A stretch of 64,000 nt of DNA from Candidatus Latescibacterota bacterium (lineage in GTDB: Bacteria > Latescibacterota > UBA2968 > UBA8231), in contig CBDETY010000003.1 in assembly GCA_965243025.1 (NCBI GenBank), positions 3,360,001-3,424,000 on the forward strand. Direction: 5' to 3'. Both the position numbers and the translations under genes were made by a program. The notes beneath the pieces are model-generated. The model saw only the letters and a program-made list of their open reading frames with translations, was not told the DNA's origin and did no database searches. Of this stretch, positions 1 to 64,000 are shown in pieces; position 1 is the stretch's first letter, and each line of letters opens with the position of its first letter.

Positions 1-26
1 TCTGTTCGTTGGCGCCATGGCAGTCG

Positions 27-353
27 TCAGTCGCGGGGATCGCCGTCAGCGATTCCGGACAGCTTGACAGGCGGGCGGTCGGGAAACCTGGCGATGAGCG
101 AAAGGCTGCCGCCCATGGCCTCCACCGTCCTCCGCAACGTCGAAAGCAGCAGATCGCTTCGTTGCTCCAGCCGGGAGACCCCGTCCTGCGAGATCCCAAG
201 TTGGCGCGCGACGTGCGCCTGGGTGAGCTGCCGGGTATTGCGAAGCTGGCGCAGACTCATCTCCTCGGCAATGAGTTCCGTCGCCCGATCTTCGACCTTG
301 CCGCGCCGGGCAGGATCGAGCATCCCGATCTTTTCTTCCAGGTTCAATGGCAT
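27..353 (-). CDS. XRE-family HTH antitoxin (HigA-like), orphan
   Basis: MSLRQLRNTRQLTQAHVARQLGISQDGVSRLEQRSDLLLSTLRRTVEAMGG HTH; AGGAGG RBS precedes ATG at 353. Confidence 0.85.
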   Translation of the reverse strand: MPLNLEEKIGMLDPARRGKVEDRATELIAEEMSLRQLRNTRQLTQAHVARQLGISQDGVSRLEQRSDLLLSTLRRTVEAMGGSLSLIARFPDRPPVKLSGIADGDPRD

Positions 354-430
354 CAGGAACCTCCTTCGTTGCGAGCCGGGCAAAGTGCCGGTCGAACCGC
401 TGTCGGCCTTGCCGCCGGGATAGAAGGTGC
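354..430 (-). pseudogene. Remnant C-terminus of the cognate RelE/HigB-like toxin
   Basis: Frameshifted FY..GKAD / RFDRHFARL segment directly upstream of the antitoxin; resembles the usual C-terminus of such toxins. Confidence 0.45.
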
Positions 431-525
431 TCATGCCACGATGTCTTCAGAAACATATGTTGTCAAGGCCATGTTGTGGCTGGACTCCCATTACCGCCTC
501 GCCAGCACCTCCCCATGACCCTGGA

Positions 526-552
526 TTGACATATTTTTTCTCGCTATATTAC
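526..552 (+). promoter_or_regulatory. Possible sigma70 promoter of Xre-RES
   Basis: TTGACA at 526-531 followed by AT-rich TATATT/TATTAC; spacing is suboptimal. Confidence 0.4.
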
Positions 553-574
553 GTCATAAACTGTGAGGTATAGT

Positions 575-925
575 ATGCGATTCCATGAATTCGTCGAGGA
601 TCAGGTGTTTTCACCGACGCTCGTCGCCGACGCCCTGCGCACCACCAAGTCGGAGATCGCCGGCACCTTGGGCCTCGGAAAGGACGCATTTACGCGCGCA
701 TCCCGGGTCCGGGCGCGCAAAACGCAGATCCGCCTGCGCCAGATGCTGGAGATCCTGAACCGCGTTGAAGAGGAAACTGGATCCCCCCTAGCCGCCTACG
801 CTTGGTTCCGCTCCGAGCCGCTGCCCGGCTTTGGAGGCGCCACCCCGGATCAGTTGCTGCGCGAAGGCAGGGCCGATCAGGTGCGTGCCTACCTGGACCG
901 GATCATGGCAGGCGGCTATGCCTGA
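575..925 (+). CDS. Xre/MbcA/ParS-type antitoxin (DUF2384-like C-terminus)
   Basis: AYAWFRSEPLPGFGGATPDQLLREG..V..YL motif; GAGGT RBS; lies upstream of RES toxin. Confidence 0.88.
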   Translation: MRFHEFVEDQVFSPTLVADALRTTKSEIAGTLGLGKDAFTRASRVRARKTQIRLRQMLEILNRVEEETGSPLAAYAWFRSEPLPGFGGATPDQLLREGRADQVRAYLDRIMAGGYA

Positions 926-940
926 GTTCCTGCTGTCCTG

Positions 941-1450
941 ATGCGATTCCGGGGGAGGGTTTACCGGGCGCACAATCCCCAGTGGTCCTGGACGCCGTTG
1001 TCCGGGGAGGGCGCGCGCCGGTATGGCGGCCGCTTCAATCGGCGTGGAATTCCCGCGCTCTATACCTCGCTGGCGCCGCTGACCGCCGTACGCGAAGCGC
1101 AGCCCCTGGGCCGGACATTGGAGCCGATTACCCTTTGTGCCTATGAGGTCGATGCCGAGCCCGTCTTCGATGCGGTGGACGAAGAAAAGTGCCAATCCCT
1201 GGACGTTGACGATTCCGATTTAGCATGCCCCACCTGGGAAGCGCAGATGCTGGCCGGGGTCGTCCCCGCCTCGCAGTCGCTGGCCGACCGCCTGATCGCC
1301 GCAGGCTATGCCGGCATGCGGGTCCGAAGTTTCGCCGCCGGGTCTGGCGCCGACGACCTCAACCTTGTGATGTGGAGGTGGAGCCCCAACCGTCCAGACC
1401 GAGTCCTTCTCATTGACGACGAAGGTCGACTCTCAGGAGATCCAGCCTGA
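941..1450 (+). CDS. RES-domain toxin (NAD+ phosphorylase/ART-like)
   Basis: SGEGARRYGGRFN..G..ALYTS, conserved E (VREA) and S (VRSFA). Confidence 0.9.
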   Translation: MRFRGRVYRAHNPQWSWTPLSGEGARRYGGRFNRRGIPALYTSLAPLTAVREAQPLGRTLEPITLCAYEVDAEPVFDAVDEEKCQSLDVDDSDLACPTWEAQMLAGVVPASQSLADRLIAAGYAGMRVRSFAAGSGADDLNLVMWRWSPNRPDRVLLIDDEGRLSGDPA

Positions 1451-1573
1451 TTTTCGGGGAGTCGTGCAATTCGGGTAGTTCCTCTCCCTCCGTAGTCCAG
1501 AGCCCGCCCCGCAACCCCGAAATACAGTTTCCCCCTCGCTGTAGCGGAGCCCCACCCTCCCGGGCCGCCCACA

Positions 1574-1640
1574 TAACACGGTTAACCGGATGTTCCCCAG
1601 TCCCTGTTGACAAACCGGGAACATCGGTTAACATCGTTAA
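1574..1640 (+). promoter_or_regulatory. Promoter with TetR operators for the efflux operon
   Basis: TTGACA 1607-1612 and TAACAT 1629-1634; two TAAC-N3-GTTA palindromes (1574-1584, 1629-1639); long IR GTTAACCGGATGTTCCC/GGGAACATCGGTTAAC. Confidence 0.7.
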
Positions 1641-1643
1641 CTC

Positions 1644-3719
1644 ATGGACCGTATCGATATCCTCACCAGGGCCTGCGAGCTCTACCTCGAGGGCGGGGCC
1701 GAAGCCGTTTCCATGCGCCGGCTCGCCCGCGACCTCGGGGTCACCGCGCCGGCCCTCTACCGCCACTACGACAGCCGCGAGGAGATGCTCCTCGACGTCG
1801 TCGCCGAAGCCTACCGGCGGCTGAGCGAGCGGCTCTACGGCGCCCTCTCCGGCCGCACCCCCGCCGAACGGCTCTACCTGGCGGGGCAGGCCTACCTCGA
1901 CTTCGCCCTCGACCAGCCGAAGTACTACGAGATGCTCTACACCCCCGCCCACACTCTCGGCGCGGAGGAGTTTCCCGAGCAGGTGACGGAGCAGGTCGCC
2001 AGCGTCGGCCGCTTCTTCAACGACCGCGTGCGCGAGTGCATCGACGCCGGCCTCTTCCAGCCGCTCGACCCGGCCGACGTGTCCCGCACCCTGTGGGCCC
2101 ACGCCCACGGCCTGATCTCCATCTACCTGCGCGGCTGCCTGCACATGGACGCCGAGGAGTTCCGCCGCCACTACAGGGCTTCGAGCCGGCGGGCGATCAC
2201 CGGCATGGCCACCCCGGCGTACGAGGCGGAGATGGGCCGCGCCATCGAGGACCTCTCCCGGACGGAGGCCGCCTCCAAAGCCGGCGGCAGGGGCCGCCTG
2301 CGCACGGGTGCGGCGACCGGGCTGGCCTGGATCCTGCTTTCCTGGGGCGGGGCAACCGCCGCCGCCGAAACCGCGCCGCCGGCCCCGGAGCTGCTCCTGA
2401 GCATCGACGAGGTGGTGGACCTCGCCCTGGACCGCAGCCGCGAGTTGGCCGAGGCGCGGCTGCTGCTGACCGAGGCCGAGGAGCAGGTTTCCGAGGCCCG
2501 GGGGGAGATGTTCCCGAGCCTCGACTTCTCGGCCAGCTACGTCCGCAACATCGCGCCGCCGGTCTTCTTCATGCCGGCGATGATCTTCAATCCCGCGGCC
2601 CGTCCCGGGGAGTTCCTGCCCCTGGAGTTCAGCGCCGACAACAGCTGGCAGAGCGCCCTCACCCTGCGGCAGCCCCTGTTCGACCCGAGGGGCCTCTTCG
2701 GCCTCGCCGCGGCCGACAACTTCCGGCGGCTGCGCACCGAGATGGTCCGCGGCCACTCCCAGCAGGTGGCGACGCGGGTGCGCCTGCTCTGCTACGAGCT
2801 GCTGCTGCGCGGCGAGGAGGTGCTCCTGACCGAGCGGTCGCTCGAGCGCCTGCGGCAGGCCCTCGAGGAGACCCGCGGCCGGGCCCGGGCGGGCCTGGCT
2901 TCCGACTACGACGTGCTGCGCCTCGAGGTCGAGCTGGCCAATCTCGAGCCGCAGCTGCTGCTGGCCCGCAACGCCAGGGAATCGGCGCGGCGCCGGCTCG
3001 GCCTGGAGCTGGCCCTCGACGACCCCGGCCGGGTGCGGTTGTCCGAAGGCGAGGCCCTCACCGGCACGGAGGCCGGTCCGGGGCTGCCGGCCGGGGATCT
3101 GGTGCAGACGGCGCTGGCTCACCGCTCCGACGTGCGCCAGTTCGAACAGACCAGCGAGCTGGGCCGCAGACAGGTGCAGCTCGAGCAGGTGGAGTACCTG
3201 CCCAAGGTCTCCCTGTTCGCCACCTGGGACGTGCAGGCGCAGCAGAACGGAGGGCTCGATTTCTTCGGCAGCGAGGACAACCGCGCCACCAGCAAGATCG
3301 CCGGCGTGTCCGTGGACCTGCCCCTGTTCTCCGGCCTGCAGCGGGACGCCCGCGTCGACCAGCGGCGGGCGGCCCTGCGCCAGGCGCAGCTGCGGGAGCA
3401 GATGGCCCGGGACGAAGCCGCGGTCCAGGTCCGCGACCTCGAGGAGGCGCTGGCCGCAGCCGTCCAGCGCGAGAAGGGGCAGCGGCTGGCCGTATCCCAG
3501 GCCCGGCGGGGGTTCGAGATCGCCAGCGCCCGCTACCGCGAGGGGCTCGGCAGCCGCCTCGAGGTGACCGACGCCGAGGTCGCCCTGCGGCAGAGCGAGT
3601 TCAACATGGCCCGGGCCGCCCACGACCTGCTCGCCGGCAGGGCCCGGCTCGACCTCGCCATCGGGCGGGTGCCCCCCGTCGACGGCGAGGCCGTTACCGA
3701 TCGGAAGGAGACGGAGTGA
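1644..3719 (+). CDS. TetR-family regulator fused in frame to a TolC-family outer-membrane efflux protein
   Basis: N-terminal TetR HTH (SMRRLARDLGVTAPALYRHY) and WHG-like C-domain; internal signal-like helix; then OEP features (PSLDFSASY, YLPKVSL, LPLFSG, RYREGLGSRLEV.DAE); no stop codon between the domains. Confidence 0.8.
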   Translation: MDRIDILTRACELYLEGGAEAVSMRRLARDLGVTAPALYRHYDSREEMLLDVVAEAYRRLSERLYGALSGRTPAERLYLAGQAYLDFALDQPKYYEMLYTPAHTLGAEEFPEQVTEQVASVGRFFNDRVRECIDAGLFQPLDPADVSRTLWAHAHGLISIYLRGCLHMDAEEFRRHYRASSRRAITGMATPAYEAEMGRAIEDLSRTEAASKAGGRGRLRTGAATGLAWILLSWGGATAAAETAPPAPELLLSIDEVVDLALDRSRELAEARLLLTEAEEQVSEARGEMFPSLDFSASYVRNIAPPVFFMPAMIFNPAARPGEFLPLEFSADNSWQSALTLRQPLFDPRGLFGLAAADNFRRLRTEMVRGHSQQVATRVRLLCYELLLRGEEVLLTERSLERLRQALEETRGRARAGLASDYDVLRLEVELANLEPQLLLARNARESARRRLGLELALDDPGRVRLSEGEALTGTEAGPGLPAGDLVQTALAHRSDVRQFEQTSELGRRQVQLEQVEYLPKVSLFATWDVQAQQNGGLDFFGSEDNRATSKIAGVSVDLPLFSGLQRDARVDQRRAALRQAQLREQMARDEAAVQVRDLEEALAAAVQREKGQRLAVSQARRGFEIASARYREGLGSRLEVTDAEVALRQSEFNMARAAHDLLAGRARLDLAIGRVPPVDGEAVTDRKETE

Positions 3720-4846
3720 GGAACCAACTGCCATCGCGGCGCCGCGTCCTGGGCGCCCTGCTGCCGGCCGCCGGCGCGGCCCTGCTCGCCCTCGGGGGCT
3801 GCGGGGAAGCGCCCGGGGCCGCCGACGAGTCCGCCGCCCCGGAAGGGTCTGCTTCCCGCGAGGCGGCAGCGGCGGCCAACGGCCGCGTCGTCAACGTCGA
3901 AGTCGATACCCTGGTCCCGCGGGCCTTCACCGACGCCATCCGCCTGACCGGCACGGTGCGCGCCGACCGCGAGGTGATGCTCGCCGCCGAGGAGGGCGGC
4001 ACCGTGGCCGCGGTCCCGGCCGACAAGGGGGACCAGGTGCGCCGCGGCCAGGCCCTGGTCCGCCTGGAGGACGACCTGCTGCGGGCACAGCGCGACGAGG
4101 CCGAGGCCCAGGCGGCCCTCGACGCCGACCAGTGGGGGCGCCGGAAGCGGCTCTACGAAGTGGACGGAATCGGCACCGAAGAGGAGTACGTCGAAGCCCG
4201 GCTCGCCGCCGATCAGTCCAGGGCCCGGCTCGACCTGATCGAAGCGCGCCTGCGCCGCGCCGTGGTGCGCGCCCCCTTCGACGGGGTGATCGACCTGCGC
4301 CTCGTCGAGGTCGGCTCCGTCGTCGCCCCGGGCCAGCCGGTGGCCCGCATCCTCGACCTCGAGCCGCTGAAGGTGACCGCCGGCGTTCCCGAGCGCTACG
4401 CGGCGAAGGTGGCCCCCGGCGACCGGGCGACCGTCGCCTTCGCCGCCCTCGAGGACACCTGCGGGGCCGCCGTGTCCTACGTCGGGGCCGCGGTCGACGG
4501 CGGCCAGCGCACCTTCCCCGTCGAGCTCGACCTCGAGCGTCCGGTGGCCGGGGCCAAGCCGGCCATGGTCGCCGAGGTCACCCTCGTGCTCGAGGTCCAC
4601 CCGGGGGCGATAGTGGTGCCGAATCAGGCCCTGGTGCGCACCGAGGAGGGCTTCACCGCCTTCGTCGCCGCCGACGGAGTGGACGGCCCCGTCGCCCGGG
4701 CGCGCCCCGTCACCCTCGGCGCCTCCGGCGGCGACGAGGTGGTGGCCACTTCCGGGCTGTCAGAGGCTGAACGCCTGATCGTCGTCGGCCAGGAACAGGT
4801 TGCCGACGGCGACCGCCTGCGCATCGTACCGCGCCGCGGCCTGTGA
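3716..4846 (+). CDS. RND periplasmic adaptor (MFP) lipoprotein
   Basis: GTG overlaps upstream TGA; lipobox LGGC; VRAPFDGVI biotinyl-lipoyl motif. Confidence 0.9.
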   Translation: MRNQLPSRRRVLGALLPAAGAALLALGGCGEAPGAADESAAPEGSASREAAAAANGRVVNVEVDTLVPRAFTDAIRLTGTVRADREVMLAAEEGGTVAAVPADKGDQVRRGQALVRLEDDLLRAQRDEAEAQAALDADQWGRRKRLYEVDGIGTEEEYVEARLAADQSRARLDLIEARLRRAVVRAPFDGVIDLRLVEVGSVVAPGQPVARILDLEPLKVTAGVPERYAAKVAPGDRATVAFAALEDTCGAAVSYVGAAVDGGQRTFPVELDLERPVAGAKPAMVAEVTLVLEVHPGAIVVPNQALVRTEEGFTAFVAADGVDGPVARARPVTLGASGGDEVVATSGLSEAERLIVVGQEQVADGDRLRIVPRRGL

Positions 4847-7800
4847 GCGGGCCCGAGATGACCGATCGTCCGCGCGACAACGACGCCTTCAACGAGCTGC
4901 CCGTCACCTCCTGGGCGGTGCGCCACGGCACCAGCGTGCTCATGCTGTTCGCCATCATCGCCCTGGCCGGCACCCTGGCCTACCGCGGCGTCCCCAAGGA
5001 GGCCTTCCCCGAGATCGAGATCCCCGTGATCGCGGTGAACACCATTTACCCGGGGGTGTCGCCGAAGGACATGGAGTCGCTGGTGACGCGGGTGATGGAG
5101 CAGGAGCTCAGGACCATCCCCGACCTCAAGGAGCTGACCTCGACCTCGGTCGAGGGCTACTCGAGCGTGGTCGCCGAGTTCAGCACCGAGGTCGACCTGC
5201 ACGAGGCCCTGCGGCAGGTGCGCGAGAGGGTCGACCTCGCCAAGGCCGAGCTCCCCGCCGACGCCGAGGAGCCCCGCATCTTCGAGTTCGACTTCGAGGA
5301 GGTGCCGATCCTGCAGGTCAACCTGTCCGGGGAGTACGGGCTGGTCCGCCTCAAGGAGGTGGGCGAAAAGCTTCAGGACCGCCTCGAGCAGATCCCGTCG
5401 GTTCTGCGCGTCGACCTGCGCGGAGGCCGGGAGCGCGAGGTACAGGTCGACGTCTCCCTGCCGCGGCTGCTCTACTACGGCCTGACCCTGAAGGACGTGG
5501 TAGAGACGGTGCGCAACGAGAACGTCAACATCCCAGGGGGCTCGATCGACGTCGGCGAGCGGAAGTTCCTGGTCCGCGTCGACGGCGAGATCGACGACCC
5601 GCTGTCGATCGGCGACCTCGTGGTGGACGCCCCGGGGGGCCGCCCGGTGTACGTGCGCGACGTCGCCGAGGTGGATTTCGGGTTCGCCGAGCGCCAGAGC
5701 TACGCCCGCCTCGACGGCCTGCCCGTGGTGACCCTCGACGTTATCAAGCGCACGGGGAAGAACATCATCGAGACGGCCGACGCCGTGCACGCGGCGATCG
5801 CGGCGATGGAGGCGGACTTCCCCCCCAACACGGTAGTGAAGACCACCTCGGACATGTCCCGCGACATCCGCATGATGGTCAACAGCCTGGAGAACAACAT
5901 CCTCTCCGGCCTGCTGCTGATCGTCGGGGTGCTCCTGTTCTTCCTCGGCGTGCGCACCTCGGTCTTCGTCGGCGTCGCCATCCCGACCTCGATGCTGCTC
6001 TCCTTTCTCCTCCTCGGGCTGCTCGGGGTGACCATGAACATGGTGGTCCTGTTCTCGCTGATCCTCTCCCTCGGCATGCTGGTCGACAACGCCATCGTCA
6101 TCGTCGAGAACACCTACCGCTACGTCGAGGAGGGCTGGGAGCGGGCCACGGCGGCGCGCAAGGCGGTCGGGGAGGTGGCCCTGCCCGTCATCGCCTCGAC
6201 ATTGACGACCCTGGCCGCCTTCGGTCCGCTGCTGTTCTGGACCGGCACCGTCGGCGAGTTCATGAAGTACCTGCCCACGACCCTGATCGTGACCCTGTCG
6301 AGCTCCCTGTTCGTCGCCCTCGTGATCGTCCCGGTGCTGTGCAGCCGCTGGCTGCGCCTGGAAGGGGAACGCCCGCCAACGCTGCCGCGGAGCGGACGCC
6401 GGGGGCTGATCGCCCTGGCCGTCCTGGCCGCCGCCGGGCTGGCCGCGGCCAACGCCCTGACCCTGGTCCTGCTGATCGTCACCGCCCTGGCCGCCATGGT
6501 TGCCCACCGCTGGATCCTCGGACCCCTGGCCCGCCGCTTCCAGGGGAAGGGCCTTCCCTGGCTGGTCGACCGCTACGAGGGCGTCCTCGAGTGGGCCCTC
6601 GGCCACCGTTTCACCGTCGTGGCCGGATCCTTCTCGGTGCTGGCCGCCATGGTCGTCGCCTTCTCCTTCTTCAACAGCGGCATCGTGTTCTTCCCCGAGG
6701 ACATTCCACCGCGGCAGGTCTGGGTCGACGCCGAGGCGCCGGTAGGCACGCGCCCCCAGTTCCTCGACGGCATCGCCCGCGAGCTGGAGCTGCAGGTGCG
6801 CGGCGTCGAGGGGTACGAGGACGCCGAATCGGCGGTGACCACCGTCGGGGCCGGGGGCAGCCCGCTGATAGGGGGCACCCAGGGAGCCAGCGACGCGCGC
6901 CTGATGGTGAGCTTCACCGACTACCAGGAACGCCGGTTCGACAGCTTCGGGACCCTGGCGCGCATGCAGGAAAGGGTGGGGCGCGAGATCGCCGGGGCCG
7001 AGATCTCGGTGGACAAGCCGGTGGACGGCCCGCCCCAGGGGGCGCCGGTCAACATCGAGATCGCCGGCAAGGATCCGGCGGTGCTGAAGGACCTGTCCGA
7101 CCGCGTCCTGCAGATCCTGAGAAGCTCCCCGGTGGCCGGCAAGCTCAGCGGCCTGGAGAGCGACCTCGACGAGGCCCGCCCGGAGCTTGCCGTGCACGTC
7201 GACCGCGAAAGGGCCGCCCTGTACGGCCTGTCGACGGCGGACGTGGCCGGCGTGGTGCGCACCGCCGTGCAGGGCACCGAGGCGAGCCGTTACCGCACCG
7301 GCAACGACGAGTACGACATCGTCGTCCGTCTCGCCGAGCCCTGGCGGAAGGACCTCGAATCGCTGCGCGACCTGGTCGTCCAGAACGGACCGGGGGAGCC
7401 GATCCCGCTGGTGTCGGTGGCCCGCTGGACGGTGGGAGAAGGGCTCGGCTCGATCCGCCGCAAGGATATGGACCGCATGGCGACGATCAGCTCCGACGTG
7501 CGCGCCGGACTCAACAAGAACGCCGTGCTCGCCGAGGTGCAGCAGAGCCTGGCGCGGTTCGCCGACGACGAGCTGCCCCCGGGCTACACGGTGCGCTACA
7601 CCGGCCAGCAGGAGGACCAGGCCGAGGCCATGTCGTTCCTGACCACCGCCTTCCTGGCCGCCCTGGGTTTGATCGCCTTCATCCTCGTGACCCAGTTCAA
7701 CTCGGTGATCAAGCCCCTCATCATCCTGACGTCGGTGATCATGTCGACCGCCGGGGTCCTGTTCGGCCTGATGGTGTTCCGCATGCCCTTCGGGATCATC

Positions 7801-8259
7801 ATGACCGGCGTCGGCGTCATCTCCCTGGCCGGGATCGTCGTCAACAACGCCATCGTCCTCGTCCACTACATCGACGTGCTGCGCCGGCGCGACGGCCTCG
7901 AGCGCCAGGCCGCCCTCGTCCGGGCCGGGCGCACCCGCCTGCGGCCGGTGATCCTGACCGCGGTCACCACCGCGCTGGGCCTGGTGCCGCTGGCCATCGG
8001 CCTCAACTTCGACTTCTTCGGCCTCTACGGCAGCCTCGACCCGGACCTGTTCTGGGGGGGCGAGCAGGCGGCGTGGTGGGGCCCGATGGCGATCGCCGTG
8101 ATCGTCGGCATCCTCTTCGCCACCTTCCTGACCCTGGTCCTGGTGCCGGTGATGTACTCGCTGACCGACGACATGGGGCGATTCTTCGGCCGTCACTTCT
8201 CCGCGGCGGCAGAGCCTGCGGAGAGCCCTGGAAGCAGCGTCCCGGTTCCAGGCGGTTGA
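4843..8259 (+). CDS. RND efflux permease (AcrB/AcrD/AcrF family)
   Basis: GMLVDNAIVIVEN, GIVVNNAIVL, RLRPVILTA motifs; two TM blocks. Confidence 0.95.
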   Translation: MSGPEMTDRPRDNDAFNELPVTSWAVRHGTSVLMLFAIIALAGTLAYRGVPKEAFPEIEIPVIAVNTIYPGVSPKDMESLVTRVMEQELRTIPDLKELTSTSVEGYSSVVAEFSTEVDLHEALRQVRERVDLAKAELPADAEEPRIFEFDFEEVPILQVNLSGEYGLVRLKEVGEKLQDRLEQIPSVLRVDLRGGREREVQVDVSLPRLLYYGLTLKDVVETVRNENVNIPGGSIDVGERKFLVRVDGEIDDPLSIGDLVVDAPGGRPVYVRDVAEVDFGFAERQSYARLDGLPVVTLDVIKRTGKNIIETADAVHAAIAAMEADFPPNTVVKTTSDMSRDIRMMVNSLENNILSGLLLIVGVLLFFLGVRTSVFVGVAIPTSMLLSFLLLGLLGVTMNMVVLFSLILSLGMLVDNAIVIVENTYRYVEEGWERATAARKAVGEVALPVIASTLTTLAAFGPLLFWTGTVGEFMKYLPTTLIVTLSSSLFVALVIVPVLCSRWLRLEGERPPTLPRSGRRGLIALAVLAAAGLAAANALTLVLLIVTALAAMVAHRWILGPLARRFQGKGLPWLVDRYEGVLEWALGHRFTVVAGSFSVLAAMVVAFSFFNSGIVFFPEDIPPRQVWVDAEAPVGTRPQFLDGIARELELQVRGVEGYEDAESAVTTVGAGGSPLIGGTQGASDARLMVSFTDYQERRFDSFGTLARMQERVGREIAGAEISVDKPVDGPPQGAPVNIEIAGKDPAVLKDLSDRVLQILRSSPVAGKLSGLESDLDEARPELAVHVDRERAALYGLSTADVAGVVRTAVQGTEASRYRTGNDEYDIVVRLAEPWRKDLESLRDLVVQNGPGEPIPLVSVARWTVGEGLGSIRRKDMDRMATISSDVRAGLNKNAVLAEVQQSLARFADDELPPGYTVRYTGQQEDQAEAMSFLTTAFLAALGLIAFILVTQFNSVIKPLIILTSVIMSTAGVLFGLMVFRMPFGIIMTGVGVISLAGIVVNNAIVLVHYIDVLRRRDGLERQAALVRAGRTRLRPVILTAVTTALGLVPLAIGLNFDFFGLYGSLDPDLFWGGEQAAWWGPMAIAVIVGILFATFLTLVLVPVMYSLTDDMGRFFGRHFSAAAEPAESPGSSVPVPGG

Positions 8260-8333
8260 CGGGTCCGAAGCAGTTACGAGAGCGAGGCTGGCCCCGGGGA
8301 ACCCAGCGGGCCCCGGCAACCTGGCACTGCGGC

Positions 8334-8350
8334 TGAGGGGCAGCCCTCAG
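8334..8350. terminator. Hairpin between convergent genes
   Basis: CTGAGGG-loop-CCCTCAG stem; no U-tract. Confidence 0.3.
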
Positions 8351-8407
8351 AGGCTGTCCTGGACCCCTGCCTGCCCCTGCTCCTGCCAGTCGGCTTCTCG
8401 TGGACAG

Positions 8408-9271
8408 TCACCGACTCCTATGGGTGTGCCAACGCTCGCTTACAAAGCGGGCAACCCCGTCCTCTTCGTTGGTTTCGATGGTCCCGGTCGCCTGTTCCTT
8501 GAGGGCGGGAATGGCATTGGCCACCGCCAGGGCCTCGTCAGCCGCCGCGAACATGCCCAGGTCGTTTCCGTGGTCTCCAAATACGACCAGGGGTCGGTCT
8601 TCCAGTCCCCGCAGGCGCTTGAGACTCAGGATTCCCCGGTCTTTGGTGGCGCGGGCATCCTGGATGGTCAGCCAGTGCCATCCAGGTGAATACTGATTCT
8701 CGTAGAAGTGGGTCTGCACGCGCCCGGCGTGGCGATGGCCGATCTCCCCGGCCAATCTCTCCAGCTCCGGACCAAGGCCGATCACGGTAAGGCAGACCAC
8801 CTGGTCGTCCAGGCCGCTTTCCAGGTCGGCCAGGTACCGCATGCGCGGATCCCGGTGGCGCCGCCTGTCCCGGACGTACCAGGCCATGCCCTCGTTGGCG
8901 ATATCGCGGTAGTAGCAGCGATCGGCGGTGCCGTCGAAGGCCGAGATGAAGGGGATATGTCCGGCGGCGGAAATCTGCTGCCACAGATCCGGCAGAATGT
9001 CCCGGGCCAGGTCGTTGACGAGGTAGTGCCGGCCGCTCCCCAGATCGGAAACAAAGGCCCCGTTGCATTCGACCACCGGCAATCGCAGGGATAAACCGTC
9101 CAGCAGGTGGCGCATGGAGGCTATGCTGCGGGCGCTGGCCACGGTGAAGAGCAGACCCTGATCCACCAGGCCGTTGAGGGTATCCCGGGTGAACGGAGAG
9201 AGCGATCTGTCGTTGCGCAGCAGGGTGCCGTCCAGATCGGAGACGTACAGAGGTGACTCGGCGGTTTTCAT
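8408..9271 (-). CDS. Cof-type HAD hydrolase (subfamily IIB)
   Basis: SDLDGTLL, ASAR, FGDHGNDLGMF motifs. Confidence 0.92.
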   Translation of the reverse strand: MKTAESPLYVSDLDGTLLRNDRSLSPFTRDTLNGLVDQGLLFTVASARSIASMRHLLDGLSLRLPVVECNGAFVSDLGSGRHYLVNDLARDILPDLWQQISAAGHIPFISAFDGTADRCYYRDIANEGMAWYVRDRRRHRDPRMRYLADLESGLDDQVVCLTVIGLGPELERLAGEIGHRHAGRVQTHFYENQYSPGWHWLTIQDARATKDRGILSLKRLRGLEDRPLVVFGDHGNDLGMFAAADEALAVANAIPALKEQATGTIETNEEDGVARFVSERWHTHRSR

Positions 9272-9364
9272 GCGGCCCCTTTGCCTGCAGGTGAACCCGG
9301 GGGGAATTCCCGGATCATTAATGTGCAGTACGATCCGACCGGGCCGGTATTTGGAGGGAGTTGC

Positions 9365-10501
9365 GTGTTCTCAGACGAGGAACTCATTGTCAGGTGCAAC
9401 CAGGGAAGTCAGGACGCCTTTCGCCTGCTTGTGGACAGGCATTGGGCAAGCGTCGTGCGAACGGTTTCGTCCCTTCTCGGCGATCCGGACGATGTCGAGG
9501 ATGCCGCGCAGGAAGCGTTCATCCTGGCCTGCAGGCGCCTCGATGATCTGAAAGACCCCGGCAAGTTCCCGGCATGGCTGCACACCATCGCCCGCAACGC
9601 CGCACGGAAGGCGCTGCGGCAAAAGCGGCTCGAGCGGGAACGCCTGCCGGAGCACGAGTTGAGGAACGGTCTGCTCGCATCGGACTTGCAGGTCTCCCTC
9701 GACTACAGGGAGCTCAAGGCCCTGGTCAACAGCCTCGCCCCGCCGGACAGGGCCGTCGTCACCCTTTTCTATCTGGCCGGTATGGAGCTCCATCGAATCG
9801 CCGAACAGCTCGGCATACCCGTGGGCACGGCAAAAAGCCGACTCCACAGATCGCGCAGACTGATGCGAGAAAGGATCCGGGACATGGAACGGAAATCACA
9901 CGAGCGCACCGCCTCTCCGGAGACCTCCCCGCGCGACGTCATCGGGGGAATGAGGGGGCTCATCAACTGGCAGGTGGTTCCAGCCGATGAGGGGCTGTCT
10001 TCCTGGAGGCCGCATCCGGCCGCGGAGCGGGACGCTCTCGACAAGACCTGGAAAGTCGAAGGCAACGCCGTCGTCGGTGACAGCAGGGAACTCGGGGAGG
10101 AATCCCCCCTGCTCGTCGCCGGCGAACCGGCCTGGTCCGACTACGAGCTCTCCTTTCTGATGACCCCGATCTCCGGAGGGAACGCCCAGGCGGCCTTCCG
10201 CCTGTCCGAGGAGGGGAGGAGCTTCTATATGCTCGATTTCCTCCTGGGATGGCAGGCGGTTGCCGTCAGCAGGGTGGTCGACCGCGGTGTAACCAAGCTG
10301 AGCGTAGTGAACCACGCTCTTCACGCCGGACAGGAATACGAGGTCCAGATCGCAGCCCGGGGTGCCTCCCTGACCTCGTACGTCGACGGGAAGCTGGTCA
10401 ACCAGGTTGCCGACGAGACCTTCCGCGCCGGGGCTTTCGGCTTTATGGTGTGGGAGAGCAGCACGGCCTTCCGGGACGTGAGGTACCGTCTTCTGCACTG
10501 A
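9365..10501 (+). CDS. ECF sigma factor with C-terminal beta-sandwich (DUF1080-like) extension
   Basis: DVEDAAQEAF, F.AWL..IARN, IAEQLGIPVGTAKSRLHR; GGAGGGAG RBS before GTG 9365; C-domain W.VE..., WSDYEL, YVDGKLV, FRDV. Confidence 0.85.
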   Translation: MFSDEELIVRCNQGSQDAFRLLVDRHWASVVRTVSSLLGDPDDVEDAAQEAFILACRRLDDLKDPGKFPAWLHTIARNAARKALRQKRLERERLPEHELRNGLLASDLQVSLDYRELKALVNSLAPPDRAVVTLFYLAGMELHRIAEQLGIPVGTAKSRLHRSRRLMRERIRDMERKSHERTASPETSPRDVIGGMRGLINWQVVPADEGLSSWRPHPAAERDALDKTWKVEGNAVVGDSRELGEESPLLVAGEPAWSDYELSFLMTPISGGNAQAAFRLSEEGRSFYMLDFLLGWQAVAVSRVVDRGVTKLSVVNHALHAGQEYEVQIAARGASLTSYVDGKLVNQVADETFRAGAFGFMVWESSTAFRDVRYRLLH

Positions 10502-10587
10502 AAGCCGCGCGCGCTTTCAGCTCCGCCAATGCCACCGTGAGAACTACCAGTCATCCAGGCCCACTCGGAAGTCGCGAGGAACCAGGC

Positions 10588-11772
10588 ATGCAGTGCGTAC
10601 TGCTTCTGTCTGCCATCTTTCTGACGTCGAAACTCTCGGGCGCCGACGACCTGTCCGGCGCAGGTGTCCTTGCCCCGGCTGCAACCGCCACAACCTCAGC
10701 GGGCGCGGATCTTGCCGATCCCGCCCCGGAAAGAGACCGGACGATGCCTCTGCTCGTGGACGCCCACCCCTCGCAACCGAACCTTTCGACTCTCATCTCC
10801 GTCCTCCATCCCATGCTGCAGAGCGCCGGACAGACGGAGTGGTCCACCGACCGTCTGCGCGGCGTAACCGGACACGCCTTCGCCTTCGAGATGCGAAAGG
10901 GCGGCGGGGAAGTCTGGCACGACGCCAACCTCGACTGGTGGCTCTGGTACGATCTCTACCCGCAGGTTGCGCAGTTCCGTGTTTTCTACGCTACGAAGGC
11001 GGACCCCGGCGTCGACCTTCCCGCCCTCAAGGCCGAAGCGAGGGATGCCGTTCGGGCGAGCCTGCAGAAGGGCATCCCCGCCCTTGCCTGGCAGGCGATG
11101 AGCCCGGAGCAGAAGGCGAGCGGAATCGGGGCGGGCAACTGGGGCATGCTCGCCGGGTACGCCGACACCGGCGAGACCTACACGATCAGGCACAAATGGC
11201 GGACCCGGGAAGGGTCGGATTTCTCCGTTCGCTACGACGCCATCGGCCACACCGACCCGGTCGAGCTGTTCAACGTGATGGTATACGACGGTCCGTCGGA
11301 GGTTGACGAAGGGACAACCCACCGCACGGCGCTGCGGAATGCGGTCGCTTTCGCGAACGGAACGCGGTATGACCCGTCAGAGGCCGTGTACGACGTCGAC
11401 GCCCGCGGATTCGCCGCGTACGAGCTCTGGAGTGAAGCCCTCGAGTCGGAGGACGTCTCTCCCTTCCATTCCCATTTCCACGCCCGCATCATCAGGGCCA
11501 GCCGGCAAGGTGCCGCGGGGTATCTCCGGGAGCTCGTCGCCCTGTTCCCGGAAGCGGGTGAGGAGCTGAACGCCGCGGGTGCCCGGTATGAACGGGAACT
11601 GGAAGCGCTGGAGCCGCTTTACGAGATATGCCATACCGCGAAGCACGAGGACAACTTTCCGGAGGACGCCCGCGCCAGGGCGCGCGCCCTCATCGCTGAA
11701 GCGCTCGAGGCGGACCGGGCGGCGGTGGCTCACATCGAGGCGGCACTGACCATCCTGGACCCATCGGAGTAG
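10588..11772 (+). CDS. Hypothetical protein, possibly exported (BtrH/C39-like fold suspected)
   Basis: Long GC-biased ORF; hydrophobic N-terminus; GVTGHAF and WG.L.GY motifs. Confidence 0.55.
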   Translation: MQCVLLLSAIFLTSKLSGADDLSGAGVLAPAATATTSAGADLADPAPERDRTMPLLVDAHPSQPNLSTLISVLHPMLQSAGQTEWSTDRLRGVTGHAFAFEMRKGGGEVWHDANLDWWLWYDLYPQVAQFRVFYATKADPGVDLPALKAEARDAVRASLQKGIPALAWQAMSPEQKASGIGAGNWGMLAGYADTGETYTIRHKWRTREGSDFSVRYDAIGHTDPVELFNVMVYDGPSEVDEGTTHRTALRNAVAFANGTRYDPSEAVYDVDARGFAAYELWSEALESEDVSPFHSHFHARIIRASRQGAAGYLRELVALFPEAGEELNAAGARYERELEALEPLYEICHTAKHEDNFPEDARARARALIAEALEADRAAVAHIEAALTILDPSE

Positions 11773-11833
11773 ACGAGAGACAGGCGATGGGCAACTTCCG
11801 AAAGCGCCCGGTCCGGTGCCGCAGGTTTCGAGC

Positions 11834-12271
11834 ATGAAACGGGTTTCCACATCGCCCGACGAATACCTGGCGTCCCTGCCGGCGGAGATCCGCGGCGACA
11901 TGGAGACGCTGGACCGGCGCATCTCCGCGGCCCTGCCCGGTCACCGGCGCATCCTGTGGGAGGGGGTGTTCTGGGGCGGCAGCGAACAGGCCATCATCGG
12001 CTACGGCGACTACTCCTACGTGCGCTCCGACAGAAAGCCGGTGGAGTGGTTCATCGTCGGGCTGGCGCGGCAGAAGAACTACTACAGCGTCTACGTCAAC
12101 GCCGCCGACGGGCGCCGCTACCTGACCGAGGCGTACGCCGGCAGGCTCGGCAAAGTCAAGGCGGGCAAGAGCAGCATCAGCTTCCGAAGGCTGGCGGACG
12201 TCGAAATGGAGGTGCTGCTGGAGCTGGTCGAGCGCGCCGGCGTGCTGATGGGGGGCGGCGAAGCGGAGTAA
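11834..12271 (+). CDS. DUF1801-domain protein
   Basis: IIGYG.Y.Y, WF.VGLA.QKNY.S.Y, LGKVKAGKS.I.F. Confidence 0.85.
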   Translation: MKRVSTSPDEYLASLPAEIRGDMETLDRRISAALPGHRRILWEGVFWGGSEQAIIGYGDYSYVRSDRKPVEWFIVGLARQKNYYSVYVNAADGRRYLTEAYAGRLGKVKAGKSSISFRRLADVEMEVLLELVERAGVLMGGGEAE

Positions 12272-12326
12272 CCGGGGCGAAACGAGCTGGAAATGAAACG
12301 GAAACAGAAGAATGACATGATTCCAT

Positions 12327-12354
12327 TTGACATTTAAAAACAATGGGTTATGAT
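12327..12354 (+). promoter_or_regulatory. sigma70 promoter of fic
   Basis: TTGACA-N16-TATGAT in an AT-rich island. Confidence 0.7.
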
Positions 12355-12390
12355 ATATCTCCTCCGAAACAGGACGGAAATGAGCGGTAA

Positions 12391-13677
12391 ATGGAATCCC
12401 CGGCCATCAGCAGCTACGCTATACCGCAGCGGTGGATACGCTACGACCTTCAGGCGGTTTTCGAGTTGCTGGTTCAGGCCAGGACCGCCGCCGGAGTCCT
12501 GAACCAAATGCCGTATCTGCCCCAGTGGATCGAGCAGGTCCACGAGGAGCAGCTGCGGCTGGAGGCCGCCGGCACCTCCCGCATCGAAGGCGCCGAGTTC
12601 ACACAGGGGGAACAGGAAGAAGCCCTCGCTGCCGACTCTCCCGCACACGCCGGCCTGACCCATTCCCAGCGGCAACTGCGGGCCGCCGACGCCACATACC
12701 GCTGGATGCGCTCCCTGCCGGCCGACCGATGGGTCTCGACCGACTTCATCCTGGACATCCACCGGCGCATCGTGACCGGCTGCGACGACGATCACTGCGA
12801 GCCCGGTGCCCTGCGCCCCCAGGGCTGGAACGTCACCTTCGGCACGCCTGCCTGCCGGGGGGCCGAAGGGGGCGCCGAGTGCCGCACCGCCTTCGACTCT
12901 CTCTGTTCCGCAATCGAGGGGGAGTTCCGGCAACACGACCGGATCATCCAGGCCATCGCCACCCACTACCACGTGGGATCGATGCATCCCTTCGGCGACG
13001 GCAACGGCCGCACCGCCCGCGCCCTGGAGGCGTTCATGCTGCGGCAGGCCGGGGTCAACGAAATGGTGATGGTCAGCCTTTCCAACTACTACTACGAGCA
13101 CAAGGAGGAGTACCTGGGGGCGCTCTTCGCCTCCCGGCGCGGGGGACACGACCTGACCCCCTTCCTCCAATTCGCCTTAGGGGCGGTCACCGGGCAGTGC
13201 AGCGCAGTAGCCGCGGCCATCGCCGCCAACCATCAGCGCACGCTGTTCCGGGAATTCGCCAGATCGTTGTTCGGACAGCTCCGCAGTCCCCGTCGCCGGG
13301 TCCTGGCGGGCCGCCAACTCAAAGTCCTGGAGGTCCTGCTGGATGGCGGTTCCATCAGCGTGAATGAACTGGCGAACCGGGTCCGGGGCGATTACGACGG
13401 CCTGAAATTCCCTGACCGTGCGTTTGTGCGGGATATGGTCGGGCTGCTCGAGCTGTCCGCGATCGCGCTTGACGACAACGGGGTCGCCGTCAACCCGGAC
13501 TGGCCGCGGCAGTCCTCGGAGTCGGAACTGCTGGAACTGCTGGAGAGCATGCCCGCTGCCCCACCGGCCGGAAACCCGGCCATGGCGAAGTTGTCCCGGC
13601 TGTTGGGGCGGGAGCGAGGGCGGGGCCTTCCCGGGCGCCGGTTCCTTCAGTCGCCGACCCGGTTTTCCTCGATGTAG
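12391..13677 (+). CDS. Fic family protein
   Basis: HPFGDGNGRTAR catalytic motif; N-terminal TSRIEG inhibitory-type motif; C-terminal wHTH-like region. Confidence 0.92.
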   Translation: MESPAISSYAIPQRWIRYDLQAVFELLVQARTAAGVLNQMPYLPQWIEQVHEEQLRLEAAGTSRIEGAEFTQGEQEEALAADSPAHAGLTHSQRQLRAADATYRWMRSLPADRWVSTDFILDIHRRIVTGCDDDHCEPGALRPQGWNVTFGTPACRGAEGGAECRTAFDSLCSAIEGEFRQHDRIIQAIATHYHVGSMHPFGDGNGRTARALEAFMLRQAGVNEMVMVSLSNYYYEHKEEYLGALFASRRGGHDLTPFLQFALGAVTGQCSAVAAAIAANHQRTLFREFARSLFGQLRSPRRRVLAGRQLKVLEVLLDGGSISVNELANRVRGDYDGLKFPDRAFVRDMVGLLELSAIALDDNGVAVNPDWPRQSSESELLELLESMPAAPPAGNPAMAKLSRLLGRERGRGLPGRRFLQSPTRFSSM

Positions 13678-14792
13678 TCCCAGTCGAACTCCATCCCGAG
13701 ACCGGGGGTCTGCGGGAGGATTGCGTTGCCCTCCTCATCGAGGGGATCGCAGATCGCCTTCAGGTGCGGCGGAGGAGTCTCGTAGTCGACTTCCGGGTGC
13801 AGCAGGCCGCGCTCGAAGTACTCGCACGTGGCCTCGGTGGTGGCCCCGAGAATCTGGCTGTTTGCCCAGCCCCCTCCGTGCATCTCGCACTGCAGCCCGA
13901 ACGCCTGCGCGACGTTGGCCATCTTCCAGGACCCGGAGATGCCCCCGTAGTTGTGGTCGATGCGCAGCATGTCCGAGGCCCCCTGAAGCACCCACTCGGC
14001 GCGGGTGAAGACCCCGCCCGGAACGTGCTCGGGCGCCAGCACGGCGATGTCGAGCTCCCGGGTGAGGCGGCGGTACGGCTCCATGCGCGTCTCGATCATC
14101 GGGTGCTCCAGCCAGTAGTACCCGAGCTTCTCCAGCTCGCGCCCCACCCACAGGGCCTGCTCGGCGGTGTAGACGCCGAACGGGTCCAGCATCAGCACCA
14201 TGTCGTCGCCGACCGCCTCGCGCACGGCCTTGCAGACCTCGACGTCCTCCCTGGGGAACCCCGGCACCTGCGGGGCAGGTTCCCACGTCCGGGGATTCCA
14301 GCATATGTAGGCATGCACCTTGTAGGCCTTGTATCCCTGCCGCTTGCAGGCGGCGGCGTGCTCGGCGTAGAGCTCGGGCTTGCCCATGTTCGGGTAGGTG
14401 CTCGCATACGCCTTGACCCGCTTCCTGGCGCCGCCCAGCAGCTTGCTGACCGGCAGTCCCGCCATGCGTCCCAGCAGGTCCCACAGGGCGCAGTCCACGG
14501 TGCCGGCGACGTGTTCCGGCAGGCCGTGGCCGAAGGTGGTCAGCTGGTCCATCCAATTCCACAGTTGCTCGCGGTTGAGGGGGTCCTCCCCGACGAGCAT
14601 CCGTTTCACCGGTCCCTCGATATAGCGTCGGTCGCCCCCCACCATGTACCCTTCCAACCCTTCGTCGGTCGATATCCGGGTGATGGCGTCGGTGCTCTCG
14701 CGCTCCTCTCCCAGCACGCCGTACCCCCACTTGGACGGCCGTTGCCGCGTCGTGCTGCGGAAGGTGATGACCTCTATGTCGGTGATCTTCAT
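13647..14792 (-). CDS. Mandelate racemase/muconate lactonizing enzyme family protein
   Basis: VDCALWDLLGR..G.PV..LLGG, K.YK.H, MLD, WLEHP, PGLG. Confidence 0.92.
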   Translation of the reverse strand: MKITDIEVITFRSTTRQRPSKWGYGVLGEERESTDAITRISTDEGLEGYMVGGDRRYIEGPVKRMLVGEDPLNREQLWNWMDQLTTFGHGLPEHVAGTVDCALWDLLGRMAGLPVSKLLGGARKRVKAYASTYPNMGKPELYAEHAAACKRQGYKAYKVHAYICWNPRTWEPAPQVPGFPREDVEVCKAVREAVGDDMVLMLDPFGVYTAEQALWVGRELEKLGYYWLEHPMIETRMEPYRRLTRELDIAVLAPEHVPGGVFTRAEWVLQGASDMLRIDHNYGGISGSWKMANVAQAFGLQCEMHGGGWANSQILGATTEATCEYFERGLLHPEVDYETPPPHLKAICDPLDEEGNAILPQTPGLGMEFDWDYIEENRVGD

Positions 14793-15538
14793 GGCTGTTC
14801 GCCCTCCAGCCCCTTCAGCTCCGCCACCGCCCTTTCATGGACGAACCCGCCGTACACATCCCCCACGGGCAGCCCGACCGCCTTCGACAGCAGCTCCTTC
14901 GCCCGCTCCCTGCCCTTCTTGCCGTCGAGCTTCGGCAGCCTGAGAGCATAGTCCAGCAGCACGACCTTCGACTCCGGGGCCAGCTCGAAGGCGCGCTCGA
15001 AGTGGGCGGCCGCTTTCTTTTTGGTCGCCCCGTACATGACCCGGGCCGGCAGGCCCCCGGCGCGGTCGACGATGTCGGCGTTCCACCCGCCGAGGGCCAG
15101 GTGCGCCAGGGCGTGGTCGGGATCGAGGGCGAGGGTCGCCTCGAACATCTTGCGGGTCTTGCCCCCGAGTCCTTTGCGCAGCGCCGTCATCGTGCCGATG
15201 CTCTGCGCGTAGCGGCCGAGGGCGTGGCCGGACTGGAAATACCCCTCCGGGTTGGCGCTGTCGGCGCGCACCGCCTCCTCCCCCATCCGCAGGGCCCGTT
15301 CGAACAGCCCCTTCCTCTCTTCCTCGGGGGCGGCGTAGTGCCCGTACACCGCCAGGGCTCGCGCCGCCAGGGCGAACCCTTGGGAGGTCCCTGCGGCTTC
15401 GGCGATTCCGGCCGCCTCGACGAAACGGCCCTCCGCGAATGCGGACTTCGCCTCGTCGAGGGACTCGGCGCTGGCGCCGGCCGCGGCGAGCACGAGCCCC
15501 CCGGCCGCTGCGATCCAGGCAATTCGGGAATTGGTCAT
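14789..15538 (-). CDS. Secreted TPR-like helical protein
   Basis: Signal peptide (ASA|ES) and helical repeats. Confidence 0.65.
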   Translation of the reverse strand: MTNSRIAWIAAAGGLVLAAAGASAESLDEAKSAFAEGRFVEAAGIAEAAGTSQGFALAARALAVYGHYAAPEEERKGLFERALRMGEEAVRADSANPEGYFQSGHALGRYAQSIGTMTALRKGLGGKTRKMFEATLALDPDHALAHLALGGWNADIVDRAGGLPARVMYGATKKKAAAHFERAFELAPESKVVLLDYALRLPKLDGKKGRERAKELLSKAVGLPVGDVYGGFVHERAVAELKGLEGEQP

Positions 15539-15617
15539 CTCACTCACTCCGGTGAAAAAGCCATCGCGCTCTGAACGATGGCAGCAGTGCTCTCGCCGCA
15601 CCCGGGAGGGGTACCGG

Positions 15618-16643
15618 TCACCGGTTCCCCACCTTCACCCCCTGCACGGAAAACACTTCTTCGAGGAAGTTCTCACCCAGGCGCACGTAGCCGGCGGCGT
15701 CCGGGTGGAGGTTGTCGGGCAGGTGTTCGGCGAGGCTTTCGTCGAAGAGCTTCAGGCCGTCAATGTAATGAATGTAATGGATGTCGGCGTCGCCGCGCCT
15801 TGAGAACGCCTCCACGGCCTCGGCGACCTCGACGCGCATCTGCGCCAGGGTCAGGCCGACCGCGTTGGGCGCGGTCTCGCGGTCGTGCCCCCAGATCGGG
15901 GAGCAGACCGCCAGCGGGGTTTCGGGATGGCCGTCGCGGATGGCGGCAATAGTGCCGAGGACGGCCGGGCGGAAGGCGCGCGGGCCGAGGCTGGCGGCGC
16001 CGTAGATGTTGATGCCGATCTTGACCGAGATGAAGTCCGCGGGCAGGTCGCGGATCAGCCGGGCGACGAAGGGGTCGGCGTGGCACTGGCCGCCGAAACC
16101 CAGCGACGTGAGGTTGAAGTCCCTGGCCCGTGCTACCACCCCGGGCCAGGTAGCGGCGGGGGATCCGGCGCTGCGGCAGTGGGTGATGGAGCTTCCGTAG
16201 GTGACCCACTTCGGCCGGGTGTCCTCGCTCTTTTCGCAGCAGGCTCCCCCGGGCAATTCAATGTGGCGCACCGCTACGGGCATGGAGGGCGACAGCCAGA
16301 TCTCCAGGGACTTTTCGCCCGCTGGCAACCCCTCGAAACGGACCTCGGCCGCCCCGGCCGCGTACGCAGCGGTGGCCTCGGTCCGCCCGTCGATGCACAG
16401 GTCGAAGCAGCCGTCCTCGGCCAGCGGCTCACAGCCGACGGCCAGGTCTTCGGCGTCGGTGGCCAGGCGCACGCGCACGCCCGAAGGCATCTCCGCCCGC
16501 CCGGCAAGGCCGTCCTCTCCGGGGGAGTACAGGTCGAGATCTCCATGGGGAACGCGCCAGGGCTTGACCCAGCCGGGCCCCTCTTCGAGAGAGACGGCGC
16601 CGCTCCAGGTCAGGCGGGGGTCAACGGCAGGGATGAGGGGCAT
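15618..16643 (-). CDS. SGNH/GDSL hydrolase
   Basis: YGSSIT, LGFGG, GIN, DNLHP. Confidence 0.9.
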   Translation of the reverse strand: MPLIPAVDPRLTWSGAVSLEEGPGWVKPWRVPHGDLDLYSPGEDGLAGRAEMPSGVRVRLATDAEDLAVGCEPLAEDGCFDLCIDGRTEATAAYAAGAAEVRFEGLPAGEKSLEIWLSPSMPVAVRHIELPGGACCEKSEDTRPKWVTYGSSITHCRSAGSPAATWPGVVARARDFNLTSLGFGGQCHADPFVARLIRDLPADFISVKIGINIYGAASLGPRAFRPAVLGTIAAIRDGHPETPLAVCSPIWGHDRETAPNAVGLTLAQMRVEVAEAVEAFSRRGDADIHYIHYIDGLKLFDESLAEHLPDNLHPDAAGYVRLGENFLEEVFSVQGVKVGNR

Positions 16644-16838
16644 GAAAAACTCCTTTCCGTTGGGAGAGAGAAGCTCAGTCGTTCCCGGGCAGGATGCGGT
16701 TGTTCACGGACGGCCCGGAACCTCGTGCCTGCTTGCGCATTCCGCGAGGATCCGGCCGCACGATTTCGCGCCCCGGCACCTGTTGCCTGCCTGCAGCATT
16801 TCGGCGCGAACCCGGCAGCTTGATTTCGCCCGCGGGCA

Positions 16839-18299
16839 CTAATCGCCCCCGGTCTGCGGCGGCGGCGGATAGTGCAGGCCGCGCTGGCCCGTGAGGTCGC
16901 GGTTGGAGCCGGGCGCCCATTCCCGGTCCGGCAGGCCGACGAGCCCGCCTTCCCCGACCCAGGCTTCGTCCCCGCCGTAGAGCTCCGCGGCCAGCTGCTC
17001 GCTTAGCCTGGCCCGAATTCCGGCGTGATTTTCCGAGCCGGCCAGGTCGTTGAGCTCGCCTGGATCGCTTTCGAGGTCGAAGAGCTGGACGCGGTTACCC
17101 ACCGGATAGTAGATCAGCTTGTGCCGCCCCGCGCGGATCATGCGGGTCGCGTTCCGACCTTCCCCCCATTCGCCGTACAGGTACCCGCGCCGTTCCTCGC
17201 CGATCATCGACAGGCCCTCCACCGTGCCGGGCACGTCGACGCCGGCCAGGTCGAGCAAGGTCGGCATGACGTCCTGCCAGCCGGCGAGGCGGTCGTCGAC
17301 GGCACGGTGCGGCACCCGCCCGTCCCGGCCTCCGAGCAGGATCATCGGCACGTTGGCCGACTCCTCGTGGAAGAGCCGCTTTGCCCAGAGGCCGTGGTTG
17401 CCGAGCATGTCGCCGTGGTCGGCGGTGAAGCAGATGACGGTATTTTCGAGCAGCCCCTCCTCCCGCAGGGTACCGATCACCACGCGCAGCTGGTGGTCGA
17501 TCTGGGTGCATTGCGCGTAGAAGGCGCGGCGGATGCGCAGGACCTCCGGCCCCGCAAGGTGGGCGTTGTCACCCTGGATTTCCTTGAGCGCATAAGGCAT
17601 GCTGTCGAAGTCGCGCGCCCAGGCGCCGTGGCGCGGCGGGTCGATATCGATACCGCGGTAGAGGTCGAGATAGCTCTGCAGGGGCACCAGAGGCGGGTGC
17701 GGGTGGCGGAAGGACAAGTACCAGAATCCGGGCCTGGCCGGGTCGCGCCGCTGGATCATGCGGCTCATCTTGCGCGCCGCCCAGTTGGTTGGGTGGCAGT
17801 CCTCGGGCAGGTGCCAGGGGCGGAAGGAGTACTCGTTGTTGCTCATGCCGTGGGCGAAGCCCATGCCGGCGTGCCCCTTGTCCGCCAGGAAGAGGTCGTA
17901 GTCGTCGACGGCGCCGAGGTGGGGGCGCCCCTCTTCGTCGAGGATCACGTCGTCGAAGCCGATGCGGTCGCGCTGGGGGTAGACGTGGAGCTTGCCGACG
18001 GCGTACGCCTGGTACCCGGCGCCGCGAAAGGTCTGCGCCAGGGTCGGCAGGCCGGGCATGGGCTCGGTGGTCTTGAAGACCCGGTCGCCGTGGGTGCGCG
18101 GCGCGGTGCCCGTCATCAGGGTGCGCCGCGCCGGGATGCAGACCGGGCATTCGCTGTAGGCGTTGGTGAAGCGGGTGCCGCTGCGGGCCAGCTCGTCGAG
18201 GGTGGGGGTGAGGATGGCCGGGTGGCCGGCTTCCCCGAGGAGGGAAGCGGACCAGTGGTCGGTGGTAACCAGGAGTACGTGCGGTCTGTCGTCTGCCAT
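16839..18299 (-). CDS. Formylglycine-dependent sulfatase (Cys type)
   Basis: CIPARRTLMTG (CxPxR), GKLH, HPHPP, ADHGDMLG. Confidence 0.93.
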   Translation of the reverse strand: MADDRPHVLLVTTDHWSASLLGEAGHPAILTPTLDELARSGTRFTNAYSECPVCIPARRTLMTGTAPRTHGDRVFKTTEPMPGLPTLAQTFRGAGYQAYAVGKLHVYPQRDRIGFDDVILDEEGRPHLGAVDDYDLFLADKGHAGMGFAHGMSNNEYSFRPWHLPEDCHPTNWAARKMSRMIQRRDPARPGFWYLSFRHPHPPLVPLQSYLDLYRGIDIDPPRHGAWARDFDSMPYALKEIQGDNAHLAGPEVLRIRRAFYAQCTQIDHQLRVVIGTLREEGLLENTVICFTADHGDMLGNHGLWAKRLFHEESANVPMILLGGRDGRVPHRAVDDRLAGWQDVMPTLLDLAGVDVPGTVEGLSMIGEERRGYLYGEWGEGRNATRMIRAGRHKLIYYPVGNRVQLFDLESDPGELNDLAGSENHAGIRARLSEQLAAELYGGDEAWVGEGGLVGLPDREWAPGSNRDLTGQRGLHYPPPPQTGGD

Positions 18300-18309
18300 C
18301 GGCGTCTCC

Positions 18310-20082
18310 TCATGCCTCGCTGTACTGCAGCTGATGCAGGCGGGCGTAGATGCCGTCCCGGGCAAGAAGCTCTTCGTGGCGGCCCTCTTCGCGCAAACGG
18401 CCCCGGTGCAGCACGAGGATCTTGTCGGCGCCGCGGATCGTGGACAGGCGGTGGGCGATGACGATGGAGGTGCGGTCGCGCATCAGCTTTTCCACCGCCT
18501 CCTGTATCCAGCCTTCGGTCTCGGTGTCGACGTGGGCGGTCGCCTCGTCGAGCACCAGGATGTCCGGGGCCGCGGCCAGGGCGCGGGCGAAGGACAGGAG
18601 CTGGCGCTGGCCGGAAGACAGGGCCGCCCCGCGCTCCTGCACCTCGTGCCGGTAGGTGTCGGGCAGGCGCTCGATGAAGCGGTCGGCGTTGACGTAGCGG
18701 GCCGCCTGCGCCACCGCTTCGTCCGACAGTCCGGGAGCCCCGAGGCGGATGTTGCCGGCGATGTCGCCGGCGAACAGAAAGACGTCCTGCTGCACGAGGC
18801 CGAAGCGCCGCCTGAGCGCCTCCACGTTCCACTCGCGGACGTCGATGCCGTCGACCAGGATCCGGCCCCGCTGTATCTCGTAGAAGCGACACAGCAGGCT
18901 GACGATGGTGGTCTTGCCCGAGCCGGTGGCCCCGACCAGGGCGAGGCTCTGCCCGGGCGCGGCACGGAAGGAAAGGTCGCGCAGGACCCACTCTTCCCCT
19001 TCGTACGCGAACCACACATGGCGGAACTCGATGGCCCCGTCGACCCGCTCGCGGCGCACCGGACCGCCGGCCGGCTCCGGCTCGGCGTCCATCAGCTCGA
19101 AGATGCGCTCGGAGGAGGCCATGGCCACCTGCACGGTGGCGTACTCCTCGGCGAGGTTGCGGACCGGCATGAAGAAGCGGGGCACGTACTGCAGCATGGC
19201 CACCAGGACCCCCCAGGGGATCTCCTCGCGCAGCACCTCGCCGACGCCGTACCACAGCACCAGCGCTATCAGGGCGGCGCCGCACAGCTCCATGAAGGGG
19301 AAGTAGGCCGAGTGGTAGAGGGTGCGCACCAGGCGGGCGTCGAGGTACTCGTCGGTGCCCTCGTTGAAGCGGCGGGCGCTGCGCGGCTCGCAGTTGAACA
19401 GCTTGACCACCTCCATGCCCGACAGGGTCTCCTGCAGGTCGGCGCTGAAGCGGGCGAAGCGGGTGCGGGCCTCGCGGAAGGCCTGGTAGGTGCGGTTCTG
19501 CAGCCACAGGGTGGCGGCGAAGGCCACCGGCAGAAAGGCGCAGGTCAGCAGGCCCAGCTCGACGTCGAGATAGAAGAAGATGAAAAACAGGATGGAGCCG
19601 ATGGTGACGGTTTCGGTCACCAGGGAGACGGCGCCGAAGGTGAAGAACTCGTTGAGGGCGTCGACATCGCTGGTATTGCGCGCCATCAACCGGCCGATGG
19701 GGGTGCGGTCGAAGAACCTGAGCGGCAGGCCCTGCAGGCAGGTGAAGATGTTCAGGCGCACGTCGCGCATCGTCCACTGGCCGACCATGCTGGTGATCCA
19801 GCTCTGGGCGTAGCCGACGGCGAACTGGGCGACCAGCAGCGCGGCGAAGAGCAGGACCAGAGTGCCGAGGCCGTCCAGGTCGCCGGGAACGATGTGCTCG
19901 TCGACGGCGATCTTGGTCAGCACCGGGCCGGCCTGGCGGGCCAGCGAGGCGGCGAGGATGAGGAACAAGGTCCAGACCACCCAGGGCAGGTAGGGCCGCA
20001 GGAACCCCATGAGCCTTGCCACTAGGCGGAGGTCGATGGACTTGCGGTCGATCTCCCGCTCGTCGCGGATGGCCGGCGGCAT
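18310..20082 (-). CDS. ABC exporter half transporter (MdlB-like)
   Basis: TMD plus GATGSGKT, LSSGQRQ, LDEAT. Confidence 0.93.
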   Translation of the reverse strand: MPPAIRDEREIDRKSIDLRLVARLMGFLRPYLPWVVWTLFLILAASLARQAGPVLTKIAVDEHIVPGDLDGLGTLVLLFAALLVAQFAVGYAQSWITSMVGQWTMRDVRLNIFTCLQGLPLRFFDRTPIGRLMARNTSDVDALNEFFTFGAVSLVTETVTIGSILFFIFFYLDVELGLLTCAFLPVAFAATLWLQNRTYQAFREARTRFARFSADLQETLSGMEVVKLFNCEPRSARRFNEGTDEYLDARLVRTLYHSAYFPFMELCGAALIALVLWYGVGEVLREEIPWGVLVAMLQYVPRFFMPVRNLAEEYATVQVAMASSERIFELMDAEPEPAGGPVRRERVDGAIEFRHVWFAYEGEEWVLRDLSFRAAPGQSLALVGATGSGKTTIVSLLCRFYEIQRGRILVDGIDVREWNVEALRRRFGLVQQDVFLFAGDIAGNIRLGAPGLSDEAVAQAARYVNADRFIERLPDTYRHEVQERGAALSSGQRQLLSFARALAAAPDILVLDEATAHVDTETEGWIQEAVEKLMRDRTSIVIAHRLSTIRGADKILVLHRGRLREEGRHEELLARDGIYARLHQLQYSEA

Positions 20083-21827
20083 CAGAAATCCCCCAGTTCC
20101 TCGGTGAGGTGCTGGCGGCGGTACATGTCGGCGTAGAGGCCGCCGCGTGCGAGCAGTTCGCCGTGGGTGCCCTCCTCGACGACGCGCCCCTCGTCGAGGA
20201 CGATGATGCGGTCGGCGGCCATGACGGTGGAGAGGCGGTGGGCGATGAGGATGGTGGTGCGCTCGGCCATGATGCCGCGCAGGCGCTCGAGGATACGCTC
20301 TTCGGTGCGGGTATCGACGTTGGCGAGGGCGTCGTCGAGGATGAGGATCTTCGGTTTCCGCGCCACCGACCGGGCCAGGGCGGTGCGCTGCTTCTGCCCG
20401 CCGGACAGGGTGACGCCGCGCTCGCCGACGACGGTGTCCAGCCCATCGGGAAAGGTCTCGAGGTCGGCGGTCAGCTGCGCCGCCTCGACGGCGCGCTCGA
20501 CCTCGTCCGGGGGGGCCGAGTCGAGGGCGATGTTGTCGCGGATGCTCTCCGAGAACAGGAAGGTGTCCTGCGGCACGTAGCCGATGGCGTCGCGGAAGGC
20601 CCTCATCGGCATCTGCTCGACCGGTCTGCCGTCGATGAGGACCTCCCCCTCCCCGGCCTGGATGAGGCGGGGGATGAGCCGGGCCAGGGTGCTCTTGCCC
20701 GACCCGACGCGGCCGACGACGGCCAGGGTGCTGCCGGCGGGAACGCGGACGTCGATGTCGCGCAGCACGGTGCGGCCGTCGTACGCGAAGGAGGCGCCGC
20801 GGAACTCGATTTCCCCCCTGATCGCCAGGCCGCTATCCCCGTACAGATCGGCCTGGGGCTCTTCCCCGAGCACGGACTCGATGCGCAGCATGGAGGCCAT
20901 GGCGCGCTGGTACTCGTCGACGATGCGCCCCATCATCATCATCGGGCGGCTTATGCGTATCAGGTAGGCGTTGAAGGCGACGAACGCCCCCAGGCTGAGG
21001 GTTCCCTCGACGACGCGGGTGCCCCCCAGCCACAGGATGAACACCATCGACAGCCCGCTGATCAGGAAGGTGAAGGGAAAGAAGGTGCTGTAGAGGTAGA
21101 TCAGGCGGCGGTTGCGTTCGACGTACTCGTCGTTGAGCCGGGTGAAGCGCTCGATCTCGCCGCGGCGGCGGGCGAACGCCTTGACCACGCGCATGCCGGC
21201 GAGGCTCTCCTGCAGGCAGGTGCTGATGGCGGCGAACTGCTCCTGCACCCTGCGGTAGCGCCGGCGCACCTTGCCGCCCACCAGGCGCAGGATCACCACC
21301 ATGACCGGCATCGGCAGCAAGGCGAACAGGGCCAGCTCCCAGTCGTAGAGGCACATCGCCGTCATGCTCAGGCCGAAGCCGAGCAGGGCGCTGAGGAACA
21401 TGCGGAAGCCGTGGCTGAGGTAGCGCTGCACCGCCTCGACGTCGTTGGTCGCCCGGGCCATCAGGTCGCCGGTGCGGGCCTGCTGGAAGTAGCCGAGGGG
21501 CAGGGTGAGCAGGTGGGCGAAATAGCGCTGGCGGATGTCCCGCTCGACGCGGTAGGAGGTGGCGGCCAGGTGCCAGCGCATGCCGAAGGCCATGCCCCAC
21601 TGCGCCAGACCGAGGCCGACGATGAGGGCTGCGTAGCGGGGCAGGAAAGCCAGGTCCGGCGCGGCCTGCTCCAGGCTCGCCCGGGCCTGGTTGATGGCGC
21701 GTTCGAGGAGGAGGGGGATGGAGACGGCGACGAGCTGTTCGCCCAGCAGAAAGCCCAGGCCCGCGGCCAGGGCCCAGCGGTAGGGGCGGAGAAAGGAGGC
21801 GAACGGCTTGAAGGGATTCAGGCTCAT
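20082..21827 (-). CDS. ABC exporter half transporter (MdlA-like, degenerate site)
   Basis: GRVGSGKS, LSGGQKQ, LDDA; heterodimer partner of the downstream gene. Confidence 0.93.
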   Translation of the reverse strand: MSLNPFKPFASFLRPYRWALAAGLGFLLGEQLVAVSIPLLLERAINQARASLEQAAPDLAFLPRYAALIVGLGLAQWGMAFGMRWHLAATSYRVERDIRQRYFAHLLTLPLGYFQQARTGDLMARATNDVEAVQRYLSHGFRMFLSALLGFGLSMTAMCLYDWELALFALLPMPVMVVILRLVGGKVRRRYRRVQEQFAAISTCLQESLAGMRVVKAFARRRGEIERFTRLNDEYVERNRRLIYLYSTFFPFTFLISGLSMVFILWLGGTRVVEGTLSLGAFVAFNAYLIRISRPMMMMGRIVDEYQRAMASMLRIESVLGEEPQADLYGDSGLAIRGEIEFRGASFAYDGRTVLRDIDVRVPAGSTLAVVGRVGSGKSTLARLIPRLIQAGEGEVLIDGRPVEQMPMRAFRDAIGYVPQDTFLFSESIRDNIALDSAPPDEVERAVEAAQLTADLETFPDGLDTVVGERGVTLSGGQKQRTALARSVARKPKILILDDALANVDTRTEERILERLRGIMAERTTILIAHRLSTVMAADRIIVLDEGRVVEEGTHGELLARGGLYADMYRRQHLTEELGDF

Positions 21828-21946
21828 GCGCGGGTTTGCGGCCGCCGGTTCATCTTCAGTCCGCCGGAAAATCCTTCAAGGCAGTGCCGCCCCGGGAAAA
21901 AGCACGCTCCCCCGAATGGCCGCCGGCAGGTACGACGGTCCGGGGC

Positions 21947-22753
21947 TCAGGGGGAGTGGTCGGTGTCGATCGGCGCCTCGTCGTTGGCCAGGAAGCGCTC
22001 CTCGGTATTGTGGGTCGCCGGGACGGTGCGGAAGTCGGCGATCCAGGGCTGGCGGAAATAGACCTGCTTTTCGCGCGGCAGGCCCTGCAGCACCGCCGGG
22101 GGGATCCTCAGCCTGTGCCAGTGGGTGGCCAGGTGCGAGTAGGCGTGCAGGACGGTGACTCTCGGGGTGTCGCGGCGCCACACCGGTCCGGCGTGGCCGA
22201 GGTTCTCGGTGAAGAAAACGGCGCTGCCGGCAGGGCAGGCGTAGGTGGCGAGGAAGGGGCTGCGCCTGCCTTCCTCCAGCGACAGGTGGTCTTCGTGCAG
22301 GGCGAACTCCGACTTGTGGCTGCCGATGAGGAAATGGGTGCTCTGGTCCTCCATGGCGATGTCGGTCAGCTCGAAGATGACCCGCACCATGCCGGCGTGG
22401 ATGCGCCCGTTCTTGACGCGGTAGCCGAAGATGGGGTCGGCCTGCCTGGGGCCGCCTCCGTGCAGCGGGCCGTGCTCCTCCCCTTTGCTGCGCCAGACGC
22501 AGCTGCAGCTTTCCATCCGGATGTCGGGCCCGATCACATCGCGGATCACGTCGATCACCCGGGGATGGTCGATCAGCACACTGGCGGGCCCGCCGGGCAC
22601 GTCGCGGTGCTCGGGCGGCAGCGATTCGGGGTCGTGCTTGATGCGGTCGACCTGGTCGACGATGGCGGCGACCTCGGAAGGGGTGAGGATGGCGGGCCGC
22701 ACCAGGAATCCGGTGAGGTCGAAGCGGAAGCGCTCTTCTTCTGTCATGGCCAT
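21947..22753 (-). CDS. PhyH-family Fe(II)/2OG oxygenase, HxG variant
   Basis: RFRFDLTGFLV, LHGGG, IGSHKS, AGSAVFFTENLGH. Confidence 0.85.
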   Translation of the reverse strand: MAMTEEERFRFDLTGFLVRPAILTPSEVAAIVDQVDRIKHDPESLPPEHRDVPGGPASVLIDHPRVIDVIRDVIGPDIRMESCSCVWRSKGEEHGPLHGGGPRQADPIFGYRVKNGRIHAGMVRVIFELTDIAMEDQSTHFLIGSHKSEFALHEDHLSLEEGRRSPFLATYACPAGSAVFFTENLGHAGPVWRRDTPRVTVLHAYSHLATHWHRLRIPPAVLQGLPREKQVYFRQPWIADFRTVPATHNTEERFLANDEAPIDTDHSP

Positions 22754-22799
22754 GCAGTTCTCTCCTGTGAAGCGTTTCTCCAACGGGAACGGTCCGGGA

Positions 22800-24266
22800 T
22801 CACGGCTCTTCACCTTCCACTCTGGAATTCGTCCCTGGGGCAGGCGTCCGCGCATCGACCAGCCACTCGACGGCAGCGACCTGGCCCTGGCGGGCGTAGT
22901 CGGCCGCTTCGCCGAGAACGCGGGCGGCCTCCTGCGGAGCGTGGAAGCCCATGGAATTCTCCGCGGCCACGAAATCGAGCCGCCACTGCGCCTTGCGCTG
23001 CAGGGCCAGGGCCGCTTCCAGGTCGTCGTCTCCGGCGCCGGCGGCGCGCGCCCTCGCCATGGCGTCGAGCTGGTCCATGAGCGCCGCGCCGGCCCGCTGC
23101 AGGAGGTCGAAGTTGCGCTGCTGGATGGCGTCGGCCCGGGCCGCGAGCTCGGCCTCGGAGAAAGAGTGGCAGACCTGGCAGGCGCGGTTGATGTTCAGCA
23201 GCGGGCTGCGCACCCAGTGGTCGGAGATTTTGGCGGCTCCGTCGCGCATGTAGGGCATGTGGCAGTCGGCGCAGGAGACGCCGCTGCGCGCGTGGATGCC
23301 CTGGCTCCAGAGCTCGAATTCCGGGTGCTGCGCCTTGAGGACTTTCGCCCCCGTCTCCTTGTGGACGTAGTCGAAAAACCCGCTGCCATCCTCCAGGGTC
23401 ATGGCGTCCCAGAACGCTTCCATTTCCTCTGCCTTCAGGCCGTTTCCCCAGGGAAAAGTCAGCTTCGCCCCGCTGCCGCAGTAGTACTCGACGTGGCACT
23501 GGCCGCAGGTGAACGAGCGCATCTCGTTGCGGCTGGCGCTGGCGTTGGGGTCGTAGGGGCGGTCGCGGCTTCCCCGCCGCCAGCGTTCCAGCGACGGCAG
23601 GTGCGGGACCGGGGCGTCGGAGGCGGCCAGCATCCGGATGCCCTGGATGAACCCGGGCCGGGTGATGCGCAGCTGCATGGTCTCCGGGTCGTGGCAATCG
23701 ACGCACGATACCGGGTGGGCGTGTCCGGCGTCGTGCAGCATCCGGTTGAGCTCGCCGTAGGAATAGGCGTAGGAGCGCTCGAAGCCCGCCGTGGCGTCGC
23801 CGTCTCCAAGCTGCCGGTAGAGGGGCATGATGGAGGCGTGGCAGTGCAGGCAGGAGCCGGACTGGGGCCTGGATTGCCGCCCGGTCTGCTCCTGGTCGTA
23901 GAGCATGTAGGCGTGGCCGCGCCGGTCGCGGTAGTCGAGGGAGAACGCGTACCCGAGGAACATCCGGCGCAGCCAGGGGTCGCGTTCGATCTTCTGCGCG
24001 GGCAGGGCCTCGCTGCCTCCGTGTCCGCCGAAGCGCGTGCGCGTCGCCTCGGCGGTCCGCTTGTAGCTGTCGTACTGCCGCGGCCAGTTGATGCCCCAAT
24101 GGGCCGGGTCGGTGTCCTCCTCCCCGACTTCCACCAGGCGCACCTCCCCTCTACGCCCTTCCTCCTTGCGTTCGAACATGCTGACCAGCAGCCCGGTGAG
24201 GAGGGCGCTGGCAACGGCCGCCAGGCCCAGAAGGAGGATGGCTTTCCAGGGTATTTTTCGAAACAT
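22800..24266 (-). CDS. nrfA: Ammonia-forming cytochrome c nitrite reductase catalytic subunit
   Basis: Five heme motifs [32 protein letters not shown]; RGH; KAQHPEFE; [10 protein letters not shown]. Confidence 0.95.
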
Positions 24267-24269
24267 CGG

Positions 24270-24752
24270 CTATTCGGCGTTGTGGACGGTCTCCGGGCCG
24301 CCCAGGCCGACCCACTCCCCGTGTCCGGCGGTGCGGTGGCAGTGGACGCAGCTCACCGCTCCGGTATCGACGATCCGGTGGACGAAGGCGCCGTGACACG
24401 ACAGGCAGTTCTGCTGCAGGATGCGGCTGTTTTTCTCTTTGATGACGATCGGCTCGGGGAAGTTCTGGAAGACAAAGGCGGTGGAGTGATTCCAGCCGTT
24501 TTCCGCCTTGGCCAGGTACCTGCCCGGGAAGCTGCGCGGCAGGTGGCAATCGACGCAATCGGCCGCGGCGTGGTGACTGGATTTACGGTAGGAGTCCAGT
24601 TGGGGTCTCATGATGTGGCAGTTGGCGCATGCGTCCGGGTCCGTGCTGAAGTAGGACAGGCCCTCTCCGTAATGGAAGGTAAAGGCTCCGACCCCGGTCA
24701 AAACGGCCAGCCACATCAGTCCGAACCGTATCCAGGGGCTTGTTGGATGCAT
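24270..24752 (-). CDS. nrfH: Cytochrome c nitrite reductase small subunit (tetraheme quinol dehydrogenase)
   Basis: TM anchor; CANCHIM, CVDCH, CLSCH, CVHCH; directly upstream of nrfA. Confidence 0.93.
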
Positions 24753-24879
24753 GGATTATTCCGGCTGCCTGCTCGGGAAACCGGCGCCCAAAATAGAGCA
24801 TGAACGGGCGGGAAAAGAAACGACGGAAGATCGAACCAGCTGATCCAACTTCCCCGGGATTTCCCCGGCCCGGAAAAAC

Positions 24880-24895
24880 CGGCATGTTTTCTGCA
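24880..24895 (+). promoter_or_regulatory. Possible sigma54 promoter
   Basis: CGGCATGTTTTCTGCA = GG-N10-GC upstream of the COG4337 gene. Confidence 0.35.
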
Positions 24896-24966
24896 GAAGG
24901 ATTCCGCCTCGCCCGGACTCCCCTGGAACGGGCGCACCGCAAGCGAGGGACCGTCTTTTTCAGTCG

Positions 24967-25542
24967 TTGGAACAGGAGAAGGAAAAGGAGAAAGTGAATG
25001 TTTCGTCGGTTTTTTCGGCAACAGTGGCAGGAGCGGTTTTGACGATGGGTTATTCAGAGAGTATTGCCGGAGAGGGGGGCATTTCAGAGGGAGAAATCCT
25101 CGAAGCCCAGAAAAAATGGAGCGATGCGATCGTCGCCATCGGGGAGGCGTACACCCGGGAAACGGACTACAGGGCGCTGGCGGAAGAAACCGTCGATACC
25201 CTGTACGGTTATGCTCAAGGAGCGGTGCTGTTCAAGCCGACGAAGGCGGCCGAAAAGCAGTTCCGTTCAGCGAGGGAAGAGGCGCTCTCCTACTTCGTGA
25301 CCGGTTCGGTGCCCGAGGACCGCGGGTTTGCCATCCAGCCCTGGAGCAGGGTCCGGTTCGAGAACGCCGGATTCATCATCGGCGGCGGCTCGGCCATCGC
25401 CATGGGCAACTACTGGTTCACTGACGCCAACACCGGAGAAGAAGCCCGGGTGGAGTTCACGTTCGGCTACTTCAGGGACGGGGACGGCGCCCTGCGCATC
25501 AACCTCCACCACTCCTCGTTCCCTTACCAGCCCGGGCATTGA
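24967..25542 (+). CDS. COG4337 / iota-type carbonic anhydrase-like protein (start uncertain)
   Basis: AQ..W...IV.IG, VLFKPTKA, EDRGFAI.PW..VRFEN, AMGNY.F, C-terminal HHSS.PY. Confidence 0.75.
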   Translation: MEQEKEKEKVNVSSVFSATVAGAVLTMGYSESIAGEGGISEGEILEAQKKWSDAIVAIGEAYTRETDYRALAEETVDTLYGYAQGAVLFKPTKAAEKQFRSAREEALSYFVTGSVPEDRGFAIQPWSRVRFENAGFIIGGGSAIAMGNYWFTDANTGEEARVEFTFGYFRDGDGALRINLHHSSFPYQPGH

Positions 25543-25669
25543 TCGGGGCCGGCGGCTCCCGGGGCAGGGTGAACCGGACCTTCTCCCCGGCTCCGGCCGC
25601 CTCGCCGCCGGTGCCCCGGTCCTGCTGAATCCAGCCCCTGCCGGGGCCGCCTCCGAACCGAAGCGGAGC

Positions 25670-25702
25670 CGGCGGCCATGGCTTCCGCCGACCATGGCCG
25701 CG
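25670..25702. terminator. Hairpin between convergent genes
   Basis: GCGGCCATGG...CCATGGCCGC stem. Confidence 0.35.
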
Positions 25703-25715
25703 CTCCGGCAAGGCG

Positions 25716-26528
25716 TTACTCGACCACCACCAGCACCGCCTCTCCCTTCAGGATCTCGTTGACGATGGTGACCTGGGTGCCCTCTTCGCTCACCTCCACC
25801 GTGTAGTCCTTCTTCTTTTTCAGCTTGCCCGTCCGGGCGATCAGCTCCTTCAGCTTCTGATCCGAACCCAGGGCCAGCGGCTCGCCGATGGCCAGGTATT
25901 CGACCTGGTAATCGTCTCCGGGTTTCTGGACCAGTTTGTACCCCTTGCGGAAGAAACGCCTGCCCGTCTCCAGGAACCCCTCCTCCTTGAGGCGGTCCTC
26001 GGTGCCCACGACAACGCGCACCGCGGTTTTCGCCTGGTCCAGCTCCGCTTCCGTTTCCTCGATTTTCCTGGTGGCATCCTCCAGCTCCTGAGAAAGCTGC
26101 CAGGTCAGGTCCCTCTGGTCCCGCAGGGCCGAGGTCAGGCTGTCGGACGAGATGATCAGCCGGTCGATTGCCGCCGCGTCGGCCTCCTTCTCCTCCTGCA
26201 GCATGGTGATCGCCTCCTGCAGCTCGACGTTCATGCGGCGGCGTTTCTCCGCCAGGGAGCGGTATTTCTTCACTTCCTTGTTGAGCTGCTGGTTCTTCTC
26301 CTGCAGGACCATCTCGAACTTTTCGAGGCTGTCGAGCTGGGTCTGCAGGGTGGTGAGCTGAGCCTGCGAGGTGCCCACCTCGATCTGGAGCGAGTCGATG
26401 CGGGCGGCGCTCTCCTCGATCTTCTGGTTGTATTCCCGTCTCTGCTTCTCGAGCTCGCTTTCGCCGCATGCGGTCAGGCCGAGGCAGAGGAGCAAGGCCA
26501 CGAAAGAACCGGAAAATTTCTTATGCAT
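25716..26528 (-). CDS. Coiled-coil lipoprotein, hypothetical
   Basis: Lipobox LTAC; long heptad region; C-terminal globular part. Confidence 0.7.
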   Translation of the reverse strand: MHKKFSGSFVALLLCLGLTACGESELEKQRREYNQKIEESAARIDSLQIEVGTSQAQLTTLQTQLDSLEKFEMVLQEKNQQLNKEVKKYRSLAEKRRRMNVELQEAITMLQEEKEADAAAIDRLIISSDSLTSALRDQRDLTWQLSQELEDATRKIEETEAELDQAKTAVRVVVGTEDRLKEEGFLETGRRFFRKGYKLVQKPGDDYQVEYLAIGEPLALGSDQKLKELIARTGKLKKKKDYTVEVSEEGTQVTIVNEILKGEAVLVVVE

Positions 26529-26884
26529 CCGATCATCTCCCAGGTTGGGGGTTTGGAGTTCGAAGTCCGGAAACCGGAACAACAAATAGTGTTTTACAAC
26601 TACCGGGGGGGACCGAGCGGCAAGGCCGCGCATCGGATCGTCTCCCAAGGTGGGGGTTGGGGTTTGCGTTCGGAACCGCACAACTAGGAATCGATTCTAT
26701 CCATGGTCAAGCTTCCCCGGACCGTGGGCAAGCTTGCGGCCGCAGACATGGGGCCATGAGTCGCGGGCGTCCCCCGGGGCTGTTCACACCCTGGAAACCC
26801 TTGCTTCGCAAGGGTGCCGGCGCCGGCGACTGACGAGGTGTCCGCAGAGGAGGAACGTCCCGGGGTCCGGGCCGCCACCTCAGG

Positions 26885-28153
26885 TCAACGCAGGAAGCAG
26901 GGGGGCGCCTCGGCGAGGGCTTCCGGGTGGATGATGCGCAGGGCGAGCCCGCCCTCCCCGTCGTCCTGCCACTGGATCTGCACCCCCTTGAGGGCGCGCT
27001 GGGCGCCGGCCCGGGGATCGCCCAGGGGGTACACACTGAACGGGCCCAGCACGGTCTCGGTCTCGAGGGCGAAGAGCTGGTCGCGGACCGCGGCCGGATC
27101 GAGCTTTCCGCTCGCGGCCAGTGCCGCTTCGATGGCCTCGGCCATGACCTCCACCGCTCCGAACCCGCCGGCGGGGCGGTGGTCGGGGCTCGTACCCTCG
27201 GCCGCTTCGTATTTCCCGACCAGGGTCTGGCTGTCCGCGATGAAACCGGAGGTGCGAACCGCCGGAACCCAGGGAGCGCCCCCGGCCACGCATCGAGCCA
27301 GCTCCCCCACTCCCGAGGCGAACAGGGGGGACGCGGGGCTGTTGACGCTGAACATCACGGGCACGTACCCGGCCTCGTCTGCGGCTGTTCGCAAGGCGAC
27401 CTGGTCCTGGCCGTACCCCGCGACGACGAAGAGGTCCCCGTCCGCGTCCCTCGCGGCTGCGGCCAGAGCCTCGTGGTCGGCTTCTCCGGCGGCGTAAGCC
27501 CGGTCCAGCACCAGTTCGAGCCCGTGCTCCCCGGCGGCCTCGCGCACGCCGTTGGCCAGGGAGCGGGGAAAGGCGGTGTCCTCGTAGATCAGGGCGACGG
27601 TTTCGGCGCCGCCCTGAGCGGCCAGCTCCACCGAGCCCTGGGCATAGGCGGGGGCCGGGCTCAGCAGCTGGACGCTCCACTGCCGCTGCTGCCCCGCCCA
27701 GAGCTCGGGCGCCGCCGCAAGCGGGGCGACGAGGGGAATCCCCGCGGCTTCGGCGACCGGGATCACGGCCTCGGTTATCACGCTGCTGTAGGGACCGAGC
27801 AGGGCGTCGATCGAATCGGAGGCGACGAACCCCGAGTACAGGGCCGCGCTCGTCTCCGGGTCGCTTTCATCGTCGCGGATCACCAGCTGCACCCGACGGC
27901 CGGCAATGCCGCCCCTCTCGTTCAGCAGATCGACTGCCAGCCGGTACCCCCACGCGAGGTCGTTGCCGGCGCCGGCATGCCGCCCGGTCTCGGCCAGGGC
28001 GGCCGCAAGGGTGATGGGCTCGGCCTCGGGCTCCGGCCCCGCCGGGTCGTCGCCGCAGCCGGCCAGCGCCAGCGCGAGAACGGCGAAGCCGGGTACCAGG
28101 GTTGACTGCAGAAGGAAGCGCGGCGTCCTGCCGGCTCGATATTCCCTGTTCAT
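26885..28153 (-). CDS. Branched-chain amino acid-type ABC substrate-binding lipoprotein (PBP1), orphan
   Basis: LAGC lipobox; N..GGI.GR.V.L...DD.SDP, LLGPYSS. Confidence 0.88.
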   Translation of the reverse strand: MNREYRAGRTPRFLLQSTLVPGFAVLALALAGCGDDPAGPEPEAEPITLAAALAETGRHAGAGNDLAWGYRLAVDLLNERGGIAGRRVQLVIRDDESDPETSAALYSGFVASDSIDALLGPYSSVITEAVIPVAEAAGIPLVAPLAAAPELWAGQQRQWSVQLLSPAPAYAQGSVELAAQGGAETVALIYEDTAFPRSLANGVREAAGEHGLELVLDRAYAAGEADHEALAAAARDADGDLFVVAGYGQDQVALRTAADEAGYVPVMFSVNSPASPLFASGVGELARCVAGGAPWVPAVRTSGFIADSQTLVGKYEAAEGTSPDHRPAGGFGAVEVMAEAIEAALAASGKLDPAAVRDQLFALETETVLGPFSVYPLGDPRAGAQRALKGVQIQWQDDGEGGLALRIIHPEALAEAPPCFLR

Positions 28154-28303
28154 TAATAAACCCTCCGAAAAAAATGATTTTCCTTGCGGCAGGACGGCGT
28201 CAAACCCGGTCTCCATCCCCCCGTCGAGTTTTGCAGCCCATTCGACGATCCCCGTGCGTTGGGAGGCTATCCCGCACACATCGCAGCGCCCCTGGCCGAT
28301 CTC

Positions 28304-28816
28304 TCACAGCATTTCCTCGACCTGGGCGCGGCTGGCCGGATCCAGACGCCGGTAGTCGGGAATCTCGTAGCGGTTGCCGTCGGCGTCCTGCACCAGCACC
28401 CTGCCGCCGCCCAGAAGGCGGACGTCGCGGCGGCTGGAATAGATCTCGAAGGCGCGGGGGCCCCGGTCGGTTTCCACCTCCCAGCGCGGCACCCGGTATG
28501 CTGTCGTCACCCTGGTTATGCGCTGGATGCGGGGGGTGAAGTAAGCCCGCTCCAGCTCCTCTTCGACGGCCTGGCGGCTGGCCGCATCCAGCGCGTCGAG
28601 CCGGGCAAGCGAGCCGATTTCCTTCCCCTCGCGGTCCTGGACGACGATGAAGCCGTCTTCGCAGGTCAGGGGGAAAGCCCGCTTGACCCGGACCCTCGAA
28701 CAGGTCCGGTCCCCGGCCAGGTCGAGGTTCAGGTCCTCGAAGGCATCGACGAAGAACCTCACTCGCTCCGGGTCGAGATAGACCACTTCAGCGGCCAGGT
28801 CGTGGCGCTTCTGCAT
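28304..28816 (-). CDS. DUF1854-domain protein
   Basis: V..RAFPLT, YFTPRI.RI, W.VETDRG, D.DG.RY.I.D...LD. Confidence 0.85.
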   Translation of the reverse strand: MQKRHDLAAEVVYLDPERVRFFVDAFEDLNLDLAGDRTCSRVRVKRAFPLTCEDGFIVVQDREGKEIGSLARLDALDAASRQAVEEELERAYFTPRIQRITRVTTAYRVPRWEVETDRGPRAFEIYSSRRDVRLLGGGRVLVQDADGNRYEIPDYRRLDPASRAQVEEML

Positions 28817-28820
28817 GGTT

Positions 28821-31148
28821 TTACCAGGCTCTCAGCCTGGACATCTCAGTTTGCATGCGGCACAGGTTGGCGTAGATGCCGTCCCGCGCGATCAGCTCGT
28901 CGTGGGTGCCGATCTCGGCGAGCCTGCCCTTGTCGAGGATGAGCAGGCGACGGGCGTTCTTGAGGGTCGACAGGCGATGGGCAATGGCAAAGGTGGTGCG
29001 CCCCCGGACCAGCCGCCCCAACGCCTCCTGAATCTGCGCTTCGGTCTGGGTATCGACGTTGGAGGTGGCTTCGTCGAGGATGAGAATGCGCGGGTCCCGC
29101 AGGATGGCGCGGGCGATGGACAGCCGCTGCCGCTCTCCCCCGGAAACGCGGATGCCGCGCTCGCCGACCATGGTATCGTACCCGTCCGGCATGTCCATGA
29201 TGAAGTCGTGCCCGTTGGCGGCCTTGGCCGCGGCCACGATCTGCTCGAGGGAAGCTTCGGGATGGCCGTAGGCGATGTTGTCCGCCACCGTGCCGTTGAA
29301 GAGGAAGGGATCCTGCAGGACCACGCCGATCTGCCCGCGCAGCGATTGCAGGTTCACCTGCCGGGTGTCGCGGCCGTCGATGAGGATGGCTCCCTCCTGG
29401 GGCTCGTAGAAGCGGCAGATGAGGTTGACCAGAGTGCTCTTTCCGGCGCCGCTGTGGCCCGCCAGGCCGATCATCTCCCCCGGCTCGACGGCGAAGCTCA
29501 AGTCCTCGATGACCGGCTTGTCTTCCTCGTAGCCGAAGTGCACGCCGCGGAACTCGACCCGGCCCTCGATGGGCGGCATGATCGTGGCTTCGGGCCTGTC
29601 GACTATCTCCGGGTGCGTATCGAGCACGTCGAAGACGCGCTCTGCCGAGGTGGCGGCGCGCTGGAAGCGGTGGTTGAGGCGGGCCAGGCTCTCCACCGGC
29701 CCGTAGAAGCGGTACATGTAGCTGGTGAAGGCGACGAAAGCCCCCAACGTCAGCTCGCCGGCCAGGATATCGCGGCCCCCTACCCACCAGATGATGATGG
29801 TGCCGATGGAGGTGATGAAGGCCATGACCGGGCCGAACAGGCTGCGCATCCACGCCACCCGCAGCTCGCCCCGCAGCAGGTCCAGGCTGCGGCCCTTGAA
29901 TTTGCCCACCTCCCGCTTTTCCTGGGCGAATGCCTTGACCACGCGCACCCCCGGGATGGTATCGGCCAGCAGGGCGCTCAAGCCCGCCCAGCGGCGCCAC
30001 AGCGGCCGGTAGATGGCGTGCAGCTTGCGGCCGAAGCGCAGCGTCGCCCACACCAGCAGCGGCGTCGGCAGCAGCACCAGGGCGGCCAGCCCGGGGTTCA
30101 GCACAAAGAGGATTATGCAGATGATGACCAGGGTGAGCACGTCGCGGATGGCTTCCTGCAGGCCGTCGCTGATGAAATCCTGAAGGCGGCCCACGTCCTG
30201 GGTGACGCTGGCCATGATGCGCCCGGTCTCGTTTCTGGTGTAGTAGCTGAGCGACAGCGCGTGCAGGTGGGCGTACACCTCGTTGCGCATGCCGTAGGTG
30301 ACGCGCTGGCCGATGCGGGCCATGATGAAGCCGCGCAGACCCGACAGACCGCTGACGGAGAGGTTTACCAATATCAACAGGCCCACCAGCCAGGCCAGCG
30401 CGGCGACTGGATCAACCCCGGCTCCCGGCAGAAGAGCCAGCAGATCGAAGCCCGCCCCATCCGCCCTGGAGGAAACAGGAGCACCGACATTCAGGACATC
30501 GTCGATGAGAACGCTCAGCAGCAGCGGCTGGCTCAAACCAAGGGTCGTGGCCACCACCATGAGCAGCAGGCTCAGAGTGATGAGCCGCCAATGCGGCCCG
30601 GCATATCCCAGCAGCCGGAACAGCAGCTTTCCCTTTTCCAGGCAGGCCGGGCATACCCCGTAGCGGCGCGGAATGACCTGGCCGCAGCGGTCGCATCGCT
30701 TGCGTCCGGCCCTGGCTCCGGCCAGTCGCCCGTGGAGCACCAGGCCGTCGGATTCGGCCGGGCGGGCCTGGCGGACCAGGCGCTCGACCTGAACGGGCAG
30801 CTCCGACAGCGCCGGCACCAGGCTCTTGGAGAACACGGCCATGGTCGCGCCCCGCTCTCCGGTGCGGACCTTGAGAGCAGCGGTCCCCCAGTCCTCGCGA
30901 ACTTCCACCCCCTCTATCTCGGCCAGAGGAAGGCAGACCATGTCGGGCGGCCCGCCGCTGTCGGGACTGAAGGCCACCAGCAAGTCGTCGGTTGCCATCA
31001 GCCACGCCTCGCCGTAGCGGCCGTCGAGCCGGATGTCCGTTGTTACCGCGAGGCGGAACCCTTCGTCGGGGCCTGCTATCCCGGCGAGTTCCCGCCGAAC
31101 CCGCGGCGGCACTGTGGCATTTAATGCGGGCGCTGAGTTTTCTCCCAT
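28821..31148 (-). CDS. ABC exporter with N-terminal extra domain and Zn ribbon (DUF1854-associated type)
   Basis: CDRC..CPAC; TMD; GHSGAGKS, VSGGERQ, LDEAT. Confidence 0.9.
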   Translation of the reverse strand: MGENSAPALNATVPPRVRRELAGIAGPDEGFRLAVTTDIRLDGRYGEAWLMATDDLLVAFSPDSGGPPDMVCLPLAEIEGVEVREDWGTAALKVRTGERGATMAVFSKSLVPALSELPVQVERLVRQARPAESDGLVLHGRLAGARAGRKRCDRCGQVIPRRYGVCPACLEKGKLLFRLLGYAGPHWRLITLSLLLMVVATTLGLSQPLLLSVLIDDVLNVGAPVSSRADGAGFDLLALLPGAGVDPVAALAWLVGLLILVNLSVSGLSGLRGFIMARIGQRVTYGMRNEVYAHLHALSLSYYTRNETGRIMASVTQDVGRLQDFISDGLQEAIRDVLTLVIICIILFVLNPGLAALVLLPTPLLVWATLRFGRKLHAIYRPLWRRWAGLSALLADTIPGVRVVKAFAQEKREVGKFKGRSLDLLRGELRVAWMRSLFGPVMAFITSIGTIIIWWVGGRDILAGELTLGAFVAFTSYMYRFYGPVESLARLNHRFQRAATSAERVFDVLDTHPEIVDRPEATIMPPIEGRVEFRGVHFGYEEDKPVIEDLSFAVEPGEMIGLAGHSGAGKSTLVNLICRFYEPQEGAILIDGRDTRQVNLQSLRGQIGVVLQDPFLFNGTVADNIAYGHPEASLEQIVAAAKAANGHDFIMDMPDGYDTMVGERGIRVSGGERQRLSIARAILRDPRILILDEATSNVDTQTEAQIQEALGRLVRGRTTFAIAHRLSTLKNARRLLILDKGRLAEIGTHDELIARDGIYANLCRMQTEMSRLRAW

Positions 31149-31275
31149 GCAGCGTTCGCTCCTACTCATGCATGGGCGTTCCGGGCGAGGTCCCCAATCC
31201 TCGCTGGCACCGTCCAACCGGGGAACAGGGCGTTGGAGCCGGCATCCGGGTCAGCACCTTGGTCGATCCGGTTAT

Positions 31276-32100
31276 TCATACCTCGACGACCCAGGAGGCG
31301 GGTTCCCGGGACACACCGCAGTTTTCCGCCCAGTCCAGCAGGGCCCGGGGCGCTGTATCGACGTCCCGGTAGGCACCCAGCAGCTGCCTGTCGATATCGT
31401 CTTCTACCCGTTCGATCACCCGTTCATCCGGGGGATCGAGGTTGACGTCGACCTTCATCCACCGGTAGGCGTACCCGTAGATGATCACCTTCGAGGTGGA
31501 ATCGCTCAGATTGGGCGCCGCGGTGTGGAAGGTGCGGTTTTCAAACAGGATGGCATCGCCGGCCCGCAGGCACGAATCGACCGCGGTCGGCGGGTCGTGC
31601 TCGCCTTTGCGAATCGCCAGCGGCCCGCCTTCCAGGTGGCTTCCGCGCGCCAGCAGGGTCATCCCGGAGTCGGGTTGCGGAAAGTCTGTCAGACAGTAGC
31701 AGACCTTGATTCCAACTCGCGGCAAATCCCGGTGTCCGAGGTCTTCTGAAATACCGATGTCCCGGTGCCAGCCGCGTTCGGGGGGCGCGGTACCGGCAGG
31801 TCGTGGCTTCTTGTAGAGAATCGAAGCCGTGTGGAGGTGGATGTTGGGACTCAGCAGCTGTACGACGCGGGCAACGGCAGCGGGGTTGGAGAGAAGGGGA
31901 TCGAAAGCCTCTTCCTGCACGACACCTTGGCGAAGCTGCAGATAAAACCTTTCCGGATCGTCCATGAATGACGCCATCAACCGGTCCGCCGCTTCAGTTA
32001 TCCGGGCGACGGTCCCGGCATCGACAGCTTGCTGGATAACCAGGAAGCCATCCGTATCGAAGTCCCGCCGTTGCGCTTCGGTCAGTTGGTGGAAATCCAT
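31276..32100 (-). CDS. PhyH-family Fe(II)/2OG dioxygenase
   Basis: WHRD, RGSH, AGDAILFENRTFH. Confidence 0.88.
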   Translation of the reverse strand: MDFHQLTEAQRRDFDTDGFLVIQQAVDAGTVARITEAADRLMASFMDDPERFYLQLRQGVVQEEAFDPLLSNPAAVARVVQLLSPNIHLHTASILYKKPRPAGTAPPERGWHRDIGISEDLGHRDLPRVGIKVCYCLTDFPQPDSGMTLLARGSHLEGGPLAIRKGEHDPPTAVDSCLRAGDAILFENRTFHTAAPNLSDSTSKVIIYGYAYRWMKVDVNLDPPDERVIERVEDDIDRQLLGAYRDVDTAPRALLDWAENCGVSREPASWVVEV

Positions 32101-32113
32101 TTTCAACCTCCTG

Positions 32114-32446
32114 TCACTCGGGGACCACCAGCGGCGAAGCCTGCCCCCACTGGCCGGCGAAGACAAAGTCGGTCAGGGGCTTGCGGGTGCGGGGCCGGGC
32201 TTCCCCTTCGCGGTAGCGCTCCGGCAGACCGGCCGGGTCGCCGAGGTAGCCCAGGGCAATGGCCGCGGCCGGCTCGAACTGTTCCGGGACGGCAAAAACC
32301 CGCTGCGCCTTTTCCACGTCGAAGCCGGCCATCTGGTGCATGTACAAACCCGGGCGGCCGGCAAAGGCGCGGGGGCTCCAGCGACGGCTCAGCAGGTCGT
32401 GGATGGGGCGGGAGGTCCTGGCGATCCTGTCCATTGGAGTGTCCAT
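32114..32446 (-). pseudogene. Nitroreductase with large in-frame internal deletion
   Basis: N-terminal RRWSPRAF joined directly to C-terminal GLYMHQMAGFD...RTRKPL; central APS..N.QPW core absent. Confidence 0.75.
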
Positions 32447-32449
32447 TCC

Positions 32450-33568
32450 CTAGGCCCTGGCGCCGGCGGCCTCGAGGAAGGCAATCGCCTTTTTGTGCCC
32501 CTTCTCCAGCGCCCGGGCCAGCGGCGTGCGTCCCTGGCTGTCCTCCTGGTCGATCCTGGCGCCGTACTCCAGCAGCAGCTGCAGCATCTTGTCGCCGGCG
32601 CCGTAATGCACCGCCACGTGCAGGCAGTTTTCACCGTCCCTGCTCTCGATCCGGTTGGGATCCTGGCCGTTCTCCAGAAACCACTTCGCACCCTTGATGC
32701 TGCGAGACGAAACCGCGCAGCCGAGGGGGGTGTAGCCGCCGTGGTGCCCGGTGCCGCGGGTGCCGTCCATCCTGATCCCGGACTCGAGCAGCAGGTTCAG
32801 GGCCTCGAACCGTCCGTCACAGGCCGCGTGGTTCAGGTTGTCGTCGTCGCCCGGGGTGGCCCCGGCCTTCAGGAGCGTTTCGATCATTTCGAGGTTGTCG
32901 GTGTAGATGGCCAGGTCGAGGGAGCCGGCGACGTCGGCGCCGTGGTCGAGCAAGGTCCGCGCGATCCGCACCAGCGCCTTTCTCTTCTCGCCGTCCTCTT
33001 TCCCGACTCGCGAGCTGACACAGTACGCCAGCGCCGTCCAGCCCTTGTCGTCGGTCCAGATCCGGGTTCCCCGGTCATGAGCCGTCGCCAGGGACGGATC
33101 CTTCTTCAGGAGGGCATTGACGCGCGCTTCCTCCCCCAGAACGGAGGCGTGGAAGATGTCGTGCGGACCGGACACCCGCTTCAGCATCGCCGGCAGGAAC
33201 TCCGTCGCCTCCCCGGTGGCGCACAGGGCGATTGCGCTGATCAGCGAACCGCCTCCCGGCATCATGGGATCGGCGCCGGCATCGAGAAGCAGTTCCACCG
33301 CCCGGTGATGGCCCTCGTGTTTGGGCGCCGTCTTCTTGAATTCCACCGTGCGGTGCAGGGGGCGGTAGTAGAACGGCCCCCTGGACTGGACGTTCGCATC
33401 GGCCCCGTTCTCCAGCAGGAGGGCCACGGCCTCCGCCCGGCCGGCGTAACAGGCGTCCATCATCGGCTTCCAACCGGTTACCAGGGCGGGGTCTTCCCCG
33501 AGCGCCGCCCGCATGGTGTCGAGGTCCCCTGCCGCTGCGGCGGCGGCGAGTGATTTTGCCAGGTTCAA
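32450..33568 (-). CDS. Ankyrin repeat protein
   Basis: Repeated LL..GAD.N, GYTPL..AV, GRTPL..A. Confidence 0.9.
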   Translation of the reverse strand: MNLAKSLAAAAAAGDLDTMRAALGEDPALVTGWKPMMDACYAGRAEAVALLLENGADANVQSRGPFYYRPLHRTVEFKKTAPKHEGHHRAVELLLDAGADPMMPGGGSLISAIALCATGEATEFLPAMLKRVSGPHDIFHASVLGEEARVNALLKKDPSLATAHDRGTRIWTDDKGWTALAYCVSSRVGKEDGEKRKALVRIARTLLDHGADVAGSLDLAIYTDNLEMIETLLKAGATPGDDDNLNHAACDGRFEALNLLLESGIRMDGTRGTGHHGGYTPLGCAVSSRSIKGAKWFLENGQDPNRIESRDGENCLHVAVHYGAGDKMLQLLLEYGARIDQEDSQGRTPLARALEKGHKKAIAFLEAAGARA

Positions 33569-33675
33569 ATCAGGGTCTCCTGTTTCTGTCGTTGTTCACT
33601 ACAGCAATCCTGCCTGAGAAGGCCATTCCAGGGGACTGGAATACCGCCGGGCAACTCGAGGCTGAGAATTCAGCA

Positions 33676-33717
33676 ACTACCCTTATTACTACCCTTACTC
33701 AGGATTACTACCCTTAT
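33676..33717. repeat. Three copies of (T)ACTACCCTTA
   Basis: Copies at 33676, 33687, 33706. Confidence 0.75.
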
Positions 33718-33749
33718 TCCCGAGAAAACGCCAGCGCGCAACCGGACCT

Positions 33750-35047
33750 TCAGAACCAGATGAGAAACCGCGTCGGTTTTCCCGGTTCGCTCTCAAGAGT
33801 GTAGTGAAATCCGTGGTTGCGCAGCACTTCGGCCGCCAGGGTCAGCCCTACACCCTGTCCGCCTTCCTTGGTGCTGAAGAAGGGGGTAAACAGCTTTTCC
33901 CGCACCGCCGGGTCGATACCGGAGCCGGTATCTTCGACCGCCAGCTCGATCCGCCCTTTCAGGCTGAGCCGCACCGAGATGGTTCCGCGCTCGCCGATCG
34001 CCTCCACCGCGTTCTTCAGGATGTTGAGCAGGACCTGCTCCATCTGGTCGCGGTCCAGATCGACCGGGCAGGAGCCGGCGCCCAAGTCCCATTCCCAATC
34101 GATGCTCCTCCGTCGGCACTCGGCGTGCAGGAAACGCTCGACCTGGCGCAGCAGCTCGACCAGGTCGGCCGGCCGCTTCTGCGGGACGGGGATCCTCACG
34201 ACTTCCGCGTACCGCTTCATGAAGCTTTCGAGGTGCTGCGAACGCTCGATGGAGATGTCGATGGCGGTGGAAAAGTCGGGGCGGTCCCTCTCGCCGACCT
34301 GGGGGCCGTAGGTCCGGGCGCTCTCGAGCAGGGACCTGATGGCGGCGAGTGAGTTGTTGGCCTCGTGGGAGAGCGTGCGGATCAGCTTTTCGTAGGCGTC
34401 CCGTTCCGAACGGCGTATCTCGTCGGTAAGCTCCTCAATGGTGACGAAGGTTCGCGGCGCGCCCCGGTCGATGAACTTCGATTTGCGGATTCTCAACCTG
34501 GTCCCTGCTTGCGGGGCGACGATGCGGGCGCCGTCCATGGGAAGCTGCCGTATGGCCTCGGCGAGAGAACCCCCGACCTCGGCCAGGCTCTTTCCCGCCG
34601 CATCGGCCCGGCCGATCCCCAGCATCTGCTCGGCGGCCGGGTTGATGCGGTCGATGTTCCCGTCGACGCCGAAGATTGCAATGCCCGACGGCGATTGATC
34701 GACGACCTGGTGGAGGAAGAGATTCTGTTCCTCCAGCCGCACGCGTTCGTCCCGGAAGCGGTCGATCATGCTGTTGTAGATGCGCACCAGTCTGTCCACC
34801 TCCCGCTGCCCCACCTCGACGAACTTGGTGGTGGAATCCCCCTCGGCGATCAGCCCGGCGCCGATGTCGGCGAGGCGGAGCGGCTCCGAGATCCGGTTCA
34901 CCCAGCGCCACCCGGTCAGAAACGAGCCCAGGAGAACCACCTCGGCGGCGATGAACAGCACCGCATTGTCCGGGTACAGAAGGAAAACCAGGACGGCAAC
35001 GGCCAGGTGCAGGACGGCCAGAAAGACCAGGAGCCTGGTCCTTAGCT

Positions 35048-35051
<4 letters not shown>
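33750..35051 (-). CDS. Sensor histidine kinase (HAMP-PAS-HisKA-HATPase)
   Basis: LSHEANNSL H-box, NILKNAVEA, DTGSG, FFSTK.GGQGVGL. Confidence 0.93.
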
Positions 35052-36418
<1,367 letters not shown>

Positions 36419-36452
36419 GGGAGGAGGTTGAGCGCGCCCGGTTTTTCGCGGG

Positions 36453-37655
36453 TCATTCCCAGTGGAGCGCCTGTACCGGGTGCACCCGGGTCGCCAGCCA
36501 GGCCGGCCAGGCTGTCGCCAGGGTGATGATCAGGTACATCAGGACAGCTGCGGAGGCCACACCGGCCAGCCAGGCAGCGGGCGGAAGCTCGGGGAAGAAT
36601 CCCAGGATCGCAACTTGGCCCAGGAGGAAGCCGCCGAACCCGATGGCGACGGTGGTCAGCATGAGCGCCTCCCCGACGAACTGGACGTACACCCCCAGGG
36701 CGTTCGCGCCTGCCGCCCTCCGCACCCCTATTTCCCGGGTCCGCTCGGCGATGGTCTGGCACATGATACCCACGAGGCTCAAGGCTATCAGAGCTACGAT
36801 CGCCGCGGCCAGACGGACGAATTGCACACGAATTGACCTGAAAATGTCCAGAATTTCGCCGACGTGCGCCTCTTTCAGGGAACGGAGATTCAGGTGCCAC
36901 CCCGGGGCCGCCGCATTCAGCTTCTGCCGCAACAGGCGCTCGAACTGGCGCGGGGTGCCCGGCTGCAGTCGGATCATGAAGCTCGTCGGCAGGCCTTCGG
37001 CGAGCGGCCGGTCGGGCCGCACCAGGCGGAATCTCGACCAGTGCGGGTCCTCGAACCTGCCCAGCTGTTGATAGTCGGAAACGACCCCGATGATGGGGCC
37101 GAGGTCGTCGTTCCCGTTGGTGGTGAACGGTTTGCCGATCGGATCGGCGCTGCCGTGCATGGCCCGCGCCAGGCCCTCGTTTATCACGAATCCCGGTTTT
37201 GCCGCCACCAGGTCGCTGCCGTCGAACCATCTGCCGCGCGCCATATCGAGACGCAGCACCTTCGCCAGGTCCATGCCGGCCTCGGTGTTGTAGCATTGTC
37301 GAGATTCATGCCCGGGCAGATGGAGTGCCGACATAGAAAAGGTGCCCGCCAGCGGCGGGGTGGGGTTTTCGGCGACAGCGACGACCTCCGGCATGCTCCT
37401 CAGTAAGAGGATTGCCTGCTGCATGGCGATGGAATCGGCCGCGGTCCATTCTCCCGTATGGGAACTCGGTGCCCTGAACCCGACGGTCCATACATCCTCT
37501 ACCTGGTAACCCAGGGGACGGCGGAAATTCAGGTAATCGCGAAACGCAACGGTGGCCAGCGCGGCGATCAAAAGGAAGCAGACCAACAGCTCCAGGCCCA
37601 GCAGGAACTGACCCCGTTTCCGGTTCCAGGTCAACATCGCGAAATGACGGATCAT
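36453..37655 (-). CDS. MacB/FtsX-like ABC permease
   Basis: RTREIGVRRAAGA; terminal P.QALH.E. Confidence 0.88.
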   Translation of the reverse strand: MIRHFAMLTWNRKRGQFLLGLELLVCFLLIAALATVAFRDYLNFRRPLGYQVEDVWTVGFRAPSSHTGEWTAADSIAMQQAILLLRSMPEVVAVAENPTPPLAGTFSMSALHLPGHESRQCYNTEAGMDLAKVLRLDMARGRWFDGSDLVAAKPGFVINEGLARAMHGSADPIGKPFTTNGNDDLGPIIGVVSDYQQLGRFEDPHWSRFRLVRPDRPLAEGLPTSFMIRLQPGTPRQFERLLRQKLNAAAPGWHLNLRSLKEAHVGEILDIFRSIRVQFVRLAAAIVALIALSLVGIMCQTIAERTREIGVRRAAGANALGVYVQFVGEALMLTTVAIGFGGFLLGQVAILGFFPELPPAAWLAGVASAAVLMYLIITLATAWPAWLATRVHPVQALHWE

Positions 37656-38956
37656 CTTTCGCCTCCCCTCACCGCTTCGACCGGGTGGAGCCGCGACATT
37701 CTCCACGCGGGGTAGATGCCCGAGATCAGACCGAAGCACATGGTGAAGAGAAGGCCGGCGAGAAACAGACGGTAGTTCATGCCGAAGTCCTCCGGGATGC
37801 CTGCTGTCATGCCCATCCGGAATTCGAGGATGCCGTATGAAACACAGAAACCGACAAGGCCGCCCACCATGGTGAGAACCAGGTTTTCGACGAGGAACTG
37901 ACGCACCAGGTGAAGAGAAGTAGCCCCGAAGCTCTTGCGCACTCCTATTTCGGAGGCTCGTTCCATGATGCGGCTCACGTTGAGATTGACCAGGCTCAGC
38001 GAGGTGATCGCCATGAACAGCAGCACGACGCCGAGAGCCGAAAGGATCAATCTCGATCGCAGCCCCGGCAGAGTTTGGAGCATGGTTTCCATATCCGAGC
38101 TCATCCACCGGACCCCACCGAAAACCATCGACCCCATGATGGCGATTTCGTCCAGCTCCGTCCCCGGAAAGGCGCTGATGGAGTATGCCCAGGGGTGGCT
38201 CGACAGGTCGATCGCTTCCAGCACCGCTCCGAACTCCCTCCTGATCTCCGGGAAGTCGCCAAGGTCGCGGGCCAGCAGCAGGAGATTCAGCCCGCCGTTG
38301 TATTTTTGCGCCATCCCGGCATGGTACGGCTCGAGCGGTACCCACATGTCCGCACTCACCGATCCGCGGGCTCCGGCGGGAACGGTCGGGACCACTCCGA
38401 CGACTCGATACCGATTTTCGATCGTTTCCAGGATTTGTCCGACAGCGGGCTGACCGGGGAACAGGGCCGCCCCCGTCTTCCGGTCGATGACCGCCACGTC
38501 GCTCATCCCGGCGACTTCGTCCTCCGTGAACGGACGCCCCTCGAGAAAATCGAACTCCATGATCTCCCAGTACGCCGCGTCGGTCGCCTTGACGTTCAAC
38601 AGCAGCTTCTCTCCGCCCTGGTAGGTCGCCTGCGGCCGGTTGCCCTCGTAAACGGCGATCTTCTCGGGGGTCCGGAGTCTCCTCACATGCCTGGCAAGTC
38701 CGGGTCCCGCTGCAGCCGAATGGGCCCGGCCGGATCCTCCCTTGTAGAATTTCTCGTCCGTCATGAAGACCATCTTGACTTTCAACAGGCGGTCCCCCCG
38801 GGTCTCGGGAGGATTGGGTCCGATCCGGTGGTCGACGACGGCCGCCGCAACCATCAGCACGGTCAGGGTGAAACCGATCCCGAGAAGGCTGACCGCGGTG
38901 ATGAACTTGCGCCGCAACAATATCTTCAGGGCGAGTTTGAGGTGGTTCTTCCACAT
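37652..38956 (-). CDS. MacB/FtsX-like ABC permease
   Basis: ERASEIGVRKSFGA, QFLVEN, YPAWRMSRLHPV. Confidence 0.9.
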   Translation of the reverse strand: MWKNHLKLALKILLRRKFITAVSLLGIGFTLTVLMVAAAVVDHRIGPNPPETRGDRLLKVKMVFMTDEKFYKGGSGRAHSAAAGPGLARHVRRLRTPEKIAVYEGNRPQATYQGGEKLLLNVKATDAAYWEIMEFDFLEGRPFTEDEVAGMSDVAVIDRKTGAALFPGQPAVGQILETIENRYRVVGVVPTVPAGARGSVSADMWVPLEPYHAGMAQKYNGGLNLLLLARDLGDFPEIRREFGAVLEAIDLSSHPWAYSISAFPGTELDEIAIMGSMVFGGVRWMSSDMETMLQTLPGLRSRLILSALGVVLLFMAITSLSLVNLNVSRIMERASEIGVRKSFGATSLHLVRQFLVENLVLTMVGGLVGFCVSYGILEFRMGMTAGIPEDFGMNYRLFLAGLLFTMCFGLISGIYPAWRMSRLHPVEAVRGGER

Positions 38957-38982
38957 GGTTCGTTCCTCTCGGACAGGCCCGG

Positions 38983-39648
<666 letters not shown>

Positions 39649-39661
39649 CCGCGCATCCTCC

Positions 39662-40918
39662 TTATTCGATCGCGATTCGGTCCCGTTGCAGGAACCGCTG
39701 GGTGTCGATGGCCAGCACTTCGTCTCCGACGGAGAGTCCCGCTGCCACCTCGAAATAGTTGCGGCCGATCAGGCCGAGCTGTACCGGCGTCCTCACCGCG
39801 CTCTCCCCGCGCAGGACGAACGCCTGGCGCACCCCCAGCTCGTCGCGGGGGATCGGCCCCCTGGGCAGGCGGGTAACCCGCGCCCGGCGTTCGGTGACGA
39901 TCCAGGCCTCCACCCGCATCTTCGGCCGCAGGGCGCCATGGGAAGGCTCCTTCAGGCGGACGTCCAGGTGAACGGCGTTCGCCTCGGAGGTCGGGAAGAC
40001 GTGCTCGATCCAGCCGCTCAGTTCCCGGTTGTCGGACAGCACCAGGCGGACCGGCATCTGCGGCGCGAGGAGATCGGCGTGGATATCGGGAACGACGACG
40101 TCCGCCCTGAAGGCGCTCAGATCGGCGATGCGCGCGATCTCCGAGCCCTTCCGGACGGTGGCCCCCACCTCGACCCGGATCCGGGTGACGATGCCGTTTA
40201 CCGCGCTGCGCAGCGAGCCGTGGGCCAGGTCCTCCCGGAGCTGGTCGACCTCGAGCTGCAGCGCCGCCGACTCCAGATCGATCGCTTCGAGCTGGCTGGA
40301 GAAGGCCGCGCCCAGCCGGGTCTGCTGGCGCTGCAGCTGTTCCAGCTCCAGCGAGACCCGTTTCCGGTCGAGCTCGATTTCGTCGAGCGCGTTCTTCGAC
40401 ACCCCCCCGAACTCCATCACCGCGCGGGTCTGCCGGGCCTTGACCGCCAGGGCATCCGCCGACAGCCGCGTCATGCGCAGCTTTACCCGCAGATCGTCCA
40501 TCTGCTGTTGGTGTTCGGTCCCGGTCCGGGCCCTGCGATTGGCGAGCAGGTCGATTTCACCCTGTTGCTGCTCCAGATCCCGCCGCAGGTGACTGACGTC
40601 GAGGTGAAAAATCACCTCCTGCGGGGCGACCGGGTCGCCGGGCTGCCGCAGGATTCGGCGCACCCCGGCATCGACGGGTGAAAAGAGAACGTGCTCCGTC
40701 AACGGCTCGATGACCCCCGAACCGCTGATCCCCGCCTCCACCGGGCCGGCGTCCACCGTGGAAATCAGGAGGTTGCGGCGTTCGAGACTCGGGGCGACCC
40801 AACCCGGGAGAACCGCCGCGGCCAGGCCCGCGGCCAGGGCGAACCCGATCGCCGGAGCCGCTTTGCGGGCTCGTCTCTTCCAGATCTGTTCGTCCGTGAG
40901 TGGCCGGTCCATGTTCAT
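39662..40918 (-). CDS. HlyD/MacA-type periplasmic adaptor
   Basis: N-terminal TM, coiled hairpin, LRSAVNGIV. Confidence 0.88.
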   Translation of the reverse strand: MNMDRPLTDEQIWKRRARKAAPAIGFALAAGLAAAVLPGWVAPSLERRNLLISTVDAGPVEAGISGSGVIEPLTEHVLFSPVDAGVRRILRQPGDPVAPQEVIFHLDVSHLRRDLEQQQGEIDLLANRRARTGTEHQQQMDDLRVKLRMTRLSADALAVKARQTRAVMEFGGVSKNALDEIELDRKRVSLELEQLQRQQTRLGAAFSSQLEAIDLESAALQLEVDQLREDLAHGSLRSAVNGIVTRIRVEVGATVRKGSEIARIADLSAFRADVVVPDIHADLLAPQMPVRLVLSDNRELSGWIEHVFPTSEANAVHLDVRLKEPSHGALRPKMRVEAWIVTERRARVTRLPRGPIPRDELGVRQAFVLRGESAVRTPVQLGLIGRNYFEVAAGLSVGDEVLAIDTQRFLQRDRIAIE

Positions 40919-40929
40919 GACGATCCATG

Positions 40930-40945
40930 TGCAAGCACCGTGCCA
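40930..40945 (-). promoter_or_regulatory. Sigma54 -24/-12 promoter
   Basis: Minus strand TGGCACGGTGCTTGCA matches the consensus. Confidence 0.85.
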
Positions 40946-40998
40946 AAAAACAAGTGCTGAAAAAACAACCAGTTAAGGATTTACTCCGAGGAGGCGGA

Positions 40999-41035
40999 CG
41001 TCCACGGATGGACGGCGGGCGTCCGCAAATGGACG
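40999..41035. promoter_or_regulatory. Tandem palindromic enhancer (UAS) for the NtrC-type activator
   Basis: Two CGTCC-N6-GGACG sites 21 bp apart; IHF-like AAACAACCAGTTA lies between UAS and promoter. Confidence 0.7.
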
Positions 41036-41191
41036 CCCCGCGCGAGGGCAGGCGGTTCCAGGAATACCTGGACCGCGAGGCGGGATCAGCCGGCTACCGG
41101 TTTCTCCGGGAGGGCACGCAGGGGAGACCGCGACGGATCTGGCGGGGCCGCCGCCGCCGGTACAAGGGCGGCTGACGGAGGAGAATGCGGG

Positions 41192-42028
41192 TCAATCCTC
41201 GCGGCGCGGGCGAACCACTGTCTCGCCGTCCGGTTCGATGAGGGGGTGATGGTAGATGTAGGGGGGCTCGAGCACCGCCTGCTGCGCCTCGGTCAGCTCC
41301 GACACCCACTCCGGCTGGGTGACCTCGTAGGTGCCGCCGTCGTAGTGCAGGTACTTCGGCGTGTACCGGTAGAGCAGGGCGCGGCGGTCGTGGTCCGCCT
41401 GCCACGGCAGGGTGCCGTGCAGGGTGTTCTCGCTGAAAATGACCATGTCTCCGGCCTTCAGGGGCACCTGGTACACGACCTCGTGGTGCTCCTCCCAGGT
41501 GGTGATTTTCGCAGGGCAGGTGAAGTTCGCCTTGTGGCTGCCCGGGATGACGCAGAGGCCGCCCTCGCCGGGGTTCTGGTCATGCAGGGTGTACTGGACC
41601 ACGAGCAGGCCGCAGCGCATCTGGCCGTTGGTGTACGCGTAGAAGCGGGAGCCGTTGTAGAGGACGTTGGTGGTCCCGTGGATGCGCAGGCCTTCGACCC
41701 CCCTGGAACCGGTGATCAGGAACGGCTCGTGGTCGAGCTTCCAGCCGCGTCCGTGCAGGGTGTCGAGGTAGGGCAGGAGCCTTGGGTGCGCGAGCAGGTC
41801 GCGGAAGGGCTGGCAGTGCGGCTGCTCCCAGGTGAGCATGCCGGTCAAGATGCTGCGCTTTTCCAGGCCGGCCATGTTGCCGCTTGGGTCGCCGACCGGG
41901 TCTTCGCGGCGCTTGTCCCGGTTGGCGTCGAATGCGTCGTTGAGGGCTTTGACTTCGACCGGCGAGAGAAACCCGGGGACGACGATGAAGCCCTGCAGGT
42001 CGAAGAGGAATTTCTCGGTGTCGTTCAT
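41192..42028 (-). CDS. PhyH-family Fe(II)/2OG oxygenase lacking HxD
   Basis: KFLFDLQGF, LRIHGT, IPGSHKANF, AGDMVIFSENTLHGTLPW. Confidence 0.85.
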   Translation of the reverse strand: MNDTEKFLFDLQGFIVVPGFLSPVEVKALNDAFDANRDKRREDPVGDPSGNMAGLEKRSILTGMLTWEQPHCQPFRDLLAHPRLLPYLDTLHGRGWKLDHEPFLITGSRGVEGLRIHGTTNVLYNGSRFYAYTNGQMRCGLLVVQYTLHDQNPGEGGLCVIPGSHKANFTCPAKITTWEEHHEVVYQVPLKAGDMVIFSENTLHGTLPWQADHDRRALLYRYTPKYLHYDGGTYEVTQPEWVSELTEAQQAVLEPPYIYHHPLIEPDGETVVRPRRED

Positions 42029-42082
42029 GGCGATTCCGACCTTCCATCTGTTGTCGGCCGCAGTTCCACGGGCGAGGGCAAG

Positions 42083-42859
42083 TTATCCCGGCTGCACGAT
42101 AAAGCGGGCCAGTTCCTTCCCGCGCGGCGACAGCGTTTCATAGAGGTTGCGGGGCAGCGAGGGAGCCAGTCGGGGCAGACGGAACCAGGGGGCAAGGTAC
42201 CCGACACTGGTCATCGGCCGGATTTCATCGGAGTTGTTGGCGGTACCGCCGTGCCAGCAGCGCACGTCCCGGATGAGCGCCGTTCCGGCCGGGGCACAGA
42301 TTATCGACTCCTTCATGCGGCCGGGTTCCTCCTCCTGCGTCGGAATCGGCTGACGGGTCCGATGGGTACCGGGCACGAACCGGATTGCGCCGTTGATCCT
42401 CTTGAATTCCACCATCAGGAAATTCACGACAATATACGGCGTCGGCACGTCGTGGATCGTCACCTGGCCCAGTGGATCGGCGAACTCGTCCCCGATGTCG
42501 GAATGCAGGTGCTGCTCCTTGGCACCGGGGATGGAGTAATCGCCGCCGCCCCCGGAGCAGATGAAATCCCGACTTCCCCAGATCGCCTCCAGAATCGGAA
42601 GAACGGCCGGCAGATCGATGAGCTGAACCCACTCCGGATGATGGAGCTGCGGCCCGAAGGAGTACCGGGCATGGCCCCGGTTCGCCTGCTCGAGCGGAGT
42701 TTCGGCCATCTGCTGGGCGATGACGCGGGCGGCACCCGACCGGGCGAATGCGAGCTGTTCGGGATCGAGGGCATCCCCGACGGGAACGAACCCGTCCCGG
42801 TGGAAGTTCGCCGCTGCTCTTTCGACTTCAGAAGGATCGATGATTTCGACGTCGAGCAT
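42083..42859 (-). CDS. PhyH-family Fe(II)/2OG dioxygenase
   Basis: FHRDGF, QHLHSD, VPGTH, RDVRCWHGG. Confidence 0.88.
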   Translation of the reverse strand: MLDVEIIDPSEVERAAANFHRDGFVPVGDALDPEQLAFARSGAARVIAQQMAETPLEQANRGHARYSFGPQLHHPEWVQLIDLPAVLPILEAIWGSRDFICSGGGGDYSIPGAKEQHLHSDIGDEFADPLGQVTIHDVPTPYIVVNFLMVEFKRINGAIRFVPGTHRTRQPIPTQEEEPGRMKESIICAPAGTALIRDVRCWHGGTANNSDEIRPMTSVGYLAPWFRLPRLAPSLPRNLYETLSPRGKELARFIVQPG

Positions 42860-43000
42860 GGTTGGTCGGGGCTCCCTGCACCCGACTCGGGACGCCAAAG
42901 CCAGGCGCCATCAGTCCTGCTTCCACCGCCATGATACGCGGATGCCTTTTCCGTAAGATAGATACCTGACCGCCTCCAGTCCGCCGGCGTGCCTGCCCCT

Positions 43001-43220
43001 GTGCCCCGTCGCAGAAATATCTCGACATTGGGACGCCGATCCATTGAGGGGTAAAATCGCGGTTTTATGAAACCCTCATCCGGTGCGATTTTTCCCCTCA
43101 ATCCCGGCTCACGGCGTTGCCTTCGCTCGCCGTACACCCTCGGTACGACTCGCTCAGGCGCCTTGTGAGCCGGGCGCCTCGGCATCCCAATTTTGTCAAT
43201 CTATCTCTGCGACGGGGCAC
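43001..43220. mobile_element. MITE/REP-like nested palindromic element (220 bp)
   Basis: Terminal IR GTGCCCCGTCGCAGA/TCTGCGACGGGGCAC with imperfect extension to ~40 bp; two internal hairpins; followed by TAG. Confidence 0.75.
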
Positions 43221-43263
43221 TAGCACCTCCGCCCGGACCTGCTTTCAACAGGAGATGGGACCC

Positions 43264-45090
43264 ATGACAGCGATAGAACGTCCGCAGTCGTACAGGAACA
43301 GAATGGACGAATGGCTGTACGTGATGCGGTGGACGACCCTGAAGTCGCGGGAAGCTTCTCCCGCACTGTTTGCCGCCCGCGCCGTTTTCTCGGTGGTCCA
43401 AGGACTGTTCGTCATCCTGTGCTGCGTTGCCGTCTGGTGGGGGGTGGACTGGCTCATGGCGGCGCTGGAGTCTCCGCAGCAAAGCGAACAGATGCTGACC
43501 CGGCTGGCGCTGCTGGCCGGGGGCCTGCTGGCGGCGGATGCGGTCGGGCGGCAGATCTCCTATTGGCTGGGTTCGAGAGCGGAATTTCACCTTGCGATGC
43601 TTCTGGAGGGTGAATTCCTGGCCAAATCCGCAGAGCTCGACCTGGCGGAAATCGAAGCCGCCGGCGAACGGGATCTGCTGAAGAACCGGCACGCGCTCGA
43701 TTACACGGTCTGCGGTGTGATGGATTCCCTTTACCACTTCATTTTCCTGGGCGTCGAGGCGGTGGGGCTGGTGTTCCTGTGTGCCTTGATCGGCTGGCCG
43801 GTCTTTGCGGCCGGGGCGGCCCTGCTGGTCGTGAACTTCATCCAGTGGCTGACCCGGCCACAGAAGGAGTCGCAGGATGAGGAATTCACGCTCAAAGCCA
43901 ACCTCGACCATCTGCTCTCCGGCCAGCATCCGGCCAAGGAGATCCGTCTGTTTGGTCTCGTCCCCTATTTCAAGGGAATGGCCGAAGAGGCGGCCGAACG
44001 GTTTTTCAGCAGGGGAATTTTCACCATCGGGGATGGGGTCAGGAATCTTGCTTTCTACCTGCCTTTCCTGGCAATCGCCCTTGGCTTCGGCTACTGGCTC
44101 GTCGAGCAGATAACTGCCGGGGAGATTTCCCTGGGATTGGCTTCAATGGCTCTTGTCGTGGTCTTCATCGCTCAGAAGGCCGTATCCGGTTTTTCCAGAA
44201 TGACATGGGCCTGGGAACGCTCCCTCGAAGGCATCCAGGGCTACCAGGCCTTTCTCGACATTGAGCCCCAAATCAGACCTGAACCGAACCTTCCCGCGGT
44301 GCCGGCCGATCTCGGCTCGGGCATTGTGTTCGAAGACGTCTCCCTGACCTATCCGACGGGCGACCAACCCGCGATCGAAGGGGTGTCGCTTGCCATTCGG
44401 CCCGGCGAGCGCATTGCGCTGGTGGGCGAGAACGGCTCCGGCAAGACGACCTTCGTCAAGCTTCTGACCCGGCTCTACGATCCGACCGGGGGACGAATTC
44501 ACCTGAATGGCCGCGACCTGCGGGAATACAACGTCGAAACGCATCGCCGGCGCTTTGGCGTCATCTTTCAGGACTATATGCGCTATCACGGAACGGTCGC
44601 CGAGAACATCGGCTACGCGCAATACGAGCGGCTCGACGACCGGGACGGCATCTCGTCCGCGGCCCGGAGAGCCGGAGCAGGCGAATTCATCGAGGCGCTG
44701 GAGGAGGGCTACCAGACCCGTATCGGCTCCTGGTTCGAGCGCGGCACCGACCTGTCCGGCGGACAGTGGCAGAAGATCGCCCTGGCGCGCGCCTTCTTCC
44801 GCCAATCCGACATTCTCGTGCTGGACGAGCCGACCAGCATCCTCGATGCCCGCGCCGAATACGACATTTTCCAACGCTTCCTCGAACTGACCGCCGGCAA
44901 GACCACCATTCTCGTCTCGCACCGCTTTTCGACCGTCCGCATGGCCGATACGATCTACGTATTTCAGCAGGGGCGCATTGCAGAGCGCGGCAGCCACCGG
45001 GGGCTGATGGCCCAGGACGGACTCTACGCCGAACTGTTCAACATGCAGGCTGAAGGCTTTCTGCTGGATAATCCCCGGGCAGCCGGGTAA
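43264..45090 (+). CDS. ABC transporter ATP-binding/permease
   Basis: AKEIRLFG, GENGSGKT, LSGGQWQK, LDEPT. Confidence 0.92.
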   Translation: MTAIERPQSYRNRMDEWLYVMRWTTLKSREASPALFAARAVFSVVQGLFVILCCVAVWWGVDWLMAALESPQQSEQMLTRLALLAGGLLAADAVGRQISYWLGSRAEFHLAMLLEGEFLAKSAELDLAEIEAAGERDLLKNRHALDYTVCGVMDSLYHFIFLGVEAVGLVFLCALIGWPVFAAGAALLVVNFIQWLTRPQKESQDEEFTLKANLDHLLSGQHPAKEIRLFGLVPYFKGMAEEAAERFFSRGIFTIGDGVRNLAFYLPFLAIALGFGYWLVEQITAGEISLGLASMALVVVFIAQKAVSGFSRMTWAWERSLEGIQGYQAFLDIEPQIRPEPNLPAVPADLGSGIVFEDVSLTYPTGDQPAIEGVSLAIRPGERIALVGENGSGKTTFVKLLTRLYDPTGGRIHLNGRDLREYNVETHRRRFGVIFQDYMRYHGTVAENIGYAQYERLDDRDGISSAARRAGAGEFIEALEEGYQTRIGSWFERGTDLSGGQWQKIALARAFFRQSDILVLDEPTSILDARAEYDIFQRFLELTAGKTTILVSHRFSTVRMADTIYVFQQGRIAERGSHRGLMAQDGLYAELFNMQAEGFLLDNPRAAG

Positions 45091-45231
45091 AGGAACATCG
45101 AAATGCCAGACGAGTCGGGCTTCCTCGAGTCCCATTGGCCGGGCAACAGGCTGGCGGATTTACCCCTGCCGAATCGGTCGTTGGTGACCTCAGCGCCGCA
45201 ACGCATGACAATTGGCCGGAGATAGCGCCAC

Positions 45232-46332
45232 ATGAAGATTGCAAGTTTCCAGACCCGCCTCCTGTCCCTTCCCGCCGAGGAACCCCTGGCCGACAGCCTG
45301 CCCGACACCGGACGGCGGCAGTCCTTCGTCACCCTGGAAATGACCACCGACGAGGGCGTTGAAGGCGTCGGGGTCACCTTCGTTCCCGACCTCGAGGCCA
45401 GCCGGCTGACCGGGGCGCTGCGCATGTCGGTGGACGAGGTAGCCAGGGCGACGGTCGGGGAGGACCCGATGGAAATCGAGGGCATCGTTCAGCGGCTCGA
45501 CGTGGCTTTCTCCGGAGCCGGGCCGGGCGGGTTGCTGGCCATGGCACGGGCGGCCGTCGACACCGCCCTGTGGGACATCAAGGGGAAGGCCCTGGGCCAG
45601 ACGGTGGCCTCCCTGCTGGGGGGCTGCCGGCGGCGCGTCCCCGCCTACGCCAGCGGCGCCCTGATGCGTCCGGTGAGCCCGGAGCGGCTGGCCGAGATCG
45701 GGCCGATGCTGGTGGAGAAGGGGTTCCGCCAGATGAAGACGCAAATGGGCGGCGAGACTTTGGCAACCCGGGAGGTCGAGCGCATCCGCAGGCTTCGCGA
45801 AGCCGTGGGAGACGACATCGACCTGATGTGCGACATCAACCAGGCCTGGAGCGTCAACCGGGCCATCGACGTGGGCCGCCGCGTCGAGGAGTACCACCTG
45901 TTCTGGCTGGAGGACGTGGTCGCCCACGACGACTACCAGGGCATGGCCAAGGTCGCCGATGCGCTCCACACCCCGATCGCCGCGGGGGAGTACGTGTACG
46001 GCATCAGCCCGTTCCGGCAGATGATCGAGAACGGCTCGGTGGACATCGCGATGATCGACCTCGTGCGAGTCGGCGGAATCACGCCGTGGCGCAAGGTGGC
46101 GGCGATGGCCGAGGCCTTCAACCTGCCGGTGGTCAGCCACCTCGTGCCCGAGATCCACGTCCAGCTGATGGCGGCCATACCCAACGGGCTGACGGTGGAG
46201 TACATGCCCTGGTCGCTGCGGCTCTGGGAGGAGACGCCCGTGTTTTCAGAGGGCTTCCTGGAGGTTCCGGACAAACCGGGCCTGGGACTGGCCTTCGACC
46301 GGGAAGCGCTGCGCAAGTACACCGTGGATTAG
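45232..46332 (+). CDS. Mandelate racemase-subgroup enolase superfamily enzyme
   Basis: VDTALWDIKGK, DINQ, WLED, AGE, VSH, PGLG. Confidence 0.92.
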   Translation: MKIASFQTRLLSLPAEEPLADSLPDTGRRQSFVTLEMTTDEGVEGVGVTFVPDLEASRLTGALRMSVDEVARATVGEDPMEIEGIVQRLDVAFSGAGPGGLLAMARAAVDTALWDIKGKALGQTVASLLGGCRRRVPAYASGALMRPVSPERLAEIGPMLVEKGFRQMKTQMGGETLATREVERIRRLREAVGDDIDLMCDINQAWSVNRAIDVGRRVEEYHLFWLEDVVAHDDYQGMAKVADALHTPIAAGEYVYGISPFRQMIENGSVDIAMIDLVRVGGITPWRKVAAMAEAFNLPVVSHLVPEIHVQLMAAIPNGLTVEYMPWSLRLWEETPVFSEGFLEVPDKPGLGLAFDREALRKYTVD

Positions 46333-46405
46333 CGATCCTTGAAGGTCGAGGCGACATTTCGGATACATCGGATACAGTGGGGGAGTCAAACCGGAGGATC
46401 AGGCA

Positions 46406-47455
46406 ATGGCAAACTACGAGAACCTGAAGAGCCGCATGGACCAGGGTGAGGTGATCCTCCTGGACGGGGCCATAGGAACCGAGCTCCAGTCCATGGGCGT
46501 GCCCATGCACCCGGCCTCGTGGTGCGGCCCCGGCAACTATACGCATCCGGCAACGGTGCGGCAGATGCACGAACGCTACATCCGGGCGGGGGCCGACATC
46601 ATTACCACCAACACCTTCAACACCCTGCGCCCGGCGCTGGAGGCGTCGGGGTACAGCGAGCTGGTGAGGGAGATAAACACGCGGGCCGTGGACGCGGCGC
46701 TGGAGGCAAGAGACCGGGCGGCCGGCGGCCGGCCGGTGTACATCGCCGGCTCCATCTCCTGCCGGATCCCCATCCGCGACGGCAGGACGGGGACACTCCT
46801 GGGCGGGACCGGCTACGGTTACGGCGCCAGCCTCTCGACCGAGGAGCTGAGGGCCTACGCGGGCGAACAGGCGGAGATCCTGGCCGAGTCCGGGGTGGAC
46901 TTCCTGCTGATGGAGAACATGTGGGCCGACAACGAGTCGAGGGCGGTTGCCGCCGAGGCGGCCATGGCCACGGGGCTGCCGGTGTGGGTGGGATTCACCG
47001 CCTCCCTGGCGCCTGACGGACAGACGGTCCGGATGAGCCTCGCCGACGACCGTCACTATGCCGTCGGCATGGGGATGCCGGTGTGGACTTCGAGCTGGCG
47101 GACGGTCGACCATGAAATGATCCTGGCCGACGGCATCGCCGGGATCGCGCCGCTGAGGCCCGACGTACTCTGCGTGTTCCACAGCCGGATTGATGCCACC
47201 ACCGCGGCGCTTCAGGTCATGCTCGATCAATGGTCCGGCCCGGTTGCCGCCTATCCTGACGCAGGCCGGGAGGATTACCTCGACACCTGGCAGGACAGCA
47301 GCGTCGTCAACGATGAGTCCGCGGAGGAGTTGACGCGGGAGGCCTCCCGCTGGATCGGAATGGGAGCCCAGGTCATCGGCACCTGCTGCGGATTCGGGGC
47401 CGACTACATCAAGGCCCTGGCCGGCGCCCTTCCGGACCGGATCCCGTCGCCGTGA
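46406..47455 (+). CDS. Homocysteine S-methyltransferase family protein
   Basis: LDGAIGTEL, H..YI.AGADII.TNTF, IAGSI, IGTCCG. Confidence 0.9.
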   Translation: MANYENLKSRMDQGEVILLDGAIGTELQSMGVPMHPASWCGPGNYTHPATVRQMHERYIRAGADIITTNTFNTLRPALEASGYSELVREINTRAVDAALEARDRAAGGRPVYIAGSISCRIPIRDGRTGTLLGGTGYGYGASLSTEELRAYAGEQAEILAESGVDFLLMENMWADNESRAVAAEAAMATGLPVWVGFTASLAPDGQTVRMSLADDRHYAVGMGMPVWTSSWRTVDHEMILADGIAGIAPLRPDVLCVFHSRIDATTAALQVMLDQWSGPVAAYPDAGREDYLDTWQDSSVVNDESAEELTREASRWIGMGAQVIGTCCGFGADYIKALAGALPDRIPSP

Positions 47456-47543
47456 AAACCGGCGTAGGGCGCCCTGCGCAAATCCACATTATCTCAGACA
47501 CAGCTGACGAAGAACAAACCTCCCGGTGACGGAGGGACCTCGC

Positions 47544-49076
47544 ATGGAATCCAAACCACTCGTGGTAGTGGGGGCCGGGGTATCGGGGACGGCCGCCGCC
47601 ATCGAAGCGGCCAGGGCCGGAGTGCCGGTCACGCTCATCGACGAGAACCCCGTCGGCCCGTCCATGGTGGGGCTGGACGTACCTCAGCTCTTCGGGCGAC
47701 GGGCCTTGGAATCGCTGCGCGACAGGGCCCTCATGCTCGAGAGGGTTGCGGCGGCCAACGACTCACTGGCGGAGGCGGAGGAAGCCGGCGTCGACGTCCG
47801 GCTCGGGACCTGTGTGTGGGGGGCTTTTCGCAATACCGAAACCAGCAGGGTCCTCGACGGCCCGCAGCTCGGCCTGGCCGACGACAGGCAGTCGTGGGTG
47901 GTGAAGTACGAGCGGCTCATCGTGGCAGCCGGCTCCCGGGACCTGGGCATGTCCTTTGCCGGGTCGAACCTGGCCGGCGCAATCGGGGCCAACGGCGCCT
48001 GGTCGCTGATCAGCCGCTACCATGCCCTGGCCTCCCGGCGCATGGTGGTGCTGGGCTCCGGCAACCTCGGCCTCAACACCGCAAGGATGGCGCTTGACCG
48101 AGGCGTCGAGATAGCCGCGGTCGTGGACGTGTCCCCGTCCGTCCGCGGAGACGAGGCCCTGATGGCGGGGTTGCTGGAGGAAGGCGTTGAGCTGTACACC
48201 TCCCACACGGTCAGGGAAGCCGCGGGCCAGGCCGGCGAAATCGAGTCCGTCGTGCTGGTCGGGATCGACGGCGGCAACGAGCCGGTGGCCGGCTCGGAAA
48301 AGGTCGTCCCCGCAGACACCGTGTGCCTCGCAATCGGCCTGGTGCCCAACGTGGAGCTTCCCGGCCTCCTCGACTGCGACCTCACCTTCAGGTCGGGGCT
48401 CGGCGGGTACGTGCCGGACCGCGACGACTGGATGCGGACCAGCGTCGATTCCGTGTTCGTGGCCGGGGACGCGGCCGGATTCCACGACGGGATGATCCTG
48501 GACCCGGAGATTGCGCGGAACCAGGGCCGCCTGGCAGGAGTTGCCGCGGCCGGGTCGCTGGGGGCTATCGACAAGGGGGAGGCCCTCGCCCGGAGGTCGG
48601 AGATCCAGGCCGGGGGCTCCGCGGCGGCGCCGGCCGAAGTTCACACCGGCTGGGGGAAGTGGCTTCAGTCCCTCGTCAACGCCGGCGGTCCGGACGTCTT
48701 CGCGTGCCAGTGCGAGGAGGTTACCTGTGCCGACCTCACCGGCATGAAGCCGCCGCGGTACCTCGAATGGGGATCGGAGCAGATGAGCCGCCGGAGCCTG
48801 CGCACCGAGGTGAAGGACGGCCCCGTCGACCCGGACCAGGTCAAGCGCCTGACAAGGGCGGGAATGGGCCACTGCCAGGGGCGGCGCTGCCGGGAGCAGT
48901 TGTCTCTGCTGCTTGCCGGAGAGTCCGGCATCGACATATCGGAAGTGCCCCCGATGTCCTACCGCCCGCCCGTACGGCCGCTGCCGCTGAACATCATGTG
49001 GCCCCACGAAGAGACCGAGCAGGTGCGCGGGAACTGGCCCAAGTGGTTCAGCCCGACGAACCAGGTGCTGGGGTAG
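47544..49076 (+). CDS. FAD/NAD oxidoreductase with BFD-like Fe-S domain (OoxA/HcnB/proline dehydrogenase alpha-like)
   Basis: GAGVSG, VFVAGD, CQCEEV, KRLTRAGMGHCQGRRC, RPPVRP. Confidence 0.88.
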   Translation: MESKPLVVVGAGVSGTAAAIEAARAGVPVTLIDENPVGPSMVGLDVPQLFGRRALESLRDRALMLERVAAANDSLAEAEEAGVDVRLGTCVWGAFRNTETSRVLDGPQLGLADDRQSWVVKYERLIVAAGSRDLGMSFAGSNLAGAIGANGAWSLISRYHALASRRMVVLGSGNLGLNTARMALDRGVEIAAVVDVSPSVRGDEALMAGLLEEGVELYTSHTVREAAGQAGEIESVVLVGIDGGNEPVAGSEKVVPADTVCLAIGLVPNVELPGLLDCDLTFRSGLGGYVPDRDDWMRTSVDSVFVAGDAAGFHDGMILDPEIARNQGRLAGVAAAGSLGAIDKGEALARRSEIQAGGSAAAPAEVHTGWGKWLQSLVNAGGPDVFACQCEEVTCADLTGMKPPRYLEWGSEQMSRRSLRTEVKDGPVDPDQVKRLTRAGMGHCQGRRCREQLSLLLAGESGIDISEVPPMSYRPPVRPLPLNIMWPHEETEQVRGNWPKWFSPTNQVLG

Positions 49077-49113
49077 GCGGGGCGCCGGCGACCGGATCGT
49101 TGGAAATGGCATC

Positions 49114-50277
49114 ATGGCTGTCGACAGCGCGGACGTAGTCGTCATCGGGGCCGGCGTTTCCGGCCTGAGCTCGGCCTGGTTCCTGGCCAGGGCGGGCAGG
49201 GACGTCGTGGTGGTCGAGAAGGGGACGGTCGGAGGCGAGGCATCCGGTCGAAACGGCGGCATGATCAGCGAGCGGGTCGACGAGCCGGCGCTGATACCGA
49301 TGGCCGTGGAGTCCCTGAGGCTGTGGCCGGCCCTGGAGGATGAGCTGGGCTATCCCACCGAGTTCGTGCAGGAGGGCAGGCTCCAGATCGCGGTGACGGA
49401 AGAGGAGATGGGCCAGCTCCTTGCGGAGCGCGACGTCGCGCTGCGCCACGGCATCAGCGTGAACGTGGTGGACCCTGCGGAGATACGGGACATGATTCCC
49501 GGGATCACCGACAGAACGCTGGGCGGGACCTTCTTCCCCAATGGCGGGCACGCCAATCCCCAGCGGACGGTCCAGGCATTCGCATGGGCTTTTGAGGACC
49601 TCGGGGGCAGGCTCTACCAGAACACCGCCGTCACCGGCATCCAGGTCGTCGACGGGAGGGTTTCGTCCGTGGAGACGACCGCCGGCCTCATCGAGGCCGA
49701 GGTGGTGGTCGGCGCCGCGGGGCCGCAGACCGGGCTGATGGCGGAGATGGCGGGCGTGCATGTCCCGGTGGCGCCGGCAAGGGTGGAGATGCTGGCCACC
49801 GCCCCCCTGGAGCCGCTCTTCCGGACCGCCCTCGTGGGGAACGGCCTCTACGGGCGCCAGGCCGCCAGGGGCAACCTGCTGTTCGGTGGAGGGCCCCACG
49901 AATGGACCGACGTGGAACTGACCGCCGATCCCGACAAGCCCAACACCCCCCTGATCAGGAACATCTCCCGGCGGCTCGCCGAGCTGCTTCCGGGAGCGGC
50001 GGATGTTCCGGTGATCCGGAGCTGGGCCGGGGTGGTGGAACAGGCCCCGGACTATCTGCCTGTCATCGGCATCCCGGAGCGGCCGGGCAACTACGTGGTC
50101 GTCACCGCGTCGGCCCACGGGTTCGGAATAACGCCCGCCACGGGCAAGGTCGTCAGCGAGCTGGTGCTCCGCGGCGAGTCGAGCATCGACATCGGCGGCC
50201 TCGGGCTGGGCCGATTTTCCGACCTCGGGCAGGACTGGCGGGAGGAGCGCGGTTGGGTTCCCGCCCCCTCCCGGTAG
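49114..50277 (+). CDS. DAO-family FAD oxidoreductase (OoxB/HcnC/SoxB-like)
   Basis: VIGAGVSG, ASGRNGG, RSWAG, HGFGITPA.G. Confidence 0.9.
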   Translation: MAVDSADVVVIGAGVSGLSSAWFLARAGRDVVVVEKGTVGGEASGRNGGMISERVDEPALIPMAVESLRLWPALEDELGYPTEFVQEGRLQIAVTEEEMGQLLAERDVALRHGISVNVVDPAEIRDMIPGITDRTLGGTFFPNGGHANPQRTVQAFAWAFEDLGGRLYQNTAVTGIQVVDGRVSSVETTAGLIEAEVVVGAAGPQTGLMAEMAGVHVPVAPARVEMLATAPLEPLFRTALVGNGLYGRQAARGNLLFGGGPHEWTDVELTADPDKPNTPLIRNISRRLAELLPGAADVPVIRSWAGVVEQAPDYLPVIGIPERPGNYVVVTASAHGFGITPATGKVVSELVLRGESSIDIGGLGLGRFSDLGQDWREERGWVPAPSR

Positions 50278-50326
50278 ACTGGGCCGGCGGGCAACGGCGG
50301 CGACGATTCCGGGCGGCCGCCGAAAC

Positions 50327-51169
50327 TCAGGCAGGCTTCCTCGCCGTCACCTTGCAGTTCGCCGTATCGGCGTAGACTCCCTCTTCCGATTCGTCCCGGA
50401 ACTCGACGCCCTCAGCGGCGATTTCGATCTCCTCGAAACCGGCGCGGCGCAGGCGGTCGACGTAGGCCTCGCGGTACTCCGCCCCCGCGGCGCAGGCGAC
50501 CCACGCCTCCGAACCGGTGGCCGCCGGGCCTTCGGGCGTCAGGGCCAGCAGGTCGGACAGGTGGATGCGTCCGCCGGGGGCGAGGACCCGGAAGCTCTCG
50601 CTGAAGACGGCGTCCTTGTCCGGCGACAGGCAGACGACGCAGTTGGAGATGACGACGTCGAAGGAAGCGCTCGGCAGGGGCATGGACTCCATCTCCCCCT
50701 GGACGAACTCGACGTTGGCGGCGCCGAGGGCGGCCTGGTTCCTGCGGGCGAGATCCAGCATCTCCGGGGTCATGTCCAGCCCGGTGACGCGCCCGGTCTC
50801 GCCCACCTGCCGGGCGGCCAGGAAGCAGTCGATGCCGCCACCGGAACCCAGGTCGAGCACCCTCTCCCCCGGCTGGAGCCCTGCCAGGGCGGTCGGGTTG
50901 CCGCATCCGGCGGAGGCTGCCAGCGATTCGACGGGAAGGCCGTCCACCTGGCCTTCGGTGTAGAGCCGCATGGCGTGTTCCGGGTCCGGCGCGCAGCAGG
51001 AGGAGGCGGAGGGCTCGCAGCAGGCGGAGGGGGCCGGCTCGCAACAGCTCCCTCCGGGCTTGTCGTTCGCGCCAGAGTCCACTGCGGGGCCGGGTTCGGT
51101 CACCCGCCGGGCCTGGGCTCCATACCGTTCCCTGACCTGTTCCTTGATTCCGTCCTGATTACCAACCAT
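50327..51169 (-). CDS. arsM: Arsenite S-adenosylmethyltransferase
   Basis: GCGNP, VLDLGSGGGIDCFLAA..VG..G.V.GLDMT..M, ISNCV, W..C. Confidence 0.85.
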   Translation of the reverse strand: MVGNQDGIKEQVRERYGAQARRVTEPGPAVDSGANDKPGGSCCEPAPSACCEPSASSCCAPDPEHAMRLYTEGQVDGLPVESLAASAGCGNPTALAGLQPGERVLDLGSGGGIDCFLAARQVGETGRVTGLDMTPEMLDLARRNQAALGAANVEFVQGEMESMPLPSASFDVVISNCVVCLSPDKDAVFSESFRVLAPGGRIHLSDLLALTPEGPAATGSEAWVACAAGAEYREAYVDRLRRAGFEEIEIAAEGVEFRDESEEGVYADTANCKVTARKPA

Positions 51170-51446
51170 TTCCTGCGTGTCCTTTCTTTCCGGATCTTCC
51201 CCGCCGGTTGACCATCCCAACGGATGGAAAGACGACCGTTCACCTGCCGGGCGCGGCGTCGTGGCGGAATGGAAGCCGGGTAAGCAGTCCCCCCACCACC
51301 GGAAACATCCGCTCCCAGACACTGGCCGCCGACTGGAAAGCCTCGCATCTGCACGTTTAAGTATATGAGGTCGTCAAGGGGAGCGTTCAAACTTCAGAGC
51401 CCAGGTTCCCCGGGCTTCAACCTCCTGGACCGATATCGATGTAATG

Positions 51447-51489
51447 AAATGGAGAAGCATGGGGGGTCGAGATCGTTGACTGCCACTGA
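51447..51489 (+). pseudogene. higB: HigB toxin C-terminal remnant
   Basis: AWGVEIVDCH* resembles the HigB terminal VEIVDYH; rest of gene absent. Confidence 0.55.
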
Positions 51490-51497
51490 GGGGGCAA

Positions 51498-51877
51498 ATG
51501 AGTATGACCGTAAGAAGGGAAGAGCTCGACAGGCGAGAGATTGATTTCTCGGATGTGGCCTCCGGGCGGCAGCTGGCGCCGGTGCATCCCGGCGAGATTC
51601 TGCGCGATGAATTCCTGACTCCGATGGGGATCAGCGTGTACCGGCTTGCCCATGCGATCAATGTTTCGCGTCCGAGACTAACGATATTGTGCTGTGACGC
51701 CGTGGCGTCACCACAGATACCGCGCTCCGCCTTGGTCGCTATTTCGGCATGACCCCTGAGTTCTGGATCAATCTTCAGACGCGTTACGATCTGGATATCG
51801 CGGAGCGCACGATACGTCCCCAAATAGAGAAGGAGGTCGAACCTCATGCTGCCTTGGACGCGACCGTCCTGGATTGA
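51498..51877 (+). pseudogene. higA: HigA antitoxin with frameshift and internal stop
   Basis: PVHPGEILRDEFL; frameshift ~51679; TGA 51695-51697; continues TALRLGRYFGMTPEFWINLQTRYDL. Confidence 0.85.
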
Positions 51878-51985
51878 ACAGCAATTCTCGTCTTTGCACA
51901 GATGATGCCTTCCGCAATCGTCAAACGGCTGGCCGGGACCGGGCGAATCCTGGTTGAGTTGGGGTTTCGCCGGGAAAGGATCCTC

Positions 51986-52741
51986 ATGTTACGGCTTCTC
52001 CTGGTCGTCTTCTGTTGCATCGGTTCGGCCCACGCCGCCGACAATCCTCCGGCCCCCGGCTTCGACGCCGCCGGTTCCGACCCAGAAGCCATCGCCCTGG
52101 CGGACGAGGTCATGGCGGCGCTGGGGGGCCGCGCAAACTGGGATGCCACGCGCTACATCACCTGGCGCTTCTTCGGTTTCCGCCTGCACGTGTGGGACAA
52201 ATGGACCGGGGACATCCGCTTCGAGCAGGGGGATCTGACGGTGCTGATGAACATCCACAGCAGGGAGGGCCGCGCCTTCGCCGCCGGGGTGGAGATCAGC
52301 GATCCCGACACGGTGGCGGCCAGGCTCGAGCAGGGCTACCGCGCCTGGATCAACGACTCGTACTGGCTGGTCATGCCCTACAAGCTCAAGGACACCGGCG
52401 TCACCCTGCGCTATCGGGGACCGGAAGCCACCGGGGACGGGCGGGCGGCTGAAGTGCTGGAGCTCACGTTCAGGGACGTGGGGGTCACCCCGGAGAACAA
52501 ATACGCGGTCTGGATCGACCGGGAATCGAGGCTGGTGACCCAGTGGGCGTTCTACCGCGAGGCCGCCGACACGGAACCGGCCTTTACCGGCCCCTGGTCC
52601 AACTGGCGGCGGTACGGATCCATCCTGCTATCCGACGGCCGCGGCGAACGCCGGCATACCGATGTGGCGGTCTTCGACGAACTCCCGCGCTCGGTCTTCA
52701 CGAGTCCCGCTCCAGCTGCGTTGGTCGTGCCTTCGGAGTAA
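51986..52741 (+). CDS. Secreted hypothetical protein (LolA-like sorting fold suspected)
   Basis: Signal peptide AHA|A; A.GG...W, WINDSYWL.MP.KL.D.GV. Confidence 0.7.
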   Translation: MLRLLLVVFCCIGSAHAADNPPAPGFDAAGSDPEAIALADEVMAALGGRANWDATRYITWRFFGFRLHVWDKWTGDIRFEQGDLTVLMNIHSREGRAFAAGVEISDPDTVAARLEQGYRAWINDSYWLVMPYKLKDTGVTLRYRGPEATGDGRAAEVLELTFRDVGVTPENKYAVWIDRESRLVTQWAFYREAADTEPAFTGPWSNWRRYGSILLSDGRGERRHTDVAVFDELPRSVFTSPAPAALVVPSE

Positions 52742-52822
52742 CCCGGTCCCACGGCAAGGGTCCGGCGCACTTGATTCGACCTGTTTATGGTCCATATTCA
52801 GTCCGAACAAGGAGGTGGCCGC

Positions 52823-53098
52823 ATGAAGTTGTCCAGTAAGATCAAGCCGATCAGTTACCTCAAGGCTCACGCTGCCGAGATCGTGCGCACGCTCGGGGAC
52901 CAGCAGGAGCCCTTGATCATCACTCAGAATGGCGAAGCCAAGGCGGTCATGCAGGACATTGACAGCTACGAGCGGATGCAGGAGACCGTGGCGTTGCTCA
53001 AGATCCTCGCGCTGGGCAGCCGCCAGATCGAAGCGGGTCAGGTGCAACCCGCCGCCGAGGTGATCGCACGGCTCCGTGAGCGGCGACAGGCTCGGTGA
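52823..53098 (+). CDS. Phd/YefM antitoxin
   Basis: IKPISYLKAH, PLIITQNGEAKAV. Confidence 0.9.
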   Translation: MKLSSKIKPISYLKAHAAEIVRTLGDQQEPLIITQNGEAKAVMQDIDSYERMQETVALLKILALGSRQIEAGQVQPAAEVIARLRERRQAR

Positions 53099-53424
53099 AT
53101 TCCTTCACGGTCCACTTGACTGATGACGCGGCGCGAGACCTGGAGGAGATATTCGACTACATCGACCGGCATGATCTGCCGGGCCGGGCAGATTATGTGC
53201 TCGAGCGGATCGAGAAGGCATTCGGCCGTCTTTCCGACTTTCCCGAGCGGGGGAACTACCCCAGAGAACTGCTGGACCTCGGGATTCGGGAATACCGCGA
53301 GATCTCCTTCAAGCCCTACCGCATCATCTACCGGGTGATGGAAGAGGATGTCCATGTCCTCTTGATTGCCGATGGGCGACGTGACATGCAGACGCTGCTG
53401 CAACGGCGCATGTTGCAGGCTTGA
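53095..53424 (+). CDS. RelE/ParE toxin
   Basis: A.RDLEEI.DYI, FPERG, PYRIIY, DGRRD; overlaps antitoxin stop. Confidence 0.9.
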   Translation: MNSFTVHLTDDAARDLEEIFDYIDRHDLPGRADYVLERIEKAFGRLSDFPERGNYPRELLDLGIREYREISFKPYRIIYRVMEEDVHVLLIADGRRDMQTLLQRRMLQA

Positions 53425-53485
53425 AGTTCTACCCGACCTGACCTACGCTGAGTCTCCCTCTGCGTCCCCCTCGAACTTTACGCCC

Positions 53486-53887
53486 TCAACCCTGGTCGGA
53501 TACCCCCAGCAGGCTCCGGACCTCTGACAGCAACGCCTTCACGAGCGCTGACGCGTCGTCCATTTCAATACCATCGGCATCGTCCGGCGCCGCTTCGTAC
53601 CGGAACTCCACGGCATACGGCGTGAGATCCGCCAAACCCTCAAATAGTTCGACGGCAACGCCGCGATCCGAAAGAAAACCAAGCAACGTTCCGAGGTTGT
53701 GAGTCAGGGGGTACGTTTCGCCGAGCGCCGCCAACCAGGCTTTCATGCCCTTCTCGGCGGCCTGCTGCAGGTGGAATCCAATGGACTCGATCGGAGCGTC
53801 CGCGGTCATGCTGCGGACAGTCGTCAGGTCGCGATCAGCGGCCGCAAACAGCACCGCCGCACACTTAAGGTCGGGCGTTCCGGTCAT
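53486..53887 (-). CDS. HEPN-domain protein
   Basis: GFHLQQAAEK..KA, THNL, YAV.FRY. Confidence 0.88.
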   Translation of the reverse strand: MTGTPDLKCAAVLFAAADRDLTTVRSMTADAPIESIGFHLQQAAEKGMKAWLAALGETYPLTHNLGTLLGFLSDRGVAVELFEGLADLTPYAVEFRYEAAPDDADGIEMDDASALVKALLSEVRSLLGVSDQG

Positions 53888-54218
53888 AGAGAACCTTCCC
53901 TTCGCGCAGGCCCCGCGCCAGGACGTGGTTGAGCGAGTCCCGCCAGTAGTCCACATCCTCCCGGGAATAGACCAACACCTCGGCGGCGACGCGAAATCCG
54001 GCCAGTGCCCGATACAGCCTGGACAGTTCCTTGTGCCGGCTCCGATCCGGACCAAAGGGTTCTGTTTCCACGACGATCAGGTCGATGTCGGAGTCCTCGC
54101 GCTCCTCCCCGCGGGCGCGAGACCCGAACAGGATCACCTGTTCGGGGTTCACCTCGTCCACGAGGGCTTTCACCATCCCGTCGATGAGTTCGTCGGTCAC
54201 TGGTGTTTTCGCCGGCAT
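53865..54218 (-). CDS. Minimal nucleotidyltransferase (MNT)
   Basis: LFGSRARG....DSDIDL; overlaps HEPN start. Confidence 0.92.
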   Translation of the reverse strand: MPAKTPVTDELIDGMVKALVDEVNPEQVILFGSRARGEEREDSDIDLIVVETEPFGPDRSRHKELSRLYRALAGFRVAAEVLVYSREDVDYWRDSLNHVLARGLREGKVLYDRNARP

Positions 54219-54486
54219 CGTGGATCTACCCCCTTTTGTGATCCAGGTGGCAGGGTATGATTACAGTTGTACGCTTTGGAATATGCATTTGTTAAAAAAT
54301 GAAGCCCAGTTCTGGACCCGGGGTCAAAGCGCTCAAACGCCCGCAGGGGTCGGGTAAGGGCTCCCTGAGGACCTGAGTACAGAGTAGCCGTCGGAAACGC
54401 CCTGGCGATCTCCGCCTCGGTCGTCTCCTGACCCCTTCTGGCATCGGGTCCCCCTTACCCTGCTGACGAATCACCCCGAGCGATCC

Positions 54487-54549
54487 TTGACGTTTTCACT
54501 AATAATCCCATATTCACCGCATGCTGAAAAATGCGAAATCAGTGAAAAC
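54487..54549 (+). promoter_or_regulatory. Promoter and inverted-repeat operator of the AbiE-like operon
   Basis: TTGACG-N16-CATATT; IR GTTTTCACT (54492-54500) / AGTGAAAAC (54541-54549). Confidence 0.5.
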
Positions 54550-55630
54550 CATGGAAGTCCAGGCCGTGGACGCGGTTCGAGACCTTCTTGAGGATGTGCC
54601 GCACGTGGAGGTCGATTCAATCGAGTACGAACGAATGGTCGGGGGTGACTACGGTGTGGATGGGCTGATTGGAATCAGATACGCTGGTAAGGGCTATGCG
54701 CTGGTCATCGAAGTGAGGTCGAACGGAGCTCCCCGCCATGTCCGTTCCGGGGTCTACCTGCTCGAGAGCTGTGTTGGCCGTTTGCGCAGATCCGGTGAAG
54801 CGATTGGGGGCCGGCGCCTGATTCCAATTCTTGTCACCCCCTATCTGTCCCCGGAGTCGCGGGCGATCTGCAGGGATCACGATGTCGCCTACCTCGATCT
54901 TGTCGGAAACGCACAGCTCGCTTTCGACGCCGTCTACATCGAGCGCGCCGTCGCTGACAAGCCGAAGTCCGAGACCCGCGCCCTCCGGTCCATCTTCACC
55001 CCGAAGGCGGCAGCCATCCTGCGCGTCCTGCTGCGCGACCCGGACCGCGCGTGGCGTGTCACCGAGCTGGCCGCACAGGCCAATGCGAGCTATGGCCATG
55101 TGAGCAATGTCCGCAAAGCCCTGCTGGAACGGGAATGGCTCGAGGTCCGGGATGACGGCGCCGTTCTCATCCAGCCCGGCGCACTGCTGGAAACGTGGCG
55201 CGCCGGTTATAGTCGCCCTGCCGGTCGTTCCATTGCCGGATACACGCATCTGCACGGAAAGCAGCTTGACGAGCGGCTGCGGGGAGAGCTCAACCCGCAT
55301 GCCGAGCGCCCGCGCGCAATCTACTCGTTGAACTCCGCGGCGCAGTGGTTCGCCCCCTTCACCCGGACCGGCACGCAAACCTTCTATACCGACGAGCCCG
55401 GTGCCGGGGTGCTGAAGGAGAGGTTGGAACTGACCCCCGCCGCAAGGGGATCGAATGTGGTTCTCCACGTCCCGACGGATGAAAGCCTGTTCGACGACGC
55501 GAGCGAGCCTAGGCCGAGCGTGTTCTGTACCAGTCCGATCGTGACCTATCTCGATCTGTGGGCCGGCAATGAGCGTGAGCGCGAGGCTGCGGAACATCTC
55601 GCAGGTGAGTTCTTCCCATGGATGAAATAG
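54521..55630 (+). CDS. AbiEi-like type IV antitoxin/transcriptional regulator
   Basis: PY.S....C......YLDL.GN; wHTH (ELA..A..S.G.VS.V); P...YLDL....ER..EAAEHL. Confidence 0.75.
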   Translation: MLKNAKSVKTMEVQAVDAVRDLLEDVPHVEVDSIEYERMVGGDYGVDGLIGIRYAGKGYALVIEVRSNGAPRHVRSGVYLLESCVGRLRRSGEAIGGRRLIPILVTPYLSPESRAICRDHDVAYLDLVGNAQLAFDAVYIERAVADKPKSETRALRSIFTPKAAAILRVLLRDPDRAWRVTELAAQANASYGHVSNVRKALLEREWLEVRDDGAVLIQPGALLETWRAGYSRPAGRSIAGYTHLHGKQLDERLRGELNPHAERPRAIYSLNSAAQWFAPFTRTGTQTFYTDEPGAGVLKERLELTPAARGSNVVLHVPTDESLFDDASEPRPSVFCTSPIVTYLDLWAGNEREREAAEHLAGEFFPWMK

Positions 55631-56156
55631 AGCCGCAATTCGCCTCCGACTACGACGACCGCACTACCGTCGCCGTCAAATCCGTGTTGGTCGAGATCGG
55701 CCAAATCCTCGGAAGTTATCATGGCAAGTTCGCGGTGGTCGGTGGAGCCGTTCCCTGGCTGCTTCTGAGCGAAGCCGATATATGCCCGACGGCGGGGGCA
55801 ACCGCGTTCAAATCGCCGTCGCGTCCATTCCCGCCCTGCTGGCCATGAAGGGGTATGCAATCGCGAATCGGACCAAGCGAAAGGATGCCTACGACATCTA
55901 TTACTGCGTCCGCAACTTCCCGGGCGGCGTCGACGCCCTGGTCGCGGAGACCAAGCCGCTGCTCGAGGTCGAGACGGCGAGCAAGGGCTATCTCCAAATC
56001 TCGGAGAAGTTCCGGGACGTGAACGATTTCGGGCCCACCAGCGTGCGGCAGTTCGTCGAAGGATCCGACGTGCCCGGAGAGCTTACCGCCGACCAATGGC
56101 AGCAGGACGCCTTCGGTCAGGTAAATGCCTGGCTCTCGGGGCCAGGCTTGGGGTGA
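55618..56156 (+). pseudogene. AbiEii-like nucleotidyltransferase split by deletion/frameshift
   Basis: N-part VVGGAVPWLL, then frame change at ~55781 to LLAMKG...R.K.KDAYDI; the T.D.D catalytic middle is missing. Confidence 0.7.
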
Positions 56157-56159
56157 TCC

Positions 56160-57059
56160 ATGGCCGCCTCGTCCCATTCCAGGATCCGCTCCCTGGACAT
56201 ACCGATCATCGACAAGGTGTTCGACATGGAAGGCGGCTACGTTCTCAATTTCACCAATCTGACCTTCGCAGAGTTCTTTCGAGAGGAACTCGGCGTCGAT
56301 ATCGACATTCCACGTTGGGCAGTTCGGGGCGGGAGCAAGGCAAAGCGACTGCGCTTTTTCTTGCGCCAGGCAGACCGTCAATCGGCGCTCGATACCCTGA
56401 ATGCGTTGTGGGAATACCGCGGGGCGAGCAGCATCACTACGGACTATCCGGAACTCGACGATTCGGTACTCACCGCTTACTACCGCATCATCGAACGTCT
56501 CGGGGGCAACCCCCCGGAACCGGTGTCGCCCACAGCCGCGCATCGCAAACCACGAATTGACGAGGCCGCAACCTCTGCGCTCGCATCCCGCCTGGTCGAG
56601 GTTTCAAAAATGGATCCACAGCCGCGCGGCTATGCCTTCGAGAGGTTCCTGAAGGACTTTTTCGACGCCTATGGGTTGTCCGCGCGCGCATCCTTCCGGC
56701 TCACCGGAGAGCAGATCGACGGCAGTTTCATCCTTGGGGAGCAGACCTATTTGCTTGAGGCGAGATGGAGAAATGAAAAGGTCAACGTCGAAACGCTTCG
56801 TGCCTTCAACGCAAAGGTTGAGGACAAGGCAAGCTGGTCCCGCGGCCTGATCATCAGCCAGAGCGGTTTCACAACCGAGGGGCTGGAGGCTTTCGGGAGG
56901 GGCAAGAGCGTTGTATGCATGGATGGATTGGATCTGCATGAAGTCCTGTCAGGCAGGCTTGATCTGGCTGAGGTAATCGCCCTTAAAGTCAGGCGTGCGG
57001 CAGAAACCGGCGTGGCTTTCGTGCACGTACGCGATCTCAATGTATTGCCTGTCGTGTGA
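56160..57059 (+). CDS. Mrr-like PD-(D/E)xK restriction endonuclease with Abi-type N-terminal domain
   Basis: GGYVLNF...FAEFF, GSKAKRLR; RGYAFE.FL, EQIDG, LLEARW, S.SGFT. Confidence 0.8.
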   Translation: MAASSHSRIRSLDIPIIDKVFDMEGGYVLNFTNLTFAEFFREELGVDIDIPRWAVRGGSKAKRLRFFLRQADRQSALDTLNALWEYRGASSITTDYPELDDSVLTAYYRIIERLGGNPPEPVSPTAAHRKPRIDEAATSALASRLVEVSKMDPQPRGYAFERFLKDFFDAYGLSARASFRLTGEQIDGSFILGEQTYLLEARWRNEKVNVETLRAFNAKVEDKASWSRGLIISQSGFTTEGLEAFGRGKSVVCMDGLDLHEVLSGRLDLAEVIALKVRRAAETGVAFVHVRDLNVLPVV

Positions 57060-57274
57060 ACTTTAGCAAAGCTCCCTTGAACAACGAGCTTGGCCCGCCT
57101 CCGGGTCCGTGAAGAACACCCAGGGAGGTTGAATCGGTATTCGCGGCGACTATTCCCCAGGTGTCCCACACCGGCGGCGCATTCGCTTATCTCGGCGGCA
57201 CACACCGGTGAGACCAGCGGGCCCGCTACGGAAGATCAAGTCGGGTTTTCTCATTGCACTCCCACTTCTGCCTG

Positions 57275-60200
57275 AATGAGCCCTACCCGGACCCCATGGT
57301 CCCAGACCTGTCCAGCACCTCCCTACCCTGGTACCAGCGGGTCCGTCGGTCCCGCCCCGAGGGAAGCGCGGCATCTGAGTGCATCGACGCCGCCTTCGGG
57401 CGGCACGCAGGCAAGACTCCGGACCGGGCAATCCTCGTCGATGAGAGCCGCTACCTGACCTACGGGGAGCTGAGCTCCGGCATCGAGGCACGCGCCGCGG
57501 CCCTGCTGGAACGCTGCCAGGGTGGACCGCCACAGTCAGGTGTCGGCGTCCTGCTGGAGAACGACGCCGAGAAGGTCGTCACCTACTTCGCCTGCCTGAA
57601 GGCGGGGCTCCCCTACGTCCCCCTCGAACCGTCACCCGCGATTCTTGAGCAGGTGCTGACGCGCGCTCCCCTCGGTGTGCTGGTGAGCTCCCGGCGGTTC
57701 GCCCCGGTCCTGGCTGCCTCTCTCCCGGAAGACCTGCCCAGGACCTGGATCGAAGAGGAGGCGCCCCGGGAAAGCGCCGGTGCACCCTTTCCCGAGCCCG
57801 ACCCGCTGCGGACCGCCCACCTCGCCTTCACCTCGGGCACGCGGACGGGTATCCCCCGAATGGTCGCCACCGATCACGTGGGGTCGATGCTCTCGCACGC
57901 CTGGCGCTGCCGGCTCTGGCCGTTCGACCCGGCGAGGGACGTGGTGGGCTGCAACATCTTCGGCATCTGGGACGTGGTCCCGGCGCTGTGCCGGGGCGTG
58001 CCGGCCGTGCTGATTCCCGACGGGACCATGCGGGACCCGTTCGCCCTGGCCTCCGCCATCGTCCGCTTCGGTATCACGCGGATCATGATGACCCCGACCC
58101 TGCTGGGCGCCTGCCTCGACTGCGCCGAAGGCATCGAGGCGCTGCGGCGTCTGCGGCTGCTCGTTCTCTGCGGCGAGACCGCGGCGCCGGCCATCGTGCA
58201 GCGTGCCTGGGAAGCCCTGCCCGGGGTGCGCGTTGCCAATCTCTACTCGACGGCGGAATGCCACGATATCGCCGGGGGCGTGCTCATGCCCGGAAAAGCG
58301 GTCACCTGCGGGGTGGTCGCCGACTTCGCCGAGGTGCACCTGTGCGACCCGGACGACTCCCATCGCCTCGTGGAGGTGGGCAGCCCCGGCAGGGTCCTGG
58401 TGGGAGGCAGCGCCCTGGCGCGGGCAGTCCACGGCGCTGACGGGGACGGCGGCGGCTTTGTCGAGGTGGATCTGCCCGCTCCGGGCGGGGGCTGCCGCCG
58501 TACCCGGGTCTGGGATACCGGAGACCTCGGGGTGTTCCATCCCGGGGGCGAGCTCGAGATCCTGGGGCGTTGCGACAGCGGCCTCAAGATCCGCGGTTCC
58601 TGGGTGGAGCCCGGGGAGATCGAGGGGGCCCTCGAGCAGCACCCGCTCGTCCGGCGGGCCTGCGTCACGGCGGAGACCGACTCTCAGGGCCAGACGGAGC
58701 TGGTGGCTTACGTCGTCCCTGGGCAGGAGGGCCAGCACGCAGCAACGCTTGCCGGCCGGCTGCGGGATTTCGCCGCTTCCCGGCTGCCGCCGCAAAGCGT
58801 GCCGGGGAGGTTCGTCCCTGTGGGCGAGCTGCCGCTCCTGCCTTCCGGGAAGGTCGACCGGCGGCAGTTGCGGCTGGCGGAATCGGCCTCGGCAGTATCT
58901 CCGGTGAAAGCGCGGTCAGAGCCGGGCAATCTGCGGGAGCAGGTGCTCGCCGCTTTCAGGGAAGCCCTCGATGATCCGGAAATCGGCCCGGGTGACGACT
59001 TCGAGGCGAGCGGCGGCCACTCCCTCCGGGCGATCAGGCTCTGCGGGATTCTGCACGACGCGACCGGGCGGCGCGTGGCGGTCGGCGACCTCTACCGGCA
59101 CCCCACTCCATCAGGCCTGGCCCGCTTCCTGCGGGAACAGAAAGGGCTTCACCTGCCTCCCAAGTGGAGCCCGCCCGAGCTGGAGATCGAAACGCCTGTG
59201 GCGGAGCTCCCGGAACCGCGGACTCCTCCGCGGACCGTCCTGGTGACCGGGGCGACCGGCTTCCTTGGGGCGGCCCTGATGGACGCGCTGCTGCGGACGA
59301 CTTCCGTCGACGTGGTTGCCCTGGTCCGGGCCGGGGACAGCAGCGGTTCGCGGAGGCGCCTGGAAGAGGCGCTGGACCGGCATGGGAGGGCCGGCTTGCT
59401 CCTGCGGAACCCGGACCCGGCCTCGCATGAAATCACGGGGGATCACGAGAGAGCCGGCCCCGGGCCGGGGGGCAGTGAAGGGGGTGCTGAGCATCTACAG
59501 GAAATCCAGGAGGACATGCCGAAACCCGGGTCCGTGAACGAGGGCAATGGGGCTTTTCAAAGCGGCAAGCCGAAATCCCCGTCCGAGGCGACGGGCCCGG
59601 AAACGCATGCAAGGCATCCGCAGGAATTACCCGGAGACGCCCGGAAATCCCCTCACGGACCGGCCAGCCCGGGAAGCGGCGGGGAACGCCTGGAGACGAT
59701 TCCGGGGGACCTGTCGAAACCGCTGATGGGGCTCTCCCCCGAGGCTTTCGCCGCCCTGGCCGAAAAAATCGACGCCACCTTCCACCTCGCCGCCGACCTC
59801 GACGTCTTCGCATCCTACGCGGACCTCGAGCCCGCCAACGTCGGCGGCACCCGGGAAGTCCTGCGGCTCGCCTTCCAGGCAGGCGTTCCCGTCCATTGCG
59901 TCTCCTCGAGCGCGGTCTTCCCCCTGGGGACCTCCTGGCCGGAGGACACCTTCGGCCTGGACGCCATGCGCCCGCTGGCCGCGGACCTCGAAGCTTCGGG
60001 CGCCGACGGCTACTCCCTCTCCAAGTTCGCCGCCGAGCTGCTCGTCTGGGCGGCCTTCGAGCGGGGGCTGCCGGTATCCGTCGTGCGCATCCCCCACCTC
60101 ATCGGCCCCTACGCAAGCGAAAACAACGAACCCCGCGACCGCCTGACGGCAGCGGTGCGGGCCCTGGCGACCGCGGGGGTATTCCCCGAGGGGGACTGGA

Positions 60201-60589
60201 CCTGGCAGTTCGCTCCGGTGGAAGCGGTCTGCCGGGAGCTGCTTTCCCTGCTGGAGACAGGGCCGTCGAGGGACAGGCCGGTGCGCCATCTTTCGCTGGA
60301 GCCGCTGGGATCCGCCCAGATCCTGGACGGCCTGAGCAGCCTCGGGGTCGAGCCCGACCTCCTGCCGGCGCCGGCGCTGGCCAGCGCCCTGATGGCTGCC
60401 GCCCGGCCCCAAGCCGACCGGGAAACCCCGCCGGACGGTCCGGGATACCGGGCGGTATGCGCCGCGGCGCAACTCGTTCTCCAGTACGGCCCCCACGCCG
60501 CGCTGAACCTCTCAGATGCGCAGCTCCTCACGCCGAAGCCGATCCCCGGAGATCCCGCGGCCGTATTCCTCGCAGCCCTCGGCCAATAG
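57275..60589 (+). CDS. Stand-alone NRPS-like A-T-R enzyme (adenylation, thiolation, thioester reductase); start uncertain
   Basis: FTSGT..G.P, CGE, TGDL, KIRG, SGKVDR; PCP GGHSL; TGATGFLG, ANVGGT, Y..SK. Confidence 0.88.
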   Translation, partial: NEPYPDPMVPDLSSTSLPWYQRVRRSRPEGSAASECIDAAFGRHAGKTPDRAILVDESRYLTYGELSSGIEARAAALLERCQGGPPQSGVGVLLENDAEKVVTYFACLKAGLPYVPLEPSPAILEQVLTRAPLGVLVSSRRFAPVLAASLPEDLPRTWIEEEAPRESAGAPFPEPDPLRTAHLAFTSGTRTGIPRMVATDHVGSMLSHAWRCRLWPFDPARDVVGCNIFGIWDVVPALCRGVPAVLIPDGTMRDPFALASAIVRFGITRIMMTPTLLGACLDCAEGIEALRRLRLLVLCGETAAPAIVQRAWEALPGVRVANLYSTAECHDIAGGVLMPGKAVTCGVVADFAEVHLCDPDDSHRLVEVGSPGRVLVGGSALARAVHGADGDGGGFVEVDLPAPGGGCRRTRVWDTGDLGVFHPGGELEILGRCDSGLKIRGSWVEPGEIEGALEQHPLVRRACVTAETDSQGQTELVAYVVPGQEGQHAATLAGRLRDFAASRLPPQSVPGRFVPVGELPLLPSGKVDRRQLRLAESASAVSPVKARSEPGNLREQVLAAFREALDDPEIGPGDDFEASGGHSLRAIRLCGILHDATGRRVAVGDLYRHPTPSGLARFLREQKGLHLPPKWSPPELEIETPVAELPEPRTPPRTVLVTGATGFLGAALMDALLRTTSVDVVALVRAGDSSGSRRRLEEALDRHGRAGLLLRNPDPASHEITGDHERAGPGPGGSEGGAEHLQEIQEDMPKPGSVNEGNGAFQSGKPKSPSEATGPETHARHPQELPGDARKSPHGPASPGSGGERLETIPGDLSKPLMGLSPEAFAALAEKIDATFHLAADLDVFASYADLEPANVGGTREVLRLAFQAGVPVHCVSSSAVFPLGTSWPEDTFGLDAMRPLAADLEASGADGYSLSKFAAELLVWAAFERGLPVSVVRIPHLIGPYASENNEPRDRLTAAVRALATAGVFPEGDWTWQFAPVEAVCRELLSLLETGPSRDRPVRHLSLEPLGSAQILDGLSSLGVEPDLLPAPALASALMAAARPQADRETPPDGPGYRAVCAAAQLVLQYGPHAALNLSDAQLLTPKPIPGDPAAVFLAALGQ

Positions 60590-60955
60590 TTCGGTGGCAA
60601 TCCCTGCGGCCCGGTGAAATGATTGGAGTTGCTGGGGCCGCCCTCGCCATCGCGCCCGGGCCGGGAAATCACCGACCGTATTTTCCCAGGGCCTCGGCAA
60701 TCTGTGCTGCCGACATCCCGTATTCCCCGGGAACGGGTGAAGAAGACTTGGAACGCTCAGGGGGCCTTGCCGCACCCGGGCATGGGAAATCTTCGCCCTG
60801 CGTCCTGCGCGCGCCTCGGTGATTTGCCCGGCCGACATCCCGCATCTCCTGCGGCCGAGTGAAGTCATCCGGCTGCCCCGCCCTTGCGACCACGCCCGGG
60901 CCCCGGAAAAACCGCACCGAATTATCCCGCAGCCCTCGCCAATCAGTCAGGCGGA
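60541..60955. repeat. Degenerate tandem repeat, ~120-bp period, 4 units
   Basis: GGA(A/G)A..CG..TT.C..GCCTCG motif at 60577, 60692, 60814, 60934; GCCGACATCCCG shared by units 2 and 3. Confidence 0.55.
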
Positions 60956-61142
60956 AAATCTGCCTGACCGGACAACCGTTTCCTCGAAGCCCGTTGAACA
61001 ACCAGCCGGGGATTCGACCCGCTCTCTGCATGCGACCCTTCCTGAAGATCCGGCCCATATATTCGCCCAGCCTTCCATGCCGGCCCCTGACCTTCGCACA
61101 CGACCGTTAGCGCTGCGAGATCCGCTGCACTCTCTTTACGGA

Positions 61143-61168
61143 TAACCAGCGCCCGTAACCAGCGCCCG
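61143..61168. repeat. Perfect 13-bp tandem duplication
   Basis: TAACCAGCGCCCG x2. Confidence 0.8.
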
Positions 61169-61269
61169 CCCCCGACAACACCGGAGCCACCCTCCCACCC
61201 GCGAACCGGCCGTTACCACGCCATTCTCCGCGCAACCCTCGGCAACCCCGACAAAAAGGAGCTGAAGCG

Positions 61270-62409
61270 ATGATCAAGTCCGTCCTCTTCCGGGAAGACA
61301 ACGTGTACAAGGCCTTCCCCGACCTCGTCGAGTGCGGCGACGGCACCTGGGTGTGCATCTACCGGGAGAGCCTCGGCCACACCGCCCTCCCGTTCGGACG
61401 CATCGCCTGCCACCTCAGCCACGACGGCGGCCGCACCTGGAGCGACAAGGCCGTCGTCGACGAGGTGACCGACCCGGAGACCGAAGGCCGGCTCAACAAC
61501 CCGCGCCTGCTCGCCCTCGACGGCTCCGAGCTGCTGATCATCTGCGACCTGCTGCCCCGTCTCGAGCCGGAGGAACACCCCGACTCCGAGATCTTCATCT
61601 ACCGCTCGACCGACTCGGGGCGCACCTGGTCCGGGCGCGCCTCGACCGGGATCAGGGGCCACATCTGCCCCTGCATCTTCCGCACCCGGGCCGGCGAAAT
61701 CATCATCGGCGGCGACCGCGTCGGAGCCCGCGACGACCCGGACGCGGTCTGGCTGCACAACGCCTTCACCTCGACCGACGGCGGACGCACCTGGGGGCCG
61801 GCGGTCCACGTCTGCTCCGACCCGGAGCTGTGGCTCAACGAGGGGACCTACGTCGAGCTCGACGACGGCACCCTGGTCTGCTACCTGCGCGAGGACCTGA
61901 AGCGCGCCATCGGTTACAAGGCGATTTCGCGGGACCGCGGCAGGACCTGGTCCGGCCCCTTTCCCACCTTCCTGACCTGCTGCGTCGGCAGGCCGCGGGC
62001 CGGCATCCTGCGCAGCGGCGAGGTCGCCATCGTCCACGGGTTCCAGCGCCTGACGCCGCCGCGCAACCTCGTGCTCCACGTCGAGACCCAGGAGATCGCC
62101 GCCGACCCGGACTGCGCCGCCAACCGCGCCCGCCAGGCCGGCCACCGGTATTTCTTCATCGACCACGACCGCAGCATCCACTGCGACGGCGCCTACTCCG
62201 GGTGGGTGCAGAGGCCCTCCGGGGACCTGTTCGTCGTGCAGTACATCAACGACGACGGGCCGTACGCCCACATCCGCGGCTACGAGATCGGCCGCTCCGA
62301 CTGGATCCTCTGTCCCGAGGGGGACCTTCTACTGGAGCCGCCGCGCTGGCCGGGTTACACCGACAGGGCCGCGGAGGCGAGCGGGGAGTTGTATGGAAAG
62401 GGGGGATGA
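61270..62409 (+). CDS. Sialidase-like BNR/Asp-box beta-propeller glycosidase
   Basis: Asp boxes SHDGGRTW, STDSGRTW, STDGGRTW, SRDRGRTW; AFP, YRE, NE, LRE, AY. Confidence 0.85.
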   Translation: MIKSVLFREDNVYKAFPDLVECGDGTWVCIYRESLGHTALPFGRIACHLSHDGGRTWSDKAVVDEVTDPETEGRLNNPRLLALDGSELLIICDLLPRLEPEEHPDSEIFIYRSTDSGRTWSGRASTGIRGHICPCIFRTRAGEIIIGGDRVGARDDPDAVWLHNAFTSTDGGRTWGPAVHVCSDPELWLNEGTYVELDDGTLVCYLREDLKRAIGYKAISRDRGRTWSGPFPTFLTCCVGRPRAGILRSGEVAIVHGFQRLTPPRNLVLHVETQEIAADPDCAANRARQAGHRYFFIDHDRSIHCDGAYSGWVQRPSGDLFVVQYINDDGPYAHIRGYEIGRSDWILCPEGDLLLEPPRWPGYTDRAAEASGELYGKGG

Positions 62410-62652
62410 TTTGGGGCGGTCCAGGGCAGGTCAGCTGCCGCCGCCGCTTCGCCGCCATTGCTTTCGCTTTTTCCGCGGCTTCCGACCCGGGCGGCCGGTG
62501 GTACGGAGCATTATGCGGGACCCCTGGTTCATTTTGTACCGCGGGAATTGCCGGGACCGCCCTGGGCAAGTCAGCTCCGCAGCGGCTGACGGTAAAGCTT
62601 CGAAAGGACGAGGCTGACGGGTGGCGCCCAACCGATCACCGCGCCCGAGGGA

Positions 62653-62824
62653 CCCCTGACTACCCTTCCCCGCCAGCAATCACTCCGCCGGGGCACGGGG
62701 TTGTCGGCAGTCGCCGCCGCGACGTGAAAGTGGATGGGCATCTTTGCGGAAAGGTCAGCGAGGCCCCGCCTCAATCCGTTAGAAGCAGGGCTGCAACCGG
62801 CTCCCCTGACTACCCTTCCCCGCC
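62653..62824. repeat. 22-bp exact direct repeat, 150 bp apart, with degenerate extension
   Basis: CCCCTGACTACCCTTCCCCGCC at 62653 and 62803. Confidence 0.8.
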
Positions 62825-62924
62825 CGATCACCCGCTGGGCTTGGGTTGCCCGGAGATTCCCCGGCAGTCCCGGCGACGACGGAGGTAAGCTGAAAGGAAG
62901 GTTTTGCGGCTTGACGCGGTCGCC

Positions 62925-63572
62925 CTACCCGATCCCGAGCGCCGCAAGAACCGCCTGCCAGTCGCGGCAGCGGGTGATCAGCGGATGGGCGTCGGCTTCC
63001 GGGTCGCGGTTCCAGGGGCGGTCCATCAGCAGCACCGGGGTGCGCATGCTCCCGGCCAGTATGCGCGCCATCCCGAGGTGATCCTCGACCGCGGCGCGGA
63101 ACTTCATTGCAGCCAGCTCCTCCAGCGACAGCAGCCCGGCCGGGTCGACGGGAAAGGCCTCCTCCTGCTGCATTTTCCCGTACTTGTCGACGAACAGCAG
63201 CTCGTCGTGCGGCACCCCGCGGTCGGCGAGCCAGGCCCGGGTCAGCTCTCTCGAAGCGGCCGGCCTGCCGGTGACCACCCAGACCTCGATGCCGCGGGCG
63301 CGGCAGGCGGCCAGGCTCTCGACCGCCCCCTCCCGAAGCGCCACGCCTGACAGCACGTCCGCCTCGTTGGAGCGCCGGTAGAAATCCGCGGTTTCCTCCG
63401 CGTCCATGCCGAATACGGCGTCGAGATCGAAGGAGGTCACCTCCTCGAAGGGGACCCTCAGGCCGTACTCCTGCTCGGCCATGACCAGCAGCCGCTGCGC
63501 GGTCTCGCCGATGACGTCGTCGAGGTCTACGTAGAGTCTGTCGGGAAGGGTAATCGGTTTGTTATCTTGCAT
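62925..63572 (-). CDS. HAD-family 5'(3')-nucleotidase-like protein
   Basis: VDLDDVI, VTGR, VED, DRPWN. Confidence 0.8.
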   Translation of the reverse strand: MQDNKPITLPDRLYVDLDDVIGETAQRLLVMAEQEYGLRVPFEEVTSFDLDAVFGMDAEETADFYRRSNEADVLSGVALREGAVESLAACRARGIEVWVVTGRPAASRELTRAWLADRGVPHDELLFVDKYGKMQQEEAFPVDPAGLLSLEELAAMKFRAAVEDHLGMARILAGSMRTPVLLMDRPWNRDPEADAHPLITRCRDWQAVLAALGIG

Positions 63573-63574
63573 TC

Positions 63575-63778
63575 ATGAACTCAGAAAACAGGCAGTGGAT
63601 CGAGGACCTTCTCGCCCAGGGTCGTTCCCCGGAGGAGGTTCGGGACTACCTCCACCAGGTCGGAATCGATATTCCCCTGGACTCTATCGAGAACCTGCAC
63701 GGCCAATCCCAGCGTCAGAAATTCATGACGAAGGCAGAGAGACTGGGGCGGGCTTCCTTTCGCGGCCGAAAGGGATAA
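63575..63778 (+). CDS. Small hypothetical protein
   Basis: Protein-like 67-aa ORF upstream of the hydroxylase gene. Confidence 0.45.
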   Translation: MNSENRQWIEDLLAQGRSPEEVRDYLHQVGIDIPLDSIENLHGQSQRQKFMTKAERLGRASFRGRKG

Positions 63779-63794
63779 ACCGGCCGCCCTTATT

Positions 63795-64000
63795 GTGACG
63801 TCGATCGCCGAACAGCGGGGCAGCCTGACTCAGCTTGCGGTTCCCGCGGCCATCTTCCTGCCGCTGGCCGCGGGCCTCTGCGCATGGGCCGCCGGCGGCA
63901 TGCCGCCCGCCCGGCTCTGCGGCCTGATCGCGGCCGGGCTGCTGACTTGGACCCTCGTCGAGTACCTCGTTCACCGCATCCTCTTCCACCTCGAATCGCA
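63795..64000 (+). CDS. Fatty acid hydroxylase/sterol desaturase family, 5' part (runs off the window)
   Basis: Manually translated: GLLTWTLVEYLVHRILFH His box. Confidence 0.8.
   Translation, partial: MTSIAEQRGSLTQLAVPAAIFLPLAAGLCAWAAGGMPPARLCGLIAAGLLTWTLVEYLVHRILFHLES

Follow-up and report, generated by a model that had tools for sequence, protein, structure and literature searches.

An in-frame fusion of a TetR-family regulator to a TolC-family outer-membrane factor, joined by a predicted internal signal peptide, at the head of an RND efflux operon

The window, the whole 64,000-nucleotide stretch of DNA analysed here, contains a forward-strand open reading frame at positions 1644..3719 that begins with ATG and comprises 691 codons plus a stop. 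At a GC content of about 72% an open frame alone is weak evidence, and a 774-residue frame on the opposite strand and a 1079-residue frame in another phase overlap the same bases; the Pfam domains that lie in the frame of 1644..3719 decide the matter. TetR_N is found at residues 6-51 (E 1.5e-11; 44.3 bits against a cutoff of 24), TetR_C_33 at residues 80-171 (E 5.9e-14), and OEP, with an E value of 1e-48, in two stretches that represent two tandem OEP repeats, the better at residues 485-674. Thus both families occur in one frame, as an earlier sequence-only reading had claimed in describing a full TetR followed by a full TolC within a single 691-residue product. Two further forward-strand genes follow. 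The first (3716..4846) encodes, by its Pfam domains, a periplasmic adaptor of the HlyD/MFP family; its GTG start overlaps the stop of the fusion as GTGA and has an AAGGAG 5 nt upstream. The second (4843..8259), whose start overlaps the adaptor stop, encodes an RND inner-membrane transporter of the AcrB/AcrD/AcrF family (ACR_tran). The locus is best explained as a TetR-regulated tripartite RND efflux operon composed of a tetR-tolC fusion, an adaptor and an RND pump.

The TetR module (1644..2282, forward strand), delimited by Pfam, PDB matches and an AlphaFold model, consists of a helix-turn-helix domain (residues 6-51), a ligand-binding domain extending to about residue 186, and a C-terminal helix at residues 191-213. 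Sixty-seven TetR-family sequences in the PDB match at E <= 0.001, among them the NalD structure 5daj. The AlphaFold model is all-helical across residues 3-213, with helices up to residue 186 followed by the helix at 191-213, and its pLDDT is mostly 85-95 up to residue 200. Residues 242-691 (2367..3716, forward strand) would constitute the mature TolC-family outer-membrane factor. In addition to the two OEP stretches, this part is predicted to contain four beta-strands (292-303, 332-346, 521-534 and 547-558) and the long helical hairpins typical of TolC (helices 348-415, 421-455, 566-632 and 638-673). No stop codon follows the TetR module, and TetR is consequently not encoded here as a free-standing protein but as part of a 691-residue precursor. 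It follows directly from the sequence that every TetR molecule made from this gene is synthesised covalently joined to the TolC precursor, an obligatory attachment.

Upstream of the fusion, a predicted sigma-70-type promoter (1607..1634, forward strand; TTGACA, a 16-nt spacer and TAACAT, 10 of 12 matches to consensus) is the sole promoter-like match in the interval 1400-2400, where shuffled sequences lead one to expect 0.0, and it is conserved among fused and unfused relatives. The end of the -10 box lies 9 nt ahead of the ATG at 1644 and a Shine-Dalgarno (SD) sequence is lacking, which makes a leaderless or almost leaderless mRNA probable. A contig from an RNA library begins about 45 nt upstream of this ATG, that is, upstream of the predicted -35 box, and speaks against a leaderless transcript unless it reflects DNA carry-over or read-through. 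Two operator-like sites accompany the promoter. One, designated O2 (1627..1641, forward strand), reads GTTAAC-ATC-GTTAAC, a palindrome of 6-3-6 form that overlaps the -10 box and the region of the transcription start; the sequence GTTAAC[A/G]TCGTT[A/C/T]AC occurs in all seven loci of the fused clade, and close variants occur in the split relatives shown. The other, O1 (1572..1586, forward strand; CATAAC-ACG-GTTAAC), is an inverted copy with which O2 pairs as an inverted repeat in the alignment; it is conserved in 6/6 fused loci and recognisable in split relatives as well. Both are putative TetR binding sites. An RNA structure in this upstream region was considered and rejected: compensatory change in the consensus fold was limited to 3 of 17 pairs, and the pairing was read as the two inverted operator copies.

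The junction between the two modules, RGRLRTGAATGLAWILLSWGGATAAA|ET (residues 216-241|242-243; window positions 2289-2366|2367), resembles a Sec-type signal peptide (2289..2366, forward strand), called by a hand heuristic with Kyte-Doolittle values rather than by a trained predictor. It is composed of an n-region RGRLR, an h-region TGAATGLAWILLSWGG and a c-region ATAAA, with the predicted cleavage site A-A-A|E between A241 and E242. The segment lies internally, after 215 residues of TetR, not at the N-terminus as is usual for the TolC family. The basic, hydrophobic and AxA succession noticed from the window sequence is a conserved property: 16/16 fused clusters combine a basic n-region with a hydrophobic core and have [A/V]-x-A followed by E or D. 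The best 11-residue Kyte-Doolittle mean of the h-region is 1.37-2.55 in the fused clade versus 1.76-3.05 in the split relatives, the fused values being lower on average. Several one-residue indels, all in frame, occur in the linker within the fused clade, and the pLDDT of residues 212-246 falls below 50. Cleavage by signal peptidase I at A241|E242 is the best-supported assignment suggested by these features. A lipoprotein signal was rejected for this protein, given that a Cys after LLS is present only in P0002 and P0011 and the window has a Trp at that position; a true lipobox, L-L-A-C, is found in a decayed sister lineage (P0020 and P0021). A Tat signal was likewise rejected, as the n-region lacks a twin-arginine motif.

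The fusion recurs in a group of sponge-associated Gemmatimonadota. Fifteen further protein clusters of 689-691 residues (81-98% identity), all with TetR_N and OEP, derive from separate assemblies that include 5.5 Mb contigs, and the open frame is intact in five other genomes or metagenome-assembled genomes (MAGs; G001, G019, L013, L014 and L015); across these clusters and genomes identity reaches down to 80-81%. Gap-free coverage of the junction comes from contigs of other sequencing runs: a 1463-nt contig from another study spans 1572-2797 with 0 gaps, a 365-nt contig is identical over 2186-2550, and the RNA-library contig spans 1625-2435 with 0 gaps. These observations confirm that the TetR-TolC fusion is genuine and evolutionarily retained, and they refute the possibilities, raised from the window alone, that it is an assembly error, a stop codon lost in this assembly only, or unique to this assembly. 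A frameshift interrupts the TolC part in G002, a member of the same genus in which 1 nt is missing from a run of C, and another interrupts it in cluster P0017, so the gene is either error-prone in assembly or sometimes lost. A query with residues 1-200, directed at proteins of 380-1210 residues for other fusions from related TetRs, returned no further TetR-OEP protein; it recovered only the same clade, together with one protein combining TetR with an amidohydrolase and a small number of long AcrR proteins. A scan of metagenome contigs found split relatives only, and looking up the clusters left the fused Gemmatimonadota proteins without a name. Among the matches were also two single proteins that combine RND and OEP domains, P0194 (1556 residues) and P0240 (1488 residues).

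In related Gemmatimonadota the two genes are separate and adjacent. Among the 17 split loci listed, which include several duplicates of one contig, the TGA of tetR overlaps the ATG of tolC as ATGA in 16, the exception having a 5-nt gap. When 12 closer TolC outgroups root the tree, fused forms group as one clade (SH-aLRT 100) nested above split forms. In a tree with very distant outgroups, about 29% identical and separated by a branch that exceeds 6 changes per column, the root fell inside the fused group; this contrary result was set aside in favour of the closer outgroups. The tree with closer outgroups suggests that the fusion was a single derived event in a Gemmatimonadaceae lineage, from adjacent tetR and tolC genes. 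A frame-joining change at the ATGA overlap would have removed the stop, and the tolC start would have been lost later. Because the ATGA already couples tolC translation to that of tetR in split relatives, the fusion may have been close to neutral, tolerated more than adaptive, and not a new dose-coupling device.

Purifying selection acts on both halves of the protein. In 15 pairs of 6 sequences, dN/dS was 0.06-0.19 for TetR (residues 1-186), 0.28-0.54 for TolC (residues 245-691) and 0.17-0.71 for the tail and signal peptide. In one relative, G012, the TetR part has decayed and TolC apparently starts at a former TetR Met, a case indicating that in-frame internal starts are able to take over.

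We favour, with a probability of roughly 60%, the interpretation that this is a gene fusion at the operon head whose precursor is cut by signal peptidase I into TetR and an exported TolC. The N-terminal TetR domain would fold in the cytoplasm, while the internal signal peptide (residues 216-241) would insert into SecA/SecYEG in a hairpin arrangement, with the TolC part being threaded to the periplasm. Signal peptidase I would then cut behind A-A-A241, and TolC would proceed to the outer membrane. The remnant would be a 241-residue TetR whose C-terminal tail, the former signal peptide, is weakly hydrophobic. It would either reside briefly at the inner membrane or be freed like ordinary signal-peptide remnants, and it would repress the operon at the conserved palindromes over the promoter. 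The sequence-only reading had likewise proposed a polyprotein resolved by signal peptidase; the conserved signal peptide and its [A/V]-x-A motif leave this as the best explanation, the cleavage itself being deduced from them. It had also proposed that repressor dose is coupled to channel export. A single precursor would indeed mean that repressor and channel are made 1:1, but the coupling may not be a novelty of the fusion, as split relatives have the ATGA overlap.

A stronger form of this regulation, which we regard as improbable, is that the repressor becomes active only once TolC has been exported and the precursor cut, perhaps with intramembrane clearance of the tail, such that repression would report directly on Sec export and channel delivery. 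If true, the operon would be under export-coupled transcriptional feedback, a 241-residue transcription factor would formally be the signal peptide of an outer-membrane protein, and this arrangement would have arisen with TetR twice independently, in Gemmatimonadota and in Elusimicrobiota, whose fusions are compared below.

Processing by signal peptidase has to be weighed against the possibility that one frame gives rise to two products, which we judge to be unlikely. The fusion would then supply TetR, its TolC part being degraded or minor, and most TolC precursor would start at the in-frame ATG at 2232..2234 (forward strand; Met197) with a 45-residue signal peptide that has a long n-region. 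This ATG is preceded by GAGGCGGAG, with GAGG 5 nt upstream, and Met197 is kept in 16/16 fused clusters. The genome carries a canonical anti-SD, and SD-like motifs precede 164/470 near-determined starts (35%) versus 1342/12085 internal ATGs (11%), an approximately threefold enrichment at likely starts that makes the GAGG mildly favour some internal initiation; the start apparently adopted by TolC in G012 points the same way. However, Met197 aligns with a Met in the C-terminal tails of unfused TetRs and lies inside the confidently predicted helix 191-213, so its conservation is explicable as that of an ancestral TetR residue without a start-codon role, and 11% of internal ATGs bear an SD-like motif by chance. 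Furthermore, the interval 1400-2400 has no promoter-like site internal to the gene, and in the Elusimicrobiota family a Met stands directly before the h-region of the signal peptide in only 28/121 members, whereas 66/121 have a Leu at that place. Nor do the 6 loci compared share a conserved ATG, GTG or TTG in the stretch from codon 198 to the h-region. Finally, internal initiation would leave the fusion protein still produced whenever TetR is produced. Dual initiation at this ATG, an alternative put forward when the window was first read, is thus weakened, yet the SD-like motif in front of it stands.

Alternatively, the fusion might remain uncleaved, either in the cytoplasm, as a TetR whose TolC tail serves no purpose, or anchored in the inner membrane, with the pump using another TolC paralogue. 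Consistent with this, the source genome (G000) has 7 matches to the fusion query in all, 6 of them elsewhere in the genome and mostly to the TolC part, the h-region is just moderately hydrophobic, and the TolC parts of G002 and P0017 are frameshifted. The TolC part is nevertheless under purifying selection, the [A/V]-x-A motif is kept in every fused cluster, and the adaptor and RND genes are retained directly downstream. Moreover, given TolC architecture, a TolC held at the inner membrane by a tether of about 10 residues would be unable to reach the outer membrane. We therefore consider an uncleaved fusion very improbable. An artefact or recent pseudogene, in which sequencing or assembly error or decay removed the stop in this genome only, can practically be dismissed: high-GC homopolymer runs do give rise to indel errors, and frameshifts are seen in G002 and P0017, although elsewhere in the gene, but the fusion is present in the 15 other clusters and 5 other genomes or MAGs, gap-free contigs from other runs span the junction, and purifying selection acts on each half.

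In textbooks, a bacterial signal peptide is a short tag at the N-terminus that the cell discards. In this protein, what precedes the predicted cleavage site amounts to an entire transcription factor maintained by selection. If the precursor is processed as proposed, it would be a natural bacterial polyprotein from which the general export machinery yields a cytoplasmic regulator and an outer-membrane channel. The locus offers a simple test system for how Sec copes with a large N-terminal domain that is folded, for the fate of a 241-residue "signal peptide", and for whether 1:1 production of repressor and channel alters efflux regulation. Additionally, the series of split, fused and decayed forms in one bacterial family illustrates how translationally coupled neighbours may merge and then separate again, and the automatic label "TolC family protein" conceals the regulator half of such proteins.

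The closest comparison is with the split Gemmatimonadota operons (loci L005, L006, L016-L021 and L023-L032), which have an orthologous TetR (59-71% identity) and TolC (55-59% identity) and agree with the fused locus in promoter, operator-like sites and gene order. They retain the TGA/ATG overlap and an ordinary N-terminal TolC signal peptide, whereas in the fused locus a single continuous frame has replaced the two and the start of tolC has been lost. Canonical TetR-family-regulated RND operons include AcrR/acrAB, TtgR/ttgABC and NalD/mexAB-oprM. They too place a TetR-type repressor near genes for an adaptor, an RND pump and an outer-membrane factor, with palindromes over the promoter. Their repressor is a separate soluble protein and is usually divergently transcribed, whereas here it occupies the first 213 residues of the channel precursor.

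The same order of TetR, internal signal peptide and TolC is found in an Elusimicrobiota family in which 120/120 listed clusters have TetR_N and OEP (P0238 and P0284-P0402; proteins of 599-634 residues). It differs from the Gemmatimonadota fusion in sequence (29% identity in the TolC part and 33% in the helix-turn-helix) and in having no linker, the TetR C-terminus abutting the n-region. This family is much older and larger, and because the Gemmatimonadota fusion derives from split ancestors, the two are taken to have independent origins. A Verrucomicrobiota cluster, named by Atlas, is a lead toward a third origin. JGI names some Elusimicrobiota members 'outer membrane protein TolC/DNA-binding transcriptional regulator YbjK' or '.../AcrR family transcriptional regulator', whereas the NCBI label for some is 'TolC family protein'. 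Literature searches, judged by titles and the beginnings of abstracts among the papers listed, yielded no published description of a TetR-TolC fusion, and the passages on 'fused', 'gene fusion' and 'signal peptide' in an efflux review (PMC8277102) describe no regulator-channel fusion. The earlier estimate of this gene as the window's best candidate for an undescribed system is nonetheless tempered by the wide recurrence of the architecture in Elusimicrobiota and its automatic annotation in databases.

A parallel for the proposed processing is FbcH of Bradyrhizobium, a cytochrome b/c1 polyprotein that is cleaved at an internal signal sequence. As proposed for the TetR-TolC precursor, one bacterial gene gives rise to two proteins, which the export machinery parts at an internal signal peptide. 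The products of FbcH, however, are both membrane or periplasmic respiratory subunits, whereas one product of the TetR-TolC precursor would be a cytoplasmic DNA-binding protein.

A single ATG-initiated ORF at 1644-3719 (+) encodes 691 residues, and Pfam places TetR_N (aa 6-51), TetR_C_33 (aa 80-171) and two OEP stretches extending to aa 674 in this one frame, confirming the order of TetR and TolC that had been read from the sequence alone. By itself an open frame is little proof, because the DNA has a G+C content of approximately 72%; two other ORFs, one of 774 aa on the opposite strand and one of 1079 aa in a different frame, also cover these bases. The stop codon of the fusion is overlapped by the GTG of an HlyD-type adaptor gene (3716-4846) as GTGA, with AAGGAG 5 nt upstream, and the adaptor gene is followed by one encoding an AcrB-type RND pump (4843-8259). 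The fusion thus heads a tripartite efflux operon. Elsewhere in the window, a 406-aa ORF (9281-10501, +) contains ECF-type sigma-70 regions 2 and 4 (aa 35-200), and its C-terminal half weakly matches 3-keto-disaccharide hydrolase/DUF1080, scoring 24.8 bits where the cutoff is 26.8. The protein may be a C-terminally extended ECF sigma factor; alternatively, the ORF may have been called too long in this GC-rich sequence.

The fusion is real. A search of 5.8 billion clustered proteins returned 918 matches, and among the best 120, which were listed, at least 15 further clusters drawn from different ENA/NCBI assemblies, some of them on contigs of 5.5 Mb, have the TetR_N+OEP architecture at 689-691 aa and 81-98% identity over the full length. 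The frame is also intact in the whole genomes G001, of the same genus (91%), and G019, of a different genus (83%), and in three further MAGs, labelled Gemmatimonadaceae or 'Latescibacterota', at 80-83%. Fusion DNA occurs mainly in sponge metagenomes. Three contigs cross the junction: one from another study aligns to 1572-2797 gap-free and with 32 substitutions, one of 365 nt is identical to 2186-2550, and one from a metatranscriptome library, a type of library that can contain DNA, spans 1625-2435 without gaps. These independent intact frames and junction-spanning contigs refute an assembly error or a stop codon lost in this assembly alone, the artefacts considered in the sequence-only reading. 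Two exceptions were observed: the 640-aa protein P0017 matches over approximately 468 residues before going out of frame, and in the one-contig genome G002 (same genus) the frame is split at aa 345 by one C missing from a CCCC run (locus L004, G002:C1:6932578-6936612; equivalent to window position ~2673), which could be either a homopolymer error or a real loss producing a pseudogene.

In relatives at 55-61% identity tetR and tolC are two genes. Among the 17 split loci listed, several of which are one contig found twice, the stop of tetR (TGA) and the start of tolC (ATG) share bases as ATGA in 16, and a 5-nt gap separates the genes in the remaining one; the TolC that they encode begins with a conventional signal peptide of ~20-25 residues. 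A TolC-part tree with 12 TolCs at 48-52% identity as outgroup places all 12 fused rows in a single clade (SH-aLRT 100), sister to P0020+P0021 (99), with the split forms at the base. The result of a previous tree is contrary: with outgroups at ~29% identity it had rooted inside the fused group. Its outgroup branch exceeded 6 changes per column, and we regard that root as unreliable. Within the sister lineage, the TetR part of G012/P0020 lacks the HTH and is garbled in the middle, and the remnant (about 1240-1700 of locus L007, G012:C2:3248003-3251929) continues in frame into an intact TolC. A former TetR Met, which precedes a basic stretch and then an L-L-A-C lipobox, now resembles the start of TolC, and the signal peptide appears to have been rebuilt from the TetR C-terminus. 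This fused gene has thus reverted to a stand-alone TolC that may be lipidated. Basal split forms, a fused clade and a decayed sister therefore form a series from split to fused to decayed. Both halves appear to be functional while fused: in 15 pairs among 6 fused DNA sequences, dN/dS was 0.06-0.19 for TetR (aa 1-186), 0.28-0.54 for TolC (aa 245-691) and 0.17-0.71 for the intervening tail and signal peptide (aa 187-244).

An AlphaFold model (mean pLDDT 84.5) has TetR helices to aa 186, a further helix at 191-213, residues 212-246 with pLDDT below 50, and a TolC-type fold from aa 250. The segment earlier quoted as a signal peptide is aa 216-241, with an A-A-A|E site between A241 and E242 (2366|2367). 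In 16/16 fused clusters the n-region is basic, the core is hydrophobic and [A/V]-x-A precedes an acidic residue, and the linker varies in length by several one-residue in-frame indels. For the core, the highest Kyte-Doolittle mean over 11 residues is 1.37-2.55 in fused proteins versus 1.76-3.05 in split relatives.

No stop codon separates TetR from TolC, and TetR is therefore made only as part of a 691-residue precursor, which is its functional source because TetR is strongly constrained. A polyprotein cut at the internal signal peptide is the best explanation, if an unproven one. The signal peptide would enter SecYEG as a hairpin, the TolC part would be translocated, signal peptidase I would cut after A241, and TolC would mature in the outer membrane. 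TetR would retain a short, weakly hydrophobic tail and be transiently membrane-associated or released; signal-peptide remnants are cleared by SppA/RseP-type proteases. Of the sequence-only reading, the shared precursor thus stands, and its cleavage remains a prediction.

The main rival, additional or predominant synthesis of TolC from ATG 2232 (Met197, preceded by GAGGCGGAG), is a live but minor one. The genome has a canonical anti-SD, and SD-like tetramers precede 164/470 near-determined starts versus 1342/12085 internal ATGs; because so many internal ATGs carry them, the GAGG before Met197 is only weak evidence. Met197 lies inside helix 191-213, and unfused TetRs have a Met at the aligned position of their tails; the residue was therefore inherited from TetR. 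No ATG, GTG or TTG is conserved among the 6 loci from codon 198 to the hydrophobic core, and the window has none in this stretch. Furthermore, among 121 members of an independent Elusimicrobiota fusion family the residue directly before the signal peptide is Leu in 66, Ala in 13 and Met in only 28, which argues against a general need for an internal start. As to the consequences of the polyprotein, a release of repressor coupled to export is a bolder and unlikely reading. Because the translation of tolC depended on tetR before the two genes were joined, the fusion may have been close to neutral.

The sole sigma-70-like site in 1400-2400 is TTGACA-16-TAACAT (1607-1634). Its -10 box is overlapped by a 6-3-6 palindrome, GTTAAC ATC GTTAAC (1627-1641), which has an inverted copy at about 1572-1586; both are kept in fused and split relatives. 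ATG 1644 has no upstream SD and lies 9 nt from the end of the -10 box (7 nt in several split relatives), which suggests a leaderless mRNA. Against this, the RNA-library contig begins about 45 nt upstream of the ATG, unless it reflects DNA carry-over or read-through. The -35 box is flanked by the arms of an inner inverted repeat, ATGTTCCC ... GGGAACAT (1586-1627, +); the letters of the repeat vary by lineage with complementarity kept (e.g. GTCCCC/GGGGAC in locus L013), and 3/17 predicted pairs in the region are changed on both sides in a 6-sequence alignment. Directly upstream of the operon lies a toxin-antitoxin pair (563-925 and 941-1450, +), in which an Xre/MbcA/ParS-type antitoxin (C-terminal toxin-binding domain, E 9e-11) precedes a RES-domain toxin (E 4.7e-26).

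Taken singly, the parts of the fusion are typical of families already known; what is new is how they are arranged, with its implications for export and regulation. A literature search whose scope lay mostly outside subscription journals found no description of a regulator-channel fusion, and the part of one large efflux review that we consulted does not mention one. Three ESM Atlas clusters have TetR_N and OEP in at least 98% of members, with Gemmatimonadota (98 members), Elusimicrobiota (170) and Verrucomicrobiota (54) as commonest phyla; these clusters serve as leads only. A profile search of 1.84 billion representatives returned, among its best 150, the TetR_N+OEP proteins P0230 (619 aa) and P0238 (628 aa). 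From P0238, both domains were found in 120/120 clusters listed (599-634 aa; best 120 of 133 matches), with source names such as 'TolC family protein', 'hypothetical protein' and 'outer membrane protein TolC/DNA-binding transcriptional regulator YbjK'. P0238, from the Elusimicrobiota family, and the window's protein share 29% identity across TolC and 33% across the HTH. Because split genes were ancestral to the Gemmatimonadota fusion, TetR-TolC fusions arose independently at least twice. In P0122 (461 aa), a TetR with 49% identity to the window's is joined to an amidohydrolase-family domain (PF07969). Finally, among the best 150 of the same profile search, P0194 (1556 aa), P0240 (1488 aa) and the 661-aa fragment P0190 join a complete AcrB-type RND pump to a C-terminal TolC (ACR_tran + OEP), and P0190, the one sequence read, has a hydrophobic, signal-peptide-like stretch between the two parts. 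Like the window's fusion, these proteins have another module fused in front of the signal peptide of TolC.
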